Below are positions 1 through 64,000 of a DNA stretch of 64,000 bases, piece by piece. The notes under the pieces are model-generated. The model saw only the letters and a program-made list of their open reading frames with translations. It was not told the DNA's origin and searched no databases. The stretch is from Plasmodiophora brassicae (Eukaryota), in NCBI GenBank assembly GCA_036867785.1, contig CP145412.1:1364001-1428000 (forward strand). Reading direction: 5' to 3'. Both the position numbers and the translations under genes were made by a program. Each line of letters opens with the position of its first letter. Within the stretch, counting starts at the first letter, position 1.

Positions 1-1296
1 GGCGCGTTCATCGGGTATCACGGTCGCCCGATGTGTATATGTCTTGCTGACGTTCCTGGGCCAGGTCGACGGCAGGGACGGCGATCGTGTCCGGCTTGAT
101 GGGTGCCACTGGTGGCGGGCTGGCCGGCTACAAGATGAACCGCCGCGTTCAGGACATACGCGAGTTTGCGTTCAGGCCGGTCGACGGCGCCGATCGTGAC
201 CGGGATTCCATGCTGGTCACGATCTGTGTCACCGGTTGGTCACCAGGGGGGCACCCGCGTCCTGGGCGGGTCTGATGGATGCGCTCCCGCAGGCATCCTT
301 GATGACAGCGTCGGGTACGACGAGCTATGGTGGCCGATGAAGGCGTTCATCCCCAGCGACTGCTACGTGCTCGAGTGGGAGACACAGGTCCTGAAAGACA
401 CGGGCAACGGCCTGCGTAACTTCGCCAAGTATCAGGTGGGCCCGCGTGCCGCCTCAATGGGACGACGCGTTTGAACAAGAACGTCGTTCAGCTTGGGACG
501 CAGCTGGCGCAGGAGGCGCTGCGACAGACGTTGATGATGGGTGTTATGACCGCGCTGGCGTGGCCGTCCGCGTTCATTTCGGCCAGCTATCTGATCGACA
601 ACCCATGGTACGCCGACACGGCGTCGGCATGATACGTGTGGCGTCTGAGGGGGGACAACGGACAGGTCCCTGGCGGTATCTCGTGCGGATCAAGCTGGCA
701 CATTGTTAGCCGACGCGTTGTGCGCCCGGGCACATGGCCTGCGGCCCGTCAGCCTCATCGGCTACAGCGGTACTTCAGACTGAACCGTCTGCCTCCCGTC
801 GACATTTCGTCGTCATTAAGTGCCGTCCGACAGTCGGAGCGCGGGTCATCTATCGAGCGCTGATGGAAATGTCGACCCGGGGATTCGAGGCCCAAGGGAT
901 CGTTCAGGATGCGTTCCTCCTCGGTACCGGGCCTAGACGCCAGGGTTATCGCGCGCGCTGACACGGGGTCGTCCCCAGGATGTCCTGAATCGGCCAAGCC
1001 CGCCAAATGGGAGCGCATGCAGAGCGTCGTTGCCGGTCGGCTTGTCAATGCGTACAGCAGATCCGACCTGGTAAACGCGCGCTGACGCATGCAGATCGGC
1101 CCCGCCAACCGCCCATGCACAGGTGCTGAAATTCCTGTTCCGCGCCGCGTCCCCCACGCTGCACGTGTGCGGCCTGGAGCCCGTGCAACTCGACACGGTG
1201 GAGAACATCGACCTAACCGCCATGATCGACGGCCACCATACCTACGTGACTGTCATGCCCGACCTGCTCGACGTCATACAATTCGCCTGTTGCTAA
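1..1296 (+). CDS. DUF726/TMCO4-family alpha/beta-hydrolase-like membrane protein, 5'-partial, multi-exon
   Basis: Exon peptides GATGGGLAGYKMNRRVQDIREF, VTICVTGW, LEWETQVL, LIDNPW, GARVIY, IVQDAFLLG, WERMQSVVAGRLVNAYSRSDL and ENIDLTAMIDGHHTY match DUF726 motifs in order. Stop TAA at 1294-1296. Confidence 0.8.
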
Positions 1297-1531
1297 AACA
1301 TTCACGCCGATCGCACACCTTACCCTACACCCGCGTTTCACCTCGATGGGACACACCCGAACGCGTTTCGAGACCGGGGCGACGGCACGAGTCGCCCTTC
1401 AATGCAGTGGGCGACTGTGCCGGCGCGAGATTATAATTTTAGGCACAGCGGCGGCCTCGTGCCACAAAAATATCCGCCGCCGCCTGCCGCGTAAGCCGAA
1501 CGGCGGCCCGCGAACGCCTCCTCCAGCAACC

Positions 1532-2276
1532 ATGATGGGACTGTTCGCCAAGCGAAAGACGACGAAAGGTTGGCTGGCGTGGGGTCCGGGCGGTGGTGCC
1601 GCGGTTGCCTGATCGGCGTGGTTTGGCAGAGATCGTCCGGGAGCAGAAGCGGATGGTCGATAAGGCGATCCGTGGCCTGGAGCGGGAACGCCAGGGGATG
1701 GAGCGCCAGGAGAAGAAGCTGATTATGGAGATGAAGACGATGGCAAAGAAGGGCCAAGATGTGTGTATGCATTTTCAGTGACGTTTGGGGTGGGCGTCGA
1801 CGCTGACGCGGATGGCGCTGTAGAGTTCAGTTCGGATCATGGCGAAGGACTTGGTGCGAATTCGGAAGCACCAGGAGAAGTTCCTGAACATGTGTGCCCA
1901 GCTGCGTGCCATCAGCCTGCAGATGACGGAGGTGTCATCGACGGCGATGCTGGCCGAATCCATGTCGAAGGTGACGAAGAGCATGGGCGTCCTGAGCCAG
2001 CAGATCAAGCTGCCCGCCCTGCAGAAGATCATGATTGAGTTCGCCAAGCAGTCCGAGCAGATGGAGATGAAGCAGGAGATGCTGACCGATGCGGTCGACG
2101 ACGCCATGCAGAACGAGGAGGACGAGGAGGAGCAGGACGCCATTGTCGGCCAGGTCCTGGACGAGATCGGTATCAACCTGGGGCAGCAGCTGGTCAGCGC
2201 ACACCGGGCGGCACCACAGGAAGAGGTCCAACAAGACAATGAGCTGGAGAATCGACTCAATAATCTCAAGAAATAA
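1532..2276 (+). CDS. VPS2: ESCRT-III subunit CHMP2/Vps2 (Snf7 family), 3 exons
   Basis: MGLFAKRKT / EIVREQKRMVDKAIRGLERER..EKKLIMEMK / MAKDLVRIRKHQEKF...EFAKQSEQMEMKQEM...IVGQVLDEIGI...LENRLNNLKK (C-terminal MIM-like). GT-AG introns near 1569 and 1761. Confidence 0.9.
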
Positions 2277-2583
2277 CAAATCGTACCCGGACTGCCCGGT
2301 ATACTATGCACTTACGACGAGCATCTCGGACAGGCCAGGAATCCATGATGACCCATAGCCGTTGTCAGCGCCGCGTATTCGGCTGGAGTCGGGACTCGTT
2401 CCCCAACTTGGCTACCCGAGAGTTCCTTCAGTGCGGTCTGAGGGAGTGCCTACGTTCTGCAACATCGGTTTGCCGCACGATCATGCATTTGCGGGTCGTC
2501 GGTTCGCGTACAACGCTGTGCGCGCAAGGTCGCCGTGTGTATTCTGTCGTTCGCAATCGGACACTGGCACGGTTAACCTGCCA

Positions 2584-3030
2584 TTACGAGAACCGGCCCT
2601 TGACGGAAGCCCACATTGCCAAGACCCTCTCCGCAACATAGCTGATGGCCCATTTGCACGCGGCGTAGATCCTCTGGGTACATCCAACGATGGGCGCTTC
2701 GAAGGTGGACGTTTTGGCGAGAACAGTCTCGAGGTAGAGCTGGCCCTTGACAAAGGCCCAGATTGCCAAGAACCTTGCCGCTGCGTAGTTGACGACGGAT
2801 GCGCACATGCCGTATGTCCTCTGGGCATATTCGGCTACGGTCGCTTGGTGGGCCGTCCGTTTGGCGGCAACATCCTCGAGATGGAGACGGCCCTTGACGA
2901 AGGCCCCGATTGCCAGAAACCTTTCAGCAACATAGGTGACGGCGCATTTGCACAGGGCGTAGGTTCGCTGGACATATCCAGATATGGTCGCTTCGTAGGC
3001 CGTCACTTTGCCGAGAAGAGCCTCGCGGTG
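2584..3030 (-). repeat. Three degenerate 147-bp (49-aa) coding tandem repeats
   Basis: GCCCTTGAC recurs at 2596, 2743 and 2890 (exact 147-bp spacing). Peptide unit approx. QRTY..C...V.YxAxRFLAIWAFVKG.L.LE. Confidence 0.9.
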
Positions 3031-4050
3031 GGATCTGTATCGGGACCTGGCGACGCTGATGATGCCAGTCGCCCACGTGTACGGCAAGCGAATCACGGAG
3101 ACCGTCTTGTTCCAGATCGAATGGTAGTCCACATCGGGAAGCTGGCCACGAGCCGCGACCGCGACGGCATCGATACGCTTTAGGAGACGTCTGCCAATCT
3201 CGCAGGCGATACCAGCCAAGGTGAGGATGTGACCGGTGGCCGACGGCTCGAAAGGTTTCTTCCTCGACTTGGGCAGCGGGCCAGTCGTCGTCTGGTGCAA
3301 CTGTGGGTCAGCCTTAGACGACACCGGCTTGGCAGGTCTCGCCGGCAAGATGTAGTCGACGCCGACGAGGACTTTGGCTAGAGCGGCCTGGTGCGCACGG
3401 AATGCCAGTACGACGACGAAGGTCACCAGGCGTTGTAGTCCGATGTGAAGGATGTCGGCCAGCGATGTCGTTTCGGGCTGACCAGGTGCCACCACCGCTT
3501 TCAAAGCAGACAGGTCGACCTCGGCAGCCGCCTTCACCTTGGCAGCCGATTGGCGAACCGGGCCGACCAGTTCGTCCTCGATGAAAACGGTGACGCCGCC
3601 CTGGCGAACCTTGGAAAAATTCGGCGCGACATAACCGTCGTAGGCGGTCGTGACCTGCGCCCTGATCCTTTGCAATACCTCCGCCAACGTCGCCGACTCG
3701 CCTTCGCCAACGGGCGTGATAAGCGACGAAACGCGCCCATGGACGGCCGAATAAGTGGCGACGAAAGGGGCAACATAGATGGCATACAGAACGCTCAGGA
3801 TGAAACCGTAGATGACGGATGGATACGAAGAGCGATCGCCCTGTGCAACCCCGGCGACAAGCTTGGACACAGGTTCGTCGATGGCGTCGAGTGTGTACCC
3901 GGGCGGCGACACCCAGATCGCCGTCTTCCGACCTAGATCGACGACCTGCGACGCTCGTGCCGCATAGTCGATCGTTTCGCGGATCAGCGTGCCGCGCTGG
4001 GCGGCCGCCACGAACCCCGCCTCGCCAGCGCGCGCCTTGGCGACGCCCAT
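2584..4050 (-). CDS. Hypothetical 488-aa amphipathic-helical protein with three C-terminal 49-aa repeats (possibly perilipin-like)
   Basis: Long single ORF rich in Ala/Val. Contains VDYILP and a 147-bp repeat unit. The 3' end may continue through an intron. Confidence 0.6.
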   Translation of the reverse strand: MGVAKARAGEAGFVAAAQRGTLIRETIDYAARASQVVDLGRKTAIWVSPPGYTLDAIDEPVSKLVAGVAQGDRSSYPSVIYGFILSVLYAIYVAPFVATYSAVHGRVSSLITPVGEGESATLAEVLQRIRAQVTTAYDGYVAPNFSKVRQGGVTVFIEDELVGPVRQSAAKVKAAAEVDLSALKAVVAPGQPETTSLADILHIGLQRLVTFVVVLAFRAHQAALAKVLVGVDYILPARPAKPVSSKADPQLHQTTTGPLPKSRKKPFEPSATGHILTLAGIACEIGRRLLKRIDAVAVAARGQLPDVDYHSIWNKTVSVIRLPYTWATGIISVARSRYRSHREALLGKVTAYEATISGYVQRTYALCKCAVTYVAERFLAIGAFVKGRLHLEDVAAKRTAHQATVAEYAQRTYGMCASVVNYAAARFLAIWAFVKGQLYLETVLAKTSTFEAPIVGCTQRIYAACKWAISYVAERVLAMWASVKGRFS

Positions 4051-4393
4051 TATGACGACCAGCGTCGCCCAACCTGCGACGGGCTGCCGCCGTCAAGGTA
4101 CACGCTCCGGAATCGCGTCGTGGGCGTCGCCAGCCCGCACCGGTGACGATCGTACGCGTACCGATGATCGTCGCCACCCGCGCCGACTCTGCCAACGCTG
4201 ACTCGCAGCGTGCGTCGCCTCTAGTCCGCGCCCGCCCCCAAACCGCCGCGCCCCCTCCCCAACGACCACAAATTCAAAATGACGCGCCGGCTGCAGTTGG
4301 GACTCGCGTCGACATGACACGCTGCAGCTCTGCGCCGACAGTCGTCCGTCACAACGGTGTTACACGTTTGGGACGGTGCCCAGTCGGGTCTAC

Positions 4394-6459
4394 CTAGGCG
4401 GTTGCTGTATTTCCAATGGCGTAGAGCTCGTCGGGGATGGAGAAGATGACGATGCCGGCCTGGTCGGTGCCGACAAAGATCTGGTGGAGTTCGTCGTCGT
4501 ACAGCATGCAGCGGCCATGCTGGGCGTGCGTGAACCGCTTCCGGACGGACCGGGTGGTGTAGTCCCAGAGGAAGACGGCGCCGTCGGCGGCGCACGTCAC
4601 CAGCGACTGGCAGTCGGGCAGGAACATCATGCAGCGGATGCTGTCGGCGTGGTCGTCCAGCGTCCACAAGCAGTGCCGATAGTACCCGTCCCATATCCGA
4701 ACCGTGCCGTCATCGGCGCCGGTGAACACGATGTTCGCGTCGAACGCCAGCGACGTCACCGCAGCCGTGTGCCCTTGTAGGCGTCCCCGGCTCTCGTACG
4801 TTTCCAGGTCCCAGATATGAACCAGGCAATCGTTACCGCCTGCCAGGACCGTCCCGCTTGACGGGTTGAACGCGACGGTAAGCTTTTCCAGGATGGGCCC
4901 CGCGTGTTGCAATTCATGGTCCTGACACGGGTTCACCGTCTTGCGGTTCGTCAGGTCCCAGATGATGACACGCCCGTCGAATCCGGACGTGATCAAGTAG
5001 TCCCGATGACGTCGAGGGACGCGGGCGATCGCCATGCACGTCACCATGTTCGTATGAGCCTTCAGAACCAAAGTGCTGCCCGTGTCGACGTTCCACAAGT
5101 GGATGACGCCGTTGTCCAGGCCAGACAGGACTAGGTTCGTATCAGGAACGTGTGCAATGCTGGCAATCTCGCTGGCCGCTTCACGAAGGACAGCAACGCA
5201 GGACATGCTGCCGATGCTCCAACAGCGTATCGTGTTGTCCAGCGACGCCGAACAGAGCATGCGCTCCTGTTGCAGGCGCGCCAGGCCGACGATAGGGCCG
5301 GTATGCCCTTGGCACTCCCTCGATTGCACCTGCCGATGCACGTTCCAGACCTCGACGCACTCCTGGGCGCCAACCACGATCAAATCGTCGCTGTGCACCG
5401 AGATCTGGTGCAATTCGCCACGACGGATGCGCACGACCTTCAGGCACTTCTCCATGTAGACATTCCAGACCTGCAGGTACCCGATGGCATCGACAAGGAG
5501 CATCTCCTGACGCGCGTGATCCCAGGCAACGCCCGTGTACCGACAGCGGTTCGGGTTTTCGACCGCGAAGAACCCGTTGCCGTTCGAGGCGTCGTGCACC
5601 TGGACAGTGTTGTCGAACGATAACGTCACCACGAAGTTCTCCTGCGGGACGAACAGCACGTGCGAGATGCCGCGTTCGTGCAGGTGCTGCTTAGGCCGGC
5701 ACTGTTTCAGCATCTGCTGCCTGCCCATGGCCTGATACGCAGACAGGTTCCCTGAACATGGTCATCAGCAGAGACGCCCGACAAACGTCAGCGACACCGG
5801 CCTTTTCCGTCGCCGACGAAGAGCGTCATGGCATCCCCCGGTCGTATGGACAAGGAGTTGACCCAATCGCCTGATTCGCTGACGACCTGTGTGCAGATGT
5901 ACCATGGGTATGTGGTGATGGCGCGTTCATCTTGTGGGCGCCACACGCGAATGGTGTGATCGGTGCTAGACGATATCAGCGTGCCGTTATCGTATTCGAT
6001 ACTGGTCACGGTGCCGTTGTGCCCGACCAGCGTCTGTATACAGGGGCGGTCTGTCTCCGGGACCCATGGGTTCCACATGCGGATGGTGCGATCGGCACTG
6101 CCCGAGAAGACGACGTGTATCGTCGTCGATCTGGGTAGCGGCACACACTTCATCACCCAGATGCGACCTTTGTGCCCGGACAGGACCCGGCCCTGCACCA
6201 TTGTCGTCTGCGAGTAACTCTTCTTCGACTTCCACACGAGAATGTCGCCGGAACTGATTCCCACCATCAGCGACTTCATCGCGTCGACAAGCAGATGGCA
6301 TGTGCATGTTAACTGCCGCGTTATGAATCAGGCTCGGTCGAGGCAGGCGAACAGCGGAATAGAATGACCGACATGAGGCGCCTTGGTGCCGGGCTGCTTC
6401 GAGGCGATTGCTGATGTGGAGAACGATTGTAGATGGGTCAGGGTCAGCGTCAACTCCAT
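4394..6459 (-). CDS. Multi-WD40 repeat protein
   Basis: Many GH...W(D/N) repeats (GHKGRIW..SGSADRTIRMWN, GHNGTVTS..STDHTIRVW, GHTAAVTSLAFD..GADDGTVRIWD) in ORFs 5788-6279 and 4394-5728, joined by short introns. Start ATG at 6459 is inferred. Confidence 0.85.
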
Positions 6460-6582
6460 GGCGCACCAGTAATAACGACAAACTATAGTACTCGACGGCG
6501 ATCGATTGATTTGCAAACGCATGCATGCGTTGTTTTATCCTCAATGTAGACGTGAGACGACGACCGCGACCCGCTGGCCGGC

Positions 6583-7347
6583 TTAATCCTTGATCTTCTT
6601 CTTTCCGCGGAGGCGACCAGTACGGCGGGCGGCAATAAGACCAACCTTCTGACCAGCCGGGGCATCCCGCCTGCAAGTCGACGGGTGACCAATGTGCTGG
6701 TGGTTACCACCACCGTGCGGGTGTTCAACCGGGTTCATGGCCACACCACGAACAACCGGCCAGCAGTTGCGCTTCGCCTTGTACTTGAAGTACGCGCGGC
6801 CGGCCTTCAGCATCGGCTTCTCGCAACGGCCACCGCCAGCGACGACACCGACGGTCGCACGGCAGTCCGAGTTGACGACCTTCTTGGAGCCAGACGGCAG
6901 GCGCAAGCGCGTCTTGTTCTCTTCCGCGTTGTGCGAGATGATGGTGGCGTAGTTACCGGACGTACGCGCCAGCGTACCACGGTCGCCAGGGTTGCCTTCA
7001 ACGTTGAAGACCAGGGAACCTTCCGGCATCTCCTTCAGCGGCAGCACATTGCCGATCGTCAGCTGGGCCGTCTTGCCGCAGTAGATGAACATGCCCGAGT
7101 ACATGCCTTCAGCGGCGATGAACAGCTCCTTGTTCGTCTTGTATTTGTACGGGTGGCGGAACTCGACGCGGGCGAGAGGCGCACCACGGCCCGGGTCGTG
7201 GATGATCTCGCGGACGACGCCCTTCACGTATCCGTTCCGCTCGCTGTAATCAACGGAGCGCAGCTTGGCGGCGCCCTTGCGGTTCTTGACATGGGATTTG
7301 AAGATGCCGCCAGCGCCCTTACGCTGCCCACGAATCACGCGACCCAT
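6583..7347 (-). CDS. RPL8: 60S ribosomal protein L8 (uL2), intronless
   Basis: [19 protein letters not shown]...[10 protein letters not shown]...[22 protein letters not shown]...[15 protein letters not shown]. Confidence 0.98.
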
Positions 7348-8067
7348 GGCGCCTTCACTATTTGGAGGTGGCCTTCCTCCCCGACACGGACTTCGCGGAC
7401 ACCGTAGCAAGTTTATACGGAACGCGCCCTAATAATCGCCAGTTGTGGAACCACGCCTCCGGCAATTGTGTATCTGAGCGAGTGCAGTGTAACTCAGGTC
7501 CCTTCCCGGCAGCGGTTGAAAACAATGATCGCGGTCGGTTCCGTGTCGAACGCGACAATGGATCGGGGCAAGAAATTTCGCATGGCTCGATCTGGCGACC
7601 ATACACATTTCAACATGAAGTATTTCGGGAGGTCCCGTCGAACGATTCGCCTGACTGGAGGCGGGGGCTATCAACAATGCGTCGTCTCAGCCGACAGCGC
7701 TGAAGCACATGCGTCGGGCGCCTTGATCAGCGCCGTCGATGAAGACTGTCATACGTTTTATCCGGATACTGCCGCGTTTCAGGGACCTCCGCCTCCGTTC
7801 GATCCATCAAAAATATCGTCGTCCACCATTGCTGCTCCTCTAACGTACAGTAGTTGGGGCACCCCCATGTTCATCCGGTATCTTCGCCGAGCAAATGCAC
7901 GCACGTACATCCATTCCACCCACGGACGTCCGCTGTGCGATGCGTCCCTTCATTCGAAAGGACATCTGCAGCTGGAATTGCTTGTTTCCGTTCCGCGCCT
8001 CGTGTGGAGCAGCAGCTTCATTCAGACTGTGAGGTGCGAATTTGCGGTATCGCAGTTCGATTTTGGG

Positions 8068-8899
8068 ATGGCGACGTCGGTCCTGACGAGTACGCTGGTC
8101 GTGCTGCTGTGGGCTCTCTCCCTGACCGTTCTGGTCCTATCGCCGTCGGTCGGGTTCATCCCCAAGCCGTCGTCGCTGCAGGGCGATGAGGTGGACGATG
8201 ACGGAACGGCTGCAGCAGCGTCGACGGCGAACAATGTGCTGGCGACGACGCCCACCGACACAGTTGTCGCTATGGCGGCAATGATTGCCATCAGTGTCCT
8301 GTGTTCCGTCTTGGTAGTCGTCTTGCATCAAAGGCACGTATTCGTGCTAGACACCGCGCGACGAGCTATTGGTGGTCTCGTCGTCGGCACAGGTCCAGTG
8401 GCGTCACGGATTCGTTTTGACGACGCATCGCTGAACCCGAATGCGACAGGTTTCATGTGGGTCGTGGTCGTCGTTTTAGGTGCGGCGCTTCTGGATAATA
8501 TCTTATCGACACTGCTCCTCTCTTGTTTGCTAGCGTCGTTGACTCTACTAATGCCCTCGCTCCTGTTCGGATTGCGAATCAAGGATTGGCAACGCGCTCT
8601 GGTGCTCTTCAAGTGAGTACTGAGCGCTCGTTCAAATTGGACTGCGTCTGATCAACCTGGATAGGTTCCAGACGTCTTTAGAGAGGATGACTGCGTTCAC
8701 AACGTATGCGACGCTGTTTGCGGCGTGGTGTTCCAGCCTGGCGCTGACGCTGGACTGGGACCGCGCCTGGCAAACGTACCCGGTTCCGATCGGGATAGCC
8801 GCTGTTCTGTCGTTCGCGGTCACATCCAGCACCATGCAGATCGTGCATTCAATCCTGGAGGTCACCGAAAGGACGCGAACCGGTCCCAAACGCGAATGA
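8068..8899 (+). CDS. PIGF: GPI biosynthesis protein PIG-F/Gpi11-like, 2 exons
   Basis: Several TM segments, LGAALLDNILSTLLLS, and a second exon with AAWCSSLALTLDWDRAWQTYPVP matching the PIG-F LDWDRPWQxWP signature. Start is uncertain because the ORF is open upstream to 7468. Confidence 0.75.
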
Positions 8900-9144
8900 A
8901 ACACGCCCATCTGGACCACGTAACTCCGTTCTTCGTCGTCGTACTTGTACGTGCGTTTGCAGCTGACGTGTCCAATGGATGGCCATCCGTCATGCCTCGA
9001 CCGCTACTCGGCCTTGATTTAGTTCCTTCCTGAGTGCGAGTGGAAACGCGGCCGGTCGAACGGAGGAGCAGAGAGACCTATAACGACGTGCTCTCTCTTC
9101 GTACCTTCAGCACTTGACTGGAATTGCATCGATCTGTTTTTATC

Positions 9145-9838
9145 TCAGCCGTGATGTCTTCCGTTGAAACAACGTAACACATCGATGAATCTTGTCTTAA
9201 GCTGGCGTACTTCCTGGTCCAGCGTGACGAGACGTTGATCATGGTCGGCCATCTCTTGATCGATCTTACGTGCGGTATACTCTTGAACTTCCGAGCTGAT
9301 GGCCCTAGTAGTCTTTTCCCTGATTTGGGAACAACTCAGCCATGGTCGCGGCGGTATATCCAAGGACAACAAACCTGCAACGGATGTCGTTCTCGAGGCG
9401 TTGAATCTCGTCCCGGACTACATCTCGTATTGCAGTGCTGTACGCTGCCAGTTCGCGAAACCGAGTGGATATTCGCCTTTCTAGCTCCTAGTGACAGGCG
9501 TCAATCGTTTGCGGGTCCCGATCTGCGTATATGTAGGAGAGACTACCTGAAGAACGTCGTCCACTTGGGATTTATCGCCAGCTCTCCCCTCGAGCTGCGT
9601 TAGTCGCTCTTCGACACGCCGGAAGCGCTCGTCGTATGATAACTTGAGCTTCTGTATGGCTACGTGTTCGCAGTCTTGGTGAGCGGCCGGAAACCCCTGA
9701 CAGCACCATCAGGCATGGAAGACGGTCAGTTCACCGGCACGTCGTGCAAACCTTCTCCGACGCTCCTTGATGGCCCTCCGTATTGAGCGACCGTATCTCA
9801 GCGTATAGAGCACTGATCTCCTTCGCCAGCTCCGCCAT
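9145..9838 (-). CDS. Hypothetical coiled-coil protein, multi-exon
   Basis: Heptad-like exons MAELAKEISALYAEIRSL, KLSYDERFRRVEERLTQLEG and KIDQEMADHDQRLVTLDQEVRQLK, separated by intron-sized gaps. Boundaries are approximate. Confidence 0.45.
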
Positions 9839-10688
9839 GAAGGCGTTTCCGTTCGTCCGCCAACACGATCAGCCACCAGGTACCCGGGCGGCGATCGCCA
9901 GTGGCCAGCCGTACCCGTTACTAAACATTAACACGACTGCCGTCGCTGTTGGTTCGCTGCTTTAAGCCCGCTTGATCAGCAAGCTGTCATGCGACGTGCT
10001 GGGCGACATCCTCCTGTACCACTGTCGTTCCAGTCGACCGGGTTAGCTGAATTCAACGCTTTCTGCCGGCTCCGGACGATCATGTGGGCTTTGCACTAAT
10101 CGATTTGCAGCCTGGATAGCAGTCAATTGATCCGTGATCGGCTGATCACGAGGCAGGTTCGGGTGTCGAGCACATGAGACCTGCTTTCTGGACCGCTCCT
10201 CGCCTGCATTCGTGGCCCCTCCTGGCCCGGTCGGCATTTGCGGTCCTGTCCAATGTCATCATCGGTATCCGTTCGGAGTGCCAGCTGTAATTGTAATGGC
10301 GGAGGCGAATGCCGATTATCGCTGCGATGATTTTCGCCTCCCTAATCGACGTAGGATGCATTGCGGTGACTCGTATAACATCACTGCATAAACTCGAACG
10401 ACCGGCGCTATCCCGCACTTCATCATGTGCATGATCTGAATGTACTGTGATGCGGCCGGCATCATCGTCGTGTCGACCACGAACACGTGTGCAAACAGCG
10501 ATTCGCCGTGTTTGAAATCAGCGGCGCCGCCCGGCCAACGCATTCTGCCATCCACCTGCGGGATGCCGTGTCGGTCGGGAATGGGCTCATTCGACTGGGC
10601 GGTGGGGCCGCGTCGGGGGGCCACCTGGTCCCGGGTCCGGTCCCGGGTCCCGGGCAAAAAACCACATCCTGCGTTTTTTGGATCAGGT

Positions 10689-10718
10689 TTTGGCGGGGTT
10701 GGCATTGGTTTTTGGCGC
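10689..10718 (+). promoter_or_regulatory. Two E2F-like sites (TTTGGCGG, TTTGGCGC) upstream of CenH3
   Basis: Matches to TTTSSCGS at 10689-10696 and 10711-10718, about 90-120 bp upstream of the ATG of a cell-cycle gene. Confidence 0.35.
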
Positions 10719-10806
10719 GCGGGGTCTTTGGGGGAGACGCCGTCGTGGGCAGGGAGCGTGCGTTCGGGGCCTCTCTGCGTCGCACCACGGGTGAACCAGA
10801 GGCACG

Positions 10807-11397
10807 ATGGCTCGGACCAAGGCGAAAGCGACGCATAGGACACCGCGTAAACATCCCCGGACGTCGCTGCTGGGCGGCAAGTCCCTGCCCGGCAAGAGGA
10901 CGCCCGTTTCGGCGAAGAAGCTGCCGAAGAAGTCTGGTATGACTCCGTTCATATATATCGGAGTGCTATGCACGACGACTGACTTGGCTGGCGTTTAGCT
11001 GGCACCCCCAAAGCTCAGGGTCATCGTTTCCGACCCGGGACACGAGCGCTGATGGAGATTCGCAAGTTCCAAAAGGGAACGGGACTCCTTATTCGAAAGC
11101 TCCCATTTGCCCGTCTTGTAAGCGCCGCCTAGCAGCTGGCTCACACCAGTGCCTTCCCAATGTATCTGATTTTTACCCGGTATGAAGGTGCGAGAAATAG
11201 CACAGGAACACTTCAGTGGAGGTGAAGAATGGCGGTGGCAGGGCGAGGCTCTGCTGGCGCTGCAAGAGGCGGCCGAGGCGTACCTGGTGCACCTGTTTGA
11301 AGACACAAACCTGTGCGCGATTCACGCGAAACGCGTCACGATCATGCCAAGAGACATCCATCTGGCCCGGCGCATTCGAGGCTTGGGTCGAGCCTGA
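10807..11397 (+). CDS. CENH3: Centromeric histone H3 variant (CenH3/CENP-A), 3 exons
   Basis: Divergent basic N-tail [15 protein letters not shown]. Histone fold [96 protein letters not shown], with Q68->A, F84->W and a longer loop 1, which are CenH3 hallmarks. Confidence 0.9.
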
Positions 11398-11608
11398 CCA
11401 GCCCTCTGGCTTTAAAGTCGGACTCTCGCGCACCGCTTCATGGAACCCTCCGACTGTCGAAACTAATACAACAACCCGTTTGCTTCCGAAACAGGGTACA
11501 TAGCTGGGCGTTTCTGACATCGGCGCCATAATGAGGTACAGAGGAAATCGGGGAGATAGAAGGCGCCTAGAATGTACATAGGTAGGTGCGGTACAACTAT
11601 TGCGAGCT

Positions 11609-12292
11609 TTAGAGGCCGAGAAAGGTAATGTTCACCAGAACAAGTGCCATGTCGGTAAAGATGACGGTAGCGCCCGCGATGTGTTCGTCGCTGGCGAAGA
11701 ACTGTTTCGCGCGCCATACATCCTGACACAGAAGGAGCAGAAACAGGACTGCCCCGGATACGGCACAGATGACACGAACGCCCGGCACTCTGTACAAGAC
11801 GCTCACGATGATGGACGAAGCGTACGCGATGAGAACCACCATTATCCAGAGGACTACGCGTTCGCTATTCGGTTGGGAGCTGAGCGACCACATGACGACA
11901 CCGATTACGATGATCATGGTGACGATGAAGGCTTGCAGGAACCATTCGGCCTTGGCTCGTGCACTGACCGTGGCGCACCATGCCGTCAAGATTGTGGCTG
12001 CCGCTACAGTAAACAGCGCGAATCGCGTTCGATTCGCTGGAGATTGCGGAGAGAACACGATAGCCAGGTAGCTGAATACACCCACAAACAGACAGACAAG
12101 ACAAATCACCAGCATATGTGACGCAAAGAAGCGTCGCACATCCTCAACAAATATCACAGGAGCCACTTCCGCAGCAACGATCCAGACCTGCGCCACAACC
12201 AGACCGAATATTCGTCGCAGCAAACCACCACGGTCGTTGACCAACGCGGCAACAGCCGCCTGCACAACCGGGTCGTCAGCCTGGCTCGACAT
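11609..12292 (-). CDS. Bax inhibitor-1/TMBIM-family 7-TM protein, intronless
   Basis: RGGLLRRIFGLVVAQV start, LFTVA, LQAFIVT, GAVLFLLLLCQDV, and DEHIAGATVIFTD (TMBIM C-terminal pattern). Confidence 0.8.
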   Translation of the reverse strand: MSSQADDPVVQAAVAALVNDRGGLLRRIFGLVVAQVWIVAAEVAPVIFVEDVRRFFASHMLVICLVCLFVGVFSYLAIVFSPQSPANRTRFALFTVAAATILTAWCATVSARAKAEWFLQAFIVTMIIVIGVVMWSLSSQPNSERVVLWIMVVLIAYASSIIVSVLYRVPGVRVICAVSGAVLFLLLLCQDVWRAKQFFASDEHIAGATVIFTDMALVLVNITFLGL

Positions 12293-12500
12293 ATATACGC
12301 ACTACCGGTAGGTAGGCGACGACTCGGTCGGAGGTTGTTCTGCGGTTGAATCGTTTGGACAATACACGTGGTGCGATCGTTCGCTATTACAATAACGCAT
12401 GGATGAGTGCACAGCGTATATACTTGCAGGCGGACAGGAATAGGTACTGCCCGCGGTAGGTAGTTGCGCGCTGCCTGCGGCATTCAGCATTCGTCGTCGA

Positions 12501-15500
12501 ATGGATTGGGACGACTACTACGACGGTTTCGATGACGACTTCGACGTCCATGTCCGGGACTCGCGCCGGTTCGTCGACGTCGCCAAGCGGCAGGCGCACT
12601 GCCGCAAGTGTCGCGCGCCGATCCTGAAGGGGTCCATGCGCGTCGGCGAGCCGTACATGAGCCAGTGGGGCGTGGCGAGCCAGTACGCAGGTCGCGCGCC
12701 GATGCCGGTGAAACATGGTGTCTGATTCCGACGACAGGTACTACCATTTGCAATGCTCGCCGGTGGCCTGGACGTCCTCGAAGGCGTCGCGCCTTGTTCT
12801 GCGCGGGCTAACGGCTGAGCAGCGTGACGTGATCGACGATCTGAAATCGGGTCGGAATCCCGCGGGCGTCGTCGGCGAATCTCTTGTGGACGACGATCTG
12901 TCGCGCTCCGCTGCCGATATTCTTGCTGACTTCGACCGCCATGCGAACATGATGATGGACCCGACGAACCGTGTGTCCCCGGGCGAATACCGAGAGGCGC
13001 ACGAGACCGTGATTTGCACGTGTCCTGGCACGATCACTGGGATACAACACTACTCTGGCGTTGCGCATCCAGGCGAACATGTTTACCTGGTTCGAGAACC
13101 CGACAATCCTTATGATCGCAACGCGATCGCCATTCACAATGTGGAGAACGCCAAGGTCGGGCATCTGCGGCGTCAACAGGCTGCCGTCCTCGCGCCGATC
13201 CTCGACGACCCGTCCGAGCATTGGGCGACTCGCGTCGAGGCGTCGATCAGCAGCAGGGGATCGGCATATAATCAGTCGTGCGTGTTAACGTTTGTCAACA
13301 TTCCCGAGGCGGCGACCCCGATTCTGACCATTCTCCGACGCGGTCAGTTCACTATGGGCGCGGGCGACATGACGCCGTCGGCCGAGGTCGCTTTCAAGGA
13401 GTCTGTTCGTTCTCAGGCCGACCTTGACGCCATGTTCGAGGAAGCACTCAAGGCCAACGCATCGATTGAGCCGTTACCCGCGACGGATCTGTCGCGTGTG
13501 CTCGCCTGCCTCAACATCAAGTTGTTCGATTACCAGGAACGGGGCCTTCACTGGATGTTACGGCGCGAGACCTGTCACGACGCGTTGCCTGCCCTGTGGG
13601 AACAGCGCGTCGAAAACGGCCAACAGGTCTACTATAACGGCGTCGTGAACGCGTCTTATCGATCGAGGCCTGCTGCGGTTCTTGGCGGCCTCCTTTGTGA
13701 CGATGTACGTCATTGCAATCGTAGCCTGATTTCCCCAACTGATGGTATCGGTACAGATGGGACTCGGAAAGACAATCCAGGTCATCGCCTTGGTCTTGCT
13801 GCACTCGAACAGTGGTCTGCGAAAACGGATCTCAAAGCATCTTGGAGCTGCACCCGTCCCTGTAAAACCAGAGCCAGCAAGCTCGAGTGGAGACGTCAGA
13901 CGTGTTATCGAATCCATGCGTGTCGTCGATCTTCGGGACCTCCTTCGAACGAAGGGTCTGTCCGCCTCTGGTAACAAGAAGGTTCTGATCGAACGGCTTA
14001 TCGAGAACGGAGTTCATCCTGATATCGAGGAGTCGCAACCGGCGGTATCGTCTCCTGCGAATGATGTCAAGGCGGACAATAATGGGCCTTCAGCGACGCT
14101 GATCGTCTGCCCAACAAGCGTCCTCAGCAACTGGGAGCTTCAGATTGCGTCCCACGTTCGTGACGAGATCAACATTAAGGTCCACGTCCACCATGGCGCG
14201 CAGCGGTGCTCTGATACAGCGTTCCTGAGCAAGTTCGACATCGGTTCGTATTACGATATCGGTTCGCACCTCTGTACTGCCCTGGATCATTGAAATTGCT
14301 GTGGTAGTGCTGACAACGTATGGGACTCTAGCTGCTGAATTTCGTTCCCGTGAGAAGGGCGCGTCCGGCTCCAAGAAACGAGGCCGGGACGAAGGACTTC
14401 TCGCTGTGTCCTGGAGACGAGTCGTTCTCGATGAGGCGCACGTCATCCGAAACAGAACGAACCAGTCGCACAAGGCTTGCCGGGCGCTGGATGCCCAGTT
14501 CCGCTGGGCGTTGACTGGGACGCCGTTGTTTAACTCGGCCGACGACGTCCAGTCGTTGTTTGCGTTCCTCCGTTTGCCTCCAGTCGACGATTACTCCATT
14601 TGGCGAACGCGAATTGGTCGTCCCGTTTCTTCAATGGGATCACCGCAGGCGATGGCACTACTTCGCGTTCTGTTCCAGGCTGTATGCCTGCGCCGCTTGA
14701 AGTCGACTGTGAATTCTGACCTACCGCCCATAACTGTCGAGGAGCATTCGCTGGTCCTAGGGTCGAAGCAACGAGAGCTGTATGACCTGCTGGAGCGGGC
14801 ATCGCGGATGGCATTTGACATTGCGCTTCGAGTGGGCGATGACTTCGTCCTGAGCAACTATGCTGCCGTTCTCGAGTCGATGCTGCGCTTGAGGCAGATG
14901 TGTTGCAGCGCCTCAATGGTCACAGAAGAACGCCTGCAACGAGCTCGAGACCTGATCGCATTGGTTGATCGCACGTCCAAGTCATCTGAGTTGACCAAGG
15001 AGGACGCAGAGAAGCTCTTCAACAAGATGAAGTCGTTGCTGAGCGAAGAAGACCCCACTGAATGTGCTATCTGTCTGGAAAGTCTTGAACCCGAATCGGC
15101 CCGTATCATTCGCGGGTGTATGCATTGCTTCTGCGAAGCGTGCCTTCACAACCTGCTCAGTAGCGATACACGGTGCCCGCTATGCCGTGGCGAGTTCTCT
15201 GAGAAAGACGTCGTCGGCTTCTCAACTCTGTCCGCCACATCCAACGGTTCTGCCATCGCTGACGAACCCGCTGATAAAGCTGAAGAAGGCGGAGACGCGG
15301 AGGTCCCGGCTAAGGTCAGCGCGCTGCTTCAGCTGGTGAAGGCATTGCCGAATGACGAGCGCATCGTCGTCTTCTCCCAGGTAAGCACTGTCTGTGTCAC
15401 CGTCCGTCGGCGATCGCTCACGAGCGCAACGGCCAGTTCACATCGTTCCTGGACATCATTGCGAAGTACTTGGACGACGCGGGCGTTTCGTATGATCTCC

Positions 15501-16005
15501 TGGTTGGTTCCATGGGCCATAATGCTCGCAAGAGCGTTGTGGCGCGCTTCCAACAAGAAGACGGAGGCCCGACGGCCCTGCTCGTCTCCATGAGTGCAGC
15601 CGGAACGGGGCTCAGTTTCACCCGGGCGTCTACCGTTGTCATCATGGACCGTACGTTTCATTCTAGTCGTTGTCGCTATGTACACTTGGAACTGATGATG
15701 CGTTTGCCAGCGTGGTGGAACGCAATGGTTGAGAACCAGGTCTGTATTGTTTGCTCGTCCACGAATGCTGTAGTTGCTAACATATATACATTGCGCAGGC
15801 CATCGATCGGCTACATCGGCTCGGGCAGACTCGGCCAGTTCGCGTCGTCCGATACGTCATCAAGGGCTCGATCGAGGAACGCGTCATCCAGATCCAGGAA
15901 CAGAAGAAGGAGCTCTGCACCAACCTGTTCCGCAGACCAAACCGCACGGAGGCTCGTGCGGCGCGCCTTCACGACCTGCGCGCCATCTTCGCTCGCCCGG
16001 GTTGA
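12501..16005 (+). CDS. Rad5/HLTF-like SNF2 helicase-RING ligase with N-terminal PARP-type zinc finger, HIRAN and SAP domains
   Basis: zf-PARP (VAKRQAHCRKCRAPILKGSMRVG..YYHLQC); HIRAN (LVREPDNPYDRNAIAIHN..VGHL); motif I GGLLCDD/MGLGKTIQ; SAP (MRVVDLRDLLRTKGLSASGNKKVLIERL); VVLDEAH; ALTGTP; RING CAIC..CMHCFCEAC..CPLCR; VVFSQF; QAIDRLHRLGQTRPV. Stop at 16003-16005. Confidence 0.92.
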
Positions 16006-16164
16006 CCCCGGAGCGTTCGGCTTAAACGTATCGTCTGTTGTTTAAACATGGCAGTTCTACATAGCTGCCCATGGACCGTGTGTGGCCGGCCACCTGGGCC
16101 CAGTCGGACATTTGTGCGTCGCGGACTACACGGTTGGCTGGCGGCACGGGCGTCGCATATCGCG

Positions 16165-19100
16165 ATGCCGTCCGAGACGGAGCGTGAGATCGCTGCCCAG
16201 CAGGCGGCGCGCCGCGAGCGCCTGTCTGCTATGTACGACACGGAAATCGATGTGTCCGAGAAGCGCGACGACGGCGAGGACGACGTTGATATGGACGGCG
16301 GCGAGGCGGAGTACCGTCGGGCGGGGTCGTCGTCCGATGCGATCCAGCGCGAGGCGTTCGCCGAGACCGTTGATGAGGACGCGGACCCGACCCAGGCGCA
16401 GACAACGTCGCGCGTCATTTCGCAACGCGAATCCGAGTATCACAAGCGACGGCAGCGTGTGATCTCGCCGCCGCGCCACGACCCGTTCGCGGAAGATGGA
16501 GGCCCTGCCGAGGGTCGCTCGTTCGCCGAGGTCATGCATGATACCGACATGACGCGAGAAGAGCAGGAAGCCGGTCGGGAAATCGCCAGGCGAAAAGCCG
16601 AAGAAGCGGCGAAGGCGGAGGAGGAACCCCCGGTTGAAGCGCCTCGCCGGCGCCGACGATGGGACGACTCTGAGCCGGCGGTAACGGACGCGACGCCTAG
16701 GCGTTCGCGATGGGATGCCACGCCGGATTCGGTTGCGAACAGTGACATCACGGATCAGGCGTGGGATCAGACGCCGCGTAAGCCGATGGATGACTTGATG
16801 ACGCCGACGTCGAGACGTTCGCGCTGGGATGAGACGCCGAAGATGGCCGAGGGTGCCACCCCGGTGCAGACGCCGCTGATGATGGGGCAGACGACGCCGG
16901 CGATGATGATGGGCGTTCCGATGACGCCGGAGCAGGCCAGCGTCATGCGCCATCAGAGCGATTTGGAATACCGGAACCGGGAGCTGACCGACCAGGAACT
17001 AGACGCCATGTTTCCTGAGGCTGGCTACGAGGTATGATCACACCACCACGTAGCAGGTTGTATCGTCGCTGACGCTTTCGACAGATTGTTCCGCCGCCTG
17101 CGGGTTACGCCCCGATTCGAACGCCCATGCGGCGCCTGATGGCCACTCCCACGCCGCTCGGAGCGGCTGGAGCTGCGCCTGGTTTCCAGATTCCTGTTGA
17201 GACGGCTGATACGCACGGTGTACAGGTCATCCCTGGGGGCGGCCAGACCGAGGACGCCGATCTGCCGACGATCAAACCGGATGACCACCAGTTCTTCGGG
17301 AAGCTGCTTGAGCAGCGCGACGAGGATGTTGTCGATAAGACGGCGCAGAAGGAGCGACAGATTATGAAGTTGCTGCTGAAAGTGAAGAATGGGACCCCGC
17401 CGCAGAGGAAGTCGGCGCTCCGCCAGCTGACGGATAAGGCCAAGGAATTTGGACCCGGGCCGCTGTTCAGCCAGATTCTGCCACTGCTCATGTCGCCCAC
17501 TCTTGAGGACCAGGAACGGCACCTTCTCGTCAAGGTCATCGATCGTGTCCTGTTCAAACTCGACGACCTAGTTCGACCTTATGTCCACAACATCCTCGTT
17601 GTGATTGAACCTCTTCTCATTGACGAGGACTATTACGCCCGGGTCGAAGGTCGGGAAATCATATCCAACCTTGCCAAGGCTGCCGGCCTGGCCACCATGA
17701 TCTCAACCATGCGGCCCGACATTGATAACGTCGATGAATACGTGAGAAACACGACTGCCAGAGCGTACGTTTGCGACAGTGTCTGTTATTAGGGTTTCTG
17801 ATTCGGCCCCGTCTGTAGGTTCTCTGTTGTCGCGTCTGCCCTCGGCATATCGTCCCTGTTGCCGTTCCTGAAAGCCGTGTGCCAATCCAGGAAATCCTGG
17901 CAGGCCCGGCATACGGGTATCAAGATTGTCCAGCAGATAGCGATCCTGATGGGGTGCGCGGTTCTGCCACAGCTGACAAGTCTGGTTGAGATCATCGCCG
18001 CCGGCCTTGTAGACGAACAGCAGAAGGTTCGCACCATCACGGCCCTATCGTTGGCCGCCCTGGCCGAAGCGGCAGCGCCGTACGGTATCGAATCGTTCGA
18101 TCCCGTCCTGCAACCTCTCTGGAAAGGCATCTCGAGTCACCGAGGAAAGACGCTTGCGGCGTTTCTGAAGGCAATCGGGTTCATCATCCCGCTGATGGAC
18201 GCCAAGTACGCGCACTTCTACACCCAGAACGTCATGAAGACGCTCATCCGGGAGTTCGCCTCGCCGGACGAAGAGATGAAGAAGATTGTGCTGAAGGTCG
18301 TCAAGCAGTGTGTCACGACGGAAGGCGTCGAGGTCGAATACGTGCGCAACGAGATCCTGCCCGAGTTCTTCCGAAACTTCTGGGTTCGTCGGATGGCGCT
18401 GGACCGCAGGAATTACAAGCAGCTCGTCGAGACGACGGTCTCCCTGGCCTGCAAAGTCGGCGGCGCCGATATCGTCGGACGTATCGTCGACGATCTCAAG
18501 GACGAGAACGAGTTCTACAGGAAAATGGTCATGGAGACCATCGAGCAGATCCTGTCGGAACTGGGCGCCTCTGATATTGACCAGCGCCTGGAGGAGAAAC
18601 TGGTCGACGGCTTGCTCTTCGCATTCCAAGAGCAACAGACCGATGATTCGCAAGTCATGCTGAACGGCTTTGGCGTTGTCGTCAACGCTCTCGGCCTGAG
18701 GATGAAACCGTACCTGGCGCAGGTTTGCGGTATCATCAAGTGGCGGCTGAACAACAAGAGCGCTCGCGTACGCCAGCAGGCCGCTGACCTTATCGCTCGT
18801 ATCGCCGTCGTGATTGTGAAGTGCGGCGCCGAGAACCTGTTGGGTACGTTTGTTCGTGGCTGTTGATGTTCTAGCGGACGTGTTTACTGACACGTGTTCT
18901 ACGCAGGCCACCTTGGCGTTATCTTGTACGAGTACCTTGGCGAAGAATACCCCGAAGTGTTAGGTAGGCCCGCTGTCGCGTCGGCCGCTGTTCACATGTC
19001 TGACGGTGATCTACAGGGTCCATCCTGGGCGCCCTGAAGGCGATCGTCAACGTGATCGGTATGACGAAAATGACGCCTCCGATCAAGGACCTCCTGCCTC

Positions 19101-19960
19101 GGCTGACGCCAATCCTGAAGAACCGCCACGAGAAAGTCCAAGAGAACTGCATCGATCTTGTGGGGCGAATCGCCGATCGCGGTGCCGAGTTCGTCAGCCC
19201 TCGCGAATGGATGAGGATATGCTTCGAACTCCTGGACATGCTGAAGGCGCACAAGAAAGGCATCCGTCGTGCCACGGTCAACACCTTCGGGTATATCGCC
19301 AAGGCGATCGGCCCGCAAGACGTCCTCGTCACGCTGATGAACAACCTCAAGGTCCAGGAGCGTCAGAACCGTGTTTGCACAACGGTCGCCATCGCCATCG
19401 TGGCGGAAACCTGTGCGCCGTTCACGGTCCTGCCCGCGCTGATGAACGAGTACCGCGTCCCTGAGCTGAACGTCCAGAACGGCGTCCTGAAGTCGCTGTC
19501 GTTCCTGTTCGAGTACATTGGCGAGATGGGCAAGGACTATATTCACGCCGTGACGCCGCTGCTCGAGGACGCCCTCATGGATCGCGACCTAGTCCATCGG
19601 CAGACGGCGGCGAGCACCGTGAAGCATATGGCGCTCGGCGTCCCCGGCCTGGGCTGCGAAGACCCGCTGCTCCACCTGCTGAACATCCTCTGGCCCAACA
19701 TCTTTGAGACCTCGCCGCACGTCATCAACGCCGTCACCGACGCCATCGACGGGCTTCGCGTTGCGCTCGGCCCCACCGTCATCCTGCTGTACTGCCTGCA
19801 AGGCCTGTGGCACCCGGCGCGACGCGTCCGTAATATCTATTGGAAGATCTACAACAACCTGTACATCGGCGCCCAGGACGCCCTGGTGCCCGCGTATCCC
19901 CGGCTGCCCGACGACGAGCACAACCGATGGATGCGACACGACCTCGACCTTGTGGTCTAA
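16165..19960 (+). CDS. SF3B1: Splicing factor 3B subunit 1
   Basis: RWD/TP ULM repeats, [69 protein letters not shown], and other HEAT-repeat motifs. Confidence 0.98.
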
Positions 19961-20073
19961 CGGCCCTCTGCCCCGTTTCATACACAGCACGTCGTACTAT
20001 ACAGGGTCGTCGACGCGTCACGTTTGACGAGAACGCTGGGGAACGCTGCCTGTATTGTGGGCGACGCGGCCGG

Positions 20074-21990
20074 TCAGGGCCGGCGGCGTGGTGTCAGCAC
20101 GAGGGCCATGGGCGTGTCCGGCGCAGGGGCCGGCGTCGGATTGTCGATGACGTGGACCTCCTCGCCTGCCGGGTACCCGAACGTCGTGTAGTGGATGAAC
20201 AGCGTGACGATCACCTTGAGCTCCATCAGGGCCAGCTCTTTGCCAGGGCACATGCGCTGCCCGCCGCCGAACAGGCGGTCCTCGAACGGCTGCGGTTTCA
20301 GCGAGTCGGGCGAATCCTACACGTCGGTGATCAGCGGGCAGGCACCGTACGCGCTGTCGCCTGGCGACGACGAACCTTCAGGTAGCGCATCGGCAGGAAC
20401 TCGTCGATGGCGTCGAACCGGCCCGTCTGCGTCATGGCCGTGTCCAGCGACAGCCACACCGCCCAGGCGTTCGGGACCACCTGTTTCCATCGTTAGCGCC
20501 CATGTGTCGAGCGCGCGCGCGTGGCCGCTCCTACGTTGCCCGTGTGCGCCTCGAACGACTTGATGGCCAGGCGCGGCACCAGCATGGCGGTCGGCTGCTG
20601 GCGAAGCATCTCGCGAATCGCGGAATCCAACTTGGGCATGTTCTTGAAGTGCGCCAGCTCCAACGGCGGCAGCGGCCCGTCCTGGAACCAGGACCATGGT
20701 CAGCACCCGCCGGCCGGGCCGCACACAGACCCGATAAATCTGGTTAACGTACCCCGAACACTTCCAGCTGTTCGGCGTAGAGGACTTCCTGGAGTTCGGG
20801 ATGCCGAGCCAGCCCATTCAGCGTCAGGACGCAGCCGGCCGTCGTCGTCCTGGAAGCGGCCAAGCGCACGATCAGATACGCGCGCGCGCGCGTCGCTGGC
20901 GATGATACGTACGACGAGGCGGCGCCGACGCCAAGCTGCAGTTGGCAGATCGATTTGATCAGGTCCCTGTTGCCCGAGATGCCCTTCTCGCGTCGCCTGG
21001 CCAAGCAGGACCCCAGCAGGCCCGGGAAGACGTCGTCGGCATCCCGTTTCAGGTACTCGGCTTCGCGTTCCAGGATCAGGTCGCCCAGGATGCCGTTCAG
21101 AAACTAAATCGCAACCAGCGCGTCAGTGACCGGTGCCGGCGCTGCTCGCCATCATGGCGATGCCACTGACGTCTTTGGCGGCCATGGCCTTGCCGAATTG
21201 CGTCCAGGGCAGGTTGATGGGCAGGGACATCGTGCCCAGGTCCAGCGTGTGGAACGGCTTGAAGACGACCTTGTTCAGCTCGTCCGAGTACTCGCCGAGC
21301 ACGATCGTCTGCGCCATGGCGAACGTCCAGTGCCGCAGGTGCTCGTAGACGTCGACCTTGCCGCCCTGACGAATCCACCCGTCGAGCGCGTCCTGCACCT
21401 TGTTCTGCACCAACGCGTTCGTCGTCAGCGCGACGTCCCATGCACCGACGCCGGTGCCGTACCTGGAGCAGGGGGATCATGCTCTGCAGGGCATCCGGGC
21501 GCAGAGCGCGAAGGATCATGGAACGGTTCTCGAAGTGCTCCTCGCCGTGCTGCGACAGGAGCGAGTGCTCGCCCGTCAGGATGCGCATTGGCGTGAACAT
21601 GTGCTGGATCACGACCCGGTCCTCGCCGAGCAGGCACTGCCGCAGCGTCGACCCCGGTCAGGCACGGCCGCAGCGGCGACGACGCGGCAATGCACCCACC
21701 TTCTTGATGTCGGCGTTGTCGCAGAGGAACACGCTGGGCCGCCCGAGGATGTGCGACTTGAACACGGGGCCGTGCTTGGCGTGCATTTCGCGCAGGTAGG
21801 TACGCGGGTCCTGCAGGAAGAAGAACTTGACGGTGTCGCCGATCAGCGGCCAGCCCATGTCACCGGGGATGTCCGCTCCCGGGCACGACTTGCGGTTCCA
21901 CCACCAGGTCCAGGCCGCCCTGGACAGAAGGACGGCAACGACGACCTTGGCCGTCAGCACGACGATCGGGAGCACCGCCGCGGCGATCAT
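20074..21990 (-). CDS. Cytochrome P450, multi-exon (N-terminus resembles CYP85-clan/CYP26/CYP120)
   Basis: N-terminal TM anchor, PGDMGWPLIGDT, KHGPVFKSHILGRPSV, K-helix AIREMLR, FLPMRY (PERF equivalent), and heme motif FGGGQRMCPGKELA. Confidence 0.92.
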
Positions 21991-22179
21991 CGACGACCGG
22001 TTTGGATGAATGGGCGCTCGCCCAGCGACGAGGGCCGGACGGTGGGCGGCGGCGGCCCCCCTGTCAAATCCATCGACCGGTCAATCCTGTCGCGCATCGA
22101 CGCCTGCGGCAATCGCCAATCGGGGGACAGACCAGCGGCGGGTCGATGGTCAGGTTTATTGTCTGGGGGAGCGCGCGCC

Positions 22180-22944
22180 CTAAAACAGCTGGTCGTCGTC
22201 GAGCGGCGTGCACTCGCCCCGCAGGTGCGCCCTGAGCGCCTTCTCGGCATCGGCCCCGTTGAACGTCCGCGAGCAGAATAGGCAGAACGGCGGGCCGGAC
22301 GGCCGGGCGGGCGGAACGGCGTCGACGGCTTGGCCGCTGGACGACGCTGGTCCGGCGAGCCCAAACTCGCGTTCCCGGACGGGCCTGCTGTTCCCCGAGC
22401 GGGAATCAGGCCGACCTGTCTGGATGGCTCGCGACGCTGCCAGCTGGTGGTCTACTGCAGCGGGAGACCGGTGATGCGTGTTCGACGCCAGGTGGTACGC
22501 TGCTGGCGGGCGTGACGACTCGAGCGCTTGCGCAGGCTCATCCAGGTACACGAGGGGAGCGCCGTGCGCAGAATGGAGGTGCTGGGCCAGGTCAGGTAGA
22601 TGACGGAACGTGAACCTGCACTTGGTACAACGGATCCATACATGACGACCGTAGCTGCGAGCGCCAGGGCTCCAATGACGGTGTCGCGGTGGACGACCAC
22701 GGCTGGGCCGTGCGGGCGTCGACGACGACTCGCCCGGCCCGCACGTAGGAAACGCGCGGTTGGAAACGGCGTTCAAACCCGCCCGCCGCGGGCGTCCGAC
22801 TGCGAACCGCTGATGTCGACTGAACGGCACGGGGCGATCGCGGGCGGTGCCGATGCGGTCACCGTCGTCGCTGGCAGCGACCGCGAACGCCAACAGGCCA
22901 GTCGCAATCGCGAGCAGAAGTGAGCTGTCTTTCAGGAACCCCAT
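22180..22944 (-). CDS. Predicted secreted protein with an AT-hook and C2H2/C2HC zinc fingers
   Basis: Signal peptide-like MGFLKDSSLLLAIATGLLAFAVAA; RPSRGRPPR; C-x2-C-x12-H-x4-H (CTKC...HLHSAH); C-x2-C-x15-H-x4-C. Intronless. Confidence 0.7.
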   Translation of the reverse strand: MGFLKDSSLLLAIATGLLAFAVAASDDGDRIGTARDRPVPFSRHQRFAVGRPRRAGLNAVSNRAFPTCGPGESSSTPARPSRGRPPRHRHWSPGARSYGRHVWIRCTKCRFTFRHLPDLAQHLHSAHGAPLVYLDEPAQALESSRPPAAYHLASNTHHRSPAAVDHQLAASRAIQTGRPDSRSGNSRPVREREFGLAGPASSSGQAVDAVPPARPSGPPFCLFCSRTFNGADAEKALRAHLRGECTPLDDDQLF

Positions 22945-23417
22945 TGTGATGCAATGGCCGGCGCCTTGCCCGGACAGGCGCGCACAGTCCGCCGGGAGCC
23001 GACGCGGGTCCGCGTGCGCGGATGGCACAAGCGGCAGCGTGCGCGCGCGCCACAGGGCTTGTCTCTGTGGTCATGGATTGTGCGCGCGGTGTGCGACTGT
23101 GGTTGTCCGGCAGGCAGCAGCGGTAGCGGAGACCAGGGTGCCAAACGGCACCTGCAATCAGCGACGTACCACTGGCCTGCCGCTGTCGGCCAGCAGTTGG
23201 CGTTGGGCTGTATGTTCGCCAACTGCCAGGCAGCCACAACCGTCCAAGCGTGTGTGCTCCAGGCCCTGCGATAACAGGACGTGCCATGCGTGGCGCGTCC
23301 CGGCCAGAACGAGGCAACACGTCGGCGGACGCCGCATCAAGGGCACTTCTATTTGAGTTTCATCGTTCAGAGCCAGGGGGCTTACTTCGAACGGAAGACG
23401 ACGCGAAACTTAGCCGT

Positions 23418-24116
23418 CTAGGGCCCGCCGAACGAAATGAAACATTGACCCGTTTCATCGATATCGTCGTACGGCGGCGCGCCGGACGCTTGACCGCTGG
23501 CGCCATCGGTGGCCGTCATTGGTCGACCGAATGCCAGCTGCCGCGGTTCCTTGTGGCAGCCACAACACAACTGAACGTCCACTTCGTGACGGGAGTTGCT
23601 CAACAACACCGAACAGTAGTGACATCGGGGACGGCCATCATTTGGCTGCATTCTTGTTGGTGTCGAGGTTCCTGGATGACCGGGATCACGGCAGGGCACT
23701 GATGTACGATAGTCGTGGTGCTCCCTGATGTTGAAGCGGTTGCTGGCGATCCTAGATGGAGGATAGCGTGCACGACGCCGTCCGCGCGTTGACCATGCAA
23801 TGGGCGTCGTTGCTGGACCTGGAAGTTCAGCGGGCTCGTGTTCGTGCTGACCCGGATCTGCCTGCCTTGCCGACAACGCTGCCTCTGGCATATAGTCGAG
23901 ATACATGCCAGCGTGACTGTTTCCGTGCTCCAACCATAGGTGGTCATTCAGGGCCGGCTCGTCGTGGAACGTCGTCGTCCGACAAGGGGGGCAAAAGAAG
24001 CGCGCAGCGTAGTCGGCGTCACCGGCGTCATCGGCGGCGAATACCACGACGTCACCAGTGAGGAGCGCGATCAGCAGTGCGCAATGGTACAGGCACGTCA
24101 TCGTCACAGTATCCAA
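23418..24116 (-). CDS. Predicted secreted protein with a C2H2 zinc finger and a Cys cluster
   Basis: Hydrophobic leader CALLIALLTGDVVVFA; CPPC-x13-HLWLEH; basic RGRRRAR; CHYC...CCGCH. Intronless. Confidence 0.65.
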   Translation of the reverse strand: MDTVTMTCLYHCALLIALLTGDVVVFAADDAGDADYAARFFCPPCRTTTFHDEPALNDHLWLEHGNSHAGMYLDYMPEAALSARQADPGQHEHEPAELPGPATTPIAWSTRGRRRARYPPSRIASNRFNIREHHDYRTSVPCRDPGHPGTSTPTRMQPNDGRPRCHYCSVLLSNSRHEVDVQLCCGCHKEPRQLAFGRPMTATDGASGQASGAPPYDDIDETGQCFISFGGP

Positions 24117-24380
24117 CAGATCTCGAACGGATGCAGCGGGTTTCTCGACTGCGACCGCCCAGGCGCCAGAGGCCCAGATCCCTCCGGGCCCCGTGGCAAG
24201 CCCGGAGTTTTCCTACGTACTGCCCGCCCAAACCGATTCGGGGTCCCAAATCCTGTACTGCCTGTTGCCAGCACGCTTGGAATGTTCCAACACGCATGGA
24301 CGGAACAATTCGGCGTGCAACCTCGCACACGAGGACAGACTACTAAACACTTGTCATATAGAATATCGTATGGTCGTCTG

Positions 24381-26364
24381 TCACGAATTCAGTGTACGTA
24401 GGCTCGAAGAAGTCGTCATCGACGTCATCGGCGGCGATAGACACGTCGCGTCAAAATAAATATGATCGTCAAAAGGAATGCGAATACACTTTCCAGGAGC
24501 GCCATTGCTGCAGTACCGGTGCAGGTCAGTGTTCTGGAGCACGTCGCACAGTTAGGCTACCGTGCCATGCAGGCAGCGATGTAGCTCGTCACATCCGGGT
24601 GATGAGTGGTGAACAAAAAGGGCGGTAGAATTTGCAGGCGGCTCATCATCACTCAGGTTGGAATGTCACGCAGTGACCCGCGAGTCGCGTTTTTGGCGGA
24701 GTCGGCAGTCTGCATAGGACGAGGTCGCCCGGCTGTTGATGCTGCGAGCAGGAAGTGTCCGTCAGGTCAAGGGGTCGGTCCGCCACCTGTTTGGCGGGCC
24801 GCCTCGCATTAAGGAGTACCAGAAGGTGCGGTTGAACGACGTTGCCGCGACAGTCCCGGTCTGACGGCGGTTCTCGTGGCAGGCGATCCAGAGCGAGCAT
24901 GTGCCGACGTTCCTGAAGGTCTGGTTACGCATGTAGAATCGCGATGTGTCTGTAATGATTGGTAATGTCCGAAGAACAACTGGGGCAAGGCGACGTACGC
25001 GGTGGCATTCTGGGGCGTGTCCTTCGGCGTTGTTGGCACGCTGTGGATGTACAAGAACATGGTCTTGGGTGGGTATATTCCAGCGATTTATCGCGGGTTA
25101 ACGAAAATTAACAGCTCTATCTTCAGGTGTGAACAAGAATTGAGTGGCTGCTGGAGTGCGTCGTTCTCCAATACATTCCTACCGACCTTCACCGCGGCCA
25201 CGGCCGCTTCGTCCAACCAGACATCGAACAGTGCCGCTGGGAGGCATATTATACGTTTATTGAGCGCACCAGCCATATTGCAGGCGATCGACAATCTTCG
25301 GTCCTAGTCCATACGTACACAGGTGTCCGCACTGAGAATATGTCATGAGTGTCCAGCCTGCGGAGAGTCGCTGCTCGACGTGGCCAGGTCCTTATGGCAC
25401 TGCATGATGAAACGGCAATTCCTCCGGGGCGGGTATCGCTAATCTGATGAATATCATAGGCACACTTGGCGACGCTTTTCCAGCAGCGCCGACGTCGGGC
25501 CCCATAGCTGTGCGGACCGATTCGATAGCAATTTGACAACCATCATACTAGTTTCCTGGGCGAACTCGGCAACCCCTACAACGGAAACGGTTGGCCAATC
25601 GGATGAGGGGGGACGCCGAGCCCCCGCTTACCCTTCTGGGTGATATGAGCGTAGGTCAAGCAGAGTGTCTCCAGGCGGGGGCACTTGACGCTGATAGTCC
25701 TCAACGCTCGATCTGTGACGCCGTCTCGTTGTGCACTGCGGCACCGTCCTTTAAACAGAGTGAAATGCACCAGCTGTGGACATGCACTGGCGACGGCTCT
25801 AACGCCTACATCGCTGACCGACCCGCACCAGTCCACTTCGAATCGCTTCAAACGCCTCGACACGCACGCGGACAGGTCCACAAGGAACGCGTCATCAATG
25901 ACGCTGCCGCATCCAGTGAAGACCAGGTCGGTCAGGCGCCCTAATCTGGAGAATAACCTACAGAACGCCGGTCTGGGTAATCGACGCAGGTCGGCGCCCG
26001 TCAGCACCAACGACTGGACCGTGTTCGTGAAGCGCGCGTCGGTACCGGCACGGTGCAAGCGTTGCGATACGGGGGCGACCTTCGTGCATACCGATCGGAA
26101 ATCCAAGAACGTCAGAACGTGGGCGAGAAGGTCGTCAGGCAGGGCAGACAGTCGATCTCCCGCCCTGCTGACGCGCGTCACGGCTTGATCGAGTTTACCT
26201 GCTTGGCTTGTAAACAGCACCCGACACGGTCCGTTCCGTTCGACGCGTCGCAATGGAGCACCTTCACCTAGCACTGGCGATCGTCGTGGGCGCTTGCGTG
26301 CGTCATGGGTCGTAAATGCGCCCGGGCGCTTACGCGGAACTAGGAGCACGGTCACCATCATCAT
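24381..26364 (-). CDS. F-box/LRR protein, multi-exon
   Basis: F-box LSALPDDLLAHVLTFLDFRSVCTKVAPVSQRLHR, followed by cysteine-containing LRRs (CGSVSDVGVRAVASACPQL, VTDRALRTISVKCPRLETLCL). The 3' end is approximate. Confidence 0.75.
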
Positions 26365-26826
26365 TCTTGGAGAGGCAGCAGGTAGCGCGCCGGTTGACGT
26401 GTCGTTGTCGCGCACGTCCCTTACTCGAACACACACACGCACAAACACGCAGGCGCGACGATACGATCGAGCGGTACGCAGAGCCTATGACTATGGGAAC
26501 GCGCGGGCACTGTCGGGCAGCAGGGGCCACGCGACCCCCCCTTCAATACAGATTCCAGAATGATCCAGTATCTTGCCGATGATTCCACTGGGTATATTCG
26601 GATCTGATTGCTGCTTCCAGTGTTTGAGCGATTCGCTGGATCATCTGACGAGGACATCCGTTCCTGATAACGTCAACCTAATTGCCGGCAGCTCTAGACG
26701 CCAACCTATCGCTCCGGTAGGCGTGTGCGTCGGCGGCGGCGTCGCACAGCCTCTACGTCGTTCAGCGGCGCCCTACTTGCACCCGCAGCCGACCTTCGAA
26801 ATCACACGGGAATGCCCTCTGTCCGT

Positions 26827-27227
26827 TTAGGAGTCGCCTTCAAATGATAGTTCGCCATCATCGACTGCGGAATTGTCATCGTCGAGGGCGCCGATCTCGT
26901 CATCCGTCTCTTCAATGTCGTCCTCGTCGACATTGGGGTCGCCGTGGTCCATCAGCGGTGTGGACAGCTGGGCACGGGTATCGCCCGCCGACGCCTGCCC
27001 AGGGTCCCCGTCCGCCGCCATACAGTCGCTGGCGAGCTTCAGCGCCTCCAACTGCCCGACCCGTCAGCCACCCGCACGTCGCACATCGGCACCACCATCA
27101 CATCGACCTTCTTGGAATACAGGACCTCGAGCTTCTCCAGCGCCGCATCCTTCTCTGCCAACGACTCCGGCGGCGGCAGCGATGACGACGGCGGGCGCGG
27201 GACAAAGCGCGGCGGCGGCGCCAACAT
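26827..27227 (-). CDS. Small protein with acidic C-terminal tail, 2 exons (possibly APC15-like)
   Basis: MLAPPPRFVPRP...AEKDAALEKLEVLYSKK, a GT-AG intron, then LEALKLASD...DEDDIEETDDEIGALDDD. Confidence 0.5.
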
Positions 27228-27358
27228 CGCAGCACCGGGTCAGTCCGTGTGGTCCCGCCGTGCCATCGTTTCGAGCGAACTCCATCTACAGGCGACGACA
27301 GCGATGGGGCAGGAGCGCGCCCTCGTCCAAAGACGTTGTGTATACTGTGGCACAGCTG

Positions 27359-28654
27359 CTACGGCCGTGCCGTTGTTGCTATTGCCCGCGCCGCCTGGAT
27401 CACCTCGTCGACGTCGACGACCATGGGGGTATCGGCGGTTCCCGACCGCGCAACGACGCGTTCGTACCTGGCGCCGAGGGCGATCACGGTCTGGTGGTGG
27501 CATTCGTTATGGCTCCCGTCCGCCATGTTCGATGTGGGCGGCTGGATTTCGATCACGGCGACGCGGGCGGCATCGGCGAAGACGACGTTGGAGATCCCGG
27601 CGCCATGTGGCGCAACGATCAGATCGGCAACGTAATGCTTCCGGACGGCATCGTCCATGCTCTCGCTCGGGCCGTAAACGACAATGTCGGCATCCGGGAA
27701 CGTGTTCGCCAACGCCTTCACCAGGTCGTCGTGGTTGCTCAGCGACCTTGAACTGGATCGCTTCTGGACGACGATCCGCAACCTGGCATCGCGTTCGACG
27801 AGGTGTGCGCCGTTCCGGGCCGCCCATCGCTGTCGGAACACCCGGTTGAAGAATTGGACCGCGGGTGAACGCGCCTGCCCGCACCCGGTGGTGGCAGGCA
27901 CGATCAGGCGCCGGGCGAACCAGACGCGGTTCTCGTTGTACGAGATGACTCGCGACGGGTCGATACCGGCCAGGTCGAACAGGAAATTGCTGGCATCACC
28001 CATCGTGAACGCCAGGATGCGAATCGATGGGTCGGCGATGACGTCGTCGTAGACCAGCGCCAGGCGCATGAACTGCTCCATGAAGAAGTGGTAGAACCCG
28101 TACCCCCAGACCTGTACGATGGAGACGACGGTTCCAGATAGAAACTCACGTGGCCGGGACGCGTCCAAGTGCTTGATTGGATCGAAAGGCGGGTTGCCAC
28201 CAAAGCAGCCGCCTGGCGTCCATTGAAAGTCGCAGTTGTAGACGTAGGCGCGCTCCTGCGCCACGAACGCGTTGTTCAGGACGGCGACAGCTCCAGGGAG
28301 GGACGTGCCCCTGATGTCGACGTAGTCGAAGTCAGGCCGTTGCGTGAAGACATGATCGGCGAGACCGGGCGGTGGGACACCGTCGATGATCACCGGGGGA
28401 TGTTGCCGAATCTCGTCAGGGACGGCGAACGACTGAAGGGCGTCATCCGAATTGATAGGGCACCCCGGGGATGGAACCGCGTTATCAGTCCTCGACCTGG
28501 TGTTCATATTGGCCAGGCCGGCCGCCGCCTGCGTGCTTCGCTCTCTGTCGAAGGCGATGAGCAGAGCATGCCAGACGATTGTGATGACAACGATCATCCA
28601 GAGGAGCAGAAGCGCCGTCCTGAGCCGGACTGGCGCGCGAGGATGATGTGGCAT
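27359..28654 (-). CDS. Glycosyltransferase family 61-like type II membrane protein, intronless
   Basis: N-terminal TM, YHFFMEQFMRL, RSLSNHDDL, DLIVAPHGAGISNVVF (GT61 HGAG-N motif), and VIEI. Confidence 0.85.
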   Translation of the reverse strand: MPHHPRAPVRLRTALLLLWMIVVITIVWHALLIAFDRERSTQAAAGLANMNTRSRTDNAVPSPGCPINSDDALQSFAVPDEIRQHPPVIIDGVPPPGLADHVFTQRPDFDYVDIRGTSLPGAVAVLNNAFVAQERAYVYNCDFQWTPGGCFGGNPPFDPIKHLDASRPREFLSGTVVSIVQVWGYGFYHFFMEQFMRLALVYDDVIADPSIRILAFTMGDASNFLFDLAGIDPSRVISYNENRVWFARRLIVPATTGCGQARSPAVQFFNRVFRQRWAARNGAHLVERDARLRIVVQKRSSSRSLSNHDDLVKALANTFPDADIVVYGPSESMDDAVRKHYVADLIVAPHGAGISNVVFADAARVAVIEIQPPTSNMADGSHNECHHQTVIALGARYERVVARSGTADTPMVVDVDEVIQAARAIATTARP

Positions 28655-28759
28655 TGGGGGGAGACCGATCTGGACCAGCAGGCCGCCGTCGCTTTTCAAT
28701 CGTAATGGGGCTGCGCGTCACCCAGGCAGCACTGGAGGATCCGATGGAAGTTACACTGC

Positions 28760-28980
28760 AAGGCGGCGCCTGCTATCAGATTCCAGACGCGCACAATGTG
28801 AAACAATGTGCGGAATAGCCGAATAGGGCACACCACGTCCAATTCGCACACCCTTAAAAAACTCGACCCTCCCCTTCCCCCACTTTCCGACGTGCCTTTC
28901 GAACACATTCTTGTCCAGTGCCTTGGAGAGTAGGTCAGCCAGGTTCGTGTTACTCGGCACGTATTGAAGTCGTGCACGGG
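28760..28980 (-). mobile_element. Degenerate Ty1/copia LTR-retrotransposon 3' remnant (RNase H tail, polypurine tract, possible LTR piece)
   Basis: Minus-strand peptide RLQYVPSNTNLADLLSKALDKNVFERHVGKWG matches the copia RNase H end (VPT..NLAD..TK.L...F), immediately followed by the purine run GGGGGAAGGGGAGGG (28867-28881). Confidence 0.7.
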
Positions 28981-29757
28981 AGAAGTGGTACGGGTAGTCT
29001 TGAGCACGTCACGTCCTGAAATAGAGTAGCAGCGCTGTTGATTCGCGACACCCGCCTCATGCGGTGTGTACATCCACACTGCCGCACTTCCGCAGGAGCG
29101 CTCGGGGCGACGGTGTGTGCTTGAAGCTGTCTGACCTACCCAGGGTGTCGTCCTCGTATAGGCCAACCAGGCAGAGTACGTCGAGAACCCAACGGAGAGT
29201 CATTGAGGATCGCGCAAGACTTTCCCGTCCCGAGAGCGAGCGCTGATGGAAGACGTTCTGTGATTCGTATACAGCCTTAAGCGTCACCAGAATGAGGCCT
29301 GTACAGTGGCGCGTAATTCCAACTGTGGCGGTGTCTTCCGATCCCATTGACACAGCACATGTGTTGGGCATCTGAGAGATGCATGCCCAGGGCGCGGTGC
29401 ACCCAGCGACCGCGTTTCCTTCGCCGTACCGACATGCCAACCAACAACGATCAGGCTGGCAAGTACCAGTGGACGAAACGCCTTCGTCCCTACCCATTCT
29501 CTGGACGTTCCACTCATAAAAACGGTCACCGGCATTCTGCCAGCCTGCACGCATGGAGGAATGTCATCGCTGGGCCGAGTCTTGAGTGCTTGGCCGTTCG
29601 TCCTGCTTCCTGGCCTTGTCTGGCCGTTGGGCCGGGCTGGGGGGAAGGCCGAAGGGAAGATGGGGGCTCCCCCTCTGCTGACGCGCAGAATTCAGCGCGC
29701 CCGTCAGTTTGTTTTTGGGCGCGGCGGGCTGCCGGCGGCTCGTCCAGTTCGCCCAAG

Positions 29758-32700
29758 ATGGGAGAGGGCGTCGCAGCCTGTGCCGTCGACGTGGGCGCGG
29801 CGGAGGCGCCTCCCCCCGAAACCGACGCCATCATGGACGCCGCGGGTGCATGTCTGCGGCTGGAAGGGTTTGCTCCTCCAACGTTTGTGGAGTTTGGCCG
29901 TGTTCGCGTACGGGAGACCCACTGCGATGTGATGTGCGTGCCACTGTTCTGATCGCTTGGTGGTAGGTTGGTACGTCGTCACGTAAATCGTTGACCATTG
30001 TCAATCCTGGTAGATCTGCTCTGAGCGTCGTTATTGACCCGATTGCCGATCCCGCGTTCCAACTGGATCGCACCGTCCTTGACGTTGCTGAATGTGGAGG
30101 CCGTGCCGACGTCTTTATCACCTGGTCGCCGACAGAGGGAAACCCGGATGGCAAGAACGTGCGCGTGTCGCTCTCGTTACGATCGAATTCCCGTCAGAAA
30201 TTCAAAGTTGTCCTAACTGGTGCTTCTGTTCGGGGATCACACGATCCGAGACGAGGCACGCGTCCTCGGCGTAAATGGAATTCGACCAAGGCTAAACCAT
30301 CGAGGAACAACTTTGTCGATGAGAACGTTGATGACAACAGCGTCGTCGCGACCGAACCCGTCATGTCGACTGGGAAAGGAGTTGCGTGGACGGCTGATTT
30401 AGAAGCCCCATTGTCGAGACGGCTCCCTGATCCAGCCACAGACGTGCGTTGGAAAACTTGTGAGGGCGCTTCGGGACATCCTGTGGCAAGCGTCCCTACA
30501 AGTGTGGCTGTTGAAGGTGCTTGTGAAACGAAAAAGACAGACGAAGGCGAGGGCGATGGCGCTAACGTTGATTCGACCAAGACTCTTGGTAATGAGGTTG
30601 CGTCAGTTGCATGGAGTTCCAATGTACCATGCGACATTTCGGTCGCCGAGCTGCAGCCAAGCAACACTCATCTCTTCGCAAACGAAGGCGACGAACACGA
30701 TGTATCTGATATGGTGCCTGGGCCTGATGTCAAAAATAATTCGCCTGGCGACTCTCAAGCAGATGGAACGATTCATGCAGGCACCGACGAAATTGAAACC
30801 GGCGCTGCTACGATCAAAGGCAGGTCGGTAGCGTGGACATCAGAACACCCTCCAGAAGCCTCCGCTACTTCTCAGCAACCGAATCGGTCCTCCGCTCTCG
30901 TTCAGCGACGTGGGCACACACCCAAAACCGAGACCAATGGCGCGGACACGAGCGAAAGAAATGCCACTGGATCCGGCACTTGTGCAGCCAAAGGCAGGGT
31001 GATAGCATGGACAGCAGACCTGGATTCAGGTGCATCGATTCCCTCTCAGCAACCAAAGCGGGCTCCAACTGTCGGTCAGAAACGTGGCCATCCATCTTCC
31101 CGGACGGCAACGGCCCAACGTTCAGACACATCCGGAACGCGTTCCCGCAAAGCCCATGTCTCGAAAGCGATGGAACAAGTTGATGAAGGCAAGGCGCCGG
31201 TCTCGACTGCTACTGTCACAAAGCATCGCAGTCGCGTTAGCTCCGCAATCACTCGCGTGAAACATGGGCAACAGTCGGGTTATCACAGGCAACTTGCGTA
31301 TGACGAGCAGTGGATGGAAAAGCAAACAACTGGATTTGTTGCCTGGGTCAACTTCGTGTTCAAGCAGAGGGAGTTCCCGGAGTCGTTCATCAGCGGTATG
31401 ACGTTATGCGCATGTGAGATATTTGGCGCTGACAGGTTGCGTAGAGCGCGAAACGAGTACCACGTTCACTACGGCCGCTGAACGTCGTGCTCATGCGCAT
31501 CTGTTGCAGCGTGCGTTCTACTTTTATCGGTCACATCCCGTTCAGACCATTATCAGCAGACTGGAAAAGGCTGTATCGGAAGGCCAGCTGCGTATTCGGG
31601 ATGACATCCAGATGCTAAACGACCTTGGGCTGCGGGATCGTTTTGTGGGTATCCTGTCATCGTACCATAATGCATGGCTGCGACTGGCGCTTGAAACAGG
31701 CATGCTTTACTTCGTTTCGCTGGCGACAACCTATTACTGACACGTCTTTCAACCAGTGTACGGTGAATTTCTAGCCAAGTCCTTGTGCCTAAGGCATTTC
31801 ATTCAAACGCGGCTCCTGTCAAATGCTGAAATCGATCGAGAGCATGCGTACATGTACACTCCGCAAGGCCAACCCTTCTTTACCGAAGCTCATCAACCTG
31901 CAATGCGCTCTTTCGTCCTGAAAAAGTTTTTACAATTGGTTCTGTTTCTCGACATGGCTAAGACCCAGAGTAAGGACAACCTGTCGCTGTGCCCGGAGAA
32001 GCTAACATGCATGTGCAGACGTATTTCCTGTGTCGCCGCGGTTGTTCAACACCACCGGAACAATCAAGTCAACCAAAGCGGTTCTGTTCGAATTTTCTGC
32101 TGTGTTCATGGCCGGCATGGGTGATTTCGCCAGGGCGATTTTTCTGTCTTGTGGTTACGAGTGTGCGGCGTCGCAGTCACCTTTGGACGAATTCGACTTT
32201 TCCGTCAAGGATTTGGGGAACGATTTTCGTGATGGTGTGCGCCTGTGTGCTTTAGCAGATCGACCCGAAATATTTAAAAAGGTATTGTATCGCGAAACAC
32301 TGCCGTTTCTCTGCCTGAGCCGCCAGACAGATTCTACTGCCTGCCGTGAATACGACACGGAAGAAGCATAATGTTGGGCTTGCAATGCAAGCCTTTTTCG
32401 ATCAAGGCATTTCTCTGAACTCGGTACGTGTGTTCGAAATGGTGATGTCTCGTGAAGGCGATTAAGTAACGAACGTCAGTGTCCGGCCGATGAAATCGTA
32501 TCAGGAAACCGCGAACACACCCTTGACCTTCTTTGGAGAGTGGCGATTCAGCTCCGGATTCCTGCCCTTGTTGACGCTGCGACATTGTTCTGGGAGTCGC
32601 GGTTAATCGAACGTGATCTGACGAAGGATCGTTTGTCCGCGAAGGCAAATTTGGGCTCACCACCGATCATGTACCCTAATTGTCCTCAGTTGCAGGTAGG

Positions 32701-35700
32701 CATGCTGTACAATTGCTGTACTTGCTGTGCTGACGCTGTGCTTTTGTAATAGTGTATTCTGCGGTGGTGTAAGGCAATCTGCGCTCATTACGACGTACCA
32801 ATATTCAACTTCACTTCGTCATTCGCTGACGGGCGCGCGTTTGCCTTTCTTATTCACTACTATTACCCACAACTCGTCAGACGAGAAGATATCCGGGATG
32901 CACGACCGGCCCATCATGACGCTGTGCTTGGAGAGTGTGCCGATCGGCTTAGCAATGACATGCCATGGGCGGACTTTATCGATGTTTCATTGCCGTTCGA
33001 GGGCAGCTCGGTAAGCCTTGAGGCCGAGCGCTCTAACTTCCGCCTCGTTTCATCTGCCGTGAAGGAGCTAGGATGTATCCCTATGCTTGTTCCAATTCCT
33101 GGTCTGGGTCTCGTGTTGTAAATCAGATGCTCGCAGGCCTGATTGCTGTCGTGCAGGATCAAACTCGTTTCGCTCTGCCCCGGACGAGAAAGTGGTTGTC
33201 ATCTTCTTGTCTTACCTGTCTGCAAGACTTGTCACTCTCAGCCAAGAAGCGCATGCAGCCCGGAAAATTCAAAAAGCATGGCGCGCCCTGCGAATTTCCA
33301 GAATGACATCACGGTTCTATGGCTCTGCTGTTGTTGTTCAAGCTGGCCTGCATACGGTGAGCTCTTAATGTCCCCTTATCATCCGTCGGTTACTAATATG
33401 TCCTACAAGGTCCTACTGGGCAGAATACAAGCCGCTCGTCATATCATAATGGCCGCCTTGAAGTCGTACTCACTCTTGGTTGGTGCCAGAGCATGCTGCA
33501 ACGCGACTGTGACATTGGGGGCTGTGCTCGCGAATTACAGACCATGCCGTACGTGTGTCGGCCACTATAGATATGGTCCCATCGTGTGTTAACCATGTGG
33601 GCAGGGGATATGCAAAAGCACGTGGCGGTAAGAACGTTGCAGGCGAGCTTATTGTCGTCTTCGTTTGCTGCACATGTCAAACGCTGTATTGCGCAACGAC
33701 GATCTATATCGGTTCATCGCATTCAACGAGCTTGGAGGGGTTATCGTACGCGTGCAACGGCGTGCCGTTCGATTCAGGCGTTCGTCCGCGCCTGGCAGTT
33801 CGAGGTCTGTCACAAGGACCTCGACCGACTGCGTCAGGCACGGGCGTTGTCTGTTATTGGCCGTTCTGTCCGCACGTTCCTTGAGACGGTTCGTACGCGT
33901 CGATTACTTGCTTGCATTGCTCTCCAATCTTGTGTGTCTTCCCATTCTTCAGTCGTGCTCGTCACGCGTCTGTCACAGCTCCGTTACCGTTGCCGGGTGC
34001 ACACGGTACAGCGGGCGATTCGACGTTATTTGAACAAGCTTCGCTGTCGGCGCTTGCAATCAGCACTTGCCCTCCAGGCCGCCTTTTCCTCTCGCCATTA
34101 CGTACATGGCCATCGTCGACTGTGGGCTTCACGGCTATGCCGGGCGGTTTCTGTAATTCATGCTCGTGGTCGATTGTACCTGGAAGCTGTGAGGATGCGC
34201 CGTCTTCTTTCATGTCAGCTCATTCAATCCGGCTTTCGTTCGTATGCGACGAACCGTACCTTCACGTGCGTTTCGACCTTCATGAGACATCGTTATATTG
34301 TTATCTCGCAGAGACGCGCACGACAGTTCGTCCATCTGGTTCGTCATCGCCGGAGCGAGGCGTGTAGAACCCTTCAGGCGACGTTAACGACTTTGCGTGT
34401 ACGACAATTTGCCGTTCACCAGGTCGACCGTCGTTACAAACGGCAAATCGCTCGTGTACAACACCGCGCTCGCATCTTCATTGCCATGTGCCGGACACGT
34501 CGTTGGAGTGCCTGTGAATCGCTTCAGGCTTCATTCAAGACGGTTCAGGCTTCGCGGTCGTTTTCGACTCTGTCTGCTCGTCGCCATGCTCGCGCAGTTA
34601 CAACTTTGCAGAGGCATGTTCGTGCTTGGCGGCATCGAGCGTGGGAGCGCCGTCTAACCGCATCCACGACTCTGCAGGCAGGGCTTGCCGCCGTGCATGA
34701 AACGTGGAGGGCCGCTCGGCTGCTCCAACTTAGGAAACAGGTTTCCGCGAGGAGTGTCGTGCGTGCCGTGGTGTCGTTTGCTCAAACACGGAGCCTGCGA
34801 AAATTGAATGCGTCCCTTGTTCTCCAGTCCTCCCTCCGTGCTTTATCCACTGTTCGGATGTCTACTCGGCTTGCTTCCCTTCGCCAGATGGTGTTTGCTG
34901 TTGTTATACAGCGACGCGCCCGAGTTGTTATCGAACAGCGCAGACGTCGACGGTGCATGGCGTGCATTGCTCTTCAGTCCGCAATCGGGGCACTTCGTTT
35001 CTCGAGAACAGCACATCAGCAATTGTCTCACCGTCGTTTACGACATATTCTCGTCTGTCAGCGTGCAGCGGCCCGTTTCGTTTGCCGTGCGCGCGATCGT
35101 CGGCTATCCGCTTGTATGTCATTGCAAAGCGCGTTCCGATCAATGCGTTTCGTCTCCTGCATGCTGCGGCGAGTAAATCTGCGATCGACAATCTGTGCAC
35201 GTCGTATCCAGGAGAGAGCTCGTCTGTTCATTGCTAGATGCAACGAGCGTCGAATCTCCTCCGCTTCGACTTTGCAAGGCGCTCTCCGATCCCTTGAAGG
35301 CGCACAGACGTTCTCTCGGTTGAACGAAATGCGCATGCACCGCAGTATAATCCTGATACAACGGTGCATTAGGCGCCACCTTTGCAGAGTTCGAACTCGA
35401 CGTTCGAACGCTGTGTCCGTCGTTGAAGATGCCATCGAAACGTATTCCTGCATTCGCAATGCGAAAGTTTTGGTCAGTCTACGTCGCAGTCGGGCTGCAA
35501 GGGTCCTTTGCGATGCTCTTCGTCGATTTGTTTTCGCATCTCAGCAGCGCCGACTGCAAGCCAGCATTGCTCTCCAAGCGACGCTCAGCTCTGCTATTCA
35601 TGCTCGCCGATGTGCCATGCTCCTCACTGCGAAGCATCACCGCGCATCTGCAGTGCTCTGCCGCTTCTTCAGACGCTGTCGCGCCCGGCGTCGTCTGATG

Positions 35701-36867
35701 GCCGCGTCCATTGCCCAGGCTGGGCTGAATGCATGGCTTGTGCCCAACTGGTGCCAGAAACGACTGGCGTTCCGTCGCAGTAGTGCCATCGCTCTTATCG
35801 GTCAGAGGTGCGTTCGTGCCGCCCAACTCCGGCGACGGGTGTCATCCGGTTTGTCTCTTGTCCAAGCGGCCATGTCTACATTCATCGCTATGAAGAACGC
35901 TCGGCTGGCGCTCGCTTCGCTGATATGTATCCAGTCGGCAATGCGAACGGCGGCTGCCGTTCAGGGATTCTCGGCAACCGTTCGCGCTATTGTTCGCGTG
36001 CAGTCCAGGTGGCGAGGTCTTCGTGAGCGGCGCCGTGCGACCGCGAAAGTTGCCGCCGCTCGTCAGCGCATCGAAGACGCAGCATCCAGATGGACAATCG
36101 AACTGACGGTCGGGTATCGCACCCGAGCCGCCCTCGATATTCTGCTTAGGTAGGTCACGAACCTGCTTGCGTCGTTCTGCAAGGTTGCTGACGTGGCGGT
36201 TTTCGTTAGTGGTTCCAAGTTGTCCGCCGTCATGCATGCTTGCCGAACCCTGGAGGTCACCACGCGAACGCTGGCCGGGTGTGCCGACGATACTGTCCAG
36301 AATGATGCGGTTCCTGTACTGTACGCGCTGATGCAATCGCTGAACCGGAGCAAGCCGCACCTGGAGTTGTTGCAGTGTGCGCTCAACATTCTCGGTGGGA
36401 ACCTACTAGGCATCTGTCCGTATCTCTGCTGGACGCGCGCTGAACTGTCTGTTCTGCCAGTGAACCTGTCCAATAACGCGTCAACTACAGCGGCCGTGTA
36501 CCAGGCGGACGCCTGCGTCGACGTTATGCTAGAGTTACTGCAGACGCAACGGGACAACGCCGAACTGTTTATCAAAGCAACCCAGCTGCTGTCTAGAGGT
36601 GGCCTGGGTTTAAATTTCGGTGCATCGCCACGTGTCATGACACTGTGTTTAGGCTGCTGCTCCACGGCACCGGGATTCGCCCGTCGGCTCCAGTCTGGCA
36701 GCAAACGCCTGTCGTCAATCCATGGGATTCTCTCGCGTAAACTGGAGATGCAAGTCCGATATCAGCCGTCAGCGAGGGTCGCCGCCAAGCAGACAGCAGC
36801 ACTGAGGCGCTCCGTTGAAAGCATTGAGGAGTTGCTGCGTCTGGTGAACGATCCACCGAGAGAGTAG
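29758..36867 (+). CDS. ASPM: ASPM/Asp abnormal spindle-like protein, multi-exon
   Basis: N-terminal ASH-like region (FVEFGRV..LTIVNP); YDEQWMEKQTTGFVAWVNFVF; SYHNAWLRLALETVYGE; FLQLVLFLDMAK; EFDFSVKDLGNDFRDGVRLC (CH domain); NFTSSFADGRAFAFLIHYYYP; long IQ array; C-terminal ARM-like LMQSLNRSKPHLELL. Confidence 0.93.
33898..35720 (+). repeat. About 12-13 copies of a 50-aa (150-bp) IQ-dimer higher-order repeat within ASPM
   Basis: RRLLACIALQ, RRLQSALALQ, RRLLSCQLIQ and RRSEACRTLQ start exactly 50 aa apart, and similar units continue to RRLMAASIAQ. Confidence 0.85.
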
Positions 36868-37036
36868 ACGTCGCAAGGTTCCCTTATTGTGCTGGAAGGC
36901 ATTTCTAAGTAAAATGCGTATCTACCAGTTGTCCTGTTGCACCAGCCGGCCGCATGTCGTGCGACTCCACATTGGGGAGAGGGGGTTACGGAACCACGAT
37001 GAAGGCGTCCAGAAATAACTTAGGGGCGTCGTTGTG

Positions 37037-38286
37037 ATGGAGAAGCCATGGGCGGGACGCTGGTTGACATCTGCCCGACGGACGCTCCCTCAGGCGGTCG
37101 CTGTCCTGGTTGCACTCGAGATCGTATCCATCGTGCTCGTCGGAAACCACATCCAGACCGGGTTCATTGCGCTGCGGGCGCGCCTCTGGAACCGATCGGC
37201 GAGGAGCCCGCATCTAGAGTATTCGCCGACGGATACGCTTGTTCGAATATGGGAGCGCGATCCTGCGGCGTCATCGTACCTGGAATGGGCGTCACGAGGT
37301 GGACTGCAACAACAGCAGCCGAAGGTGCTCGTGTTGACGCCGATGAAGGATTCCGAGAAGGACTTGCTTCGGTATTTCGCCCTGCTTGATCGACTAACCT
37401 ACCCGAAGCACCTGATGTCTCTGGGCATTCTCGAGGGTGATAGCACAGACGCGACGTTCGCAAAGCTGATGGATATCCTGGCGAAATTGCACGCCGATCG
37501 GGCCTACCGGCGAGTGACTCTGATCAAGAAGAACATGCAGAATGGGAACCGCGCCCTGAACGGACACGAAAGGCACTCTTACGACCGACAAGGGCAGCGC
37601 CGATCGACTCAGGCGAAATGCCGAAACCATCTGCAGAGGACGGCGTTACGGGATGAGGACGTGATTCTGTGGCTGGATTCCGACCTGAAGCAATACCCAG
37701 CGGACCTGATCGAGACGATGCTGGCAACAGGCGCTCGTATTGCGGCTGCTAACTGCATACAACCTTCTGGCAAGTGCTACGACAGGAACAACTGGCGAGA
37801 AACGGCGTCCTCGCTGGTTGTGAAGTCGCAACTGTCAGCCGACGCCCTCTTGTTCGAAGGCTATAACAGCAAGATGCGGACGTATCGCGAGTCGCTATGC
37901 GACATTGGTACGCGTATGCAGGACAAACACCTCTTGCTGAGATCTGACACCAAGCATTCCCGCAGATGATGCTGACGTGGGCGATCTCGTCGCACTAGAT
38001 GGGGTTGGGGGGACGGCCCTCATGGTCGAGGCGGACCTGGTCCGCGAGGGCCTGTTCTTCCCAACCTTCCCGTACAAGCACGCCATCGAGACAGAGGTCG
38101 GGTTCCGGGTCGCAACTGAACCGCCGCGCTGCTGACCACGACACGTTCATAGGGAATTGCACAAGTAGCGAAGTCGATGGGCGTTGAAGTCGTCGGTTTA
38201 CGAACGCTGAAGGTCGCCCAAACGCGATATGGAACCAGACGCACCTAACTTTCGCTTCGGCCCAGGTATTCCACGAAGCAGACTAG
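37037..38286 (+). CDS. Anp1/Mnn9/Van1-family (GT62) alpha-1,6-mannosyltransferase-like
   Basis: TM anchor, PKVLVLTPMKD, LTYPKHLMSLGILEGDSTD, VILWLDSD, YDRNNW, LDGVGGTALMVEADLVREGLFFP, and IETEGIAQVAKSMG. Confidence 0.9.
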
Positions 38287-38357
38287 CGATGCACGTCAGC
38301 CAGGAGTAATATTGTAAAGAATGTAAACCTGGGGTGTATTGGCCAGCCTGGAAGGAG

Positions 38358-40116
38358 TTATTCTTCCTTACCCTGAGCCTTGGACTTTTGTGGCAGAACT
38401 CGCTTGAAGATTATGATGACGACCCAGACCGTGGTAATAACGGCGGTGACGCATCCAATAACTTTAAGAGCAGCCTACACAGAGGTGATGAGAACGGACG
38501 GTCACTGACAGTGCCGAACAACCAACCGTCGGAGTAAGCGTGAAGTTCTGGACGAATTGCTACGCGAGATACGGCAATCAGATTCAGGGGATCGCACATC
38601 AAGAAGCGCGCAAAGTACCCGAAGAACGTATGCGGGATTGTAGACGCTTGGACCGACGAACTTTCGACGCGCTAGTTAGACGTGTACACACACCGATATG
38701 GCCTCGTTGCCATACCTCGATCTTATTGTCCGCGACGTCTTTGAGGAACTTCGTGATGCTCTCAGCAGTAGCAAGGGTGCCATCCTTGGCCGGCCAGTGT
38801 CGTTCGGAGTTATAGTCATAGACAACCATCGCGGGTTTCTGTGAACGGCGTGTCAACAGAGTGCAAGACAAGACAATCAAGCGATGAGCAACTACCTTCC
38901 CGTCAATGTTGAACTGCTTCTGCAACCAGTGGTTCCAGCGGGTGGAATCGATCCAGGAGAAGACAAGTTGCCCATCGTGGCTAACCGCGACGTCATGAAG
39001 TTTCTTCTTCATGTCGGCGAAACCCTGCAACCCGTCACGACCAGTCGCTTGCGGATATCGTGGCAGTAACCGTATATACCTTGTCCGTTGGATCAAGAGC
39101 TGCCATGACGAGCCGCACTGGTTGGGTGACAAGCTCGCGGAAATTCTGCAGACCAAGCTCTGACAGGTATGGGCGCTTGTTCCCATCTACCCAGGCAACC
39201 AGATCGGCGAGAGCTGAACTGGGATCCACAGGAGTTGAGATGTCTTTCGCACCCAACATGACTCTTGTCATCAACGCAGGATGTTGGTTCTGTGGAAAAC
39301 GCGTGCGCTTAGTGTGTCGTCCAACGCAGACATCCGATGCCCATGTACGGATTCGGAGCTGAAGAACGACAGGTTCCGTGCTTGGAACTGGCGGGCGACT
39401 TTCGTAAACAGTTTGTACGCGGGACTCGCGATATCGCCACTGTAAACGAAATACGGATCCGATGCATGAGAGCTTGACAGGGCTACAGCCGGTTCCGGTC
39501 AGCAAGTCCATTCTCTCTGCAATTGGGAAAAGGAACCTTTAAGCGGTTGAACAGCAGGTTTGCTCATGGTTTTCGCAAACTCGACTAGATCATCCTTGCC
39601 GCGGCCGTGCTGATACTCGGACGCGCTGCCATCACGGAAGCTGGTGTGGAGCGGACGTCACAACGGGGGAACAAGCCTGTATACAGCCTGCAACCTACAA
39701 TTTGATCGTAGGGTACCCTTGGATATTCTAAACGTTAACCATCAGGGGCGAAACGCGCGTCCGATCCAGTTGGCGTCGACGACGTACGTATTCTTTGGCG
39801 AGGTCCTTCTCGACCGTGCAATCCACTTTGCCGAACTTGACCTCGGTCTTGCCACGTAGCTGGGCGGCGGCCGCGTCCAACTCGGGCTCCAACTTCTTGC
39901 AGTGCCCGCCTGGCCGGAATACATCAGCCGCGCGCAAACCACACCGGCGCCGCCGATCGTACACCACGGCGCGTAGAAATCGACAATCCACCCGACGCCA
40001 GACGTCGCGTCCAGCACCAGCGGCTTGAAGTTATCCTTGGTCAGGACGGCGACCTCGCCGGCCGCCGTGGCGACGATGGCGGCGACCGCGACGCCGACCA
40101 GCAACGGGCAGCGCAT
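38358..40116 (-). CDS. TMX3-like membrane-anchored protein disulfide isomerase
   Basis: Signal peptide MRCPLLVGVAVAAIVATAAG; VDFYAPWCGHCKKLEPE (WCGHC split by an intron); GKVDCT; redox-inactive Trx domains; C-terminal TM and Lys-containing tail KSKAQGKEE. Confidence 0.85.
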
Positions 40117-40177
40117 CGCACGCGCACCCAATCCCCACCCAAAATGCAAATGACCGGGGGCTGCCAGCCCGGCTGCA

Positions 40178-40237
40178 GCAGCACTATTTGCCCCTGTTAC
40201 CTACTCGGCAGCACCCTTTGCCCCTGTTACCTACTCG
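40178..40237. repeat. 30-bp direct tandem duplication in a divergent promoter
   Basis: GCAGCACTATTTGCCCCTGTTACCTACTCG followed by GCAGCACCCTTTGCCCCTGTTACCTACTCG (2 mismatches). Confidence 0.9.
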
Positions 40238-40382
40238 AAGTACCCTGTCCGGCTGCTTCGCCTCAGACGTGTTCCCCCAGGTCCACTGGCCCAGATGTCC
40301 AAAGTCGATCGTGCGACATTCAGTACGGAAGCCGATCGTGGAGTACGGTCTGTTAGAGAGCGTGTCGTACGTCCGGCGCGCC

Positions 40383-41649
40383 ATGGTGGAGCCAGGGGCG
40401 GCGTTTGATGTCGAGTCCGAGTTCGACGAGGTGCGATTGGAGAATGAACTGCAGGCGACGATGGAGCGCAACGACCAGTTGATCAAGGAGAACGAGATGT
40501 TCACGGCGCACCTGTTCAGGAGGAAGCCGCCGCCCGCCGATGGCCAGCTGGGGCCGGAACCCGTCATGGAGGGGGGCAGGCGCCCGATGACGCCCGCGGA
40601 GAAACTGGAGATCATCATGCTCGAAGAGGACGCCATCAACGCCGACATCGCCGCGCTGGCAGACCAGGCGCAACGGGACATCATCTCGCTGAAGGAGGTG
40701 CTCGAGGAGAGCACCGTCCGATGCAATGAGATCAAGAAGGACGCCTACGAGCTTCGCCGGGACCTGTTCATCAACGCGGAAAATCCAAAGGTCGTCCGAT
40801 TGTTTCGGCTAGCGGTTACCACCTGACCTGGTGGACGCTCCCAGGGCGAGATCTCCGCGGAGCGCATCGTGAAGTACTTCCAGGAGAAGCTGGAAGCGAA
40901 GCAGGCGCAGTGCGACAAGCTGGCCGCGAAGAACAACTCGCTGAAGCAGCAGATCCAGAAGTGCGACCTGCAGCTGAAGCAGAAGAGCGAGCAGGGCGAG
41001 AACCTGCACCAGATCGACTTCCAGCAGCTGCAGATCGAGAACTCGCAGTACAACGCCAAGATCGACCAGCGCAACAAGCAGCTCCTGAAGCTGAAGATGA
41101 CCACGGTCAAGACCGTCCAGGTACGCGACGAATTGTACTTGCTCCATTGTCAAGCCTGCCTGAGCGCCCGGGTCCGGTCAGATCCTAAACAACGGGAAGA
41201 CGGACCTGGCAGGCCTGCTAAATAAGAACACGTGCCTCAAACGCGATATCGACGAACGCAAGGCGCAAATCAAGCGGATGTCGGACGAACTCAACCGCGT
41301 TGTCGAAGACGTCGCCAAGGCCAAGAAGTACAACAAGCGGTGCGAGGAGAAGCTGAACAGGTTGGCCGTTATGTTTCCCCCCACCTTGCGGTCACTAACC
41401 GGACAATGTGTCAGCATGGAGATGCCGAAGATCCTCGACTACGTGCATCAGACCAGCGAGGCGCAGGCCCTGCGAGCCGTTCTGCAGAACTGGAAGCGCA
41501 AGGTGGAGATTGCCGAGATCGGCACCCGGCGCGTCATAACGGCACGTCACGCGCAGGCCCAGCAGGACCAGGTGAAGCTCAAGCAGAAGGTCAGGCACGA
41601 CGCCGACGAAGCCGAGCTGAAAGCCCATCTGGAACACGACCTGCAATGA
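40383..41649 (+). CDS. CCDC113: Ciliary coiled-coil protein CCDC113/CFAP263 (DUF4201)
   Basis: EIKKDAYELRRD, ISAERIVKYFQEKL, GENLHQIDFQQLQIENSQYNAKIDQRNKQLLKLK, MPKILDYV, and WKRKVEIAE. Confidence 0.85.
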
Positions 41650-41715
41650 CGCACTGCTAATTGAAACTCGCCCCAGAGGATACCTACCGAATCGATCGAT
41701 AGTACGATTAGGGCT

Positions 41716-42350
41716 ATGACGAATGCGGCCGCTGCAGCGTTCGCCATCGACGAAGTGTTTGGTATCATCGATGCGTCAGCTACCGGGCGAGTCGATGCTG
41801 ACAGTAGGGCACACGTTGGAGCACCGCACAGCGCACGCGGGTGACGACCGTGTACAGATTTGCTTCCCATCCTAAGCCGGATCGGGATTGTCGCCACCCG
41901 GAAACAGGTCCACGAGATGATGGTTGCCAGCTTCGGAGCGGGAACGTTGAATCCCACCGAGTTCAAGAAGGTCCTAGAGCGGCCAACCGCCATCGAGGTC
42001 GGACGAACGCGTTCCGTGCATTCGTTCGACCACTAAAGGTTGGCGTTGTAGGCCGACCAGGACACAGAAGCCGCCGAGTTGCTCTGGGCCATGAGTCAGG
42101 TCTGAAGCGTGTCAATCAAGAGCCACATGCGGCGGGCGGCACTGAATGCGCTGTACAGATCGCAATCGACGGCAGCGAGTTCATCCAGGTGAAGACGCTG
42201 CATCATTACCTGACGCTGTTCGGACTGGATCTACCAGACGCACAGTTCAGCCGAGTGTTCGCCGGCCTGCACATCGAAGCGAACGGGACCATCGAGTTCC
42301 GCGAAGTCATCAACCACATCTTGTCGAACAGGACCTACTTGCGGAAGTGA
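41716..42350 (+). CDS. Degenerate EF-hand (calmodulin/centrin-like) protein, multi-exon
   Basis: EVFGIIDASATGRVD, QVHEMMVASFGAGTLNPTEF, IDGSEFIQVKTLHHYLTLFG, and IEANGTIEFREV. Confidence 0.65.
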
Positions 42351-44049
42351 CAGGCCGACTATACATGGAACTGCTCGCAGCCGCAGCACCAATACCAGCG
42401 TTTTAGTCATGATCCGAAGAACGTGGCGAGTCGTCGCGATCGCTGGGAATAGCCTGACGACGCCCCGGATTCGTGAACGGCACGATGTGCGGAAGAACGC
42501 CGACACGCGACTCGGTCGCCGCTGGTGGTTCGCTGGCAGCCGGCTGGAGTACACGGACGGCCTCGGGCAGTTCCGACAGTCCGCCGTCCCGCAAGCGGCG
42601 CGTGACAAACAGTGCAGCGCTCATACCGGGCGCCGGAGATCCGGACGGAGACACTTGCCGACCAGACAGTCTGGTCCTGGCTGCGACAGTGGTTGGCGAG
42701 TGGCGCCGACAGGGCAGTCTGCCACGAACTACGTTCGTCCCGACACTGGGAACTGCGCAGTTCTGTGTGACCTGAAATCCGGGCCTGCCGCCGTAACGTG
42801 ACCAGTGGGGCTCGGGACGAAGAGTATCTACCCGTAATTTGCATGGTTGCCCGGTCGCGTGGCCTTCCCCGTGCGGTCGACGACAAGCGTGTATTGTGCT
42901 CCTTTTACTGCTGGGTTTACGCATCCCCGAGAGATCTTGATCGGTTTTCCTTTGGGGAGCCTGGCTGAAATGCGCAGTAACATTGGTCTGGATTGGTTGC
43001 TATCCGATCGTAACGCATCCAGATGTTTCCTACGTTATATGCCACACTTATCACCTCCACCGAAAGCCATTGCAGTCCGCTGAGATGTTTAACTGGTCAG
43101 CCGCTCGCAAAAGGCATGTAAAATCGTGTCTGGGCGTGTACATGTGGCCGCGTGAGCATTGTGGGTTCGTCGAACGTCCGAAGGTTCCGAGAAACAATCG
43201 CAACAGGCATTGTCTGCCGATGAAATCGGGAACAATGTACGCAGCACCAGGAACCGCTGCTGCACATGCCGTGGCAGGTCACCCCATCGCAAATGAAGAA
43301 CGAGAGCAACCATCGTCCACCGCAGTTATCGTCTCCCTTCTCCTAGTTGTAGAGTCCTGCCATTGACGAATCCGGCTTTTCGACAATTCTGGATGCTGAG
43401 TTTAAGCAAATGGTTAATTCGCACCTGAGCTGTCCCCGAATCAGCTACTTGTTGGTGCTCAGACCAGGTCTCCTGTAGGGTCGCTTCACAGTGCCCTTCC
43501 CCATATCGATCGATCGCGTCTCAAATGGCGCAGGGCGATGTACCTATGTTCCCAGTGGCCCATGCTTTCGGTAAAGCAGAAAACCCTTCCTCTTTGTTAC
43601 ATCGGCCTTGTAACTGATGTTGACGTTAGGATATTCGCACGTCGAGCTGTCGTTTTCTGTCTGGTTCTTCGACTGGGCAATGAAACTGTCTTCGCCCAGG
43701 GATCGAACCGCAGATCACGCTGTTCGACTACGAAGTAGGACTGGCCTTTGGAGGTTTCCTCGTCCATTTGCATGGGCATTGCGTATGGCGGCTCTGGCCG
43801 CATCCACCGAACAAACTGCCGCAGAGCGGACTTGCTGGTCGAGTGCTTCGTTCTGGTGGTCCGTGACAAACACGTTTCTCTACAGCCAGCCGGGCCCGCT
43901 CGTGGCCGATCAACTGCAGCACCGTTTAGGTATCTCTGCCCATGTATCTGCTTGCAGGCTTCCTGGATAGGGCTATGGGTGCCTATCGGTAATGACGCCA
44001 CGTATTGTCTGGTCTCGCCCTGCAAGTTCGATCGTGTGGGACAAGATGC

Positions 44050-44055
44050 AAAAAA
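44050..44055 (-). terminator. RNA Pol III terminator (T6) of the tRNA gene
   Basis: TTTTTT on the minus strand, after a 5-nt spacer downstream of the tRNA discriminator. Confidence 0.75.
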
Positions 44056-44060
44056 TCGTG

Positions 44061-44133
44061 TCGCTCGGCCACGCTTCGATCGTGGGACCTATGGGTTATG
44101 GGCCCATCGCTCTTCCTACTGAGCTACCAAGCG
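44061..44133 (-). tRNA. tRNA-Met(CAT), initiator-type but with C1:G72
   Basis: CGCTTGG TA GCTC AGTAGGAA GAGC G ATGGG CCCATAA CCCAT AGGTC CCACG ATCGAAG CGTGG CCGAGCG A folds into a full 73-nt cloverleaf. It has anticodon CAT, three G-C pairs at 29-31/39-41, C33, A20, A54, and a downstream T-tract. Confidence 0.93.
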
Positions 44134-44378
44134 CATTTCGCGACAAGCTTTGTCCGATTAGACTTTAGCCATAGAGCAAGGAAAGCCGGGCTGGATGCCC
44201 CAGCCTTACACTGGCGGCAGCTCTAGGCCCATCGGTCCATCATATCACATAGGCGACAAGTTGCATGCAGACACAAGGATACGGTAGCCGGACCCGAGGC
44301 TTGCTCCGTTCGTCATGTAGACTCTGCTGGAGAGTGATGGGTACGCTGGAAACGTCAAGATCAAGGCGACATTTTGGT

Positions 44379-45862
44379 TTATGGTAGATATTTCAGTGCG
44401 TACTCATAGACAAGGAATACGACAGCATTGGCGGGACCTGACACATATCGTCAGCAACATGGCGAAATGTCTAACGAGGACGCTTCCAACCAGCTCGTAG
44501 AAGTGTCAGCGGAAGGCCTGCGAAGAACGCCTTGGACCCCTCAGTTTTGTATATAGTGCGCATCAATCTGAGGAAACTCCCTATGTACATAGAGGAATCG
44601 TAGTTTCAGGGGCAACGTAAGGTCGTAAGCACTAATGTAGCATGAAGAATCCAAACCTGGATGGCCAGTCTGCTGCCTCGACTTTACGACGTCCTGTAGC
44701 GGATAGTCAGCGGCAAGGATACAAAAGGCGCGAACGATGGTTCCTACCTGGGGGTAGCCTGAAATCCAGTATGCAGCACCTCCCACAAACCCTGACGATA
44801 CAAGATGAATTATTGCTTGAAAGACGGTACGCTAGTGCTATCAAACCTGCCAACATGATGGACAGAGAGTCTCGTGGGCAGTTGTCAGGACATCTGTATC
44901 GCACGATCGCTTCATACAAGACGAAGTAGAAGGCACTACCCGGAATCTGAATCGGCAGACCAGAATGTTAGCAAAACTGCAACAACGCGAAGAAAGCATC
45001 CCACCTCTCTCAGCAATGTCGTGTACTGCCCTCTGAATAGCCCCCGTGGTCCTTCTGATCGCAACGTCGACAAAAGACAATGCAGAGTCCCTCTGTACTT
45101 GACAGCAGTTAACCCTGATTGCATTCTGCATTTGACCAGCTTCGTCGAACAAATTGGGACCGCACAAAAGCATGATTGGGTTTGGATCACCAACCTCTAA
45201 GGGTGTCTGCCAGAACGAAATTACAACGCCGGCGGCGACTCCCGATATGCACACATTCGTCATAGAGGCGGACCTGTTGCGGAGGCGGTTACAGTCAGCG
45301 CGCAACAGGCACTTCAGCGGGGATACCTGGGATCTGGTGCGCCTAGCTTCGACGACACCCACGAGTATACACCGACTGGCATGAACATTAGAAGCAAAGT
45401 GTCGTCGCGCTACTCGGCCACACTTACAGCAAATCGCGTTCTCACATGTTGCCCCGAAGAGCGGTGCACCGATGCCCTGTAAGAAACGACGGTCAGTGAC
45501 GGGGGCAAGCGCGCCGCGACTGACAGCACTATCTGCCTTGTAGAATCCAAAGAGCCCTCGTCGCTGAAACGTGTCGACGACACAATGCAGTGAACCCCTG
45601 AACTTTCCCGGCTCCGTCTGCTGCCGCACTTTGATCGTATCGGCAGGGTACTCTCTGCGTGCACACTGAGCAATACCGCCACGATGTCACTGTAAACCCT
45701 CACATAATCTTGGCCATCATGCCGGACACCTACGACACCGTCAACAACAACAACGCACGGCACGGCCACGCCAACCTCATCACGTACCGATCCCGCGACG
45801 AAATGCCTCGACGAATCCGCAAAGTACAGCGGGAGCGGCGCGACGCCGTCCTCAGCGGCCAT
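44379..45862 (-). CDS. Mitochondrial carrier (SLC25; ornithine/carnitine-carrier-like), multi-exon
   Basis: RHFVAGS, PADTIKVRQQT, QTPLELVKCRMQ, EGPRGLFRG, GGAAYWISGYPQDVVKSRQQT (three PX[DE]XX[KR] motifs), and ANAVVFLVYE. Confidence 0.9.
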
Positions 45863-46267
45863 CGCAACGAGGGCGCCGTGGACGACGCAGGCGCACACGG
45901 CACACAAACAGGTTGTCACATAAAACATTGCGCACACCCCGAAACCAGCCATGTCGGTGCAGCAGTTGCACCATACCGCCACCTGCTTCGCCCAGGCTCA
46001 AGCACCGTATGGCTCTTGACCGGCACCCACTGTTGATCCAGCTGGGTGCCAGTGCGCCCAGGAGACGGCGGCGACCCGTTTCCAAGTACGTCGATCGGGC
46101 AAGACAGACGGCGTGTGTACCCGTATATACGGATATGCTCGGTCGACGACCGCAGATCGAATCTCGTGCCCAGCGGTACGGTTGCTCGGTGACGTTCGAC
46201 GTTTGGCCACGTAAATTCGCCGCGCGGCGGCCGGGGAAGTGCGCTGGTACCTGCTGCATCTGCGGGA

Positions 46268-47721
46268 ATGGCGAGCGGTGTCGGCGACGTCGCCGTGGAC
46301 AAGGGCGCCGTGCTGGAGCGCGTCGAGGCGCTCGTACGGGGCGGCGATCTGACGACGCTGACGACGAAGGCGATTCTGAAGCAGGTGGCGGACGAGTTCG
46401 GCGCCGATGCAGCCGTGTCATATAAACGCGATATCAAGGATCGCGTCCACGATGTCATTGAGTCCATGAATCCGCATGAATCGTAGGATGTGCAAAGCTA
46501 TCCACAACTGCTCGTCGACCTGAAAGTGCACTGAATCGTACAGAGAGGATGATGAAGCTAGAGACGAACGTGCTGCGGAGACGGCAGATGGCGGTAGTGG
46601 ATCGCCAGCTCGTCGGGCCTCGAAGAGAAGAAAAGCGACGCCAGTGAAGGAGCCGACAAAGAAGAAACGACGAACGACGGCCTCAGCTAGTGGGATAGCC
46701 CGTCCGATCGGAATCTCCCGCCAGTTAGCCAACTTCCTACGTAAGCAACGTGCACACATCCTGTCCATGTTGCCTCCTCTAAGCACCGCAACGCTATAGA
46801 CGTCCCGTATGACGGCGACGAAGACATTGGTGGCGCGCAGATGGCCAGGTGAATCTGCTGGAGGCGTATTGCCGCTGCGCATGGCTGATCATGCAACACA
46901 GAACGGAAGTAGCCAAGAGAATCGGTCGATACGTCAAGGAGCACAACCTCCAGGCAGAGCATGACGGAAGGAGGATCATATTTGATGACGCGTTGCGTAA
47001 CCTGTTCGGCGTGGACGAAGCAACGTACTTTTCCTTACAGACTCTCTTGTCTCCTCATTTTGAGAAGCTGGCTGCCAAGGAGCGTCCTAAGCATGACGCG
47101 TCGTCTGGTCCCCCTCGCCGCAACGCGTTTCACAATCCAGTTGTGTGGTCGGATAAGCTGCAGGTCTGGTTTTGTGTCGGTGGTAACCATCGTGGGTTCT
47201 CATGGTGTCGGTCTTGGTAGGCGCTTCTCGGCGGCGACAAGAGGGTATCAAGGCCACAAACTGTGAAGCTGCTCTGGGAATATATTAAATCTCACGACCT
47301 TCAAGACCCGAAAGACAAACGGTCGGGCGCACATGATGGATTTGTCACATCGTCTTCATTGGCTGAGCTTCGTTCCAGGATCATTGTATGCGATGATGCA
47401 ATGTATAACGTCTTCAAGGTTAAACGGTTGCACATGATGAAAATGAACAAGATTCTGTCTGCCCACCTGCGTTCAGTCGATGACATTGCTGGTGACGGTG
47501 CCAACAACGACGATGACGAATCCGAGAACGGCAGCGGCGACGATGCTGAGGAGGAGGATGACGCCGACGTTGAGGACCAGCCATCCATCAAACGAGAAGC
47601 CGGCTCACACGTCAAGAGGGAACCGGCGGAAGAACAGGACCTGCCAGCACCAGCAGTCGGGGACGCTCACGTGAAGCAGGAAGAGCGAGCAGACGTGCAG
47701 GCTGGGAAGCCGTCTGAATAA
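46268..47721 (+). CDS. DEK-C plus two SWIB/MDM2 domains (UAF30/Spp27-like)
   Basis: DLTTLTTKAILKQVADEFG (DEK-C); RTEVAKRIGRYVKEHNLQ..RRIIFDDALRNLFG; RPQTVKLLWEYIKSHDLQDPKDKR.IVCDD. Confidence 0.88.
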
Positions 47722-47825
47722 GCGCTTAACATTGAATCGTGTTTATACGGCACCCATGGCCGAACCATATTTTGGGAACGCGCGCGCTCGTTGCCTGAAG
47801 AGTGACGCGGCGCTGTGCGAATACG

Positions 47826-48825
47826 ATGGCAACGAACCTGTTTGATGTGTCCGGCAAGGTGGCTGTCGTAACAGGCGGCGCGCGTGGCATCGGCGCCATG
47901 ATCTGCGAGTCGCTGGTCGCCAACGGCGCTGACGTCGTCGTGGTGTCGCGGAAGGCGGCCGGGTGCGCCCAGTTCTGCGATGCGTTGAACGGGCGCGGGC
48001 ATCGCGCCAAGGCGACATGGGTCAGCGCCGACCTGTCGTCCGATGCCGAATGCAAACGCGCTGCAGATGAAATTGCAAAGTCGCATAAGGCTGTGCACGT
48101 TTTGATCAACAACAGCGGGTGCAATTGGGGTTGGTCCCGACAATCGTTGCGCACCGCCGCCGCTAATCGATGCTGGTCAAGGTGCTCCGTTGGACGCATA
48201 CCCATGGGATGCGTTCGATAAGGTGTTTCGACTGAACGTGTTCGGCGTATTCGCCTTAACGAAATACTTGTTGCCGCTGTTGTGCAACGCCGGCGGTGAC
48301 GGGGATCCTGCCCGCGTCATCAACATTGGATCAGTGAATGGTCAATGTCCTGTCTGAGATGTAATGGGAGACGGAGCTGACTACAGCGCTATAGGCATTG
48401 CGGTTCCGCATCTGGAAACGTACGCGTACTCGACGTCAAAGGCTGCCCTTCACCATTTGACCAAGGTCCTTGCCAGCCAGCTGGCGGCCAAGAACATCAC
48501 TGTCAATGCAGTTGCTCCCGTATGGATGTACGGTTACTCCAGAACAGCGACGTGTTGATGACGTACAGGGCCCGTTCGAGACCGACATGATGCGTGCCAC
48601 TTTGAAATCAAACCCTCTCATCGTCAAAGGCATTCCCCTACGTAAGCCTATTAACATCTGCTTCATTAGGTAGGCTGATGTATGGCACTGTCATTACCAG
48701 GGAGACTTGGCAGAGCAGACGACATGGCCGGCGCTGTCTTGTATCTGTGTTCACGCTCCAGCGCCTACGTTACTGGCGCGCTTCTACCTGTGGACGGCGG
48801 TGCATTGGTGTCTCCCAAGATGTGA
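47826..48825 (+). CDS. Short-chain dehydrogenase/reductase, multi-exon
   Basis: GKVAVVTGGARGIG, LINNSG, RVINIGS, YAYSTSKAALHHLT (YxxxK), VNAVAPGPF, and VTGALLPVDGG. Confidence 0.93.
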
Positions 48826-49425
48826 CATCTATAAACATGTGCAATTCCCCGCATTCGACATACCGTGTCCAAATACGTCAAACGTCGCACCCATATTCAT
48901 GTAGCAACGAGCACCGCTGTTCAGTGGGCAGCGTGGCACATCGCACGACCAGCGCTGCAGTAACTCCATCGTCAACAATTTCGTCATGGCATGATCGCGG
49001 GCACACCGCAGCGTGTCATCGTGCTCTATTGGTCGGACAGTGTTGTTCACGGGAACCCTATGTATCCAGAGCTCGATTGTTGGCGACCGGAGGACCTTTT
49101 AGTTAGTTCCGTTGTTGAAGAGCAGTGGACCGTACGAAGACGGAAACCGCGATATCAAAACTACCCATCGAGTCACGATACTCTTCGATATCCTCTTTGG
49201 ACCAGCCGTGATCCTTGGCGAAGACGCCTATGGAGAAAACGACTAGGCCGACGAGTTAACGCTTGGTAACGGCACATGTGACATGTAGTACACCCGCTCG
49301 TTCCAGAATAGCTCCCAGCAGGTTAATTGCCGTCAGGTAAACCGCCTTGGTCCCCAAGAAATCATCCCGTGGCGACACGCACCGGTACGCAAACGTCCAC
49401 TCGGCTATCGCGCGCTCATTGACCA

Positions 49426-50817
49426 ATGGGGAAGCATGCGCGTTTGAAGGGGCGGGCGGTCCAGCGGGTCGTGGTCGTTGGAATATGCGTCCTGGCCGCT
49501 GTGTCGCTGATCCAGACCGTGAACCTCATGCGACGTATGGGCGATGACGAATGGAGTCGTGCGGTCACGCCGCTTCCCGTGTTGCGAACGGGACGCACGC
49601 TCTGGACCAGGATCGCTGACGCTGTTCGCAGAGCCGATCTGGAACATGTTCCCGAGTTCGAAGTTGATCTGTCAGGGGATCCAGGCTGTCAGAACGCGCA
49701 CGCTCCGAACCCATGGGTGTTTGCCGTGTCGATGGCGCCGGAAGCGATCGATCGAGCGCGTTGGCAATGGCAAACCTTCATGGCGAACGTCCCGAGGACG
49801 GCACCCGAGGCGTTGCTTCATGGTGGGCGTGGCATCGTTCTGTCGGGCGGCAGGCTGTCCCATCTGCATACCGTCGTCATCACCATCACTAGGCTTCGAA
49901 ATCTGGGATGCAGACTCCCTATTGAACTCTGGTTCCTGGACGATGAGATGCCAGGACCGCCACTGATCGCGTACTTCCGCCGTTTGGGCGCCTCGGTGCG
50001 CTGCACCTGCGACATTTACGATAACGATGGTGGAGAGCGCCCTGCAGTGGATATGCAGTTTCGATACATCGACAAGCGGTTCCAGATCAAATCGATAGCG
50101 CTGGTGATGAGCGCATTCAGCGATGTCTTGTTCCTGGACAGCGACAACGTTCCGCTGGTGGACCCGACATACCTGTTCGACCACGTCGCGTATCGGAGGA
50201 CTGGCGCCGTACTCTGGCCCGACTTCTGGGCCTGTAACACGAACCCGGTGTACTGGGAAATCATGGGCCTGCACCGAGACACGTGCGACCGACGCGGCAC
50301 GTTCGAATCCGGGCAGATGCTGATCAACAAGGCCAGGCACTGGGAACCGCTCATGCTCGCCCTGGAGATGAACATGCAGGCTCAGCTGCATTACAACCTC
50401 GAGTCGGGTAGCGACCGGTGTGGCGGAGGTGACAAGGAGACGTTTGCGGTCGCGTTTGACGCGTTAGGCCATTCTTACGACAAGGTGGGCCGGCAACCCG
50501 GTATCATCGGTCGCGTTCTGCCGGACGGTAACTATCAGGGGACAGCAATGATCCAGTACGATCCGGATACGAAGAAGCCGCTGTTCCTGCATATCAACAC
50601 GGTCAAGTTCAGCCCGGAACGGTTGCTGGGCGGCGAGCAACGACGATGGCCGGTGGAAAAGGCGCGGTCGCTACTGGGGCGCGATGACGGCGACTTTGAG
50701 AAGGAATGCCTGCGGATCATGGTGAACTTTGTCTGTACCAGCGAGTACGCCGCCCACGCTGGCCCCGAACACGCCGCCAAATGCCCTGAACTACTGAACG
50801 CCCTGGAGACGTTCTGA
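49426..50817 (+). CDS. GT71 alpha-mannosyltransferase (Mnn2/Mnn5-like), intronless
   Basis: TM anchor, GRGIVLSGG, LRNLGCRLPIELW, FQIKSIALVMSAFSDVLFLDSDNVP, GAVLWPDFW, ESGQMLINK, and GGDKETF. Confidence 0.92.
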   Translation: MGKHARLKGRAVQRVVVVGICVLAAVSLIQTVNLMRRMGDDEWSRAVTPLPVLRTGRTLWTRIADAVRRADLEHVPEFEVDLSGDPGCQNAHAPNPWVFAVSMAPEAIDRARWQWQTFMANVPRTAPEALLHGGRGIVLSGGRLSHLHTVVITITRLRNLGCRLPIELWFLDDEMPGPPLIAYFRRLGASVRCTCDIYDNDGGERPAVDMQFRYIDKRFQIKSIALVMSAFSDVLFLDSDNVPLVDPTYLFDHVAYRRTGAVLWPDFWACNTNPVYWEIMGLHRDTCDRRGTFESGQMLINKARHWEPLMLALEMNMQAQLHYNLESGSDRCGGGDKETFAVAFDALGHSYDKVGRQPGIIGRVLPDGNYQGTAMIQYDPDTKKPLFLHINTVKFSPERLLGGEQRRWPVEKARSLLGRDDGDFEKECLRIMVNFVCTSEYAAHAGPEHAAKCPELLNALETF

Positions 50818-50928
50818 AAGAACTCGATCTGCCACTTTATGCACAATGCAGGCCGAAACCGACATGACCGGTCCCCCACGGAAAGGCATGCAGGTATAAA
50901 CGTGATCACGGGCATGGCATTCCCGGCG

Positions 50929-52079
50929 TCAGTCGTCTTTCTGAGATTTCGACTTGGATGGCAGAATGAATATTGCAACGGCCTTAGACACAATCTGCCA
51001 GCCCCACATTGCGTTGAGCAGGTTGAACAAAACTAGGCAACCGTCACACGTAGCGGGAGCGAGGCGTCAAGAAACGACGGTACCATTGAATGCGAGGAAG
51101 AGACCCGGAACAACAGGGTGCAGTGGTCTCGCAGAATCGTACAGCGGGTTCTGCACCTGCACCAGGGACGTCTTTGACGCGTGTGAGGGCAGGCACCAGG
51201 GCAGCAGTTCGACCCAGATGTGATACGACATGACTGGGTAGAGCAGGTCAGAACGTTAACGAGAGAGGCCAGTAGCGTCGACTTACTGATGCCAGCAACG
51301 TTACGCACGGCGATGAACGTGAACGCGAAACACAGCTGGGACAGCGGGTTAGTTCGTTCCGTGTGCCATCGATCCAGGCACATCGCCCACCTGAATATAT
51401 TGGAACGCAGGATGCTGCGTCAGCTTGAGTTTAATGAATGCCCAGCGAGCATTCATAAGTGGCGTCGACGCCTCCCAGGTCAACAGCATGGCGCCCCAGT
51501 ACTGCAGCAACGGAGCGAGCGCCAGACCATACACTTCACAGCGATACACAATTATTAGGCCCGACACAGCAAGTAGTGCACAACGAGCAATTACGGATGA
51601 CTCCCATGACGTGATGCATCAGGAACGGAATGTTCTTCTTCTCGAAAACCATTAGGCAATCGATTGTGTCATGGAGGAAATACCTCGTCGATAACGTCAG
51701 CGCAGGGCGATGACGACATCACCGTTCATAAGCGTACCCGCAGGAGATGGCCACGACGACAGACGACGCGTGCGACGCGCCAAACAGATGGTCGCGATGT
51801 ATATCGGATGGGGACAGCAATGCCAGCGCCGCCCCGCATAACGCCACCAAGGCATGGACGGACGATGCCGCTCGCCCTGAAAACTCGCGCAGGTCGGCGT
51901 CATCCTTCGCGAGTCCGTGCGGCAACCACCGACGAAACACGGCCCCAAACACCTGCAGCGCCCCCGACGCTTCACAGACGCCACTCGGCCGCCACCACGA
52001 CCGACGACCGTACCTGGAAGAACACGCAGCTGCATGCGACGACAGGCCAGTACTGCCCCAGCAGTGATAGGCCGATCAT
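50929..52079 (-). CDS. TLC (TRAM/LAG1/CLN8) domain membrane protein, TMEM56-like
   Basis: RAASSVHALV, VAISCGY, LMHHV, LLTWEASTPLMNARW, FTFIAVR, LNAMWGWQIV, and tail KSQKDD. Confidence 0.82.
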
Positions 52080-52286
52080 GATGGGCAGCAGCAGCAGCAG
52101 TCGCAGCAGCGCAGCGGACCAAAGCGCTGCGCACAAGTCCGCCCGTTTCGCAGACCAGGCGGCCCACCACGGGGCATTCGTCACTGACACACAACCAGGC
52201 CCTGCTACCTACCAGTACCAGTGCTGCCTGTCATTTCGTTTTTGCGACAACTGTTCACGGTTGGACCTTATTCATACAACGTCTGG

Positions 52287-52667
52287 TCATGCGTTGCGCT
52301 GCAGGAGGGGCGGCGCGGCAGCGTGCTCCCGGTGCCTGCGTACGGCGACGGCTTTGCGGTACAAGTTCAGGTCGAGGCCGTCCACGCAGGTGACGACGCG
52401 GGCGCGAAGCCCGCCGCCGGCCTGCATTTCGCCGAGGAAGGACAGGAGCGAGGGGACGCGCAGGATCGGGCGCTGCGTCTCGACCAGGGATAGGTCGACG
52501 GCCAGCTCGGCGCCGTCCAGCTCGACGACGGCCTTGGCGCCGTCCGGGTCGATCGACCGCAACCTGGCGACGACCCGCACCGAGTCCCCGACACGGCAGT
52601 CCCCGATCTCACTCATCAGGACCAAGCGCCCGCTGCGCACGGGGCACGCCTCCGGGACGTTCGCCAT
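52287..52667 (-). CDS. TEN1: CST complex subunit TEN1 (OB fold)
   Basis: GDSVRVVARL...LAVDLSLV...SLLSFLGEM...LRARVVTCVDGLDLNLYRKAV parallels plant/animal TEN1 (SLRV..L, FIGEL, ARxxxxVDGxDxNLYRK). Confidence 0.8.
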   Translation of the reverse strand: MANVPEACPVRSGRLVLMSEIGDCRVGDSVRVVARLRSIDPDGAKAVVELDGAELAVDLSLVETQRPILRVPSLLSFLGEMQAGGGLRARVVTCVDGLDLNLYRKAVAVRRHREHAAAPPLLQRNA

Positions 52668-52878
52668 CGCCACGCCCAATTTGGACTTACGCACACGGCA
52701 ACGTTCGCTCTCCTGCTCGCAGGTCAACGAGAGACGCACGCATACGACGTAACGGTCGCGTCTACGAGGATACGCGCGTTCGCGTCAACTTGATTTGGCA
52801 ACAGGCCGCGGGTTGGCACAGAGCGATCATCGTTAGAAGTGCCGCGGTGGCCGTCACGGGGTCACGGCGTCGGGCATC

Positions 52879-55439
52879 ATGATGGGCGATGTGGCAGTGG
52901 AAGGCATGCTGTGGATCTATACGCCGCGTCGGCAATCCTGGACGTACACGTACGGGTGCCTGCACGATGCGACGCTGTATGAGTTTCGGAACCGGACGCG
53001 GCGCCGGGCGCTGCGACCGCTGGCGTCCACCGACCTGACGGACGAGATGTCGGTCGAGATGAGGAAACCGCTGCTCTATATTGACGTCGGTCGATTTGGG
53101 TACCAGAGCGCTGGCGCTGCCTGCATCGAAACGCAGTAATGTTCTCACCTAGGCCATGCAGGTGCCTGTCGTGCCCCGGTCAGCACTTGATCTATCCGCT
53201 CGTGCTGCGATCGCCGACACTGCAGGAATCAATCGTCGTTGCTGCTGCGTCGGCCGACAGTCAGATGCGATGGTTCAGTGCCATTCAGTCTGCGATTGAA
53301 ACGTGGGTGATGGGGCGCGATGCCGTCTACTGCGCAGTGTCATGAGGCGACATCGGTACACAGGCCGAAGCAGCGAGGACAAGGGTTCCTCTTGAAACTG
53401 GGTGGACGACTCTATACCCGATGGCAGAGGCGGTACTTCCGCATCCGTAAGCACCTGTGCCGTTTCCGTTTCGTGTCGTCAACATCCGATGGGGCTTAGG
53501 CGACGGTCGGCTGGAGTATTACTACTCGGGGTTGCACGAGCCGCCAGTGAAATCGTTCCCACTGGACGGCGGTCGGGTCATGGTCAGCAACGTACGACTG
53601 GCCCAGAGGCCTTTTGTGTTCGGGTTTCAGACGAAGGATGGGTATCCCGGTGCTGTATGAAGACCTAGATGCCGTTGCTGAACGTCCTTCGGGCAGGTCC
53701 GTTGCGGTTCTCTGTGCGTCTGACGGAGAGACCAGGAGACGATGGATAAGTTCGATCCGTCTCGCAATTCTTCGCGCAAATCGACGGTTGAGCGCCTATG
53801 ATGGTACTTCGCAGAGCCTATTCAGGAGCCCGTTTGTAATCCTTGGCAGGTCCCGCTCGTCAATTCCACCAGCAGCGACTGGTCGAAAAGTACCGGCAGT
53901 CAGGTGTCTGGGGACCCGTCGTCATTCCTGTGGATTCAACGTCCGGAATGCTGACTTGGTTGTCGCCTTAGGTCAGGCGCTGGCACTCAGCGGAAGTTTG
54001 CAGATGAAAATCTCAGACTGCGAAACGATCAATGTGATCTGCTACCTGTTCAGTTCCGTTCTTGCTGTTCTGGATGAAACATCAATCATCGAGACAGACG
54101 TGCCACGTCTGTCTTTGCCGCTCACCGAGGCATACTTGTACCGCGACCGTGAAGATTGTAGCGATAACGCGTTCAGTATTACTGCCGCTGGCGCTGAAGT
54201 CGTCCTACTCGCCAAATCGCCGGCTGAAAAGGACATGTGGGTCAGCAACATGATCTTGTCGATCCAGGTAAGGACGCCCTTATGACAATGGATTGTAACG
54301 ATGACAGTGTGCTAGCAATGCATGTTGCAGTACTATCCTGAACGCTGTCAAGCTATGGGATGGACCCATGCCATTCTACGTGGCACCATCCACTCGTACG
54401 CCCTCCTAGACGACACTGAATCGCTGCTGGCGCACGTTGCTGGTCATGAAGGCTCAACTGCGTCCGGCATTGACGCTCGAGACTCAATGGGCCTAACAGC
54501 TCTCCACGTTAGTTATATTTCAACCTGACCTGAGTGGCCGCTGACGAACTGTCTCTTTCAGATCGCGTCTCACGAAGGATTACATGACATTGTACGCGTT
54601 CTTATTGAGGAATGTGGTGCATCGCCTCTGAGTCGCAATGCGGGTCTGTTCGTTTTTAAGAGATTGCAGGATGTTCCCTCATCAACAGCTGCCCAATCAG
54701 ATTATCAAACCCCGCTCCATCTTGCATGTAGCATGGGACATGTGGAAGTTGTCGAAATTCTCTGCCGGCACCTCGACGGCCCGGGAATCAGTGCGACGAA
54801 TGGCAGCAATCGGTCAAGCCTCTGGTGCGCTCTGTGGTCTGTGTCATCCATCGCTAAATTTCGGGTTGTGCTCAGACTGAGGCTGTAAGCAGGTCAGATA
54901 CGGCACGCGCTGCGGAATGTGTACGCCTCCTGGTAGAGCACGGCGCGGATGTTAATGGTTCTGCAACATCACTATATTACCGTCATCGTGTACTGACCGG
55001 TTGACCTCATAGCAATTGAGCCAGCTTCCGGAATGACACTTCTACAGGTAATCCTTCCACGTCCGGCATGCTCTTGTTATCAACATGCGGTTTGTTTTCA
55101 GGAGGCTGTTATCAGGGAGGAAGAGGCCGCCGTTGATCTTCTTCTAGGTGGCTGGATAGATGGATTCTACGGTGCAACTGTGTACTGACGTCATCCTAGA
55201 GATCGGCGCGTCGACAAGTGTCGTGTCGATGGCATCCAAGACCGCTGTTGAGTACGCAACGGTGCTGGGATCGCTCCAAATTGTGATGAACCTGTACTCG
55301 TCTGTGGCAGCAGATCGTCGCTGAACGTAGTCGGATACAGGTGACAACCCTGAGCAAACAGGACGCTGCGAGGCAATCGGCGCATGCAAACGGCAACGAT
55401 CATGCCGGGGCTATCGAGCCCCCGTCGAGGGATATGTAG
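52879..55439 (+). CDS. PH-domain plus ankyrin-repeat protein, multi-exon
   Basis: PH ends (SADSQMRWFSAIQSAI, SDGETRRRWISSIR, AKSPAEKDMWVSNM) and ankyrin motifs (DSMGLTALH, QTPLHLACSMGHVEVVEIL, CVRLLVEHGADVN). The 3' end is approximate. Confidence 0.75.
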
Positions 55440-55663
55440 GACGGGGGCCACCGCCCAACGACATAGGTACACAGGTGTATAACCAACAAGCCCTGCATGA
55501 CGAAATTCGGCATCGACCTGTTGCGCTCGCCGCGTTCCATTCATTTTGTTGCTGTCTCGAGCCATAAGTCCACACGTGATCTCGCATCCGGCAACCGGGT
55601 GGTCTTGGACGTCGGTGCGTCCAGCATTGACATAGGATACTGGAAATATATTATGAATCTGGT

Positions 55664-58297
55664 CTAATTCCAAATAGAGTTCAGGAAACCCTTCTTCGTT
55701 GCTCCAGACCGCGCTGCTGATACTTGGTCTGCACTTACCGCCTGGCTGTTGGACGACTGCGCTTGGGAGCTGTACTTGTCTCGGTACTTTTCGCAGACTT
55801 GGGAGATTTCCGACGATGACATGTCGGCGCGCATCTGAAGAAGCGTCTTTAGGGCCGCGCCCTTATCGGCACCGTACACTTCGAACACGCTCTCGAAAAA
55901 CAGTGGAATCCAATCCTTGTCAGATTCCAGGATGTTCTGAATCTTCTCGATGTGTTCGATCTGCTTCTGAGCAACTTGCTCTGGGACGTACTCCGATACG
56001 TTCGGACTCGTATACCAGGAAAACAGCAATTCGTAATCGGCGTGCAACTTCGCAATGACGTCGTCCTTGTTCTTCTTCAGGTTCAACGTGGAGGCCAGCA
56101 ATGCGTCGCAATAGGCCTTCACGAGAAGACGGATCGCTTCCTACACATCCTGTCAAAGGACACCACGCCGAAAGAAACGGGCAGGGCACCTGAATCAGTC
56201 GGGAGAAGAAGAAGTCGTTTCCAATCCAGGTTTCGTAGTCGCTGAAATAGTCCGATAGAGTGGCAACAATCTTATCGCCGACTTCACCATCGCGCGCTGA
56301 AAGCCATCTTGGGACGAACATTTCCGGAAGAACCTAGGACAGCTTAGAGATTGCCTGGGCATGGGCAGCAATTCCCAGAACCGCACCTTTTCTTTGATAC
56401 ATGCAACCATCTGCGACGCCAGAACGTTAACAGCAACAGTGCCGACCCGAATGAACCCATTAATTGCATCGTCTGTCTTCTCTTCCAGAATTTCTGCACA
56501 GCCGTTTAGATCATCGACATGTAATAAGGCAGGTGGCATACCTTCCATCTCCGGTTCCAACTGTTCCCGACATCTGTCCCGCATGGCTTCACAGTTCTCG
56601 CTGCACTGCTGGCAGTTGCTAAGTATCGCGCATAAATAATTGTCAGGGCGATCAGCCCCCTGCGCGTTCAGGGCGCTTATGAGCAGAGCCTGGTAGTCGC
56701 CAAGCACAGACAAGCACATTGTGACGATATCCAGAAAAGGCTGCCCCTTGATCTCGCGTTTGACCGCCAGGTCGATCTGCTGATTGAGAATGACAAACAG
56801 GTCTTGCGGTGCACTTGTACTCCAGCGCCCATTGTCCTCACTGGGCTCGGAACGCCAATCCGTCTGCATGATTTTCTGTGCCCAGTCCGACATCGTTTGT
56901 CGTACTGACGTCAGGTAGGCCTGCATCAGGGTGGGTACATGCTCAAGAAGCATCGCCGATGACGATGATTCCGACTCCGTGTCGACGCCAAGAGCTTCCA
57001 TACTTTCACGATACTCCTGTATCCAGTGAATGCAGTTCAAGATGTCGCTGGGCGACATGCGATCGGCGTCCGCAGTTGCATCCGACAGCTTAGCGTATCT
57101 GTCGCCAATCGCTCATCAGGAAACCAGTTAGCACTGACCGGCGACAGTTTCTTACAGGAACTTCTGATATCGGGATTCGTACAGGTTAAATATTTCGAAT
57201 CGCTCCGGAAAGCAATGGACAACGTGATTGGCGACAAAATCTAGGTCGTTAATCAGGTCACTACCGACCTTCAGGACCTTGTCGATACTTGCAGAGCCTA
57301 CGACTGCTCAGGCAACGGAGCCGCGTGACGATCCGCGCAAACCTACTCTCTGATTCATCGCCAAACGCGGTAGCAAACCGTTTTCCAATGGACTCGTCCA
57401 GGATGTTCAGAGTGCGCTGCCCCAAACGTTACGACTCTGACTACGATGACGATATGGTAAAACCTTACCTGCATCATCGACACCGGCGGTTGCTTGTTCG
57501 ACCGGAACAGTGTCGTTGGGTACCCGCGGGACTCTTCGTAATCCTCCATCTCGACAATCTCCAGTGTCTTGACCAACGTTGCAGGATCTTCTTCCGCCAA
57601 GTAGAACGTGTCCCTAATATTCTCCCAGATACGCTTCTCGATAGCGGCAATGACAACCTTCAGCGAGTCGAAGTGACGGGATACGCGCGCATGTACACTG
57701 AACCGACAATGAGCGGTCGCGCACCACAACGACGAACCGCCGCCGCGCGTACCCAGTGTCGTTGCCTTTCTGGTACTTGGAAGTCTCGGCTAACGCCTTG
57801 TCCCTGAGACGCACCAATTGCCGAACTTGGACATAGACACGTTTGACGGCGCCATCCTCCTCCTGAACTTGGACTTCCAGCTGCCGAGCACGTTCGGGGA
57901 TGGACACGAATAGGTCTAGCAGGCGCGTCGTCGTGCGAAGATGCCGTCGCGCAATGCCGACTCGACGAATATTCGTATAGGCCTGCGCCAGTTGCTCGTT
58001 CGTCTGGTCGCACATCGCCACGATCTTCGACATGCTGCCCTGGATCGAGTTCACCTTGTTGTACGACTGCTCGATCAGCTGCTGCGCCCACAGCATATCA
58101 TCCGTCTGCGTCGTCTGCGCCGACCGCAGCCGGCCCAGCGCCGATTTCGCCTTGTCCCCGACGACCCGGCGTATCTCCTCCAGGCGGTCGAGCGCCCCCT
58201 GCGAATCGCACATCGACGCCACCATCGCCCTGGCCATCCGCTGACATTCGGCCGCCTCGCCCGACAACAGCACCGTCGACGGCGACTCCAGGCCCAT
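55664..58297 (-). CDS. SEC6: Exocyst complex component Sec6/EXOC3, multi-exon
   Basis: ALDRLEEIRR; AEEDPATLVKTLEIVEMED; DILNCIHWIQEY; TSAPQDLFVILNQQI; YLCAILSNCQQC; IVATLSDYFSDYETWI; LLQMRADM. Confidence 0.85.
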
Positions 58298-58541
58298 CTG
58301 CCCCAAATCCGGCACTTACGACAGTGACCTGAAAATATAATACTGCGACCGAGCACTGCCACTACCCGCCACTGGACCACGTGATCGGCGCATCGTATTC
58401 GCACTGGAGTATTTTAGGGACTACAGGTGACACAGTCATGCCCGGGCAACGACGCCGGTCAGCGACGTGGTGCGCGCGGATTACGGTTTGACCCGCAGCG
58501 TCGCCTGCGTCGCCGTCACTACAATAATAGGATCAGCGGCC

Positions 58542-60047
58542 ATGAACCTGGCTGTTGTACTGCCTCTGGTGCACGTGCTGGTCGGCTCCCTGGACGCCGT
58601 CCCGGTTCGACGCTTGTTCGCTCCTGCCGTCATGCTGTCTAATCTGGCGGCGGCAAACCCGCACTCGGATCCCGCCGTGGGCCTGTCAGGAATCCAACCG
58701 GGCCTGCCTGGGGCCGTGAATCTCGGCCCGCCAGCGTGGCCGTCAGCGAGTTCTGTCGGCCATCCAGGAGTTCATGTACCTGGGGACGTGTCTTATCATT
58801 CCGTTCCACCAGCGTGGCGGTCTAGCGGCCCTCCGCCATTACCGTGGAATGTTCCTGTCGCGGACAGTGACAGTCAGGGCATGGGTGTCGGCACAGCTCC
58901 TTCACCTGGAGTCATGTCGTACTACGCTGACAGCGACGGCTTGGCCGACTCGCATGCCGCTGAGACGCATGGCCACGGCGCTGGCGTCCAGCCGAGTCTG
59001 GTTCCTGGAACCGCAACGGAAGACAATCAACCAGCACAGGCAGCGTCTGCGTTCAACAGCAACGGCGACCTGCCTGACGAGGAAGAGTTCTGGGAGGACG
59101 CCCTCAGCGAACCCGTAAGCGTTGACAGTACCGGTGTCTGGGATGAAGCAGACGATCGCGCGGGATTGCAAGACGTTGACGACACCGACCGTCAGTCGAA
59201 CCCGGCTGCTGTGACAACACCTGCTGATCCGGATCCCACCACGAGGGCGTCCTCTGATGTCAACACCAACGTCGATGACCAGGAGGAGGTCTGGGAAGAC
59301 GCGATTAGCGCACCCGCTGAACGTGGCCCTACCGAAGGCCCCAATGTAAAGGAGGATCGCCACGACGAACGGCCAGGCGGATTCAACCCAATGTCGACTG
59401 TGCTGTCAGGTGCACTGTTTGCTGGCGACGCGCTCCGTTGGGTGGGGAGGAAGGTCGTCAGGCTTGCGCGTAAGGAGCCGGTCGACTGCGACGCAGTGGT
59501 GATGAGGGTCGTCGACCAGGTAAAGGACAAGGTTAACGACACACGCAACATCGACTCGATCCCGTGCGAATGTTACAGCCAAGCAACCGTTGACCGATTG
59601 AATATCACTGACGAGCAGCACCTCGATCTGGTCCGGCAACTCGTCCAGAAAAAGTCCTGGGCCTGCTGGGTCAAATCGAAATTCGCTCCTGCCATGTCGA
59701 TCCACAAGACGGTCGGCAATCGCCTGTCAGCAGCGCTGTCCCCGTTTTCTAACGCATGGAACAAATTGAGGACTGCCCAAGGATGGGTGTCCTGGGCCCG
59801 CCAAGTTCGAGACAACCCACGAGTCATCCTGGACCACGTCCGCGGCGTCTACCAGGAGTCGGACCCGACCGTCAAGATGGGCATCTTTGCGGGCATCTAC
59901 ACGAGCGTCGTGGCGGCGGGCAGCTGGACGACCAGCAGCGTTTCCCATGCGATCAGTACCGTGGCCGGCTCGCTGGCCCATTGGTTCTGGACACCGCTCG
60001 GTATTCTGACCGCCGCCACGGTCCTGACGCCTGAGCCTGCACAATAG
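58542..60047 (+). CDS. Hypothetical secreted or membrane-anchored protein (~501 aa), intronless
   Basis: Signal peptide-like MNLAVVLPLVHVLVGSLDA, a Pro-rich then acidic low-complexity region, a Cys-containing helical domain, and a hydrophobic C-terminus. Confidence 0.65.
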   Translation: MNLAVVLPLVHVLVGSLDAVPVRRLFAPAVMLSNLAAANPHSDPAVGLSGIQPGLPGAVNLGPPAWPSASSVGHPGVHVPGDVSYHSVPPAWRSSGPPPLPWNVPVADSDSQGMGVGTAPSPGVMSYYADSDGLADSHAAETHGHGAGVQPSLVPGTATEDNQPAQAASAFNSNGDLPDEEEFWEDALSEPVSVDSTGVWDEADDRAGLQDVDDTDRQSNPAAVTTPADPDPTTRASSDVNTNVDDQEEVWEDAISAPAERGPTEGPNVKEDRHDERPGGFNPMSTVLSGALFAGDALRWVGRKVVRLARKEPVDCDAVVMRVVDQVKDKVNDTRNIDSIPCECYSQATVDRLNITDEQHLDLVRQLVQKKSWACWVKSKFAPAMSIHKTVGNRLSAALSPFSNAWNKLRTAQGWVSWARQVRDNPRVILDHVRGVYQESDPTVKMGIFAGIYTSVVAAGSWTTSSVSHAISTVAGSLAHWFWTPLGILTAATVLTPEPAQ

Positions 60048-60230
60048 TAAAACCGTAGGCGATGGCAAACCTTAACGTTTTCGTACGGCTGGACGGACGA
60101 TCCGGAAGCGGCGCTCCGGAGCAGCAGCCTCGCTCCTGGTCAGACGGCACCAAATCGGGCGATATCCCAGAGCATACAGAGTCCGGTTGTGTCCAAATAT
60201 TAATAAGTTCCCACAGTGAATGTATTGATA

Positions 60231-61646
60231 TCAGTCAAGGTGATTAAAGATAGGGAAGATGGCGGGTGCGGCCATCTGGACGGCGGCCTGGACGACGACA
60301 GCAACGCTGCTGCATGTGCCCACGATGACGATGCAAAAGTGACGGTCGGCGATCGGGATCGGGTTGTGCGCCTCCTTGCTGATGTCGTAGAAGATGTTGA
60401 CGTAGGCGGCGCCGTTCAGGGCGCCCATCCACAGCATGAGCAGCATCTCGGCCGGCAGCGGCATGACCCGATGGTGCAGATGCGTGATATACAGGGCAAA
60501 GTTAATGGCTTGCAGCACAGACAGGATGGTGAACCGGTGGATGGCGAACAGCGGCCGGGATGATCGCGCCAGGAACGCCCCGATCTGGAACGATACGTTC
60601 AGCAGTTCGAACGCGCTCGACTCCATCCAGTTCTGGAGCGGGCCGACACCAGCGCCCTTCTTCCACATGGTACCGCTCGTATGCGCCATCAAGGCTGTCA
60701 TCAGGTACGACATAAAGTTCTGCAGGAAGATGTTCACCATGTGTGAGTAGACCAACGCCAGCGAACGGGACCACTTGTGGCAGGACACCGGCTCGATGCC
60801 CGATGACGACGATGACGAGGTTGATTGCGATCGCGTCGAGAACGACTTTTTGTTACGATCCGCCAACGTAAACGCCAGACCGAACATGACGAGGAACGGA
60901 GTCATCAAGGCGAACACGACCCTGGGGGCGACCGTCAGTCGTAGAAAGCGTAGAAAAGGGAAATGGCATTTACGGGAGGCGTAGTTTGAGAACACGCAAT
61001 AACAAAAGGAACAGCATGCTGCCGGCCAGGCCTGCCCCGCCGGAACCAGATGACCAGGCGCCGACCATCGATACCGGGAACGCTCGCAGCGAGCAAAGCA
61101 TCGATCTGCGGACACCATCAGTACATGTGGCTGGCATGCGAATGCGGAAAAGGCATTACATCTCGCCAAAGGCGGCCGCTGACCCGATGACAAAGATACC
61201 CAACATGACAGCGATGACGCTGGTCTCGGACCAGATGATCATGAGGCCTGTGCCGATGATGAACCCGACCAGTGTCACCATTGCGCTAACGCGAGGGGGT
61301 ACACGCTCCAGGAACACGTTCAGACCTGGGGACATACCAGTGAGCTGAACGAGATGCGATGCCGACGTGAAGGAGACGGACCTTGTACGATGATGCTGGC
61401 GATGCCCTGGGCGAGGGAGACGATCCCGATCCACTTCTTTATGTTAAATCGCGTCGTGATCTCCGACGCGGAGCTCGTAACGACGTTGATGACGATGCTG
61501 TTAGACAGGCCGAGGAGGAAGAAGGCGACCCAGGTCAACCTGTACTGGCTGCTGGCCACAGGCTTCATCACGGGCGGTTGCCTCTCGAGGTCATCAGGGT
61601 GGACGGCGACGACACTGCTATGCTTCTTGCGGGACATCACTACCAT
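60231..61646 (-). CDS. CLN3/Battenin (Btn1) family transporter
   Basis: AFFLLGLSNSIVINVVTSSASEI, GSAAAFGE, WSAGTG, FQIGAFLARSS, LQAINF, and MGALNGAAYVNIFY match CLN3 motifs. Confidence 0.85.
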
Positions 61647-62083
61647 ACAGAATGACGACGAACCGCGGAATGTGCAGACAGATTAGTCTCCCCAGCGACC
61701 AATCGGAAAACTGCGACCCGACCGGTTGATCGACGAGGTGGCTCACCACAGTCTACACACCCCGTGAGTGGGTGTCACCGAACCGCCGGCTAAATATAGC
61801 ATCCGTTTTTGGGCCTCTCGGAGCGGGCTGGTGTCTGGAACATTCCGGGCGGATTCGGAATCGTGCTCCGATTGTAGGTAAGCTACCTACCTAGTCGGGG
61901 GTCGCCCCCCGCTGACGACTAATGGTCCCCCCGGCAATGACGTGTGACTCATGCCGAAGGTGGCGGGTGAGTCAACTGTTGCATGTGATTCGGTGAACCA
62001 GGGGGCGGGATATCCCATCGCATATTATCGAACGTTAATCGCACACACGCCCGTCCGTTTGGCCACCCCTCGAACACTGCGAC

Positions 62084-62374
62084 ATGGATTTCGACCAAAT
62101 GGAGCCCTGGTTCGCGTCTCTGGGCGAATGCAAACTCGTGCTGACAATGGATACCGACCTGCAGAACCCGGTGTCAACCGTCACCGATGATCATCTGCTA
62201 CCGATCGACCCGCTTGCCGAATCGACATTGCCCGATCACGGGTTCCTCAGCCTCGACGAATTCGGGTTGTTTCCCGCTGATGCCCCATCTGAACCGGCTC
62301 CGGTCGCACCATCACGAGTCGTCCTCCGCAGCGAGGCGCCCGCGGTCGGCTTGCAATGGACGCTTGAGCTCTGA
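62084..62374 (+). CDS. Possible small acidic hypothetical protein
   Basis: ATG-initiated 96-aa acidic, Pro-rich ORF with no recognisable domain. Confidence 0.25.
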   Translation: MDFDQMEPWFASLGECKLVLTMDTDLQNPVSTVTDDHLLPIDPLAESTLPDHGFLSLDEFGLFPADAPSEPAPVAPSRVVLRSEAPAVGLQWTLEL

Positions 62375-62482
62375 TCCAGCCCCCAACTCATACTACTAGA
62401 TAATATATGTCACAAAGGGTTTAACTATACGTATCGACCAGGTGCTCTGTGACTGGGGCCTGGAGGAGTCCACAGTTCGGAG

Positions 62483-63341
62483 ATGGTCGTCGACTACAGT
62501 AAATGGGAGACGCTCGCCAACGAAGAGGCCAAGAGCGAGGAGCTGGAGCGGCAGAGGCTCCGGGACGAACGGCACGCCAAGTACCTGAAGCAGCAGCAGG
62601 AGAAATGGGAGAAGGTCGGGTCGACCTGGACGGAGATCCATCACATTAGTGACTCGTAGCGCAGTATAAGGACGAGCACGGCGATCACGACCACCATCAG
62701 GAGCATTCGTGCGGCTGTTCTATGATGGATCAGGAGCGGATAGAGCGCGCCCGCAAGGCCAAGAAAGACGAGATGCCAATCGCTGAACGCAACCTCCTCA
62801 AACTTGAAGCCATCAAAGCCGCCAAGACAGACGGCAATCGTCTGTTCAAAGAGGTTTTGTGCTGGAGTAACTCGATACTGCTATTGGTTAACGTCTGTCG
62901 AAGGGCAATCTGGACGTCGCTTACGCTGTTTATGAACGGGGCGCCCTAATATGCAACGGTGTCTACAAGATGACTGACGAGCAGTACGATGAGGTTAGTC
63001 GGTTGGAGCTGATGCTGGATCTGAACATGGCGGCTGTACGCCTGAGACAAGAAAAGTGGTTGGATGCGATCTCGTTGTGCAAGCAAGCGCTCGACATCGA
63101 CGCGAAGTGCAGCAAAGCGTATTACAGGATGGCGTGTGCCTACGTTGGTATGGGCGACTACGACCAGGCGCTCGACGTGCTCTCCAAAGGTGGCCATGAT
63201 GCCGAGTTCGAACGGAAACGCCAGGATATACTCGCCCTGAAACGGAAGCAGGAGGAGAAAGCGCGCAAGGTCATGCAAGCGATGAAGGGCGTCTTGGTCA
63301 GGAAGCCGGGACAGGACGAGGCGCAGCCGACGCAAATATAA
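62483..63341 (+). CDS. TPR co-chaperone-like protein with N-terminal DYSKW motif, 3 exons
   Basis: MVVDYSKWETLANEE; HGDHDHHQEHSCGCS; AKTDGNRLFKEG; LNMAAVRLRQEKW..ALDIDAKCSKAYYRMACAY (carboxylate-clamp-type TPR). Confidence 0.82.
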
Positions 63342-64000
63342 TTAAGCAACCTGGTGCGCGGTTGAAGACGCTGCCTGAGAACGCGAGTATGGCGTATAGG
63401 CCCATACAGGTCAGTTAGCAGATCAGCCGCGAATGTTACCAACGATGCTTGGCATGTGCCAGCGTTGGGCAATAAGTCGTGGACGGCAGCAAGTGCCGCC
63501 GCCGCAAGTAGCGGCATTGCGACCCTACCCATCGACGTGAATGTTGGCCAGAACTGTTGTCGACAATGAGCAACTTGGGCCTGCCGCCAAGTCGACACAA
63601 TCGACTCATGTCGGCAGGGTAGCTAGACCTCTCGCGAATTTACCATTTGACAGGACTCCTGTACATAGAGCGTGCGCGTTCAAGCCGGAGCCCGCCATAG
63701 TGCATGCATGACGTCCCAGTTCCGCTCTGAATGGCAACGGCGACTGGTTGAACAGACCGGACGCGAGCAGCCGCTGCAAATGACACAGATCCCGCATGTC
63801 GTTGCTGCGATGCTTCGCGCACGCACGTGCTCCATGTGACCTTTCGGGAGCAGTGAAGGGCACCGCAAGGAAGTACGACGTACGTATCGTCAACGCAGAT
63901 CCGAGATTGGCGTCGCAAGTCGCAACACCATGGGATCCGACAATGAAACGATCGAGTCTTCTGAGGACGAAGGAGCACGGAGGAGCTTCAAACCGTTTAG
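63342..64000 (-). CDS. 3' part of an unidentified multi-exon gene running off the window
   Basis: Short protein-like segments (DDTYVVLPCGALHCSRK, RLGGRPKLLIVDNSSG) separated by GT-AG intron-sized gaps. No family recognised. Confidence 0.3.

What the first reader, a model, noticed from the sequence alone, without database searches (positions are those of the whole stretch)
44061..44133. Initiator-type tRNA-Met with C1:G72 and G60 instead of the near-invariant A1:U72 and A60
Seen: an intact 73-nt cloverleaf with a CAT anticodon, intact internal A/B-box regions and a T6 terminator. It carries eukaryotic initiator hallmarks: G29-G31/C39-C41, C33, A20, A54 (T-loop ATCGAAG), A59, G2:C71 and C3:G70. 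However, pair 1:72 is C:G, position 60 is G, nucleotide 17 is present and pair 12:23 is U:A. Known: A1:U72 is the conserved eukaryotic/archaeal initiator determinant used in eIF2 binding and in discrimination against elongation, and A20/A54/A59/A60 form the initiator tertiary core. Inference: C1:G72 needs a compensatory double change, which argues for selection rather than decay. This lineage may have rewired initiator-tRNA recognition, or may have a hybrid initiator/elongator tRNA-Met.
Basis: partly seen in the sequence, partly recalled or inferred. Interest (0 to 1): 0.85.

Follow-up and report, generated by a model that had tools for sequence, protein, structure and literature searches.

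The report
Initiator-like tRNA-Met with strong end pair
A plasmodiophorid (clubroot-type protist) genome carries several identical copies of a methionine tRNA gene that looks like the start-codon (initiator) tRNA, except that the weak A:U pair at the tip of the acceptor stem is replaced by a strong C:G pair; this would be a rare break with a near-universal rule if the tRNA really starts translation.

Summary
A 73-nt tRNA-Met(CAU) lies on the minus strand at 44061-44133 (Rfam 53.9 bits, perfect cloverleaf, T6 five bases downstream). It has C1:G72, G60, a nucleotide 17 and U12:A23. It also has G29-31:C39-41, C33, A54, A20, G2:C71 and C3:G70.

The window is plasmodiophorid; the best named relative is Plasmodiophora brassicae.

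Contigs of three DNA runs show no variant letter inside the gene. They indicate about three identical copies plus one copy with 8 extra letters in the D-arm. So this is a maintained gene family, not an assembly error or a lone decayed copy.

- **G60 is ordinary.** 9 of 18 distinct G60 initiator-like tRNAs from metagenomes keep A1:U72.
- **A strong 1:72 pair is rare.** It occurs in 0 of 98 distinct initiator-like tRNAs from viral contigs and in none of the prokaryote genomes scanned. Only two metagenome cases were found, one virus-like and one phage-like.

I could not learn whether a canonical A1:U72 initiator also exists, because no genome was held and the read search had low power. The role therefore stays open: initiator (about 0.42), initiator-derived elongator (about 0.28) or dual.

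It is a new variant of a known kind; interest 0.6.

The parts
44061..44133 (-). tRNA-Met(CAU) gene, 73 nt, nt 1 = 44133, nt 73 = 44061
   Evidence: ARAGORN; Rfam RF00005 at 53.9 bits; cloverleaf MFE; no variant letters in four runs
44133..44133 (-). C1, paired with G72 at 44062 (strong pair in place of A1:U72)
   Evidence: sequence; acceptor stem 7 of 7 paired
44062..44062 (-). G72
   Evidence: sequence
44115..44126 (-). nt 8-19, internal Pol III A-box region, including the extra nt 17 (44117) and A9/U12
   Evidence: sequence. The A-box consensus is recalled, not tested.
44098..44100 (-). anticodon CAU (nt 34-36), flanked by C33 and A37 and by the three G:C pairs 29-31:39-41
44072..44082 (-). 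nt 52-62, B-box region and T-loop AUCGAAG (A54, A58, A59, G60)
   Evidence: sequence; Rfam alignment
44050..44055 (-). T6 run, Pol III terminator-like, 5 nt after A73
   Evidence: sequence

Best explanation
This is a working nuclear, Pol III-type tRNA-Met(CAU) gene. It is one of about three identical copies in a plasmodiophorid genome, and it descends from the eukaryotic initiator tRNA.

[quoted passage not shown] It has lost three marks that normally separate initiators from elongators: the weak A1:U72 pair (now C1:G72), the absence of nt 17, and A60.

**My preferred reading (inferred, not shown).**
- It is this organism's cytosolic initiator.
- MetRS charges it through CAU and A73.
- An eIF2 that tolerates a strong 1:72 pair carries it to the 40S P site.
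- The route from A1:U72 would have run through a tolerated mismatch such as C1 opposite U72.

**Confidence in each part.** That the gene is real, of initiator descent and maintained: about 0.9. That it is the initiator: about 0.42.
For: **Gene is real.**

**Initiator descent.**
- The anticodon arm, variable loop and T-loop fit the pattern I used to collect initiator-like tRNAs.
- Among 100 distinct 72-nt initiator-like tRNAs, C3 and G70 are invariant (100 of 100), and the window tRNA has them. An ordinary elongator Met next to an initiator in L001 has G1:C72, U33 and T54 instead.
- C33 occurs in 40 of 98 viral initiator-like tRNAs.

**Structure-preserving changes.**
- C1:G72 is a double change.
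- A9 with U12:A23 replaces G9 with G12:C23 (86, 85 and 86 of 100).
- All 21 stem pairs are kept.

**Maintained family (three DNA runs from two studies).**
- The flanks have single-copy depth (73, 271 and 55).
- The unitig over nt 19-73 has 3.3, 3.0 and 3.2 times that depth.
- The unitig over nt 1-45 plus 2 upstream bases has 3.2, 3.0 and 3.0 times that depth.
- Separate long contigs leave the gene into unlike flanks.
- No variant letters occur in the gene.

**A weak or open 1:72 is tolerated by e/aIF2.** The C1-A72 E. coli initiator is a good ligand (PMC3553985, passages). This gives a plausible mismatch intermediate.

**Host lineage.** The GT71 ORF is 68% identical over 100% of its length to a Plasmodiophora brassicae protein.
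Against: - Every functional study I could read makes A1:U72 important for eIF2 binding and for initiator function in yeast (PMC3950347; PMC5393177; PMC2695483).
- The natural exceptions I found keep a weak pair. U1:A72 occurs in 11 of 98 viral sequences and in L009. No C:G or G:C occurs among the 98. There was no G70-C71-G72-A73 match in the whole viral collection.
- All three departures (strong 1:72 pair, nt 17 present, A60 lost) move towards elongator form, which is what the elongator rival predicts.
- Trypanosomatid elongator tRNA-Met also has the three G:C pairs, so that mark alone does not prove initiator use.
- I did not see the organism's other CAT tRNAs, its eIF2, or any tRNA-level expression or charging data.
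Confidence: 0.42

Rival explanations
1. An initiator-derived tRNA recruited to elongation. A canonical A1:U72 initiator family exists elsewhere in the genome. This family arose by duplication. It gained a strong 1:72 pair, nt 17 and G60, which allow eEF1A binding and A-site use, and it now serves as an elongator tRNA-Met or as the only one.
For: - All three departures go towards elongator form.
- A mutated 1:72 pair is said to let initiator tRNA bind the elongation factor (PMC2695483, passage citing Drabkin 1998).
- Without the Rit1 modification, initiator tRNA binds eEF1A in vivo (PMC11301382, passage).
- Trypanosomatid elongator Met carries the three G:C pairs, and a class of mammalian tRNA-Ala has A54 (PMC9023262). 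So initiator marks can sit in elongators.
- About three copies fits a working elongator as well.
Against: - C33 in place of U33, A54 and the invariant initiator pair C3:G70 are all retained, although seven other positions changed.
- C1:G72, rather than G1:C72, is not the usual elongator Met pair either (L001 elongator; PMC9023262 lists C1=G72 for Tyr only).
- No natural initiator-to-elongator switch is described in the papers I read.
Confidence: 0.28
2. A dual-use tRNA-Met. In this compact parasite genome, one family serves both initiation and elongation. It combines P-site features of initiators with an acceptor end and elbow that eEF1A accepts.
For: - The hybrid make-up is as observed.
- Yeast initiator tRNA can act in elongation when its discrimination mark is missing (PMC11301382; the title of Astrom 1993, cited).
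Against: No cytosolic system with a single tRNA-Met is known to me (recalled). Nothing here shows that other tRNA-Met genes are absent.
Confidence: 0.1
3. A non-functional or marginal repeat: a tRNA-derived element or a dying gene family that is transcribed little and not used in translation.
For: One further copy carries 8 extra letters in the D-arm, so copies do decay. There are no tRNA-level expression data.
Against: - About three copies are identical over the whole gene in three runs, while their flanks differ.
- The cloverleaf is perfect and all universal tertiary positions are intact.
- The terminator sits directly after the gene, and no SINE-like tail follows.
Confidence: 0.12
4. An assembly or sequencing error, or foreign (bacterial or phage) DNA.
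For: A phage-like metagenome tRNA (L022) is 85% identical and is the closest of 118 compared.
Against: - The letters are the same in contigs of X1, X2, X9 and X13.
- The gene sits among eukaryotic genes.
- No prokaryote genome of the 185,579 species scanned holds the window-type D-arm together with that pattern, nor an initiator-like anticodon arm with an AUCGAAG loop and G72-A73.
- 32 of the 73 positions were fixed by my search pattern, which inflates the likeness to L022.
Confidence: 0.02

Closest known systems
Canonical eukaryotic cytosolic initiator tRNA-Met
   Same: CAU anticodon and A73. G29-31:C39-41. C33. A54, A58 and A59. A20. G2:C71. C3:G70, which is invariant in 100 of 100 comparison sequences. 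Internal promoter regions and a T-run terminator.
   Different: - C1:G72 instead of A1:U72 (A1 in 88 and U1 in 11 of 100).
- G60 instead of A60 (A in 92 of 100).
- nt 17 is present (91 of 98 viral ones lack it).
- A9/U12:A23 instead of G9/G12:C23.
Schizosaccharomyces pombe initiator (Psi1:A72) and other U1:A72 initiator-like tRNAs
   Same: Natural departure from A1:U72 in a tRNA that is otherwise of initiator type. S. pombe is named as the one known exception (PMC5393177). I found U1:A72 in 11 of 98 distinct viral-contig sequences and in the eukaryote-like locus L009.
   Different: Those keep a weak A/U pair. Here the pair is a strong C:G.
L004/L005 metagenome tRNA-Met (giant-virus-like contig)
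   Same: C1-G2-C3 paired with G70-C71-G72, C33, A54 and G60 in an initiator-type body. It is the only other initiator-type tRNA with C1:G72 that I found.
   Different: Its D-arm is canonical for an initiator, without nt 17. It sits in a tight array of 10-11 tRNA genes on a contig with overall GC 0.40 (0.36-0.47 by 1-kb window) and intronless ORFs. Its host and function are unknown.
Trypanosomatid elongator tRNA-Met
   Same: A protist tRNA-Met that mixes marks: three consecutive G:C pairs in an elongator with a strong 1:72 pair (PMC2695483, passages).
   Different: It has U54, U59 and C60 in the T-loop and G3:C70 (same passages). The window tRNA has A54, A59, G60 and C3:G70.
Bacterial initiator tRNA-fMet
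   Same: [quoted passage not shown]
   Different: The bacterial type has a C1-A72 mismatch, not a pair. The window tRNA has a eukaryote-type A54 T-loop, C33 and a nuclear Pol III context.

Membership tests
tRNA (Rfam RF00005) | Score above the family's gathering threshold, with a full cloverleaf | tested here: met
   53.9 bits against 29, model positions 1-71 of 71. ARAGORN agrees. The MFE fold is a cloverleaf.
tRNA-Met (methionine identity) | CAU anticodon and A73 discriminator | tested here: met
   The sequence shows both. That these are the MetRS identity elements is recalled. Charging was not tested.
Eukaryotic cytosolic initiator tRNA-Met | A1:U72, or at least a weak 1:72 pair | tested here: not met
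   The pair is C1:G72. None of 98 viral initiator-like tRNAs has a C:G or G:C pair at 1:72.
Eukaryotic cytosolic initiator tRNA-Met | Three G:C pairs at 29-31:39-41 | tested here: met
Eukaryotic cytosolic initiator tRNA-Met | A54 (A54-A58 in the T-loop) | tested here: met
   The T-loop is AUCGAAG.
Eukaryotic cytosolic initiator tRNA-Met | A60 | tested here: not met
   Position 60 is G. However, G60 occurs with A1:U72 in 9 of 18 distinct metagenome sequences, so this feature is soft.
Eukaryotic cytosolic initiator tRNA-Met | No nucleotide 17; A20 | tested here: not met
   The D-loop has 8 nt, with A17. A20 is present. 91 of 98 viral sequences have the shorter form.
Eukaryotic cytosolic initiator tRNA-Met | C3:G70 | tested here: met
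   Present. It is 100 of 100 in the comparison set.
Eukaryotic cytosolic initiator tRNA-Met | Binds eIF2-GTP and starts translation; excluded from eEF1A | not testable with these tools
   This needs biochemistry or tRNA profiling.
Eukaryotic elongator tRNA-Met | G1:C72, U33 and T54, with no initiator T-loop | tested here: not met
   The window tRNA has C1:G72, C33 and A54. Compare the elongator in L001.

The most novel reading that the evidence does not exclude
Plasmodiophorids start cytosolic translation with an initiator tRNA whose 1:72 pair is a strong C:G. If so, the requirement of eIF2 for a weak A1:U72-type pair has been lifted or rewired in this lineage. One tRNA-Met family might even serve both initiation and elongation. 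This would be the first eukaryote known to break the weak-pair rule. It would also be a natural experiment on how eIF2 and eEF1A tell the two methionine tRNAs apart.
Probability: 0.42. Interest if true: 0.85.

Novelty: new variant of a known kind. Interest (0 to 1): 0.6.

Why it matters
[quoted passage not shown] It is tied to eIF2 binding and to exclusion from elongation.

A maintained, multi-copy tRNA-Met of initiator type with C1:G72 has three possible meanings:
- The rule can be broken, which points to a changed eIF2-tRNA interface.
- An initiator has been converted naturally into an elongator.
- One tRNA does both jobs.

Any of these would inform how the two roles are kept apart. One genome-wide tRNA scan plus one tRNA-sequencing experiment would decide between them.

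Tried and rejected
- **Read search for a second initiator-like gene.**
  - In X1 and X2 nothing else was laid on 43990-44210 at 80% likeness, apart from copies of this family.
  - This is no evidence of absence. Contigs show presence only, and the tool drops records that match human DNA.
  - Only 13 of 118 natural initiator-like tRNAs reach 80% identity to nt 26-66 of this tRNA, and only 1 of 118 does so over the full length.
- **RNA evidence.** No RNA holder is listed. X13 is RNA only by guess. One unbroken 5830-nt contig covers the stretch, which says nothing about the mature tRNA.
- **Bacterial or phage origin.** Two scans of prokaryote genomes found nothing. Pfam found nothing on the ORFs of L004 or L022.
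- **Link between G60 and C1:G72.** I rejected this as untestable, because my only metagenome scan required G60.
- **Chimera of an elongator 5' part with an initiator core.** I considered it. It is made less likely by G2:C71 and C3:G70, and by the fact that the D-arm differs from the initiator consensus only at 9, 12:23 and nt 17.
- **Placing the organism.** The SF3b1 search could not place it. Pfam on ten ORFs beside the gene gave only one weak, sub-threshold match, Mito_carr (E 0.0093, 16.1 bits against a cut-off of 22.3), on the ORF at 44841-45629. The sigma-70 and intrinsic-terminator scan is irrelevant for Pol III and found nothing.
- **Papers.**
  - Kolitz and Lorsch 2010, Marck and Grosjean 2002, Kapp 2006 and Drabkin 1998 are not held. 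What I say of them is recalled or second-hand.
  - The two P. brassicae genome papers (passages only) give no nuclear tRNA list. Their supplements were not seen and might hold one.
  - Searches for rhizarian or other protist initiator variants found nothing on the point.

Full report
**What is there.**

ARAGORN finds a single tRNA in the 64-kb window, tRNA-Met(cat) on the minus strand at 44060-44133. Rfam RF00005 matches 44061-44133 at 53.9 bits against a gathering score of 29 (E 1.6e-10, whole model). It is the only Rfam match in the window. The minimum-energy fold is the complete cloverleaf (-27.2 kcal/mol, z -2.3).

- C1:G72, G2:C71, C3:G70 and four further acceptor pairs.
- A9 and U12:A23.
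- An 8-nt D-loop with an A at position 17, and A20.
- G29-31:C39-41, C33, CAU and A37.
- T-loop AUCGAAG (A54, A58, A59, G60).
- A73.
- A T6 run (44055-44050) five bases after the 3' end.

The universal tertiary positions are intact: U8, A14, G15 with C48, G18, G19, A21, G53:C61, U55, C56 and A58.

**Whose genome.**

The window is eukaryotic. Pfam finds SF3b1, a Rad5-like HIRAN/SNF2/RING protein, Sec6, CLN3, WD40, Anp1 and a GT71 mannosyltransferase. GC is about 0.58. The GT71 ORF is 68% identical over its whole length to one Plasmodiophora brassicae protein and 49% identical to another. The next named hits are green algae at 33-43% identity. So the window is from a plasmodiophorid, possibly P. 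brassicae itself if those hits are paralogues. The SF3b1 search could not place it.

**Is it one odd copy or a family?**

I laid the contigs of three DNA runs (X1, X2, X9; two studies) and one possible RNA run (X13) on 43990-44210.

- No run shows another letter inside the gene. The only difference is C>T at 44169 in X9.
- In the three DNA runs the flanks lie on long contigs of single-copy depth (73/72, 271/268, 55/61).
- The gene itself is cut into short unitigs of higher depth.
  - nt 19-73 is at 3.3, 3.0 and 3.2 times flank depth.
  - nt 1-45 with two upstream bases is at 3.2, 3.0 and 3.0 times.
  - nt 16-48 is at 4.6, 3.7 and 4.2 times.
- Other long contigs enter the gene from unlike flanks.
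- One single-copy contig shares the middle and the 5' acceptor strand but has 8 extra letters in the D-arm region.

I read this as about three identical intact copies plus one damaged copy. The tool warns that summed depth is not copy number. My figure rests on the depth of single unitigs relative to their own flanks and on the separate flanking contigs. It should be confirmed on an assembly.

This result rules out an assembly error. It also makes a lone decaying pseudogene unlikely.

**How unusual are the departures?**

I collected natural initiator-like tRNAs with a pattern covering the anticodon arm, variable loop and AUCGAA T-loop.

*Metagenome contigs, with G60 required.* 24 loci held 26 matches and 18 distinct sequences. 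By 1:72 pair they divide as follows:
- 9 have A1:U72.
- 1 has U1:A72 (L009, eukaryote-like, with a T5 terminator).
- 2 have C1:G72 (L004/L005 and L022).
- 6 are bacterial-type or were parsed without a Watson-Crick 1:72 pair.

So G60 is an ordinary variant. This fits the yeast result that A60G alone does not change the UUG:AUG ratio (PMC3950347, passages).

- At 1:72, 85 have A1:U72, 11 have U1:A72, 2 are bacterial-type, and none has C:G or G:C.
- At position 60, A occurs in 95, G in 2 and C in 1.

Two targeted scans of the same viral collection followed. G70-C71-G72-A73 gave nothing. G or C at 72 gave a single locus, and that one is an A1-C72 mismatch copy within a five-gene array. Two scans of one genome from each of 185,579 prokaryote species also found nothing. 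The first asked for the window-type D-arm with the pattern, the second for the pattern with G72-A73.

*Consensus of 100 distinct 72-nt sequences.*

| Position | Comparison set | Window tRNA |
|---|---|---|
| 3 and 70 | C3 and G70 in 100 of 100 | same |
| 1 | A 88, U 11, C 1 | C |
| 72 | U 87, A 11, G 1, C 1 | G |
| 9 | G 86 | A |
| 12 | G 85 | U |
| 23 | C 86 | A |
| 60 | A 92 | G |
| 17 | absent (set chosen as 72-nt, i.e. without nt 17) | present |

The changes at 9, 12 and 23 belong to one base triple, and those at 1 and 72 to one pair. The departures are therefore coordinated and preserve structure.

The literature I could read calls A1:U72 almost systematic, with S. pombe Psi1:A72 as the single exception (PMC5393177, passages). 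My scans suggest that the flipped weak pair is commoner than that. A strong pair remains very rare.

**What it most likely does.**

*Shown:* this is a real, maintained, multi-copy tRNA-Met gene of initiator descent.

*Inferred:* its role.

For the initiator reading:
- It keeps every feature tied to P-site and start-codon function: the three G:C pairs, C33, the A37 context, A54 and C3:G70 (roles as in PMC3950347).
- It keeps them although seven other positions changed.
- A mismatch at 1:72 is tolerated by e/aIF2 (PMC3553985), which gives a stepwise path from A:U to C:G.

Against the initiator reading:
- A1:U72 is reported to be needed for eIF2 binding and for initiator function.
- All three departures point towards elongator form.
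- Protist elongators can carry initiator marks. Trypanosomatid elongator Met has the three G:C pairs.
- Initiator tRNA can enter elongation when its discrimination mark is missing.

My estimates are: initiator 0.42, initiator-derived elongator 0.28, dual use 0.10, non-functional family 0.12, artefact or foreign DNA 0.02, and something else for the rest.

**What stays open.**

The decisive fact is the full list of CAT tRNAs in this genome, and it was out of reach. No genome was held. No RNA holder is listed. Supplements of the P. brassicae genome papers, which might list tRNAs, were not seen.

**Verdict.**

G60 should be downgraded. The C1:G72 pair in a multi-copy initiator-type tRNA is a real and rare variant of a known kind. 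Interest is 0.6, rising to about 0.85 if the tRNA is shown to initiate.

Noticed in passing
L025-L143 (viral contigs); L009:210-286: U1:A72 occurs in 11 of 98 distinct initiator-like tRNAs on (mostly giant-virus) contigs. It also occurs in a eukaryote-like metagenome locus with a tRNA-Ser just upstream. The flipped weak pair seems commoner than the single S. pombe exception cited in the literature.
   Followed up: partly
L004:292-363 and L005:1638-1709: An initiator-type tRNA-Met with C1:G72, C33 and G60 sits inside a tight array of 10-11 tRNA genes. The contig has overall GC 0.40, intronless ORFs and no Pfam match, so it is probably a giant virus.
   Followed up: partly
L022:218-293: A tRNA-Met(CAU) with an encoded CCA, C1:G72, U3:A70 and an AUCGAAG T-loop is 85% identical to the window tRNA. 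It lies in a close-packed tRNA cluster on a short contig with no Pfam match. Prokaryote genomes hold nothing like it. It is probably from a phage.
   Followed up: partly
window 44089-44138 (another locus of the same genome, seen through contigs): A further copy of the gene has the same 5' acceptor strand and five identical upstream bases, but 8 extra letters in the D-arm region. It lies on a single-copy contig in X1, X2 and X9. It is likely a decayed paralogue.
   Followed up: no
window 44068-44106, run X9 only: A 46-nt unitig (depth 129, against about 58 for the flanks) lies on tRNA nt 28-66 with 4 other letters. It is a second initiator-like tRNA in that sample. It may come from the host plant, which is my guess from recall, or from the organism itself. 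It is not listed for X1 or X2.
   Followed up: no
window 43990-44210, run X13: In the run guessed to be RNA, one unbroken 5830-nt contig crosses the tRNA gene, whereas all three DNA runs break there. If the run is RNA, a long transcript overlaps this copy.
   Followed up: no
window 37034-37969 and 49426-50817: Fungal-type mannan genes occur in a plasmodiophorid: Anp1 and a GT71 Mannosyl_trans3. The GT71 has two P. brassicae relatives, and one of those is labelled '(mitochondrion)' by its source.
   Followed up: no
L003, L010, L012, L017, L020 (GC 0.59-0.70); L013/L021 (GC 0.71): High-GC prokaryote-like contigs carry initiator tRNAs with an A54/G60 T-loop (AUCGAAG). Some are of the bacterial C1-mismatch type and some have A1:U72.
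   Followed up: no
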